From Siansivirga zeaxanthinifaciens CC-SAMT-1 (GTDB lineage Bacteria; Bacteroidota; Bacteroidia; Flavobacteriales; Flavobacteriaceae): 32,000 bases of DNA. A program made the position numbers and the translations under genes. The DNA lies in NCBI RefSeq assembly GCF_000941055.1, contig NZ_CP007202.1, forward strand, positions 2,556,437-2,588,436, given 5' to 3'. Under the pieces are notes generated by a model that was given only the letters and a program-made list of their open reading frames with translations, was not told where the DNA came from and searched no databases. Positions 1-32,000 of this stretch are shown piece by piece; the first letter of the stretch is position 1, and each line of letters opens with the position of its first letter.

Positions 1-205
1 TAACCGATTGATTCCAGGCTACCGGTTTAATTTGTTCTTTAATATCTTGATTTTTAATAACAATAATTTCAAAAGGTTGCAACCCGCTTGATGTTGGTGC
101 TAAACGAGCAGCCTCTAAAATGCGCTCAATTTTATCTTCGGCAACTTTTTCACCATTCATCGCTTTTACAGCGTATCTCCAGTTTAATTTATCTAATAAT
201 TCCAT
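1..205 (-). CDS. Nitroreductase-family NAD(P)H oxidoreductase; only the N-terminal 68 codons are present because the 3' end runs off the window
   Basis: This ORF is not in the ORF track. The reverse complement from ATG at 205..203 reads MELLDKLNWRYAVKAMNGEKVAEDKIERILEAARLAPTSSGLQPFEIIVIKNQDIKEQIKPVAWNQSV and stays open to position 1. The RYAVKAM...LAPTSSGLQPF pattern is typical of nitroreductase-fold N-termini. Confidence 0.7.
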   Translation of the reverse strand, partial: MELLDKLNWRYAVKAMNGEKVAEDKIERILEAARLAPTSSGLQPFEIIVIKNQDIKEQIKPVAWNQSV

Positions 206-219
206 TTTTAAAATTTGTT

Positions 220-885
220 TTATTTATTATTTGCAATTTTTTTTATTTCTGTTGAAGTAATAATGACTTCGGCATGACTTGTATTATTCGCCAATTGTAT
301 CATCGCTTCGGCGATATCTTCGGCTTCGGTAATTTTATATTTTTTTAAAGGCCCAATGAATAAGGGTTGAATGACTTTAAACACTAGTAAGCCTATTTTT
401 TCTAGAATTCGTGTTTCGTCGCGATGGCCTCCAATTAATGAAGGTCTCAAAATATAGGTATTGTTTACATTTTGTTGAATCACATCGCGCTCCATAACAC
501 CTTTAATTTTATTGTAAAACAGACTACTATTGGCATTGGCACCCATAGCCGAGATTACTAAAAACGTGGGGATATTATTTTCTTTAGACAGTTTGGCCGC
601 CGAAACAGGAATACCATAATCTATTTGTTTATAAAGAGTTTTATCTGGTGTTTTCTTGGTGGTTGTACCAATACAACAATACACTTCGTCTGCCGTGAAA
701 TTGGCTCTAAATTGTTCTAAATCCAATAAATCGCCTATATATTGTTTAACCTTATTGGATATATTATCTATTCGCGATCTGGAAATTAATTTGATGGTTT
801 CGTATCGTTCGTCGTTAATTAATTTATCTAGTAAAATACTTCCGGTTAAGCCTGATGCGCCTAAAATTATGGCTGTTTTTTTCAT
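220..885 (-). CDS. NAD(P)H-binding Rossmann-fold oxidoreductase (atypical SDR / YraR-like)
   Basis: 221-aa ORF. The N-terminus has a glycine-rich dinucleotide-binding motif (AIILGASGLTGSILLDKL). It lies 1 nt downstream of the TetR gene and 14 nt upstream of the nitroreductase ORF on the same strand, which suggests one operon. Confidence 0.75.
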   Translation of the reverse strand: MKKTAIILGASGLTGSILLDKLINDERYETIKLISRSRIDNISNKVKQYIGDLLDLEQFRANFTADEVYCCIGTTTKKTPDKTLYKQIDYGIPVSAAKLSKENNIPTFLVISAMGANANSSLFYNKIKGVMERDVIQQNVNNTYILRPSLIGGHRDETRILEKIGLLVFKVIQPLFIGPLKKYKITEAEDIAEAMIQLANNTSHAEVIITSTEIKKIANNK

Positions 886-886
886 T

Positions 887-1471
887 TTAATTATTAACTT
901 TTATACTGCTCCAGGCCGCTTGAAAAGCCTCATCTAAATGAGTGTCATTTAAATTAAAAGAACCTCTTTTTTGCATAATCATTAAAAACGACAAAGGATT
1001 AATCGCATAGGCATAAAGAAGATAATCTGATATTGGTTTTATTATACCTTCCTTTTTACCACGCTCCCAAAGGTCGAGTAGGGGTTGTAAATGCTTAATT
1101 CCTTCCTGTCTGCTTGGTTCATCAATCATGGGTGTATTATCACATTGTGCTAAAAACATGGCGTTTTCACAATCGTTCAATTTAAAATCGGCTATTCGAT
1201 ACCATATTATTTTAAACCCTTCTTTAACCGACATCGATGCATTATAAGTAGCAAAGGCATATTTGGTGTATTCTTCTTTAACTTCTATATAAGTTTTGTT
1301 TACTAAATCTTGTTTATTTTCAAAATACAGATAAATAGTCGCAGGCGATACATTAGCCATTTTTGCAATTTTACTCATAGGTGTTGCATGGAAACCGTTG
1401 TTGTTAACCAACTCGATGGTTGCCTTTACAAGTGCATTTCGTTTGTCTATACTCTTTTGAAGTTTTACCAT
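887..1471 (-). CDS. TetR/AcrR-family transcriptional regulator
   Basis: The N-terminal helix-turn-helix region (RNALVKATIELVNNNGFHATPMSKIAKMANVSPATIYLYFENKQDL) is a classic TetR_N domain. The ORF-track start at 1492 is a TTG codon (plus-strand caa at 1490..1492). The first ATG, giving MVKLQKS, is at 1471, so I prefer that start. Confidence 0.85.
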   Translation of the reverse strand: MVKLQKSIDKRNALVKATIELVNNNGFHATPMSKIAKMANVSPATIYLYFENKQDLVNKTYIEVKEEYTKYAFATYNASMSVKEGFKIIWYRIADFKLNDCENAMFLAQCDNTPMIDEPSRQEGIKHLQPLLDLWERGKKEGIIKPISDYLLYAYAINPLSFLMIMQKRGSFNLNDTHLDEAFQAAWSSIKVNN

Positions 1472-1499
1472 TTTCAATGAATTATGATACAAAGATATT

Positions 1500-1526
1500 A
1501 AAAAAGTGAATGTTCATTCTTTTTTT
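1500..1526. promoter_or_regulatory. A/T-flanked palindrome AAAAAAGTGAATG-TT-CATTCTTTTTTT in the divergent TetR/csp promoter region; candidate TetR operator
   Basis: GAATG (1508..1512) and CATTC (1515..1519) are exact reverse complements, flanked by an A6 run and a T7 run. The site lies 29 nt upstream of the preferred TetR start. Confidence 0.35.
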
Positions 1527-1613
1527 AACAAACATTTAATTGTTGTCATTCAAATAAAAATATGATACCTATTGTGGTAAATATGGTATTATTAAAAATT
1601 AAAATAGATTACC

Positions 1614-1806
1614 ATGAGTAAAATAACAGTAAAAATTCTTCAATGACGCTAAAGGTTTTGAATTCATAATAGAAGAAGGTTCAAACAAAGAACATTTTGT
1701 GCACATTTCGGGACTAATTGACGAAATTCGTGAGGGTGATGTTGTTGAATTTGATCTGCAAGAAGGTAGTAAAGGATTAAATGCCGTAAACGTAAAAGTT
1801 TTATAA
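1614..1806 (+). pseudogene. Cold-shock protein (CspA family) gene interrupted by a 1-nt frameshift in an A5 run
   Basis: The ATG at 1614 reads MSKITVKILQ and then hits TGA at 1644..1646. The +1 frame from 1633 reads KFFNDAKGFEFIIEEGSNKEHFVHISGLIDEIREGDVVEFDLQEGSKGLNAVNVKVL and ends at TAA 1804..1806. This is a complete cold-shock domain with the KGFGF-like RNP1 motif. Removing one A from the run at 1631..1635 restores MSKITVKFFNDAKGF... Confidence 0.8.
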
Positions 1807-1826
1807 CATATACCATCATTTTTACC

Positions 1827-1862
1827 AAAAGCCTATCCTAAACATTCGTATAGGCTTTTTTT
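1827..1862 (+). terminator. Rho-independent terminator downstream of the csp gene
   Basis: AAAAGCCTAT (1827..1836) pairs with ATAGGCTTTT (1850..1859), and a T-run follows. Confidence 0.7.
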
Positions 1863-1910
1863 ATGTGCGAATACTTCAAAGGTAAACTTATAAAACCCGT
1901 TAAACTCAAC

Positions 1911-1918
1911 TATATTTG
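1911..1918 (+). promoter_or_regulatory. Bacteroidota-type -7 promoter box TATATTTG (TAnnTTTG) upstream of the helicase gene
   Basis: Exact match to TAnnTTTG, 57 nt upstream of the ATG at 1975. I saw no clear -33 TTTG element. Confidence 0.4.
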
Positions 1919-1974
1919 TTGTAAATAATTTTCCAACGGCTCATAATTACCAGTCGTTAAAAGAAACAAACCAC

Positions 1975-3285
1975 ATGGCGCAATATATAAAAGCACAGCA
2001 AGCTATTTTAGATAAACTAAATATTAAAGCACTTAACCCAATGCAGGAAGATGCTTTGGTAGCCATTACTAATAGCGATAATACGGTGTTACTTTCGCCA
2101 ACTGGAACAGGTAAAACCTTAGCTTTTTTATTACCAACTATAGCCACTTTAAATCCTGATATCGAACACATACAACTGCTTATTTTAGTGCCATCACGCG
2201 AGTTGGCTATTCAAATAGAACAAGTGATTCGCAACATGGGTACAGGTTTTAAAGCGAATGCTGTTTATGGCGGCAGGCCTTTTTCTAAAGATAAAATAGA
2301 ATTGGCGCATCCACCAGCCATTTTAATTGGAACACCCGGGCGTATTGCCGACCATTTACGTCGTGATACTTTTTTAGTTGAAGCTATGGAAACGCTGATT
2401 TTAGACGAATTCGATAAATCGTTAGAAGTTGGTTTCGAAAAAGAAATGCGCGAGATTATAACGTTGTTACCAAACATTAAAAAACGCATTTTAACCTCGG
2501 CGACTCAAGATATGGAAATACCAGCTTTTGTTGGCTTGCAAAATGCCTTGGAGATTAACTATTTAGATGCCAAAATTTCTAATTTATTTATAAAAAGGGT
2601 GGTGGCACCCGAAAAAAACAAGTTACAAACACTGGGCGATTTACTGCATCATATAGGCAATAAACCCGGAATTATTTTCTGTAATTTTAAAGATACTATT
2701 CAATTTGTGAGCGATTTTTTAAATGAAAATGGCATTGCACACGGTTGTTTTCATGGCGGTATGGAGCAAATAGATCGCGAACGCGCTTTAATTAAGTTTA
2801 GAAACGGGACGCATCAAATTATTATAGCAACCGATTTGGCTGCCCGCGGATTGGATATTCCAGAACTTAACTACATTATTCATTATCAATTACCATTAAA
2901 AGGCGAGGAGTTTACCCATAGAAACGGCCGAACAGCCCGCATGAATGCCGAAGGAACTGCCTATGTTTTACAATGGGAAAAAGAATATTTACCCGATTTT
3001 ATTACCACAAAACATATTGAAAAACTAGAACCTAAAGCGGTAGCAATGCATTCGCCTTGGGCCACTATATTTATTTCAGGCGGTAGAAAAGATAAAATTT
3101 CTAAAGGCGATATTGCTGGTGTTCTTATAAAACAATGTGGATTAGAACCACATGAAATTGGCGTTATCGAACTTAAACAAGACTGTGCGTTTGTTGCCGT
3201 TCCTAAAGAGAAAGTAAAAAGCATTGAAGCTAAAACCAATAATACACGTTTAAAGAAGAAAAAAGTTCGGGTGTATTTGGTTTAA
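1975..3285 (+). CDS. DEAD-box ATP-dependent RNA helicase with a C-terminal DbpA-type RNA-binding domain
   Basis: Helicase motifs are visible: Q motif LNPMQEDA, motif I SPTGTGKT, Ia PSRELA, Ib TPGR, II DEFD, III SAT, V ATDLAARGLD and VI HRNGRTAR. The C-terminal segment ISGGRKDKISKGDIAGVL...AFVAVPKE resembles the DbpA RNA-binding domain. Confidence 0.9.
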   Translation: MAQYIKAQQAILDKLNIKALNPMQEDALVAITNSDNTVLLSPTGTGKTLAFLLPTIATLNPDIEHIQLLILVPSRELAIQIEQVIRNMGTGFKANAVYGGRPFSKDKIELAHPPAILIGTPGRIADHLRRDTFLVEAMETLILDEFDKSLEVGFEKEMREIITLLPNIKKRILTSATQDMEIPAFVGLQNALEINYLDAKISNLFIKRVVAPEKNKLQTLGDLLHHIGNKPGIIFCNFKDTIQFVSDFLNENGIAHGCFHGGMEQIDRERALIKFRNGTHQIIIATDLAARGLDIPELNYIIHYQLPLKGEEFTHRNGRTARMNAEGTAYVLQWEKEYLPDFITTKHIEKLEPKAVAMHSPWATIFISGGRKDKISKGDIAGVLIKQCGLEPHEIGVIELKQDCAFVAVPKEKVKSIEAKTNNTRLKKKKVRVYLV

Positions 3286-3491
3286 TCAGTAAAAAAAACG
3301 GCTTCAAAAACAATGTAAACAAACCCAATTTTCAGCGAATAAAAAGTGTTAATTTAATACATTAAAGTGCCTTCATATACGACGCATTTACGGGGCAAAT
3401 ACACAGCATCTAACTGAGAGTTTTTAATAGTTTTAAATCCACGTTTTAGTAATCTAAAAATAGAAAAACTTTCTGCTTCTAAAAAAAATAA

Positions 3492-3522
3492 AAAAGCTAC
3501 CAATTTTTAACTGGTAGCTTTT
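3492..3522. terminator. Bidirectional intrinsic terminator between the convergent helicase and fasciclin genes
   Basis: AAAAGCTACCA (3492..3502) pairs with TGGTAGCTTTT (3512..3522) around a 9-nt loop. A/T runs on both sides give a U-tail in either orientation. It lies 25 nt past the fasciclin stop. Confidence 0.75.
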
Positions 3523-3546
3523 AGATTAAAGTTTGTATTAACTAAA

Positions 3547-4170
3547 TTATTCAATAGGGAGAATCACGGTATCAATTATATGAATGATACCATTAGAGGC
3601 AGAAATATCGGCTGTTTCAATATTTGCTGAGTTTCCAACGGCCATGATAGATAAATCGGGGTAAACATCAAAAGTAGCACCTAATAACGTTTCAATGGTA
3701 CGCATGCCATTTTTAGGCACTACGCTGTTAGACGCTCTACGACCGGTAGTTACGTGATACTGAAGTACACTTAATACTAAGCTAGCATCTAAGTCTATAA
3801 TACTAGAAATTTTTAAAGCTTCATATAAATTCATGAAAGCCATATCGGTTGGAGCAAATACAGTAAATTGGTCTGTACCATTTAGGAAAAGATTTACTAA
3901 ACCGGCATCTAATTCTTCATCAACATATTCAAGAGCTTTTACAAGTTCATTAAATTGAGCATTTATTGCAATAGCAGCAATAGGATCGGAACCCTTTTTA
4001 GGAGCTCCTTTTGCTGTGCTACTTCCAGATGATTCACTAATAAGCTCGTAAATAGACGCATCACCATAATCTTCTATAGGCGACATACCTTCGTTGCTAC
4101 AAGAGGTAATAAATAAAACTAAGGTTAAAAAACAAATGATTTGGGGGATTTTAGTGTTCAATCGTTTCAT
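3547..4170 (-). CDS. Fasciclin (FAS1) domain lipoprotein
   Basis: Signal peptide with lipobox (LVLFITSCSNEG). FAS1 signatures are present: FTVFAPTDMAF and NGIIHIIDTVILP. Confidence 0.85.
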   Translation of the reverse strand: MKRLNTKIPQIICFLTLVLFITSCSNEGMSPIEDYGDASIYELISESSGSSTAKGAPKKGSDPIAAIAINAQFNELVKALEYVDEELDAGLVNLFLNGTDQFTVFAPTDMAFMNLYEALKISSIIDLDASLVLSVLQYHVTTGRRASNSVVPKNGMRTIETLLGATFDVYPDLSIMAVGNSANIETADISASNGIIHIIDTVILPIE

Positions 4171-4383
4171 ATCTTATATGTTTTTAGTTATATTGTAAAG
4201 ATAATCATAAACTTATGTTTGTTTAATCTTTTTAACAAAAAATTAAACAAAATATTTATTAATGAGTTTGAGAACGTTTAAAAAACGTAAAAATCCTTTT
4301 TATAAACGAATTTAAATGTCCGAAATTATCTTTAAAGGATTAAATAGGACTTTGCCTTGGTGGACAAATACTAAGTTTAATAT

Positions 4384-5703
4384 ATGTTTAATTTAATACT
4401 CAAAATTATGACCATTTACTTAAACAATCCCGAAGCCCTTTATCAGTTTTTTTATCTATTAGCTTTTGTTTTTTTATATTCAGTAATAATCATTGCTAGT
4501 ATAAAGCGTGGTTATCATTTACGGTCGGTATTATTAATGCTTACAACTATAACGCTTTTTACTGTTGTAGGTTCCAGACTCTTTACAATCTCTATAGAAG
4601 ACTGGTTTACGGCCTTAAACTCGAGTTTTGAGAACTATAACAACAGGTCGTCTGTTGGCGGGTTGATATTTGGTTTGTTGGCACTCTATATATCGCAACG
4701 TATTTTTAGGTTTAAACGCCCTATGTTAGAGCTATTTGCATGGTCTGCGCCCATTGCTATAGGTATTACCAAATTGGGTTGTTTATTTAATGGTTGTTGT
4801 TATGGTTTGCCTTTTAATGGCTTTTGGGGAATTCAATATGCTCCAGGAACACATGCGCATTACAATGAATGGTTTTTAGGGTCTATAGAAAAGGATGCTC
4901 TGCTTTCGTTATCACTTCACCCGGTTCAATTATATGATTGTCTTAGCATGATTGTTTTGGGCTACATTGTGTGGAAAACACGAAAATTGTGGAAAAAGAA
5001 TTTCAGTGCTATAATATTTGCCTTGTTTTTATTCTTTATTATTCGTTTTGGTGTTGAATTTTTTAGAGACCATAATTTATCATCATTCAGTACTCAGTTT
5101 TATTGGGGTGTTTGGTCTTATCAATGGGTTATGTTAGGCGTTGCTATGCTTCTGCTATTAGCATTATGGTATTACGAAAAAGTATTAAAAACAGATATAG
5201 TAAAGGGGGATCAAAACTCACCAATTATTCACGCCGAATTTACATATATCACTATACTATCTGTTCTTGTTTACGCTTTAAATAATTTATTAATGCCTTA
5301 TGAACTTCTGGTAATCTGGATATTATTTATTCCGGCTATTATTCTAACTTTTTATTTTGTGTTTACCGAGAGCAGATTACACAAGCATCGAAGCCTTGTT
5401 AGTATATTACTGCTAACTCCTTTTTATGTTTTGGCACAAACAATTCCCGATCAAACTCCTAAAATTAAACAATACAATCGTATCGATTTAGGTGCTTCGT
5501 TTGGATCGTTTGCCAATGAATTTAAATATAATCCACAGGAAGCAGAAAACGCATGTGGTACAGGTACGAATTATTCCTATGAGTATTTTAAACAGGTATA
5601 TCAATTAGCAGGGCAGGGTATTCCCAAGTTTATGTTAAAGATAATAATACCAAAACTTTTGGAATTAATGTCTCGGGAGGTACTGTTAAAAGCACCAGTT
5701 TAA
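4384..5703 (+). CDS. Prolipoprotein diacylglyceryl transferase (Lgt)-family polytopic membrane protein; the 3' end is probably frameshifted into the next ORF
   Basis: Multiple hydrophobic helices and a GCLFNGCCYG motif, as seen in Bacteroidota Lgt-like proteins. The last roughly 30 residues (GIPKFMLKIIIPKLLELMSREVLLKAPV) look like out-of-frame translation. Confidence 0.6.
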   Translation: MFNLILKIMTIYLNNPEALYQFFYLLAFVFLYSVIIIASIKRGYHLRSVLLMLTTITLFTVVGSRLFTISIEDWFTALNSSFENYNNRSSVGGLIFGLLALYISQRIFRFKRPMLELFAWSAPIAIGITKLGCLFNGCCYGLPFNGFWGIQYAPGTHAHYNEWFLGSIEKDALLSLSLHPVQLYDCLSMIVLGYIVWKTRKLWKKNFSAIIFALFLFFIIRFGVEFFRDHNLSSFSTQFYWGVWSYQWVMLGVAMLLLLALWYYEKVLKTDIVKGDQNSPIIHAEFTYITILSVLVYALNNLLMPYELLVIWILFIPAIILTFYFVFTESRLHKHRSLVSILLLTPFYVLAQTIPDQTPKIKQYNRIDLGASFGSFANEFKYNPQEAENACGTGTNYSYEYFKQVYQLAGQGIPKFMLKIIIPKLLELMSREVLLKAPV

Positions 5704-5750
5704 CAACAAATAATACAGAATCTGATTTTACATTTGCTTTAAATCCTTAC

Positions 5751-6203
5751 ATGAAATGGGATAGCAAATGGGTTGGTATTGGAACAGGTTTTCAATTAGG
5801 TAACTTACTTGTTAATAAAGACCTAACTTTAGATATTACGACTATTGAAGATGCTCAAAAAAAATATATATTTTTACCTGAGTTTCATTTTAGGTTAGGA
5901 CAAAAAAAATACATTGATATTGATTACAATTATGGTTTTATAATGCCTTCTGCTTATCCTACACTATATTCAAGATCAAGTATAGGAAGTGGTTTTGGAT
6001 TGAGTGATAACTATAGCCTTAGATTGGGAAGGATATGGAATTTGGAAACTAATTACATTGCAGCCGAGGCTTTAATTGCCAAAAATTTGGGCATTAATAT
6101 GATGTATGTGTTAAAAGAAGATAAATTTCAGTTTCAAAAAGACAACTCGTCTGGAAAACTTATTTTATCACTAAACTATCGTTTTGGGTATAAATCGAAT
6201 TAG
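5751..6203 (+). CDS. Beta-strand-rich segment, probably the C-terminal continuation of the preceding Lgt-like gene rather than an independent gene
   Basis: This frame is already open from 5592 and reads TGISISRAGYSQVYVKDNNTKTFGINVSGGTVKSTSLTTNNTESDFTFALNPYMKWDSKW... It has an alternating beta-strand pattern and ends LSLNYRFGYKSN. There is no convincing independent start context. Confidence 0.5.
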   Translation: MKWDSKWVGIGTGFQLGNLLVNKDLTLDITTIEDAQKKYIFLPEFHFRLGQKKYIDIDYNYGFIMPSAYPTLYSRSSIGSGFGLSDNYSLRLGRIWNLETNYIAAEALIAKNLGINMMYVLKEDKFQFQKDNSSGKLILSLNYRFGYKSN

Positions 6204-6251
6204 TTTTATTATTAAATATTAGCTAGTTTACTGTTAAATTAATTTTTACAT

Positions 6252-6851
6252 ATGAATATACCTAAAACACTCATATTATTCCGGTTATTATTGGCTCCTA
6301 CAATTTTAATATTAGCTTATTTTATTGGAGAAAATGCTAAAATGTTAATTGTTATTTTGATGTATTTGGGTCTTATTTCAGACATATTAGACGGTATTAT
6401 TGCAAGAAAACAAAATATATCTTCAGAACAATTAAGACGTATGGACAGTCAAACTGATATGATTTTTTGGTTATCAATTGGTTTTGCTACCTGGTTTTTA
6501 TATCCTGAACTTATAGCAAGAAATTCTGTGTTTATCTGGACCATACTCGCCATGGAACTCGCATGTTATGTAATAAGCTTATTAAAATTTAAAAAAGAAA
6601 CCTGCACGCACGCCTTTCTATCTAAACTTTGGGGTATCTCGTTACTTGTAGCTTTTACCTCTTTAATAGGTTTTAACCATGCAGGAATCCCTTTTAATGT
6701 TGCTATTGTTATGGGGCTTATTTCACATATCGATAGAATATTAATAACACTTATACTGCCAAAATGGACTCACGATATTCCTAGTACATACCATGCGTAT
6801 TTAATAAGAAAAGGCATCAAGTTTAAAAGGAATACTTATTTGAATGGTTGA
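6252..6851 (+). CDS. CDP-alcohol phosphatidyltransferase family membrane protein
   Basis: The family motif D-x2-DG-x2-AR is visible in LISDILDGIIARKQN, and several transmembrane helices are present. Confidence 0.8.
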   Translation: MNIPKTLILFRLLLAPTILILAYFIGENAKMLIVILMYLGLISDILDGIIARKQNISSEQLRRMDSQTDMIFWLSIGFATWFLYPELIARNSVFIWTILAMELACYVISLLKFKKETCTHAFLSKLWGISLLVAFTSLIGFNHAGIPFNVAIVMGLISHIDRILITLILPKWTHDIPSTYHAYLIRKGIKFKRNTYLNG

Positions 6852-6904
6852 GAATTGATTTAGTTTATGTTATAAATGAGTTATTCATTAATCTTTTAAA
6901 AACA

Positions 6905-6912
6905 TAATTTTG
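6905..6912 (+). promoter_or_regulatory. Candidate -7 promoter box TAATTTTG at the 5' end of the long susC upstream region
   Basis: This is the only exact TAnnTTTG match I found between 6852 and 7469. If used, it implies a leader of roughly 550 nt. Confidence 0.3.
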
Positions 6913-7158
6913 CAAATTACATTTTATTTGGTAAAAGTATATGAGGTTATTGTAATGCCTGTTTATATTAATTATTTTTAAGAAAATTAAATCTTGCTTT
7001 GATGAATTGTTAGTAAATATCTTATTATGCAGAATAAAAAACATCTAAATCGGTTTTTTTATAAAAATAATTGACATTTTTCACAATTATATTATTTTTT
7101 TTATATATTTACATATCTAATCTTTAAAATAAGGTCAATTGTTTTTAATTTTAAATAC

Positions 7159-7218
7159 TTCTATTGCAGATTGTAAACCACTTACCCTAAGAGGTTTACA
7201 GCCTATATTTAACAATTG
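7159..7218 (+). repeat. Copy A of a roughly 60-nt direct repeat in the susC leader
   Basis: TTCTAT-N6-ATTGTAAA-N10-TAAGAGGT-...-CCTAT-...-CAATTG. It contains an 8-bp hairpin, TGTAAACC (7172..7179) with GGTTTACA (7193..7200). By hand alignment, 43 of 57 aligned positions match copy B. Confidence 0.7.
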
Positions 7219-7310
7219 AGAATCTTTATTCATTATTACCTTTCTATACCATAAACCTTTATTATTCTATTTTTTAACTTTAGAACTATGTGTTTTAAGA
7301 GTTTGTATTA

Positions 7311-7367
7311 TTCTATCTTTAATTGTAAATCTCTAACATTAAGAGGTCTTCAACCTATCTTCAATTG
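7311..7367 (+). repeat. Copy B of the susC-leader direct repeat, offset 152 bp from copy A
   Basis: It has the same conserved blocks as copy A (TTCTAT, ATTGTAAA, TAAGAGGT, CCTAT, CAATTG) with the same 18-nt spacing between ATTGTAAA and TAAGAGGT. Confidence 0.7.
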
Positions 7368-7437
7368 TTGAAAATATAATTTTCAATCGAACTGTTTCAT
7401 GGTAAAAATCCTTTTACCATAATATGCTTTTTATTTT
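7368..7437 (+). promoter_or_regulatory. Two consecutive perfect hairpins just upstream of the susC start; the second is terminator-like
   Basis: First hairpin: TTGAAAAT (7368..7375) with ATTTTCAA (7379..7386). Second hairpin: ATGGTAAAA (7399..7407) with TTTTACCAT (7412..7420), loop ATCC, followed by AATATGCTTTTTATTTT. It ends 33 nt before the ATG at 7470. Confidence 0.5.
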
Positions 7438-7469
7438 AAATTATTTAACTAACTCAAAAAAAATTATTT

Positions 7470-10469
7470 ATGAAGTTAACATATCATTTATTCATTTTCT
7501 TCATGTTTTTTATTCTGGGCACTCATGGTTTCGCCCAAAAAGTTATTACAGGAACTGTTTTAGCACTTGATACAGAAGAACCTTTAATGGGAGCTAGCGT
7601 TATAGACCCTTTAAGTAAAAAAGGAAGTATAACCGATTTTGATGGTCGTTTTACCATAGAGATACCTAATTCGAGTAAAACTTTGAAAATTTCATATGTT
7701 GGTTATGAAACCTACACTTTAAATGTAACCAACGAGACAAATTATAAAATTGTTTTAAAAGCTGGTGAATCTTTAGATGAGGTTGTTGTTGTTGGCTATG
7801 GAACACAAACTAAGAAAGATATTAGTGGTAGCTTACAAACTATTAAAACTGAAGATATAGCCAAAATACCCGCATCAAGTTTTGAAAATGCTCTACAAGG
7901 GCAGACACCTGGTGTTAATATTTCATCTGCATCTGGAACACCTGGAAGTGCCGTTAACATTAATATTCGTGGGGTTTCTTCCATATCGGCTAGTAGCCAG
8001 CCTTTGTTTATAGTCGATGGTGTACCTATCGTATCGAGAAATAATTCTGCTTTAAATGCAAACATTCAACCTACAAACCCATTAGCAGATATTAATCCAA
8101 ATGATATTGAGTCCATTACCATTTTAAAGGACGCAGCAGCAGCTTCCATTTATGGTTCAAGAGGTGCTAATGGGGTAATATTAATTACTACAAAGCGAGG
8201 AGAAACAGGTAAAACTACTGTAGATGTTGGATTTTATACGGGTTTTTCTGAAATTACAAGTACACCAAAAATGGCTAATAGTGAGACGTTTAAAGAATTT
8301 TTTAATACAGCAGCAGCATTTGATGGTTTAGGAGCCGATTATTTTGATTGGATTGATACTTCAAACGGAGTTAATACCAATATCTATGATGAAATTCTTA
8401 GAACAGGTGTTACCAAAAACCTAGATATTAGTGCTAGAGGAGGTTCGGAAAAAACAAAATTCTATTTAAGTGGAAATTATTACGACCAAGAAGGTATTCA
8501 AATTGGACAAGGATTTAAAAGACTTAGTGGTAGATTAAATCTTGATCACACCATAGATGAGAAGTTTAAAATAGGGTCTACTATTTTTGTAAATAGAAGT
8601 AATCATCAAAGAACTATTAATGAAAATGACGAATATGGAGTAGTAATCAATGCCCAAGGTTGGGATCCTACAGCTCCCATTTATAATGAAGATGGTAGTT
8701 ATGTAAATCCCTTTAGTTATAATACCTGGTGGCCATTAGAAAACCCTGTACTTATTGCCAACGAATACAAAAACGAATCACAAAGCACGCGTTTACAATC
8801 TTCTGCATATTTAGAGTACAAAATAATACCTAATTTAACATTTAGATCGGCTTACTCTTTAGAATATTCAAATTTTGTTGAAACGTCTTTTGTTCCAGTA
8901 GGCACTAATAAATCTGATGAAGGCGAAGCTATTTTTGCAACCTATGAAGAAACTACTTGGCAATTAGAAAACACTTTAAATTATTTAAAAACATTTAAAG
9001 AAAAACATAGTTTAGGTTTAACTGGTGGTTGGACTTTACAGGAAACAAAATCACAATCTTCAGACCAAGAGGGTATAGGATTTGCTACCAATAATTCTTC
9101 AAGTATTAGTGCTGCCAGTACAATTATTTCGAGTACAACTGGAAAAAATCAATTTGGACTTCAGTCATTTTTCGGTCGTATGAATTACACTTTCGATAAT
9201 CGTTATATAGCTTCATTTACATTAAGAGCAGACGGATCGTCTCGCTTTGGAGATAATAATCAATATGGTTATTTTCCATCAGGATCTCTGGCATGGAGAA
9301 TTGATAAAGAGTCATTCTTTAATGTAGATCAAATTTCAAATTTCAAGTTAAGAACCAGTTATGGTATTACTGGAAATCAAGAAATTTCATCCAATTGGGT
9401 TGGCACCTATTCTTTAAATGCCTCTTACAATGGTGTTCCAGGAATTGCTCCAAACCGTTTAGAAAACGAAAACTTAGGTTGGGAAAAAACAAAACAATTT
9501 AACTTAGGTCTAGATTTAGGTTTATTTAACAATCGTATCAGCTTAACTGCAGATTACTTTAAAAAAGAAACAGAAGATCTACTATTAAGTGCAGATGTAC
9601 CAGGACTTACAGGTTTTAGTTCTGTATTTCAAAATGTTGGAGAAATAGAAAACAGCGGATTGGAATTTAATTTGAATGCTGCTATTATTGATAATGACAA
9701 TTTTAAATGGAATTCTAGTTTCAACATTTCCTTTTTGGATAATAAAATTAATAAGTTATTAAATAATGGAGAAAATATTGGACGTAATCATATTTTACTG
9801 GAAGGAGAATCTGTAAGCACCTTATTTTTAATAAAATCGTTGGGTGTAGATCCACAAACGGGCGATGCGTTGTTTGAAGATTTAAATAACGATGGTATTA
9901 TTGATTTTGACGATAGACAAGTTGTTGGAAGTGCCTTACCAGATTATTTTGGTGGCTGGCTAAATAGTTTTACATATAAAAACTTTTCATTAACCGCTAA
10001 TTTTCAATTTTCTGGTGGAAATAAAATTTTTAACCAGAGTCGTCATGCATTTGAAAACTTTGGGTTTACCAGAAGCGGCATACCATATGGTAATATTAGC
10101 CAACGTGTTTATGATAATTATTGGAGAACACCTGGTCAAATTACAGATGTTCCAAGACCTTCAACAGAAAGTGGACAATTGCAGCGATTTAGTACACAAT
10201 TTTTAGAAAATGGTGATTATGTAAGGCTTAAAACACTTCGTTTGGCATATACGTTTAATGCCGATAAATTAAAAACCATAGGACTAAATAACTTGTCGGT
10301 ATATATACAAGGACAAAATTTATTTACCATTACAGATTATTTAGGTTTCGATCCAGAAGCATCTACAAATACCTCAAGTCAAGAAGATTTAAATATTTTG
10401 CAAGGTGAAGATTTTGGTACATTAGGACAAGCTCGCACTATATCCATAGGATTTACTACAACATTTTAA
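7470..10469 (+). CDS. susC: SusC/RagA-family TonB-dependent outer-membrane transporter
   Basis: 999 aa. It has a signal peptide ending GFAQ, an N-terminal carboxypeptidase-regulatory-like domain (ITGTVL...GASV...TDFDGRFTI), a TonB box DEVVVVGYG and a plug region (IESITILKDAAAASIYGSRGANGVILITTKRG). The C-terminus is typical of a beta-barrel and ends in F. It is followed immediately by a SusD gene. No STN domain is present. Confidence 0.95.
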   Translation: MKLTYHLFIFFMFFILGTHGFAQKVITGTVLALDTEEPLMGASVIDPLSKKGSITDFDGRFTIEIPNSSKTLKISYVGYETYTLNVTNETNYKIVLKAGESLDEVVVVGYGTQTKKDISGSLQTIKTEDIAKIPASSFENALQGQTPGVNISSASGTPGSAVNINIRGVSSISASSQPLFIVDGVPIVSRNNSALNANIQPTNPLADINPNDIESITILKDAAAASIYGSRGANGVILITTKRGETGKTTVDVGFYTGFSEITSTPKMANSETFKEFFNTAAAFDGLGADYFDWIDTSNGVNTNIYDEILRTGVTKNLDISARGGSEKTKFYLSGNYYDQEGIQIGQGFKRLSGRLNLDHTIDEKFKIGSTIFVNRSNHQRTINENDEYGVVINAQGWDPTAPIYNEDGSYVNPFSYNTWWPLENPVLIANEYKNESQSTRLQSSAYLEYKIIPNLTFRSAYSLEYSNFVETSFVPVGTNKSDEGEAIFATYEETTWQLENTLNYLKTFKEKHSLGLTGGWTLQETKSQSSDQEGIGFATNNSSSISAASTIISSTTGKNQFGLQSFFGRMNYTFDNRYIASFTLRADGSSRFGDNNQYGYFPSGSLAWRIDKESFFNVDQISNFKLRTSYGITGNQEISSNWVGTYSLNASYNGVPGIAPNRLENENLGWEKTKQFNLGLDLGLFNNRISLTADYFKKETEDLLLSADVPGLTGFSSVFQNVGEIENSGLEFNLNAAIIDNDNFKWNSSFNISFLDNKINKLLNNGENIGRNHILLEGESVSTLFLIKSLGVDPQTGDALFEDLNNDGIIDFDDRQVVGSALPDYFGGWLNSFTYKNFSLTANFQFSGGNKIFNQSRHAFENFGFTRSGIPYGNISQRVYDNYWRTPGQITDVPRPSTESGQLQRFSTQFLENGDYVRLKTLRLAYTFNADKLKTIGLNNLSVYIQGQNLFTITDYLGFDPEASTNTSSQEDLNILQGEDFGTLGQARTISIGFTTTF

Positions 10470-10480
10470 TATTTAATATT

Positions 10481-11830
10481 ATGAAAAGAACATATATTTA
10501 TATACTTACACTAACATTGTCTTTAAATTTATTAACCGGATGTGACAATGTGTTAGACATCGAATTAGATGACGAAATTAAAAGTACAGAAGCCATCACA
10601 GATGAAGTATCACTGCGCTCGGCAGTTATTGGTTTGTATAGCGAAATGCAAAGTAGTACTTATTATGGAGGCGAATTTGTTGTTGCTCATGCTCTAACAG
10701 GCGGAATAGCCGATGCAACCGCTTTCCAAGAACGTTTTTCTCAATTGGCAAATGCTATCATTCCTACATCGAACACCTATATAGAAAGTAATTGGGTAGA
10801 TGTTTATGCGCTTGTTAATTCAAGTAATTTAATTTTAGATAAGATAATAGAATTAGGTATTGACGACCCCAACTCTGAGGGAACAGCTTTATTTTTTAGA
10901 GCGCTTGGTCATTTTGATGCTTTAAGACAATTTGGTGAGTTTACTAATAAAAGCTCTAATTATGGTATTCCAATATCAACTATGTTTCTAAATACTGAAA
11001 CATCTGTTTTAATAGCAAGATCGTCTGTAGCAGATTCTTTCTCTAGAATTGTTAAAGATTTAAATGATGCCATCGCATTATTAGATTACGATGACGATAG
11101 ATATTTTGTATCTCGCGCAACAGCAGAAGCTTTATTAGCCAGAGTTTATCTTTATCAAGGTGAATATGCTCTCGCAGAGCAATTAGCTACAGATGTCATA
11201 GAAAACGGTGATTATGTTTTAAATAACTTTTTTAATGATATTTATAATGTTGAAGGTTCTGATGAATCTATTTTTGAATTGCAATTTCAAGGCGTAAGAG
11301 GTAATGGCTTAACTGCATTGTTATCAACATCACCTCCAGAAGTCTCTGCCAATTACGATAATTTCTTTAAAGACATGGATGCTGATGATGACCCGAGAAG
11401 TTACAAGTTTTACGACACTGGAAGTATTATTTATGTTGACAAATATGGTGTAAGTGATAATGATGTTGAAGGAAATGCCATTATTTTAAAGCTTTCTGAA
11501 ATGTATTTAATACGAGCAGAGGCAAGAGCACGACAAACACCAACCAATTTAAAAACAGCTTTAGAGGATTTAAATGAAGTTAGAACACGCTCACTGCCAA
11601 CCATGCCAATACTTGAAGCTAATATTCCAGATTTTGATGCTTTTGTTGATGCATTGTTAGAAGAACGCGCCAGAGAATTAGCTTTTGAAGGCCATCGTTG
11701 GTTTGATATTGTAAGATTGGGTAGGGCAGAGAGCCTATTAGGAATTCCGGCATACCGAACAGTATATCCTATACCCCAAAGAGAGGTAAATATTTCAAAA
11801 GGAGTTATCGTACAAAACCCTGAATATTAA
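10481..11830 (+). CDS. susD: SusD/RagB-family nutrient-binding outer-membrane lipoprotein
   Basis: Lipobox LLTGCDN. The sequence is TPR-like and helical, with the conserved C-terminal block ERARELAFEGHRWFDIVR. It starts 11 nt after susC. Confidence 0.92.
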   Translation: MKRTYIYILTLTLSLNLLTGCDNVLDIELDDEIKSTEAITDEVSLRSAVIGLYSEMQSSTYYGGEFVVAHALTGGIADATAFQERFSQLANAIIPTSNTYIESNWVDVYALVNSSNLILDKIIELGIDDPNSEGTALFFRALGHFDALRQFGEFTNKSSNYGIPISTMFLNTETSVLIARSSVADSFSRIVKDLNDAIALLDYDDDRYFVSRATAEALLARVYLYQGEYALAEQLATDVIENGDYVLNNFFNDIYNVEGSDESIFELQFQGVRGNGLTALLSTSPPEVSANYDNFFKDMDADDDPRSYKFYDTGSIIYVDKYGVSDNDVEGNAIILKLSEMYLIRAEARARQTPTNLKTALEDLNEVRTRSLPTMPILEANIPDFDAFVDALLEERARELAFEGHRWFDIVRLGRAESLLGIPAYRTVYPIPQREVNISKGVIVQNPEY

Positions 11831-11847
11831 CATTGAATACATTGAGA

Positions 11848-11903
11848 GTAATTCTAACTTGAAGTCCCTTAACTTTATTGATTTGGCTTCAAGTTAGAAT
11901 TAC
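11848..11903 (+). terminator. Strong stem-loop (perfect 17-bp stem) between susD and the downstream enzyme genes; probably a partial terminator or attenuator
   Basis: GTAATTCTAACTTGAAG (11848..11864) is the exact reverse complement of CTTCAAGTTAGAATTAC (11887..11903). The loop is 22 nt and the stem is followed by ATTTTCT. Confidence 0.6.
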
Positions 11904-11933
11904 ATTTTCTATAAAAACTTATTAAAAAAATAA

Positions 11934-12884
11934 ATGTCAAAAAAAACAAAATATTCCCTCTGCATTCATGGTGGAGCAGGTGTTATTATTAAAAATAAAT
12001 TATCTACTACAGATAAAAATTTAATAATAGCCGACTTAAAAGCTAGTATAGCAGCAGGAGAAAATATATTAAACAAAGGTGGTTCTGCTACAGATGCCGT
12101 ATGTGCAGCAGTTGAAGTTTTAGAAAACAGTATGCATTTTAATGCAGGAAAAGGCGCTGTTTACAACCGCAACGGAGAACATTTACTGGAAGCCTCTGTA
12201 ATGGATGGTGCAACACTAAAAGCTGGTGCTTTAGCAAATTCAAAGCGAATTAAAAACCCTGTTCTTTTTGCTAAAACATTACTAAACAGAGATGATGTTG
12301 TATTTATTTCTGGAGATTCGGTAGATGCGCTTGCGGGTGAACTAGGTCATCCCTTGGTAGATAATAATTATTTTGACACCAGTTTTAGGAAAGAACAATG
12401 GGAATTTGCCCAAAGCCTTTCAGATAACACTACTTTTTTAGATCACACTAATCTAAAAATGGGTACTGTAGGTGCTGTGGCTTTAGATACGCACGGCAAT
12501 TTAGCCGCAGCTACTTCTACTGGGGGTATGACAAATAAATTAGATGGTCGTATAGGAGATTCGGCAATAATTGGGTGTGGTACATATGCAAAAAATAAAA
12601 CATGCGCAGTATCTTGTACTGGCATTGGAGAATTTTTTATGAGAGCTACTGTAGCATCAACAGTTTCCCACTTAATGGAATATGGTGGCTTATCGTTGGA
12701 GGCTGCAGCGCATCAAGCCATCCATGAGCATCAAGCAAAACTTGGAGGCGATGGTGGTCTTGTTGCCATCGATGCACAAGGAAACATAACAATGCCATAC
12801 AATTCACAAGGCATGTACAGAGCCTTTGTAAATGAAGGTTCTAACAAAAGAGGAGTATTTATTTGGGATGAAGCAGAAAACTAA
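11934..12884 (+). CDS. iaaA: Isoaspartyl peptidase / L-asparaginase (Ntn-hydrolase, asparaginase_2 family; IaaA-like), predicted cytoplasmic
   Basis: Family blocks are visible: CIHGGAG, the autoprocessing/nucleophile site MGTVGAVALD, TSTGGMTNKLDGRIGDSAIIGCGTYA and SCTGIGEFFMR. There is no signal peptide. Confidence 0.88.
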   Translation: MSKKTKYSLCIHGGAGVIIKNKLSTTDKNLIIADLKASIAAGENILNKGGSATDAVCAAVEVLENSMHFNAGKGAVYNRNGEHLLEASVMDGATLKAGALANSKRIKNPVLFAKTLLNRDDVVFISGDSVDALAGELGHPLVDNNYFDTSFRKEQWEFAQSLSDNTTFLDHTNLKMGTVGAVALDTHGNLAAATSTGGMTNKLDGRIGDSAIIGCGTYAKNKTCAVSCTGIGEFFMRATVASTVSHLMEYGGLSLEAAAHQAIHEHQAKLGGDGGLVAIDAQGNITMPYNSQGMYRAFVNEGSNKRGVFIWDEAEN

Positions 12885-12892
12885 ATTAAATC

Positions 12893-13789
12893 ATGATGAA
12901 ATTAATTAACATCGCAAACATTCTATTCATTTTTACGATCATGTTTTCTTGTAAAGAGAAAGCATCAAACTCAACTGCAAACCAACAATCTATTGAAGCT
13001 TTAAAAATTGTTAATAAACCTAAAGGAAAACTTTTTATCATAGGAGGAGGGAAGCGTCCCAAAGAAATGATTAAAGAACTACTAACAACAAGTAATTTTA
13101 ATAATGAGGCATATCTGGTTATCCTGCCTATGGCAAGTCAAGAACCAGATTCTACCATTTATTATGCTTCAAAACAATTTGAAGAGTTGGGTATCGATTC
13201 AAAAAAAATTAAAGGTTTTAATTTTGAAAAAAACAAAGAAAATAAAGTCTGGTTAGATTCTTTAAAACAAGCTAAAATTATCTATATTTCAGGAGGCGAT
13301 CAGGTAAAATTTATGGATGTTGTTTTAAACACACCTATATATGATGCTTTACATGAGGCTTATCAAAATGGTACTACTATAGCAGGAACTAGTGCCGGGG
13401 CTGCAATAATGAGTGAAAAAATGATTACCGGAAATGAATATAAACATAAAGAATACACCGGGGATTTTAGAACTATTGAAGCCAATAATATAGAAATTTC
13501 ACAAGGCATGGGATTTATAAAACATGCTATTATCGATCAACATTTCGTAAAACGCATGCGTATGAATCGCTTAGTGAGTATAGCTATAGAACATCCTAAC
13601 GAAACCGCTATTGGAATAGATGAATCTACAGCCATTATTATTGAGGGCGACAGTATTAAAGTTACTGGCTTATCTCAAGTAATTGTCATTAAAAATCCCA
13701 AAAAGAATCTTAAAATTAAAGAAGGATTACTAGGTGCAGATCAATTAGAATTAAGTGTAAAATTACCTGGAAGCAGATTTACATTTTAA
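12893..13789 (+). CDS. Cyanophycinase (peptidase S51), predicted lipoprotein
   Basis: Lipobox FTIMFSCKEK. S51/cyanophycinase blocks are present: LFIIGGG, YISGGDQ, the nucleophile-serine block IAGTSAGAAIMS, IIDQHF and AIGIDESTAIIIEGD. At 298 aa its length fits cyanophycinase better than PepE. Confidence 0.8.
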   Translation: MMKLINIANILFIFTIMFSCKEKASNSTANQQSIEALKIVNKPKGKLFIIGGGKRPKEMIKELLTTSNFNNEAYLVILPMASQEPDSTIYYASKQFEELGIDSKKIKGFNFEKNKENKVWLDSLKQAKIIYISGGDQVKFMDVVLNTPIYDALHEAYQNGTTIAGTSAGAAIMSEKMITGNEYKHKEYTGDFRTIEANNIEISQGMGFIKHAIIDQHFVKRMRMNRLVSIAIEHPNETAIGIDESTAIIIEGDSIKVTGLSQVIVIKNPKKNLKIKEGLLGADQLELSVKLPGSRFTF

Positions 13790-13821
13790 AAATGTAATTA
13801 AAAATATTTGAAATAAAAGTT

Positions 13822-15210
13822 ATGAAATTATTTAAAAAATTTCCAGACACCATTAGTATTATATTAGGAATCGGAATTCTATTTATTATTTTAACTTGGC
13901 TCATTCCTGCCGGAGCATTCAACAAAGAACTTGTTAACGGCAGAGAAGTCATAGTAGCTAACAGTTATAAACATATTCCAGCGCAACCTCAAGGCATATG
14001 GGCGTTTCTTACATTTCCAATAAAAGGTTTTGTATCTGCTTCTTTTGTTATTGCTTTTGTTTTTTTGGTTGGAGGTGCTTTTTCAATACTTACAAAAACA
14101 GGCGCTATTAATGCCGGACTATTTAAAGTAATTACAATTAGTAAAAATCGACCTCAGTACAAAATCTTTATTATACCTAGTATTGTTGCGCTTTTTTCTT
14201 TAGCTGGAGCTACATTTGGTATGAGTGAGGAAATTTTAGTATTCATCTTAATTACTATTCCTTTATCTCAAGCCATGGGCTACGATGCAATTATTGGCGC
14301 AGCCATTCCTATAGTAGGCACTGGCGTTGGTTTTGCTGGTGCATTTACAAATCCGTTTACTATTGGTATTGCTCAGGGAATAGCTCAAATACCAATTTTT
14401 AGTGGCATAGAATATCGTTTAGTAGTATGGTTTATACTAACACTTATCGCATGCATTTTAATAACAAGATATGCCCGAAAAATTGATAAAGACCCTACAA
14501 AAAGTTTCATGTATGATCTGGAAATTAACACCTTAGAAAAATTCAATAAAAACGATATTCCCGAATTCAATAAATCACGTAAACTTATTTTAGTTGCATT
14601 ATTCCTGGCATTAATTATTCTCATTTATGGGGTAAATGTATATCAATGGTATATCAACGAAATTGCTGGATTATTTATTGGGCTTGGCATTATTAGCGCT
14701 CTTATTTATAAAATGCCGGTATCAAAAGCGATACAAGCATTTATTGAGGGAGCTAAAGAAATGATGTCTGCTGCTTTAATTATTGGTTTAGCTAAGGGTT
14801 TGTTAGTAATAGCAGAAGATGGAAAAATTATAGATACCATATTAAATTCCGTAGCTGTAATGGCAGGAGACACACCTCAATTTATTTCAGTTAGTCTTAT
14901 GTTTTTATTTCAAAGTTGCTTAAACTTTTTTATTCCTTCAGGCTCAGGTCAAGCTGCTTTAACTATGCCTATTATGGCTCCTCTAAGCGATTTATTGGGC
15001 ATTAGTAGGCAGTTAGCTGTACTTGCATTTCAATTTGGAGATGGACTAAGTAATATGATAGTTCCAACTAGTGGCGTTACTATGGGAACTTTATCAATTG
15101 CTAAAATTCCATACAATGTATGGTTTAAATGGATATGTCCAACGGTAATTATTTTAAGTTTTATAGCTGTATTGTTGTTAATATTACCATTATTCTTATT
15201 TGAATGGTAA
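13822..15210 (+). CDS. yfcC: YfcC-family (DcuC-superfamily) inner-membrane transporter
   Basis: 462-aa polytopic membrane protein. Its N-terminus (FPDTISIILGIGILFIILTWLIPAG) and overall layout match the YfcC / C4-dicarboxylate anaerobic carrier-like family. Confidence 0.75.
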   Translation: MKLFKKFPDTISIILGIGILFIILTWLIPAGAFNKELVNGREVIVANSYKHIPAQPQGIWAFLTFPIKGFVSASFVIAFVFLVGGAFSILTKTGAINAGLFKVITISKNRPQYKIFIIPSIVALFSLAGATFGMSEEILVFILITIPLSQAMGYDAIIGAAIPIVGTGVGFAGAFTNPFTIGIAQGIAQIPIFSGIEYRLVVWFILTLIACILITRYARKIDKDPTKSFMYDLEINTLEKFNKNDIPEFNKSRKLILVALFLALIILIYGVNVYQWYINEIAGLFIGLGIISALIYKMPVSKAIQAFIEGAKEMMSAALIIGLAKGLLVIAEDGKIIDTILNSVAVMAGDTPQFISVSLMFLFQSCLNFFIPSGSGQAALTMPIMAPLSDLLGISRQLAVLAFQFGDGLSNMIVPTSGVTMGTLSIAKIPYNVWFKWICPTVIILSFIAVLLLILPLFLFEW

Positions 15211-15274
15211 TATTTATATAAAATCGGCTTAAATGAATATGTAACTTAAATAAATCCCAAAACAGTTATGCTGT

Positions 15275-16426
15275 TTATTTATCTTTCTTAGGTTTATTAA
15301 TTGATATACAATGGAAACCACCACCATCTCTATTAAGTTCTACACAATCAAGCATTATAATTTTCTTTTCAGGAAAAATACTTTTAAATATAGTGGCTAC
15401 TTCGGCGTCTTTAGAAATGGCATCATCACTCTTTAGGTATTGCGCATAGCTAGGAACGATAACTTTATTTTTGGTAATAATAAAATTTAAGTAACTGGTA
15501 GACCTTATAAATGTTCTTATTTCATTAAAATTTAATTCGTTTTCAATAAGTAATGGAGCCATAGACACTCTAATAATGTTTAAAGGATTTCCATCTTGGT
15601 CTGTAGCATTTTTAAGAATATGATAGTTTTCTTCCAATCGCTCATGAGCTATTTTTACTATTGGGTTTGTATTTATTTCATTGGTATTTACCTTGGCTAA
15701 TAGCACCGTATTAGGCGAAATAAATCTGCAAAAAGCATCTATATGGTTACCTGCACCATTGGTGTAAATATTTCCAAATATTGGTGTTTCTGCTAGTAAT
15801 TCATCTTGTGGGAGTCCGCTTTTTAACCATATAATTTTTTTTACGCCCAATTTTTCTTTTAACTCTTGAGCAATGTCTTCTTTGGTTAATTTTGGATTGT
15901 TGTATGCTTCATGTTTTTCAACCAAAATAGCTAAACCTTTACCATTTAGTTCTCTTGCACCACCAATACCAACAATTTTAGAGGCCCTAAGCCGCTGTTT
16001 TACAAATGATTGATATTCATAAGGAAATGTGTTTTCCTCATAATCGTTATACTTAAAACTTAAAATTTTGGTTTCTCCACTTTTATTCATTAAAAATGTA
16101 GGGCCAAAATCACGAACCCATATATTCGTATTGTTTACCTTTACTAGTTGTACATTATCCATATTAACTCCAAACAACTTAAGTTGTTTAAATAAACTAT
16201 CTACTATGGTTTTTTTAGGTACAAATAGAGTAACATGATCGTCTTCGGCCAAATTCTTAACGAAATTAACATAGGTGTTAGCATGGGATGGAGACCAAAC
16301 CACTAAATGGGATTCGGTTTCATCAAAATCGGTAGAAGGTTGATAATCCTCATTATAATTTAAAAAATACCAAGTAAAACTTGCGGTTATTACCATGGAA
16401 ACAAGTACAATAATTTTTGTTTTCAT
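15275..16426 (-). CDS. Agmatine deiminase / Porphyromonas-type peptidyl-arginine deiminase family protein with an N-terminal signal or anchor
   Basis: Guanidino-group-modifying enzyme blocks are present: NIWVRDFGPTF (WxRDxGP), GAGNHIDAFCRFISPNTVLL, SYLNFIITKNKVIVPSY, and the C-terminal catalytic-Cys block GGGFHCISINKP. The N-terminus is hydrophobic (MKTKIIVLVSMVITASF). Confidence 0.85.
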   Translation of the reverse strand: MKTKIIVLVSMVITASFTWYFLNYNEDYQPSTDFDETESHLVVWSPSHANTYVNFVKNLAEDDHVTLFVPKKTIVDSLFKQLKLFGVNMDNVQLVKVNNTNIWVRDFGPTFLMNKSGETKILSFKYNDYEENTFPYEYQSFVKQRLRASKIVGIGGARELNGKGLAILVEKHEAYNNPKLTKEDIAQELKEKLGVKKIIWLKSGLPQDELLAETPIFGNIYTNGAGNHIDAFCRFISPNTVLLAKVNTNEINTNPIVKIAHERLEENYHILKNATDQDGNPLNIIRVSMAPLLIENELNFNEIRTFIRSTSYLNFIITKNKVIVPSYAQYLKSDDAISKDAEVATIFKSIFPEKKIIMLDCVELNRDGGGFHCISINKPKKDK

Positions 16427-16579
16427 TTGGGGTTGTATATTGTTGGTAACAATAATCTAATGTACTACAAATTTCATTTGTAAAAACACTAACAAATGTT
16501 AATTTATAGCTTATTTGAATACATTAAAATTGTTTAAATTCGAGACAAAAATTCAGTACTCGATAAAAAAACCTTTAGT

Positions 16580-16660
16580 TTAGTAGATAACGTGGCGCAA
16601 TCTGGTGGTTCTGTTCTCGACGCTATGAAAACTATGCCAGGTGTAAATTATAGGATATAA
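16580..16660 (+). pseudogene. Short relic of a TonB-dependent receptor / outer-membrane beta-barrel gene (plug-region fragment)
   Basis: The frame reads LVDNVAQSGGSVLDAMKTMPGVNYRI and then stops. The GGSVLDAMKTMPGV stretch resembles the conserved plug segment that precedes the PGV(T/S)V motif of Bacteroidota TBDRs. There are stops immediately upstream (TAG at 16577..16579) and downstream, and no start codon. Confidence 0.45.
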
Positions 16661-16857
16661 TGTTTAACGAGAAGTTTCTTGAGAATCACTTATTTTAAAA
16701 ATCCTGAACAATTGTACTGAATTTTAAATTTATGAGAATTATTTAATAACGTATGATTAATGACCCCAGTTGTAATTTTTTTAGAATCAATTACACAATG
16801 GGCTATTTGAAATAATATAACATTATAGCAACGAATGGTGCAGAGAATTAGATTACC

Positions 16858-16950
16858 GCAAATTAGCTTTTACATAATTACTATCGATATAAAACACATA
16901 CGTGTTATTATATCTGCAATTATGTAAAATGCAAGCATTCGCTAATTTGC
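16858..16950. repeat. Composite interrupted inverted repeat (10 + 12 bp arms)
   Basis: GCAAATTAGC (16858..16867) pairs with GCTAATTTGC (16941..16950). TTTTACATAATT (16868..16879) pairs with AATTATGTAAAA (16918..16929). The right arm carries an 11-nt insertion, TGCAAGCATTC. ATTATGTAAAAT recurs as a direct repeat at 16979..16990. Confidence 0.7.
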
Positions 16951-17196
16951 TACAATAAACATTTGTACTATAATTAATATTATGTAAAATAGAATATTAA
17001 ATTACCCTTCAATATTTATCTCCAATAAAATATTCTTAGTTAAAACATATTTATAAAAATAACCTACATTCTATACTAAGAAGATGTATCTAATAAAAAA
17101 ATAATTCTTTGTTTCTTTTACAAATTTGTAATGTATTTAAATTCATAAATCTTTATTAAAAATAAGAATTTAAGGAAACAACCATTTATTAAGCCT

Positions 17197-17204
17197 TATA
17201 TTTG
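17197..17204 (+). promoter_or_regulatory. Candidate -7 promoter box TATATTTG for the DedA-like gene
   Basis: Exact TAnnTTTG match, 34 nt upstream of the ATG at 17238. Confidence 0.45.
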
Positions 17205-17237
17205 TAGTCCGAAAAAAAATTATGAAGCAGGCATTTT

Positions 17238-17855
17238 ATGAAACCAAAATCAAATACTAAAACTGAAAAAACCAAGTTGCAATTATTGCACCAATATTAC
17301 AGCTACACAGGGTTTTATAGTTTTGTTTGGAATGCGGTTAAAAAATCCATTCCATTTATAATCCTTCTTGTTGCTGCTATATACGTAATTAATCATTTTT
17401 TTAATATAAACGAGGCATTAATTGAACTTACTAAAACCTTACCGGTTTATGGTGTTATGTTATTCTTTTTTGCTTCCGAATCGTTTTTAGGCTTAGTACC
17501 GCCAGAAATTTTTATTGCCTGGGCAGCTAAAATGCATGCGCCTTGGTTATACTTAGCGCTTTTAGCCTTATTATCATATTCTGGAGGCTTGGTTTCTTAT
17601 TATATAGGTTATGTAATTACTAAAATTCCTAAAATCCATACATACCTGGAAGAAAAGATGGATAAACAATTGAAAAATTCTCGCAAATGGGGCGGATTTT
17701 TAATTGTAGTTGGTGCCCTATTGCCTCTGCCCTTTTCAATATCTTGTATGGCTACCGGGATTATTAATTTCCCATTTAAAAACGTGATGCTTTATGGTTC
17801 CTTGCGTTTACTTCGGTTTTTAATTTATGGTTTTGTTATTTTTCAAGCCCTTTAA
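17238..17855 (+). CDS. DedA/YqaA-type (VTT domain) membrane protein
   Basis: 205 aa with 4-5 transmembrane helices. The FFFASESFLGLVPPEIF block resembles the DedA/SNARE-associated family signature. Confidence 0.6.
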   Translation: MKPKSNTKTEKTKLQLLHQYYSYTGFYSFVWNAVKKSIPFIILLVAAIYVINHFFNINEALIELTKTLPVYGVMLFFFASESFLGLVPPEIFIAWAAKMHAPWLYLALLALLSYSGGLVSYYIGYVITKIPKIHTYLEEKMDKQLKNSRKWGGFLIVVGALLPLPFSISCMATGIINFPFKNVMLYGSLRLLRFLIYGFVIFQAL

Positions 17856-17864
17856 AATATTTCT

Positions 17865-17900
17865 AAAGTAAGCGCCTGTTTAAACAAGGTATCTTACTTT
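17865..17900 (+). terminator. Nested hairpin downstream of the DedA-like gene
   Basis: AAAGTAAG (17865..17872) pairs with CTTACTTT (17893..17900). It encloses the palindrome TGTTTAAACA and is followed by a T-rich stretch. Confidence 0.4.
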
Positions 17901-17919
17901 TGTGTTTAAAATTATTACT

Positions 17920-18216
17920 ATGTTTTCATTCTTAAATATCTTCCGTATTGTAGCCTTTTTAGAGGGTGTATCTTATATTTTGTTATTATTTATTGCTACT
18001 CCAGTAAAATATTTATTGGATGAACCGCAATATGTAAAACTATTAGGAATGCCTCACGGGCTACTATTTACAGGATATATTGTTTTAGCATTTATGTTAA
18101 GAGCCGAAACCAAATGGCAAAACAAGACTTTTGCTACGATTCTATTAGCAGCTATCATCCCTTTTAGTACCTTTTATATTGATAATAAGTATTTAAAACC
18201 TTTACGTAATGCTTAA
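17920..18216 (+). CDS. DUF3817-family small membrane protein
   Basis: FRIVAFLEGVSYILLLFIATPVKYLL...MPHGLLFTGYIVLAF is typical of DUF3817. The ORF-track start at 17902 is GTG and abuts the upstream hairpin, so I prefer the in-frame ATG at 17920. Confidence 0.75.
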   Translation: MFSFLNIFRIVAFLEGVSYILLLFIATPVKYLLDEPQYVKLLGMPHGLLFTGYIVLAFMLRAETKWQNKTFATILLAAIIPFSTFYIDNKYLKPLRNA

Positions 18217-19477
18217 TATTCAGCATTTTGTATATAATTACTTAATTGAAGTTGGTGCCTCGACAGCACTTGCTAAGTATGTAAATATGCTGGCGCTTTT
18301 AATCGCCCTATTCGTTGTTGTTTTTATAATAGATTTTGTAATCAGGAAATTATTAATTGGGTTGTTTGCCCAGTTTGCTTCGCGATCGAAAACTAATTTC
18401 GACGATTTGTTGGTTGCCAATCGTGTTCCAAGAAACATTGCTCATATAATTCCCTTACTTATTGTACTAGAGTTTATAGGTGTGGTTTTTACTGATTTTC
18501 CTGGCTTCGAGAACTTTATGGAACATGCTCTAAAAGTATTTGCCATCGTTTTAATATTATGGATTGTTAGAAGTTTGCTACATGCCATAAAAGATTATTT
18601 TAAAACACTCGAACGTTTTAAAGACAAGCCTATAGACAGTTACATTCAGGTATTTATGATTTTTGCCTGGATAATCGGAGTCTTTTCTGCATTTGCTATC
18701 ATTACAGGCATTCCCTTTATTAATTTTATTACCGGACTTGGTGCGGCATCGGCCGTTATTATTTTAGTGTTTCGTGATACTATTTTAGGTTTTGTTGCTA
18801 GTATTCAGGTGTCTATTAACGATATGGTGCGCATTGGCGATTGGATTACCTTCGAAAAATATGGCGCCGATGGTGATGTTATCGAAATTAATCTGGCTAC
18901 TGTGAAGGTTCAGAATTTCGACAAAACCATTACTACCATTCCAACCTATGCGCTTATTTCCGATTCGTTTAAAAACTGGCGCGGAATGACAAATTCTGAT
19001 GGTCGACGTATTAAACGTGCTTTGTATATTAAACAACAAGGCGTTAAATATTTAACCGAAACCGATGTTGAAAAACTAAAAAACATCGAACTCATAACAA
19101 CTTATCTAGAAAACCGTCAAGCCGATATTACCGCGTATAATCAAACGAATGCCATAAATAAAGATCTTTTACTTAACGGTAGAAACCTAACCAACTTAGG
19201 GGTTTTTAGAAAATATATTGATGTTTATTTAAAAAACCATTCGGCCATCAATAAAGATATGATGATTATGGCGCGCCAATTAGCTCCAACAACACAAGGT
19301 ATCCCTTTAGAAATTTATGCCTTTAGCAGCGATAAACGTTGGGAGAATTACGAGTATATCATGTCTGATATTTTCGATCATCTCATTGCCGCCCTTCCCT
19401 ACTTCGATTTAGAAATTTTTGAATTGCCCAGCGGTACTAGTTTTAAAAGTATTTTAGTTAACAATTCGCCATCATAA
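18209..19477 (+). CDS. Mechanosensitive ion channel (MscS family) protein
   Basis: The MscS core is present: GLGAASAVIILVFRDTILGFVASIQVSINDMVRIGDWITFEKYGADGDVIEINLATVKVQNFDKTITTIPTYALISDSFKNW. Its start overlaps the stop of the DUF3817 gene by 8 nt. Confidence 0.88.
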   Translation: MLNIQHFVYNYLIEVGASTALAKYVNMLALLIALFVVVFIIDFVIRKLLIGLFAQFASRSKTNFDDLLVANRVPRNIAHIIPLLIVLEFIGVVFTDFPGFENFMEHALKVFAIVLILWIVRSLLHAIKDYFKTLERFKDKPIDSYIQVFMIFAWIIGVFSAFAIITGIPFINFITGLGAASAVIILVFRDTILGFVASIQVSINDMVRIGDWITFEKYGADGDVIEINLATVKVQNFDKTITTIPTYALISDSFKNWRGMTNSDGRRIKRALYIKQQGVKYLTETDVEKLKNIELITTYLENRQADITAYNQTNAINKDLLLNGRNLTNLGVFRKYIDVYLKNHSAINKDMMIMARQLAPTTQGIPLEIYAFSSDKRWENYEYIMSDIFDHLIAALPYFDLEIFELPSGTSFKSILVNNSPS

Positions 19478-19492
19478 CAAGAGGTTACAAAC

Positions 19493-19527
19493 AAAAAAAG
19501 AGTGAACAATTAGTTCACTCTTTTTTT
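19493..19527. terminator. Bidirectional intrinsic terminator between the convergent mscS-like gene and leuB
   Basis: AAAAAAAGAGTGAAC (19493..19507) pairs with GTTCACTCTTTTTTT (19513..19527) around the loop AATTA. Confidence 0.85.
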
Positions 19528-19548
19528 ATAATCTATTTTTAAAAATTA

Positions 19549-20607
19549 CTAAATATTATCAGCAATCCAAGTACCAACTTCTTTAGTGCCGTAAGCTTTA
19601 CCGCCATCGGCTAAATCTTCGGTAACCATACCTTCAGCTAAAGCTTTATTAACAGCATCTCTAATAGCTTTACCTTCTTCTGGTAAATTAAAAGCGGTTT
19701 CAAACATCATTGCAGCCGATAAAATAGTTGCCATTGGGTTTGCAATATTTAATCCCGTTGCTTGTGGATACGAACCATGAATTGGCTCGAATAATGCGAT
19801 ATCTGCTCCCATAGACGCCGATGGCATTAATCCCATAGAACCAGAAATTACTGAAGCTTCATCGGTTAAAATATCACCAAATAAATTTTCGGTAATTAAA
19901 ACATCGTAACTATTAGGCCACTGTACTAAACGCATAGCCACGGCATCAACAAACTCATAAGAAACCGTTACTTCTGGATAATCTTTCTCCATAGCCTGTA
20001 CGGTTTCTCTCCATAAACGCGAGGTTTCTAAAACATTGGCTTTATCAACACAACATAATTTTTTAGAACGTGTCATCGCTAATTCAAACCCCTTTTTAGC
20101 CAAACGCTGTACTTCTTCTCTTGTATAAACGCAGTTATCGAAAGCCGTCTCACCGCCATCTCTTCTACCTTTTTCACCAAAGTAAATACCACCAGTTAAT
20201 TCACGTAAAAACACTAAATCGGTGCCTTCAATACGCTCTTTTTTTAATGGCGACTTATCTAATAACGACGGAAATGTAAACGTAGGACGTACGTTAGCAA
20301 ATAATCCTAACTTTTTACGCATTTTAAGTAAACCTTGCTCTGGTCTTACCGGCGCAGACGGGTCGTTATCGTATTTCGGGTGACCAATAGCACCAAATAA
20401 AACAGCATCCGAAGCTAAACAAACTTCATGCGTTTCATCTGGGTAAGGCTCGCCTACAGCATCAATAGCCGCAGCACCAGTTAAAGCTGGCTTCCAAGTT
20501 ATTTCATGTCCAAATTTTTTAGCAACAGCATCACTAACTTTTACTGCTTCATTAATGACTTCCGGGCCAATACCGTCCCCTGCTAAAAGTGCTATATTAA
20601 ATTTCAT
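19549..20607 (-). CDS. leuB: 3-isopropylmalate dehydrogenase
   Basis: [17 protein letters not shown]..., LYFGE-type block [32 protein letters not shown]. It is the last gene of the leuCDAB cluster. Confidence 0.95.
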
Positions 20608-20653
20608 TTTATTATTTATTTTAGTCTTTAATATTTAAATTTTTTATTGTTTT

Positions 20654-20737
20654 GGGCGTTTCCCTATCGGGTCGGGCTATACGCTCTATCTTTTTTATCG
20701 TACCTCAAAAAAAGGATGCCGCTTCTATCCCTAACGC
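20654..20737. repeat. GC-rich imperfect palindromic (REP-like) element in the leuA-leuB spacer
   Basis: GGGCTATACGCTCTATCTTTTTT (20674..20696) and AAAAAAAGGATGCCGCTTCTATCCC (20707..20731) form an imperfect inverted repeat. By hand pairing of 23 positions I count 16 Watson-Crick pairs, 2 G-T pairs and 5 mismatches. Outer GCGTT (20656..20660) pairs with AACGC (20733..20737). The element is conspicuously GC-rich compared with its AT-rich surroundings. Confidence 0.6.
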
Positions 20738-20771
20738 AACAGGCTAACTCTAAAAAAATAAGAGTTCCTAT

Positions 20772-22295
20772 TTAATTTGTTATAATATTCAACATTTTTT
20801 CGGTAGCCTTAATAGCAGATACCGTTTGATCTGAATCTAAACCACGTGTTTTAAATTCTTTAGTTGCATTTTTCCAGGTAATAATGGTTTCGCATAAGGC
20901 ATCCGAATGACTTCCAGGAGGTATCCTTACGGCATAATCAATTAATTCTGGTAATTCCTTTTTCTTAATTTTATATATCCCACGTAAGGCATTCATAAAA
21001 GCATCAAATTGTCCGTCGCCCGAAGCATTTTGCTCGTAAACAGTCCCATTAATGGTAATAGATACGGTTGTCGAAGGCTTTAAACCTTTAGCATGTGTTA
21101 GCGCATACGAATTAACTTTTACGTTTTCTTGGTATGAATAACTGTCTAAAACATCCGATATGATATATGGTAAATCTTCTTTAGTTACAACTTCTTTCTT
21201 ATCACCTAACTCAATAATACGTTGGGTAACTTTCTTTAAATCGTTATCGTTAAGTTGTAAACCAAGTTCTTGTAAATTCTTTTGAATATTCGCTTTCCCC
21301 GAGGCTTTCCCTAAAGCATATTTACGAGTTCTACCAAAACGCTCTGGCATTAACTCACTAAAATACAGATTCTTTTTATTATCGCCATCGGCATGAATAC
21401 CAGCCGTTTGGGTAAATACATTGGCACCAATTACAGGTTTGTTTGCCGGAATCATAATCCCCGAAAAGTTTTCTACCAGTTTACTAACGGTATATAATAC
21501 TTTCTCATTAGCCGCGATTTTTATGTGTGGCATAAAATCGTTAATAACCGCAATGGTACTGGCCATTGGTGCATTTCCAGCGCGTTCGCCCATACCGTTA
21601 ATAGTAAGGTGCAAACCATCTGCTCCAGCATTAAGCCCCGCCATAACATTGGCAACTCCTAAATCGTAATCGTTATGCGCATGGAAATCGAAATGTAAAT
21701 GGGGATACTGGTCTTTTATTTGCTTAACAAAATCAAACGATTCGTAAGGTGTTAAAATACCTAAAGTATCGGGCAACATGATACGTTTAACGTTTTGAGT
21801 CGATAAAAACGCTAAAAATTCGAAAACGTAATCTTTAGAATTACGCATCCCGTTACTCCAATCTTCTAAATACACATTGGTTTCAATGCCTTTAGATTCT
21901 GCATTTAAAATCGTTTCTTTAATTTCTGTAAAATGCTGACTAGGAGTCTTTTTAAGCTGATAAGTTAAATGATTTAATGAACCCTTAGTTAACAGGTTTT
22001 GCACCTTAGCTCCTGCTTCAATCATCCATTCTAACGATACGCCTTTATCAACAAAAGTTAAAACTTCTACCTTATCTAGGTAGTTATTCGCTTTTGCCCA
22101 ATTGGTTACGCCTTTAACGGCTTGAAATTCACCTTCAGACACACGTGCCGAAGCAATTTCAATACGATCGACTTTTAACTCTTCTAAAAGCAGCTTAGCA
22201 ATAGTTAATTTTTCTGAAGCAGAAAACGACACTCCCGAGGTTTGTTCACCATCGCGAAGTGTCGTATCCATTATTTCAATTTGTTTTGCTTCCAT
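20772..22295 (-). CDS. leuA: 2-isopropylmalate synthase / citramalate synthase family enzyme (LeuA/CimA) with a C-terminal regulatory domain
   Basis: DTTLRDGEQTSGVSF and the HxH metal-site block FDFHAHNDYDLGVAN are present, and the 507-aa length includes a LeuA-dimer-type C-terminal domain. It lies between leuD and leuB. Confidence 0.85.
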   Translation of the reverse strand: MEAKQIEIMDTTLRDGEQTSGVSFSASEKLTIAKLLLEELKVDRIEIASARVSEGEFQAVKGVTNWAKANNYLDKVEVLTFVDKGVSLEWMIEAGAKVQNLLTKGSLNHLTYQLKKTPSQHFTEIKETILNAESKGIETNVYLEDWSNGMRNSKDYVFEFLAFLSTQNVKRIMLPDTLGILTPYESFDFVKQIKDQYPHLHFDFHAHNDYDLGVANVMAGLNAGADGLHLTINGMGERAGNAPMASTIAVINDFMPHIKIAANEKVLYTVSKLVENFSGIMIPANKPVIGANVFTQTAGIHADGDNKKNLYFSELMPERFGRTRKYALGKASGKANIQKNLQELGLQLNDNDLKKVTQRIIELGDKKEVVTKEDLPYIISDVLDSYSYQENVKVNSYALTHAKGLKPSTTVSITINGTVYEQNASGDGQFDAFMNALRGIYKIKKKELPELIDYAVRIPPGSHSDALCETIITWKNATKEFKTRGLDSDQTVSAIKATEKMLNIITN

Positions 22296-22297
22296 TT

Positions 22298-22894
22298 TTA
22301 AAACGGACGAGATTCTGCAAAGGTTTCAATCTCACTTTTCATGTTTTGTAAATAGTCGATATCGTCGAAACCATTTAACATGTTACCTTTTTTATAACCA
22401 TTAATATCGAAAGACTCTTGCGTTCCCGATGCAGGTAATGTAATTGTTTGTGCTTCTAAATCGATTACTAATTCTGTTTTTGGATCTGCATAAATAGCCT
22501 CAAAAATTTCATTTAAAAATTCAGGACTTATTTGAACAGGTAAAACACCAATGTTTAAACAGTTGTTTTTAAAGATATCTGCAAAGAAACTAGACACCAC
22601 ACAACGGAAACCGTAATCGTAAACAGCCCATGCAGCGTGTTCTCTTGAAGACCCAGAACCAAAGTTCTTACCGCCTACTAATATTTTACCTCCGTAAAGA
22701 GGATTGTTTAATACAAAGTCTGCTTTTGGAGTGTCGTCTCCATTATATCTCCAGTCGCGAAATAAGTTATCTCCAAAACCCTCACGTTTTGTAGCCTTTA
22801 AAAAACGTGCTGGTATAATTTGATCTGTATCTACATTTTCTATTGGTAATGGAACCGCTGTACTTGTAAGTTTTGTGAATTTATCGTATGCCAT
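22298..22894 (-). CDS. leuD: 3-isopropylmalate dehydratase small subunit
   Basis: VDTDQIIPARFL and GKNFGSGSSREHAAWA blocks are present. It is adjacent to leuC. Confidence 0.95.
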   Translation of the reverse strand: MAYDKFTKLTSTAVPLPIENVDTDQIIPARFLKATKREGFGDNLFRDWRYNGDDTPKADFVLNNPLYGGKILVGGKNFGSGSSREHAAWAVYDYGFRCVVSSFFADIFKNNCLNIGVLPVQISPEFLNEIFEAIYADPKTELVIDLEAQTITLPASGTQESFDINGYKKGNMLNGFDDIDYLQNMKSEIETFAESRPF

Positions 22895-22900
22895 TTTTTC

Positions 22901-22935
22901 AAGTTAAAAGTTAAAAGTTAAATGTTAAAGTTTTA
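22901..22935 (-). repeat. Five tandem heptads (AAGTTAA x3, ATGTTAA, AGTTTTA) starting 6 nt upstream of the leuD start codon
   Basis: Read directly from the sequence. On the mRNA strand it is ...UAAAACU UUAACAU (UUAACUU)x3 GAAAAA AUG. Confidence 0.8.
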
Positions 22936-22985
22936 AAAACTTCAAATTAAAATTTAACCATTCATTATTAATTATTCATTTTTAA

Positions 22986-24380
22986 TTACAAAAGTTCTCT
23001 AGGATCTGTAACAACACCAGTAACAGCCGCTGCTGCAGCTACTAAAGGACTCGCTAATAAGGTTCTTGATCCTGGACCTTGACGCCCTTCAAAGTTTCTG
23101 TTTGATGTACTTACAGCATATTTTCCAGCAGGTACTTTATCATCATTCATTGCTAAACACGCCGAACAACCTGGTTCTCTTAAAACAAATCCAGCTTCTT
23201 CAAAAATTTCTAATAAGCCTTCTTCTTTAATTTTAGCTTCAACAACATGCGAACCTGGAACTAACCAAGCGGTAACGTGATCTGCTTTTTTTCTACCTTT
23301 AACAATCGATGCAAAGGCACGGAAATCTTCAATACGTCCATTTGTACAACTACCAATAAACACATAATCGATTTTCTTACCAATCATTTGATCGTTTTCT
23401 GAGTAGCCCATGTAAGCTAAAGACTTTTCGTAGGTAGACTTACCGCCTTCAACAGCATCGGCAGAAGGAATGTTTTTAGAAATACCAATACCCATACCTG
23501 GATTTGTTCCGTAGGTAATCATTGGCTCAATATCTTCAGCATTAAATACTACTTCTTTATCGAAGGTAGCATCTGCATCCGATTTAAGAGTTTTCCAATA
23601 TGCCATGGCTTTATCCCAATCGGCTCCTTTTGGAGTCATAGGACGGCCTTTAATATATTCGAATGTTTTTTCGTCTGGAGCAATCATACCACCACGAGCA
23701 CCCATCTCGATAGATAAGTTACAAACCGTCATACGGCCTTCCATAGTCATGTTTTCAAAAACATCTCCAGCATACTCAACAAAATAACCAGTAGCTCCTG
23801 AAGTTGTTAATTGAGAAATAATGTATAAACCAACATCTTTAGGTGTTACAGCATTATTAAGTTTCCCGTTTATGCTAATGCGCATTTTTTTAGGTTTTGG
23901 CTGCATAATACACTGGGTAGTAAGTACCATTTCTACCTCCGATGTACCAATACCAAAAGCAATAGCACCAAAAGCACCGTGAGTTGATGTATGAGAATCA
24001 CCACAAACAATGGTAGCTCCTGGAAGTGTAATACCATTTTCTGGTCCTACAACGTGAACAATACCATTATTTTGATGTCCTAAACCCCAGTGGCTAATAC
24101 CGTATTTATTAGCATTATTTTCTAAAGTTTTTAATTGGTTTGCAGATAAAGGATCTTGAACCGGTAAGTGTTGGTTAATGGTAGGTGTATTGTGATCTGC
24201 TACGGCAAACGTACGATCTGGATATAAAACACTTAAACCTCTGCTTTCTAATCCAACAAAAGCTACAGGGCTTGTAACTTCGTGAATTAAGTGACGGTCT
24301 ATAAAAAACACATCTGGTCCATCTTCAATACTTCGCACAACATGCGAATCCCAAACTTTGTCAAACAATGATTTGCTCAT
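22986..24380 (-). CDS. leuC: 3-isopropylmalate dehydratase large subunit
   Basis: Aconitase-family blocks are present: [26 protein letters not shown] and [12 protein letters not shown]. Length is 464 aa. Confidence 0.95.
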
Positions 24381-24451
24381 AATTTTATTTATATATTCTG
24401 TTTAATTCTACGTTATCGATTTAAAAAAATCGTTCAATTTTAGTCAGCCAA

Positions 24452-24459
24452 CAAATTTA
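24452..24459 (-). promoter_or_regulatory. Candidate -7 promoter box TAAATTTG for the leu operon
   Basis: Plus-strand CAAATTTA is TAAATTTG on the minus strand, an exact TAnnTTTG match. It lies 72 nt upstream of the leuC ATG. Confidence 0.45.
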
Positions 24460-24611
24460 TAAAAAACAACCTTTTTATTAAGTATAATCAATAATTTAAC
24501 CTTACTGGGCATCTACTTTTATAATATTATTAATGGAAAGTAAAAAAATCGAATATATTTTAAAGGATTGCCAAAATAGATTATAATTTTTAAAGAAGAA
24601 ATACTAAATCT

Positions 24612-24998
24612 TTACTTTAAACGGTCGGCAACATACTCTACTTCTACTTTTCCGTGTGGTTTGGCTTTGCCATCTTCTCCTAAATTAACCATAACAATAT
24701 TAGAAATGGTTATAATTGTTTCGTGAGTCATTTTATTTCTAACTTCGCTACTTAATACAATAGAAGCTTTTCCAAATTTAACCACTTCAATACCAATTTC
24801 GACAATATCACCTTGTCTGGCAGAGGCTTTAAAATCGATTTCACTCATGTATTTGGTAACCACTTTTTGATTTTCAAGTTGAATGATGGCATACAAAGCA
24901 GCTTCTTCGTCGATCCATTCTAATAATCGACCTCCAAACAAGGTACCATTCGGATTTAAATCTTCTGGTTTTACCCATTTTCTAGTGTGAAATCTCAT
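24612..24998 (-). CDS. Acyl-CoA thioesterase (hotdog fold, YciA/BFIT-like)
   Basis: 128 aa. The N-terminus KPEDLNPNGTLFGGRLLEWIDEEAALYA is typical of 4HBT/acyl-CoA thioester hydrolases. Confidence 0.85.
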   Translation of the reverse strand: MRFHTRKWVKPEDLNPNGTLFGGRLLEWIDEEAALYAIIQLENQKVVTKYMSEIDFKASARQGDIVEIGIEVVKFGKASIVLSSEVRNKMTHETIITISNIVMVNLGEDGKAKPHGKVEVEYVADRLK

Positions 24999-25209
24999 TA
25001 ATTTTATTCGTTAAGTATTTGAAATTATATTATTCGTAATTTTTTAAAAACCCCACTGTTTCTTTGTAATTAACCACCGTTGAGAAAGAGAATTTAAATT
25101 TAAAACAAAGATAAAAAATCTATTTTGTTGATAACCTCGTTAACAAGTATAATTCAAAGTTTTTTTTCAAGTTTTAATATTCAATATTTTTAATAAAACT
25201 CTTTTAATT

Positions 25210-25626
25210 ATGAACACTAGACAACTCAGCTTAAAAACCATTCGTCCTGAAATTCTTAGCGCAAGCATTAATGATAGTATGAGTGCCGATGAACGTTTTC
25301 AAAATTTAGTTTTACGTCCTGTAATTAAATTACAAAACGATTTGTTAAATGAAGTTTTTATGAACTATGCTAATAAACATAAATCTGTTTTTTATAGTTT
25401 ATCGTTAGAAAAACGCATTGATTATATTGAAAATGCTATTACTAAAGATATGAAATTTAGAAACTCCTTAAAAGGAATGATTATTGGTTTGTTTACTGTT
25501 GAAGAATATCTAATTTACATACAAAATTCGTCGGCTTTAAATAAGCGTATGATGAACATTGTTAAAGAGCGGTTGATTAGTAATATTCAACTTTTTGTGA
25601 AACCAGAAATTTTAAAAGCCATTTAA
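25210..25626 (+). CDS. Hypothetical protein (138 aa, no signal peptide)
   Basis: Clean ORF with coding-like composition. It is probably co-transcribed with the next gene, given the 8-nt gap. I recognised no family. Confidence 0.6.
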   Translation: MNTRQLSLKTIRPEILSASINDSMSADERFQNLVLRPVIKLQNDLLNEVFMNYANKHKSVFYSLSLEKRIDYIENAITKDMKFRNSLKGMIIGLFTVEEYLIYIQNSSALNKRMMNIVKERLISNIQLFVKPEILKAI

Positions 25627-25634
25627 ACCAATTA

Positions 25635-26081
25635 ATGACAACAAAACAAAGACTATTGCAAATTTGTAATGAACACGTAGATAAACGCATTAATGATTAC
25701 AAAGAAGAAATTAATTTAATAAAAGAATCGATTGCAAGTAACGATAAAGGCAATTCTGAAGACGACGATTCTGGCAATGGCAAATTGTTAAACGATTTAG
25801 AAAAAAACATGGGCTATCTGGCCGATGCCAACAAAACCAAAGAATACTTAAAACTAATAAAAACCAACGTTGAACCAGTTGATGTGGTACTTGGTAGCAT
25901 TGTAAAAACAAATGAAATGAATTTTTACATTGCAACAAGTATTGGTAAAATAGATTTAGATAGCGATGTTTACTTTGCTATATCTTTAAATACACCCATT
26001 GGACAATTACTTAAAAATAAAAAGGTAAACGATAGTTTTGAGTTCAATCAAAAAAAATATGTAATTCAGGAAATTATATAA
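25635..26081 (+). CDS. Gre-factor-like protein (GreA/GreB C-terminal-like domain plus a helical N-terminus with an acidic tip)
   Basis: The C-terminus GSIVKTN...FAISLNTPIGQLLKNKKVNDSFEFNQKKYVIQEI resembles the GreA C-terminal block S-x-x-SP-I/L-G-x-x-L-x-x-K-K-V-G-D. The N-terminal half is predicted helical and is interrupted by SEDDDSGNG. Confidence 0.6.
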   Translation: MTTKQRLLQICNEHVDKRINDYKEEINLIKESIASNDKGNSEDDDSGNGKLLNDLEKNMGYLADANKTKEYLKLIKTNVEPVDVVLGSIVKTNEMNFYIATSIGKIDLDSDVYFAISLNTPIGQLLKNKKVNDSFEFNQKKYVIQEII

Positions 26082-26751
26082 GAGATTCCCCATTTAAATC
26101 GGTAGTAAGCACATCGCTCATATAATTAAAATATGGGCGAATGGCTTTAAAAGCCTCACCAACACTACCAACAAAACCATCACTTAAAACTTCTTGGTCT
26201 GTATATTTTTTAATAAAAATGTATTGCTTCTTTTTAATGAGATCGATATTTTCATGGTCTTTATTAAAGCCTTTAGGTGCTGTTTTTACTTCATCTCCTT
26301 GAAGGCCACCCCAAATGTTTTTTAATGAGGTATCGTTTAAAATATCGCGCATTTCGCTGGCATCCATTTCAAATTCTTTACGAATACGTAATAAATCGGC
26401 TGGTGACGGTTCCCAAAATCCGGTGGCAATAAAACTTTCGTTGTTAGGTTGCATATGCAAATAATAACCGCCACGTAATTTTGGCTTTACACGATTAAAA
26501 GAACCTCCAAAATGGGTTTTGTACGGCAGTTTATTTTTAGAGAACCGAACATCGCGGTATATTCTAAAAATCTTTAATTTATCGATGTCGTCGTGAATTC
26601 GTAAATCATTTAAAACCTCATTATAAAGAGCCTTTACTTCTTTTTCTACGGCTCTAAATTCTGTTTTATTATCGTTAAACCAGTCACGATTATTATTTTT
26701 TTCAAGTTTCTTTAAATAATCAAAAACAGATTTTGATAGGGTTTGATGCAT
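26074..26751 (-). CDS. DUF2461 (TIGR02453) family protein
   Basis: LEKNNNRDWFNDNK, IFRIYRDVRFSKNKLPYKTHFG and GGYYLHMQP are the hallmark blocks of this family. Confidence 0.85.
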   Translation of the reverse strand: MHQTLSKSVFDYLKKLEKNNNRDWFNDNKTEFRAVEKEVKALYNEVLNDLRIHDDIDKLKIFRIYRDVRFSKNKLPYKTHFGGSFNRVKPKLRGGYYLHMQPNNESFIATGFWEPSPADLLRIRKEFEMDASEMRDILNDTSLKNIWGGLQGDEVKTAPKGFNKDHENIDLIKKKQYIFIKKYTDQEVLSDGFVGSVGEAFKAIRPYFNYMSDVLTTDLNGESLI

Positions 26752-26786
26752 TTTAATAGCGTTTTAAATTTTTTATTAAAATTACA

Positions 26787-26812
26787 AAAAGCTCTGATAA
26801 ATCAGAGCTTTT
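26787..26812. terminator. Intrinsic terminator downstream of the 26833..27402 gene
   Basis: AAAAGCTCTGA pairs with TCAGAGCTTTT around the loop TAAA, and A/T runs flank both sides. Confidence 0.7.
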
Positions 26813-26832
26813 ATAAATATTTAATTAACGAA

Positions 26833-27402
26833 TTATTTCATCTTTGGTTCAGAAATGTAGTAGGTTTTAACTTCTACATTATCATTAGATTCGTTGTAAA
26901 ATTGCACCATAAAATTACCATCTGCATCAAAAGAACCGATACCTGTTCTTTTTTTATCTTTAATAATGAAGTGGTCACTTTTATGAGCGTGAATGGCCTT
27001 TCCAATTTTTACAAACTCATTGCCATTATTATCGAAAGCCATATCAAATCCTTTTTTGTTAGGCATAAAAACGTATTTTTTGTTTCCTAATTTATAATAA
27101 GTGTCTTTAGTTATTAAATCGTAGGCGTTATCGGCATCGTTGTCAATCATGACCATTTTCTCTACTTTCGATGGTGATTCTACACGTTTTTGATTTGTTT
27201 TAAATTCATCTTTTTTATCTAAAACAACGTCACTACTTTCTATGGTTATGGTTTTAACCTTGTTTTCGACTATTTTTTTGTTGTCCTTGATTTTTGTTGT
27301 TTTAACTTCAACTTCTTCTTTTTGCTGTTTATTTTTATTTTGAGCAAATACGCTGGTTGATATTAAAAATATTCCTAATGTGATATATTTTAAATTTTTC
27401 AT
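26833..27402 (-). CDS. Secreted hypothetical protein (189 aa)
   Basis: Signal peptide ending SVFAQ, then a lysine/glutamate-rich linker and a beta-rich C-terminal half. I recognised no family. Confidence 0.6.
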   Translation of the reverse strand: MKNLKYITLGIFLISTSVFAQNKNKQQKEEVEVKTTKIKDNKKIVENKVKTITIESSDVVLDKKDEFKTNQKRVESPSKVEKMVMIDNDADNAYDLITKDTYYKLGNKKYVFMPNKKGFDMAFDNNGNEFVKIGKAIHAHKSDHFIIKDKKRTGIGSFDADGNFMVQFYNESNDNVEVKTYYISEPKMK

Positions 27403-27455
27403 CTTGTTTTGGTTTTAAATTAATGTTTGAATTTTAGTGAGGCGTGAGAATTATG

Positions 27456-27662
27456 TCATTCGGCATCTTCTTTAGCCTCTTCAATTTCTTCTTTTACATC
27501 GTCTATAGCGTCTTTAACTTCATCTGAAACTTCTTCGGCTTCATCATTAAGTTCATCTATAGCGTTTTCTATTTTTTCTTCGGGTGTTTTTTTATCTCTA
27601 CAACCTGTAAAAACTACAGCTATAGTAAATAAAAAAGCGAGTGCTAATATTCCTTTTCTCAT
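27456..27662 (-). CDS. Small, highly acidic lipoprotein (68 aa)
   Basis: Lipobox VVFTGCRDK, followed by a helical D/E-rich sequence (EEVSDEVKDAIDDVKEEIEEAKEDAE). Confidence 0.55.
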   Translation of the reverse strand: MRKGILALAFLFTIAVVFTGCRDKKTPEEKIENAIDELNDEAEEVSDEVKDAIDDVKEEIEEAKEDAE

Positions 27663-27870
27663 TTTATATAGTTTAAATTAACAAGGTATTAATCTGACGA
27701 TCAGCTTAAAACAATACTTAATTTTGTTATTACAAAGTTCGGTAAAACGTACAGGTTTTATGTTACATGTTTTGTTCTAACTGTTGTATAATTTACATTT
27801 ACAACATAAAAACATGCGGTTTTAAAGAGTTTTCAAAAGAAATAACCAAAAAAGGAAATAGAATTTTAGT

Positions 27871-28647
27871 TTATTCGAAGTCGATATTTTTAAGAATAAG
27901 TCCCGAAGCCGGAGCAATGTATTCCATTTTAACAAACACATCATCCTGTAAACTGTATTTAATGGTGTCGAGCGTTAATTTATGTTTACCTAAATCAACT
28001 AATGTACCCATCATGAGCCTGATTTGGTTTCGCATAAAGCCTTTGCCCTTTACTCGAAATAGATAAGATTTTTCTGGAAAAAAACTGGCGGTATAGGCTG
28101 TGTTTTCAACGATTTCGCAAGTTGTAATTTCCCGTTTATAAATACCATTATCGGTTGGTTTAAAACAATACGATTTAAAATAGTGTTCGCCTACAAAAAG
28201 CTTAGCGCCCTGCATCATTAAATCTATATCCAAATCGTCTAAAAAAGTAGTCATAATGGGCGCACAGAATGGATGGCATTTTTCTCCAAAGGTAAAGAGG
28301 TAGTTATACTCTTTTATTTTAGAATGATTAATGATATTGAATTTAGCATCTACTTCTTTAATAGTCAACGCGCGTATATCCTGAGGCAAATTATAATTAA
28401 ACAATTCTAAAAAAGCCTCCAAATTATCTATGGGTTCGGCCAAAAAAAGTTCGAAAGCTGCACATTCTGCAGACACCATGGCATCGGTTCTCCCCGAACT
28501 TAAACTTTTAAATGGTTTGCCTTCCAGAATAAAATTTAAGGTTCTATCGACCATTAAATGCAACGTTTTTACATCGGGTTGTTTTTGCCAGCCATGAAAA
28601 CGGTAGCCTAAATATTGAATGGTAACTAAATAAAAATATTTTTTCAT
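27871..28647 (-). CDS. TruA-family pseudouridine synthase (divergent)
   Basis: TIQYLGYRFHGWQKQ matches the Y-x-G-x-x-F-x-GWQ block. The catalytic-Asp block is SSGRTDAMVSAE. Length is 258 aa. Confidence 0.7.
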   Translation of the reverse strand: MKKYFYLVTIQYLGYRFHGWQKQPDVKTLHLMVDRTLNFILEGKPFKSLSSGRTDAMVSAECAAFELFLAEPIDNLEAFLELFNYNLPQDIRALTIKEVDAKFNIINHSKIKEYNYLFTFGEKCHPFCAPIMTTFLDDLDIDLMMQGAKLFVGEHYFKSYCFKPTDNGIYKREITTCEIVENTAYTASFFPEKSYLFRVKGKGFMRNQIRLMMGTLVDLGKHKLTLDTIKYSLQDDVFVKMEYIAPASGLILKNIDFE

Positions 28648-28747
28648 TATAACTTTTAAAGCTTGGGGAAAGTAAGTTTTTTATTAAATATGACAAAAAA
28701 TTACGAACTTGTAATTTCAACTTTAACCAACCTAAAACTATTTAATT

Positions 28748-29164
28748 ATGACAAACGCTAGTTTAAAACCTCCTTTTTGGTATTGGATTGTAAGTATTAT
28801 TGCATTGCTTTGGAATGCCATGGGTGTATATCAATACATTGGGCAAGCATACAAAACAGATGCTTGGCGTGCTTCTATGACAGACGAACAAATGGAACTC
28901 ATATCTAATTTCCCAGCCTGGTTAACAGCGGCTTTTGCTATGGCTGTTTTTTCGGGTTTATTGGGTTCTATTGATTTATTATTACAAAAAAAATGGTCGT
29001 ATTCGTTATTGGTTATTTCGCTATTCGCTGTTATTATACAGATGGGTTATATTTTAAGTCGGGGACATTTTGATGGTATTGCCATGACTATAAGTATCAT
29101 TTTATTTGCGTTTTTCTTGGTATGGTTTTCAAGAAAATCAATTTCTAAAAAATGGATTTCTTAA
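28748..29164 (+). CDS. Hypothetical 4-TM membrane protein (138 aa)
   Basis: Four hydrophobic helices and a clean ORF. I recognised no family. Confidence 0.55.
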   Translation: MTNASLKPPFWYWIVSIIALLWNAMGVYQYIGQAYKTDAWRASMTDEQMELISNFPAWLTAAFAMAVFSGLLGSIDLLLQKKWSYSLLVISLFAVIIQMGYILSRGHFDGIAMTISIILFAFFLVWFSRKSISKKWIS

Positions 29165-29171
29165 ACATTAC

Positions 29172-29207
29172 AAAAAAGGCTTTAGAAAATTCTAAAGCCT
29201 TTTTTTT
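29172..29207. terminator. Bidirectional intrinsic terminator between the convergent membrane-protein gene and hisIE
   Basis: AAAAAAGGCTTTAGA (29172..29186) pairs with TCTAAAGCCTTTTTT (29191..29205) around the loop AAAT. It overlaps the hisIE stop codon. Confidence 0.85.
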
Positions 29208-29799
29208 ATTTGTGTCTGCCTTTTAACTCGGCTTCAATATCTTTTAAAGTGAATCCTTTGGCTTGTAACAGCATTAAGTAATGAAACATTAAATCGGCCG
29301 ATTCGTAAAGAAACAACTCATCATTATTATCCATAGCTTCGATTACTGTTTCCACTGCCTCCTCGCCTACTTTTTGCGCTATTTTATTAATCCCCTTTTC
29401 AAACAAACTGGCTACATACGATTTGTTGGTGTCTTTATTAGCAACACGTTCTGCAATGACATCTTCTAAGGTAGAAAAGAATCCGTAATTTGAAGTATTT
29501 GTTTCTCCCCAGCAATTATCGGTTCCTTTATGGCAGGTTGGCCCCACAGGATTTACCTGAATAAGTAAGGTATCGTTATCGCAGTCGTTTTTAATATCGA
29601 TAAGATTTAAAAAGTTACCACTTTCCTCTCCTTTAGTCCAAAGACGCTGTTTACTTCTACTAAAAAACGTCACTTTTTTTGTTTCTAAAGTTTTTTGATA
29701 AGCGTCTTCATTCATATATCCCAACATCAAAACATTTTTTGTGGTGGCATCCTGAATGATTGCTGGCACTAATCCGTGTGCATCGTATTTGATTGTCAT
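29206..29799 (-). CDS. hisIE: Bifunctional phosphoribosyl-AMP cyclohydrolase / phosphoribosyl-ATP pyrophosphatase
   Basis: HisI blocks: LVPAIIQD, FFSRSKQRLWTKGEESGN and GPTCHKG. HisE block: SYVASLFEKGINKIAQKVGEEAVE. Confidence 0.93.
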   Translation of the reverse strand: MTIKYDAHGLVPAIIQDATTKNVLMLGYMNEDAYQKTLETKKVTFFSRSKQRLWTKGEESGNFLNLIDIKNDCDNDTLLIQVNPVGPTCHKGTDNCWGETNTSNYGFFSTLEDVIAERVANKDTNKSYVASLFEKGINKIAQKVGEEAVETVIEAMDNNDELFLYESADLMFHYLMLLQAKGFTLKDIEAELKGRHK

Positions 29800-29821
29800 A
29801 GTTTAAATCATTATATTATGT

Positions 29822-29858
29822 GATGCTGAAACAAGTTCAGCATGACGACTAAAGTCGT
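29822..29858 (-). repeat. Two adjacent small hairpins at the hisF/hisIE junction (REP-like)
   Basis: ATGCTGAA (29823..29830) pairs with TTCAGCAT (29836..29843). ACGACT (29845..29850) pairs with AGTCGT (29853..29858). The second hairpin overlaps the hisF stop codon at 29849..29851. Confidence 0.6.
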
Positions 29859-30604
29859 ACTTCTATATTATGTTTTTTTAATTCTTTTTTTAATTCTGGA
29901 ATGGGAATTTCTCCAAAATGAAAAACACTCGCAGCCAACGCCGCATCTGCCTTGCCTTCTTTAAAGGTATCAACAAAATGTTGAACATTTCCAGCACCAC
30001 CAGAGGCGATTATTGGAATATTTAATGATTCTGATAGTTTTGCCAACGCTTCATTCGCAAATCCGTTTTTAGTACCATCGTGATCCATCGAAGTGAATAA
30101 AATTTCACCGGCACCTCGTTGTTCTACTTCTTTTGCCCATTCGAATAAATCGATATCTGTTGGAATACTGCCGCCATCTAAATGTACTTTCCAGTTTCCG
30201 TTAATTTGTTTCGCATCAATGGCAACAACCACACATTGGCTGCCAAATTTATCGGCTAATTCATTAACCAATTCCGGACGTTTAACAGCCGAAGAATTAA
30301 TAGAAACTTTATCTGCTCCACATTGCAATAAAGCATCAACATGTTCTACAGAAGAAATACCGCCACCAACCGTAAACGGGATATTCACTTGCTCTGCAAC
30401 ATGCATTACCATATCTAAAGTTGTAGCTCGCGCTTCTAAAGTGGCCGAAATATCTAGAAAAACTAATTCATCGGCACCAACATCGGCATATTGTTTAGCT
30501 AATTCAACAGGATCGCCGGCATCTCGTAAATCGACAAAATTAACGCCTTTTACGGTGCGTCCGTTTTTAATATCTAAACAAGGTATGATTCGTTTTGTTA
30601 ACAT
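29849..30604 (-). CDS. hisF: Imidazole glycerol phosphate synthase, cyclase subunit
   Basis: [20 protein letters not shown]..., and the whole sequence is TIM-barrel HisF-like. It lies in a his operon context. Confidence 0.95.
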
Positions 30605-30610
30605 TTTAAA

Positions 30611-30645
30611 AAGTTAAAAGTGAAAAGTGAAAAGTGAAAAGTTTG
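30611..30645 (-). repeat. Five tandem heptads (AAGTTAA, AAGTGAA x3, AAGTTTG) starting 6 nt upstream of the hisF start codon
   Basis: Read directly from the sequence. On the mRNA strand it is CAAACUU (UUCACUU)x3 UUAACUU UUUAAA AUG. The unit length, phase and 6-nt offset are the same as for the leuD repeat. Confidence 0.8.
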
Positions 30646-30676
30646 AATCTTTTCAACCTTATACTTTACCCTTTCA

Positions 30677-31411
30677 TTAAACATATTTTTCTAAATCTTT
30701 TAATGTAATTCTGTTTTCGTAAATCGCTTTACCAATGATAACACCTTCACAACCAATGGCCTTTAAAACAGGTAATTCTTCTATGGTTGAAATTCCTCCC
30801 GAAGCTATTAATTTAATAGACTGACCTAAACTGCTGTTGGAACATTCTGAAATGATTTGTTTATATAAATCGACTGAAGGTCCCTCGAGCATGCCATCTT
30901 TAGAGATATCGGTACAAATAACGTATTGTATGCTCTTTTTTTGATAGGCTTTTATAAACGGAATCACATCTTCTTTACTTTGTTCCATCCAACCGCTAAT
31001 AGAAACTTTTCCATTATCGCTATCGGCACCTAAAATAATTTTCTCTGAACCATATTTAGATATCCAACCTTCGAAAGTATTTGGGTCTTTAACAGCTATA
31101 CTGCCGCCAGTAATTTGTTTCGCTCCAGAATTAAAAGCAATGTGCAAATCTTCGTTGGTTTTTAAACCGCCTCCAAAATCTATTTTCAAATTAGTTTTAG
31201 AGGTAATTTGTTCGAGCACTTTATAATTTACAATATGTTGTGCTTTGGCACCATCTAAATCTACCAAATGCAGATACTGTATGCCAGCATCTTCAAACAT
31301 TTTAGCAACTTCTAAAGGGTTTTCGTTGTATATTTTTTTGGTGTCGTAATCGCCTTTTGTTAAGCGAACACATTTTCCGTCAATAATATCTATAGCTGGT
31401 ATAATTCTCAT
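30677..31411 (-). CDS. hisA: 1-(5-phosphoribosyl)-5-[(5-phosphoribosylamino)methylideneamino]imidazole-4-carboxamide isomerase
   Basis: [22 protein letters not shown]..., with HisA-type repeats throughout. It lies between hisH and hisF. Confidence 0.93.
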
Positions 31412-31413
31412 TT

Positions 31414-31441
31414 TTGTTTGTTTTTAGTTGTTTGTTTTTGG
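31414..31441 (-). repeat. Two tandem 14-nt units (TTGTTTGTTTTTAG / TTGTTTGTTTTTGG) starting 2 nt upstream of the hisA start codon
   Basis: TTGTTTGTTTTT occurs at 31414..31425 and again at 31428..31439. On the mRNA strand it is CCAAAAACAAACAA CUAAAAACAAACAA AA AUG. Confidence 0.75.
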
Positions 31442-31490
31442 TTTATGGTATTTTACTATAAACTACCAACCATCAACTTTTAACCATAAT

Positions 31491-32000
31491 TTATAACTTT
31501 AAAAAATTCTCTAATATTTTTGCGCCTTCTGTACCACTCTTTTCTGGGTGAAACTGAACACCGTAAAAGTTTTCATGTTGTAAAGCCGATGCATAATTTA
31601 TACCGTAGTCGGTCGCTGCTATGGTTTCGTTGCAATGTTCTGCGTAATAACTGTGCACCAAATACATGTATTCATTTTCTTTGATACCCGAAAACAAAGG
31701 AGATTTAAGGTTTTTTATAACGTTCCATCCCATTTGTGGTACTTTTAAATCGGTAGAAAATCGTTTTACATCGGTTTGAAAAATCCCTAAACCTTTTGTG
31801 TTGCCTTCTTCTGTTGATTTACACATTAATTGCATACCCAGACAAATACCTAATACCGGTTGTTTTAAAGTTGGTATTAATGTGTCCAATCCGCTTTCTT
31901 TAAGCATCTTCATGGCCGAGCTTGCTTCTCCAACGCCTGGAAATATAATTTTATCGGCAGCAAGAATTTCTACTGGATTGTTAGATAAAATCGCATCTAC
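31491..32000 (-). CDS. hisH: Imidazole glycerol phosphate synthase, glutamine amidotransferase subunit; the 5' end runs off the window
   Basis: The track ORF begins at an internal Met at 31913. The frame stays open to 32000 and reads VDAILSNNPVEILAADKIIFPGVGEASSAMKMLKE... The catalytic Cys block GICLGMQLM and the C-terminal VQFHPEKSG block are present. Confidence 0.92.
   Translation of the reverse strand, partial: VDAILSNNPVEILAADKIIFPGVGEASSAMKMLKESGLDTLIPTLKQPVLGICLGMQLMCKSTEEGNTKGLGIFQTDVKRFSTDLKVPQMGWNVIKNLKSPLFSGIKENEYMYLVHSYYAEHCNETIAATDYGINYASALQHENFYGVQFHPEKSGTEGAKILENFLKL

Follow-up and report, generated by a model that had tools for sequence, protein, structure and literature searches.

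Described Systems Related to Cyanophycin Uptake

Cyanophycin is the nitrogen-storage polymer of cyanobacteria. In Salinivirga cyanobacteriivorans L21-Spi-D4, the cyanophycin utilization locus (CUL) is said to have been described as a PUL-homologous transport complex. This Bacteroidetes "cyanophycin utilization locus" of Ben Hania et al. 2017 (Environ Microbiol 19:1134) is cited in PMC10206079 and PMC6243061. The concept of a cyanophycin PUL is therefore not new; it is already a genomic prediction, and is uncharacterised rather than unknown. A preliminary description of the locus analyzed here knew of no characterised SusCD system for cyanophycin. That part stands, as no experiment tying any SusCD pair to cyanophycin was found in the literature searched, but the idea itself goes back to the Salinivirga CUL predicted in 2017. 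This kind of locus appears never to have been put to experiment.

The present operon, from the marine flavobacterium Siansivirga zeaxanthinifaciens CC-SAMT-1, joins an import gate normally used for sugars to two cyanophycin-degrading enzymes. In both this operon and the Salinivirga CUL, the genes for SusC and SusD lie together with those for a clade-1 S51 cyanophycinase and an isoaspartyl dipeptidase, CAZymes are lacking, and scavenging of cyanophycin from lysed cyanobacteria is predicted. The Salinivirgaceae contigs examined showed the same CUL arrangement, with clade-1 S51 enzymes 55-60% identical to that of Siansivirga. In contrast, the Salinivirga dipeptidase is IadA, an amidohydrolase, instead of the Ntn hydrolase IaaA; a second S51 protein, bearing a T9SS sorting domain, is encoded there but not at the Siansivirga locus; the YfcC transporter is missing; SusC is only 24% identical; and SusD belongs to PF12741/PF12771, not PF14322/PF07980.

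The proteobacterial CphE-type systems (Pseudomonas anguilliseptica CphE; P. aeruginosa AotJQMP and CphZ, PMC9974463) resemble the operon in their logic, in which a non-cytoplasmic S51 enzyme releases β-Asp-Arg, a transporter of the basic-amino-acid type imports it and a cytoplasmic dipeptidase yields Asp and Arg. They differ in secreting the enzyme to the medium, in lacking a TonB-dependent gate, and in using an ABC transporter and, as dipeptidase, the M14-type CphZ. In the alphaproteobacterium Citromicrobium sp. JLT1363, cyanophycin was inferred as the substrate of a TonB-dependent transporter from its adjacency to a cyanophycinase gene (Tang et al. 2012, PMC3400609), although this conventional transporter has no SusD partner. 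RagAB, the oligopeptide importer of Porphyromonas gingivalis, is likewise a SusCD-type pair with a non-glycan, peptide substrate. However, RagA ranked only third among the solved matches to the Siansivirga SusC, RagB matched SusD at E ~2e-4, and the RagAB operon includes no dedicated enzymes. Classical PULs (Sus, the levan and dextran utilisomes) are, like the operon, built around susC and susD, and they share with it surface lipoprotein signals, an enzyme that completes degradation in the periplasm and a transporter in the inner membrane. In contrast to them, the Siansivirga locus contains no CAZyme, lacks a surface enzyme, and has neither a hybrid two-component nor an ECF/anti-sigma regulator next to it.

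Gene Content of the Operon

The operon consists of five co-directional genes on the + strand, encoding SusC, SusD, an IaaA-type isoaspartyl peptidase, an S51 cyanophycinase and a YfcC-family transporter, with gaps of 11, 103, 8 and 32 nt in this order. The gaps, as well as the coordinates and strands of the six open reading frames given in the preliminary description, proved exact on recheck. Its statement that carbohydrate-active enzymes are absent also held, as no glycoside hydrolase, polysaccharide lyase, carbohydrate esterase or sulfatase was detected when all open reading frames of 90 aa or more in the 32-kb window (the whole stretch of DNA analyzed) were scanned with Pfam. The convergent PAD_porph-family gene (15275..16426, − strand; PF04371, 190 bits), which had been taken to close the locus, was rejected as a member of the system, as none of the 166 related loci examined contained it.

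The susC gene (7470..10469, + strand) encodes a TonB-dependent outer-membrane transporter of the SusC/RagA family (999 aa), with a signal peptide, CarboxypepD_reg, plug and barrel domains and no STN domain. It scored 905 bits against TIGR04056 (cut-off 368), carried the TIGR04057 signature, and had the glycan-type SusC 8aa4 as its best solved relative (E = 1.7e-137). The susD product (10481..11830, + strand; 449 aa, PF07980 and PF14322) is a surface lipoprotein, in which the lipobox Cys21 is followed by an acidic export signal (C-DNVLDIELDDE).

The fourth gene (12893..13789, + strand) encodes a clade-1 S51 cyanophycinase, a lipoprotein of 298 aa. It scored 165.7 bits against TIGR02069, the NCBIfam equivalog for cyanophycinase (cut-off 126.6), and its closest solved relatives were the cyanophycinases 7uqv and 3en0 (E = 1e-27 to 1e-25). 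In the alignment, the triad Ser167/His217/Glu244 corresponds to the S132A position of 7uqw, His174 and Glu201, and the substrate-binding Arg221/223/226 to Arg178/180/183 of the solved cyanophycinase, in which His174 and Arg178 bind β-(Asp-Arg)2 (PMC12661447). The aligned triad and the binding His and Arg residues were invariant across 27 homologs. With the score above the equivalog cut-off and these residues kept, the original assignment of this protein as a cyanophycinase is upheld.

The third gene (11934..12884, + strand) encodes an Ntn-hydrolase isoaspartyl (β-aspartyl) peptidase of the IaaA type (316 aa; PF01112, 331 bits), without a signal peptide and predicted to be cytoplasmic. It matched the E. 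coli IaaA precursor 2zak (E = 3e-77), and residues 178-303 aligned to residues 1-126 of mature β subunits, which places the autoprocessing nucleophile and the β-subunit start at Thr178. Since IaaA-type enzymes accept β-Asp-X dipeptides promiscuously (PMC10206079), this gene does not prove specificity for cyanophycin. The last gene (13822..15210, + strand) encodes a YfcC/DcuC-family inner-membrane transporter (462 aa; PF03606, 362 bits; NF008611, 402 bits), present in 17 of 80 S51-anchored loci and in each of the seven five-gene modules. By inference, this carrier would import β-Asp-Arg or exchange basic amino acids, although no substrate of YfcC has been characterised.

Conservation of the Five-Gene Module

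The identical five-gene module was found in six other loci (L002, L083, L084, L164, L165 and L166) with unrelated flanks. Among 50 S51-anchored Bacteroidota loci with at least 8 kb on either side, SusC was present in 38 and SusC together with SusD in 33; the pair lay upstream on the same strand in 27. The cyanophycinase was found in none of the 79 control SusCD loci. The susCD-cyanophycinase adjacency pointed out in the preliminary description is thus kept across genomes. In the reverse control, S51 occurred in a single one of 80 SusD-anchored metagenome loci, and that locus held the full module. The five-gene arrangement exceeds chance, because the gene order recurs in the six further loci with differing flanks and the cyanophycinase-SusCD adjacency is strongly enriched as compared with the control set. 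Taken together, the enzyme identity, the module conservation and the reverse control agree in supporting an operon of PUL architecture for the uptake and breakdown of cyanophycin.

Such loci are widespread in the phylum. The Salinivirgaceae contigs carry S51, SusC, SusD, IadA (TIGR01975, 488 bits) and an S51 protein with a T9SS tail; since their SusC is so divergent, SusCD and cyanophycinase genes were probably brought together on more than one occasion. Relatives of the Siansivirga SusC/SusD at 30-40% identity turn up in loci without S51, and only the close clade, with SusD identity of at least 40%, looks dedicated.

Proposed Pathway and Location of the Cyanophycinase

The gene identities, the catalytic residues, the secretion signals and the conservation of the module and cis-elements are established here; we infer which substrate is used, how the proteins are placed, which way material flows, what the YfcC-family carrier does and how the operon is regulated. 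We consider it quite probable that the locus is a compact cyanophycin utilization operon whose S51 enzyme acts in the periplasm after SusCD import. Soluble cyanophycin chains or (β-Asp-Arg)n oligomers would be caught by SusD at the cell surface and imported through SusC in a TonB-dependent manner. The periplasm-tethered S51 lipoprotein would then trim the imported chains to β-Asp-Arg dipeptides, which would cross the inner membrane via the YfcC-family carrier and be hydrolyzed to Asp and Arg by the cytoplasmic IaaA-type enzyme. In its native form, cyanophycin is a large polymer that dissolves poorly at neutral pH. Together with the lack of a surface S51 depolymerase or other candidate surface enzyme at the locus, this counts against the proposal as to the transported species. 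As the locus encodes no surface depolymerase, the strain may rely on cyanophycin that is soluble or has been digested beforehand, or on enzymes freed by neighboring cells.

The main competing explanation, which we regard as unlikely, is that the S51 lipoprotein sits on the surface and cuts cyanophycin outside, with SusCD then taking up β-Asp-Arg or very short oligomers with high affinity. In its favor, classical PULs also use lipoproteins as surface enzymes, dipeptides are the products of characterised cyanophycinases (PMC10206079), and the locus offers no other candidate for a surface enzyme. However, the lipobox Cys20 of the S51 protein is followed by KEKAS, with no acidic export signal, whereas 82% of the partner SusDs are acidic at +2. 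D/E was absent at +2 to +6 in 26 of 40 lipoprotein orthologs, and the mean D/E count over these positions was 0.43 for S51 orthologs versus 2.15 for the SusDs paired with them. Plain SPI signals, which mark a protein as periplasmic in Bacteroidota, are found in many orthologs. Relatives carry a separate S51 clade with T9SS tails or acidic lipoprotein signals, missing from the Siansivirga locus, which suggests that it is this second paralog that acts at the surface. Furthermore, a dipeptide of ~290 Da normally needs no SusCD pair. The cyanophycinase thus probably faces the periplasm and acts after import, although the sole basis of this predicted placement is the missing acidic export signal, an imperfect predictor. 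The order of capture, degradation and import proposed earlier is probably wrong.

It is less probable still that the operon serves general scavenging of aspartyl or isoaspartyl peptides (e.g., β-Asp peptides of aged proteins, or other Asp-rich oligopeptides), with a RagAB-like SusCD and a PepE-like S51 enzyme. Besides the promiscuity of IaaA enzymes, the S51 family also holds the aspartyl dipeptidase PepE and McC-cleaving enzymes, and SusCD relatives with 30-35% SusD identity adjoin M20 and S10 peptidases. Against this, the S51 protein, well over the cyanophycinase equivalog cut-off, scored only 47 bits with the PepE model (cut-off 156), so that the PepE-like behavior considered in the preliminary description appears disfavored at the sequence level. 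The CphB residues contacting β-(Asp-Arg)2 are conserved, SusC and SusD are not near RagA and RagB, and the transporter family is annotated for basic amino acids, consistent with an Arg-containing product. It is very improbable that the operon turns over cyanophycin stored by the cell itself, synthesized by a CphA whose gene lies elsewhere, instead of scavenging external polymer: many Bacteroidota genomes do have CphA1, every one also with a cyanophycinase (PMC10206079, Table 2), and cphA is expressed in Flavobacterium psychrophilum, but storage granules are cytoplasmic whereas this cyanophycinase and all 84 orthologs examined have N-terminal secretion signals, its gene is co-transcribed with an outer-membrane import pair, and none of the seven module loci has a cphA-like gene.

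Putative Regulatory Elements of the Operon

Two features are new here: a conserved paired 59-nt element, lying upstream of susC and of the genes for surface S51 proteins, and a hairpin, likewise conserved, in the gap that separates susD from iaaA. The distal copy of the element lies at 7169..7227 (+ strand; 67 bits, model R1) and the proximal copy at 7321..7379 (+ strand; 74 bits), ending 91 nt before the susC ATG. Each is built of an outer inverted repeat (TGYAA...TTRCA), an inner hairpin and the core CARCCnATnTTyrAyTG. Homologues were found upstream of susC in 11 further loci; the proximal copy was 91% identical over 46 nt to the one preceding susC in Flavobacterium aquariorum (L002), as compared with only 55-68% identity between the proteins of the two loci. 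All 27 copies, in 12 loci, were upstream of susC or an S51 paralog, and in relatives the pair also precedes the gene for the surface or T9SS-secreted paralog. About 1 Mb of control SusCD loci contained no copy, and none was detected in the Salinivirgaceae loci. Expression of the operon is probably governed via the paired element upstream of susC.

The gap between susD and iaaA contains a stem-loop (11848..11903, + strand) with a 19-bp stem followed by an A/U-rich tract. Its folding energy was −26.3 kcal/mol (z −5.4), and none of 200 shuffled sequences folded equally well. This hairpin is probably a partial terminator or an mRNA-stabilizing structure, and would probably set the ratio of transporter-gene to enzyme-gene expression. 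Each of the six orthologous modules has a similarly strong hairpin at this position (7/7 overall), with differing sequences.

The S51 Protein and the Cyanophycinase Family

Six ORFs were found exactly where the preliminary description had placed them, with gaps of 11, 103, 8, and 32 nt between the five co-directional genes. In a profile search, the S51 protein (12893-13789, + strand) passed the NCBIfam cyanophycinase equivalog model TIGR02069 (165.7 bits; cut-off, 126.6) and failed the model of the sister family PepE, NF003642 (47 bits; cut-off, 156). Its nearest solved structures were the cyanophycinases 7uqv, 3en0, and 7uqw (E = 1e-27 to 1e-25). A structure-sequence alignment showed that the catalytic triad of Synechocystis CphB, Ser132/His174/Glu201, corresponds to Ser167/His217/Glu244 in the window protein, Ser167 lying opposite the S132A substitution of 7uqw, and that Arg178, Arg180, and Arg183 of CphB correspond to Arg221, Arg223, and Arg226 (aligned stretches, DQHFVKRMRMNRL vs. 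DQHFHNRNRMARL). In 27 aligned homologs from across Bacteroidota, neither the triad nor the three Arg positions varied. In the CphB structure papers, Arg180 and Arg183 are reportedly substrate-binding residues. His174 and Arg178 of CphB are reported to bind β-(Asp-Arg)2 (PMC12661447). The window protein has the same sequence (100% identity) as the cyanophycinase annotated in S. zeaxanthinifaciens CC-SAMT-1 (Flavobacteriaceae), and, as judged from profile scores and aligned residues, it is a member of the cyanophycinase family (CphB/CphE), with hydrolysis of cyanophycin to β-Asp-Arg as its predicted activity.

The Import Pair, the Peptidase, and the Carrier

SusC (7470-10469, + strand) scored 905 bits with TIGR04056 (cut-off, 368) and 67.6 bits with the signature model TIGR04057 (cut-off, 46.2), and it contains Plug and barrel domains, with the susD start 11 nt downstream; in subfamily score, signature, domains, and adjacent susD, it conforms to a SusC/RagA TonB-dependent transporter. 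SusD (10481-11830, + strand) has the features of a surface lipoprotein, namely PF07980, PF14322, and a lipobox Cys21 followed by the acidic stretch DNVLDIELDDE. Among the solved relatives of SusC, the glycan-type 8aa4 ranked first and RagA third, and RagB matched the window SusD at E = 1.7e-4. These rankings place the pair outside the RagAB oligopeptide importer subfamily, and on this basis the window SusCD is no RagAB relative.

We also considered whether all cyanophycinase-linked SusCD pairs form one orthologous lineage, and rejected this, since loci free of S51 also contain SusC/SusD at 30-40% identity. Pairs at that distance from the window pair are not dedicated to a cyanophycin role. The SusC of Salinivirgaceae is only 24% identical to the window SusC, suggesting that the pairing of SusCD with cyanophycinase probably has more than one origin. 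In loci L085-L123 (e.g., L089:12825-14285 and L113:11587-13074), SusCD pairs with SusD 28-35% and SusC 33-42% identical to the window pair adjoin peptidases of families M20 and S10, an OsmC fusion, and proteins that lack annotation, with no glycoside hydrolase among the ten neighboring genes sampled. Such neighbors hint at a broader non-glycan SusCD clade. A peptide-type clade drawn from the M20/S10 neighbors and the proteins of no known family was set aside, as the sample is too thin to define one.

The third gene product (11934-12884, + strand) is an IaaA homolog, scoring 331 bits with PF01112 (Asparaginase_2) and aligning over its full length with E. coli IaaA/EcAIII (2zak, E = 3e-77). Its residues 178-303 match residues 1-126 of the mature β chains 1jn9_B and 2zal_B, so that Thr178 lies opposite the first residue of the mature β subunit, as is expected of the autoprocessing Thr. 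The best-matching model was the β-aspartyl-peptidase equivalog NF007589 (299.5 bits; cut-off, 567), indicating that the window IaaA is a more distant member of the family and not a strict equivalog. IaaA lacks a signal peptide, and no start codon lies between 11934 and the in-frame stop that precedes it, so the dipeptide has to be carried across the inner membrane. The sole carrier candidate in the operon is the product of the fifth gene (13822-15210, + strand), identified by profile search as a DcuC/YfcC carrier. Annotations describe the YfcC family as a basic-amino-acid antiporter, but its function "remains to be characterized".

Pfam scans of every window ORF of at least 90 aa detected no glycoside hydrolase, polysaccharide lyase, carbohydrate esterase, or sulfatase, in agreement with what had been noted from the sequence at first. 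The locus would work like a polysaccharide utilization locus (PUL), but falls outside the strict definition of one, susC/susD with at least one carbohydrate-active enzyme, and is PUL-like in architecture only.

Conservation of the Five-Gene Module

A pattern scan of genomes with the single S51 sequence returned zero relatives. A scan built on an alignment, with each GTDB species represented by a single genome, gave more than 590 S51 relatives among the matches listed, from which 80 loci were kept; the neighborhood counts rest on the 50 S51-anchored loci having at least 8 kb on either side. The search for S51 genes near SusC/SusD, proposed in the preliminary description, thereby found the adjacency to be conserved: a SusC homolog was present in 38 of the 50 loci and SusC together with SusD in 33, while in 27 loci the SusCD pair lay upstream of S51 on the same strand. 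iaaA and yfcC were less frequent (15/50 and 11/50, respectively). The exact five-gene module, with nearly equal gene lengths, occurred in six further loci, those of Flavobacterium aquariorum (L002), Christiangramia lutea (L083), Yeosuana marina (L164), and Galbibacter mesophilus (L165), and two on metagenome contigs (L084 and L166). The flanking genes are unrelated in each of the six, suggesting that the module behaves as a unit.

In a reverse test, metagenome contigs were scanned with the SusD alignment alone, yielding 80 SusD-anchored loci. Only one contained S51, and this locus (SusD identity, 61%) carried the complete module; in the remaining 79, where SusD identity was 23-35%, no S51 lay within 10 kb. 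This result indicates that the cyanophycinase-SusCD adjacency is above background. The proposed role of the locus in cyanophycin utilization thus gained support from the TIGR02069 score, the retained residues, the conserved module, and the reverse test.

Topology and a Second S51 Clade

An N-terminal secretion signal was found in every S51 ortholog across the loci. Many orthologs have plain SPI signals, with cleavage just ahead of the conserved KGKLFIIGGG, and the window S51 has a lipobox Cys20 followed by KEKAS, where the window SusD has acidic residues next to its Cys. In the lipoprotein forms of S51, D/E residues at positions +2 to +6 averaged 0.43, with none in 26 of 40, as compared with a mean of 2.15 and an acidic +2 residue in 82% for the SusD partners from the same loci. 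Given this lack of an acidic signal, S51 proteins of the window type (clade 1) are predicted to face the periplasm under the rule for Bacteroidota lipoprotein export that Lauber et al. reportedly described in 2016. The signal-sequence survey of the orthologs suggests that the window S51 most likely acts after import, which would change the order of capture, degradation, and import assumed at first.

Many related loci contain an S51 paralog of a second clade (clade 2), with 19-26% identity to the window S51 and a score of 67-78 bits, below the cyanophycinase cut-off. These paralogs retain the GGDQ, GTSAG, and D-x-H motifs and keep the Ser and His of the triad, the acidic position of which varies. 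Their genes lie at L002:2361-4127, L084:4293-6338, L011:12120-13400, L082:14188-16146 (- strand), L164:11240-12298, and L165:12486-13559 and 13736-14806. The products in L002, L084, L011, and L082 have a T9SS sorting domain, and such forms sometimes also bear GEVED or fn3 domains; those of Yeosuana and Galbibacter are lipoproteins with an acidic stretch after the Cys. Clade 2 is very widespread (3387 protein clusters at E <= 1e-20), some members being annotated as 'cyanophycinase-like exopeptidase', and no characterized member turned up in the searches made. From these signals and domains, clade-2 S51 looks like a surface depolymerase in a PUL-type division of labor. A scan of the window ORFs revealed neither a second S51 nor a Por_Secre_tail protein. 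When the Yeosuana paralog was used as the query, orthologs from Yeosuana, Mariniflexile, Aquimarina, Tamlana, and Galbibacter, and none from Siansivirga, were among the best 120 matches, which is only suggestive of a Siansivirga genome without clade-2 S51.

A Conserved Element Upstream of susC

The 618-nt region upstream of susC holds two related segments, 7169-7227 and 7321-7379, both of which are 89-91% identical over 46-47 nt to sites upstream of susC in L002 and L084, although the proteins of these two loci are only 55-71% identical to those of the window. Both loci have a second pair of elements ahead of the T9SS-type S51 gene. A covariance model built from 11 copies of this 59-nt element found untrained copies upstream of susC in L083, L164, L165, L166, and five Cytophagales loci, and also upstream of their S51 paralogs. 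The total came to 27 copies from 12 loci, each oriented with its gene. The model matched nothing in the control SusCD loci (992,756 nt) or in S51 loci of other types. The consensus is TGYAA-[variable hairpin]-yTnCARCCnATnTTyrAyTG.

RNAalifold gave no consensus RNA structure for the element, and covariation among the 11 copies was not above that of shuffles; with the 27 model-fitted copies, it was suggestive only. The susC leader had no Rfam match, even at E <= 1, a scan for sigma-70 promoters and terminators performed no better than on shuffles, and the Bacteroidota promoter pattern TTTG-N17-22-TAnnTTTG had no match in the window. From its distribution and orientation, we read the 59-nt element as a putative dedicated cis-regulatory element, namely an operator, promoter, or leader. 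Between the proximal copy and the susC start, inspection by eye alone showed an AT-rich hairpin with a T-rich run after it (7399-7440, + strand; ATGGTAAAA-atcc-TTTTACCAT), a possible leader attenuator.

Just upstream of the module, L166 has a pair of His_kinase and LytTR response regulator genes (L166:1830-3649) and L084 has a gene for an AraC-family protein (L084:1530-2717); no regulator of either kind was found near the Siansivirga copy. Since the regulators differ between genomes and none is near the Siansivirga copy, the reader of the element is not obvious from gene context.

The susD-iaaA gap contains a 19-bp stem-loop (dG, -26.3 kcal/mol; z, -5.4), and an equally strong hairpin of other sequence occupies the same place in all six orthologous modules, consistent with a partial terminator or stabilizer that tunes the expression ratio of transporter to enzyme.

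The boldest reading compatible with these data is a joint one, which as a whole is less likely than not. SusCD would import intact oligomers of cyanophycin, a non-ribosomal branched polyamide, for depolymerization in the periplasm. The 59-nt pair would serve as operator or leader in a dedicated regulon, not described before, that responds to cyanophycin or β-Asp-Arg, is common to Flavobacteriia and Cytophagia, and co-controls the surface S51 and the import operon. The YfcC-family protein would be the first of its family with an assignable substrate, β-Asp-Arg.

Relation to Known Systems

The system of Salinivirga predicted in 2017, a cyanophycin utilization locus (CUL), includes a transport complex that Ben Hania et al. 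reportedly described in their abstract as PUL-homologous. Sharon et al. 2023 cite Ben Hania et al. on this CUL of Bacteroidetes (PMC10206079). Salinivirga has two cyanophycinases, one bearing a Por secretion domain (PMC6243061), and on Salinivirgaceae contigs we found S51, SusC, SusD, IadA (TIGR01975, 488 bits; cut-off, 331), and an S51 with Por_Secre_tail. In an alphaproteobacterium, cyanophycin had already been inferred to be a substrate of a TonB-dependent transporter (Tang et al. 2012). The novelty first attributed to a SusCD system for cyanophycin was therefore overestimated, as the CUL had already been predicted, although the literature searched reported no experimental test of such a system. 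The window locus is a variant of a kind already predicted, the kind itself being uncharacterized. It shares with the CUL the clustering of SusC/SusD with a cyanophycinase and an isoaspartyl dipeptidase, but the dipeptidase is IaaA here and IadA there, and a second secreted S51 with a Por/T9SS sorting domain is absent. The SusCD lineage, the YfcC carrier, the lack of a surface S51, and the cis-element set it apart from the published CUL.

A different arrangement was seen in Gelidibacter algens (L011:800-7306), an alternative cyanophycinase locus under the control of an ECF sigma factor together with a FecR anti-sigma factor. There, an STN domain is present in SusC, two PKD/DUF5050 β-propeller proteins are possible surface binders, and an M20 peptidase stands in place of IaaA or IadA. 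This M20 enzyme is a candidate for the Bacteroidota isoaspartyl dipeptidase described as undiscovered in PMC10206079.

Cyanophycin is a major store of N and C that is freed on cyanobacterial lysis, and Bacteroidota are the main responders to blooms. More than 4,000 clade-1 S51 protein clusters, together with the more than 590 species-genome matches among those listed, suggest that the trait is common in the phylum. If the loci work as predicted, the reach of SusCD would extend beyond glycans and RagAB-type peptides to a branched non-ribosomal polyamide. No version smaller than the five-gene Siansivirga operon was seen; as the strain is in culture and its genome is complete, this operon is a convenient model for polyamide recognition by SusD, the chain length accepted by SusC, and the cargo of YfcC. 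The conserved cis-element offers a handle on the regulation of such loci, which are without the usual HTCS or ECF/anti-sigma pair.

The PAD Gene and Other Features of the Window

The convergent PAD-family gene (15275-16426, - strand), initially described as closing the locus, encodes a PAD_porph/agmatine-deiminase-like protein of 383 aa that begins with a hydrophobic signal or anchor (MKTKIIVLVSMVITASF) and has a GGGFHC motif toward its C terminus. It scored far below the cut-offs of the agmatine deiminase models TIGR03380 (127 bits vs. 382) and NF010070 (133 vs. 483). No homolog was found by tblastn in 163 related loci, no PAD-family protein was among the called genes of L164-L166, and the gene occurred in 0 of the 50 S51-anchored loci. 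A role as the sixth operon member (e.g., in Arg deimination) was rejected, because the homolog is absent from every related locus, and the gene was dropped from the locus. An exported guanidino-modifying enzyme next to an arginine-releasing operon is intriguing, though absent from the related loci.

A Flavo-1 RNA (RF01705; 20666-20749, - strand) was detected (55.7 bits; gathering score, 42) between an Iso_dh/leuB-like gene (19549-20607) and a leuA-like gene (20772-22295) of an apparent leuCDAB cluster. An Lgt-like protein of 439 aa (4384-5703, + strand) has its LGT domain in residues 19-256 only, with an unannotated C-terminal extension of ~180 residues.
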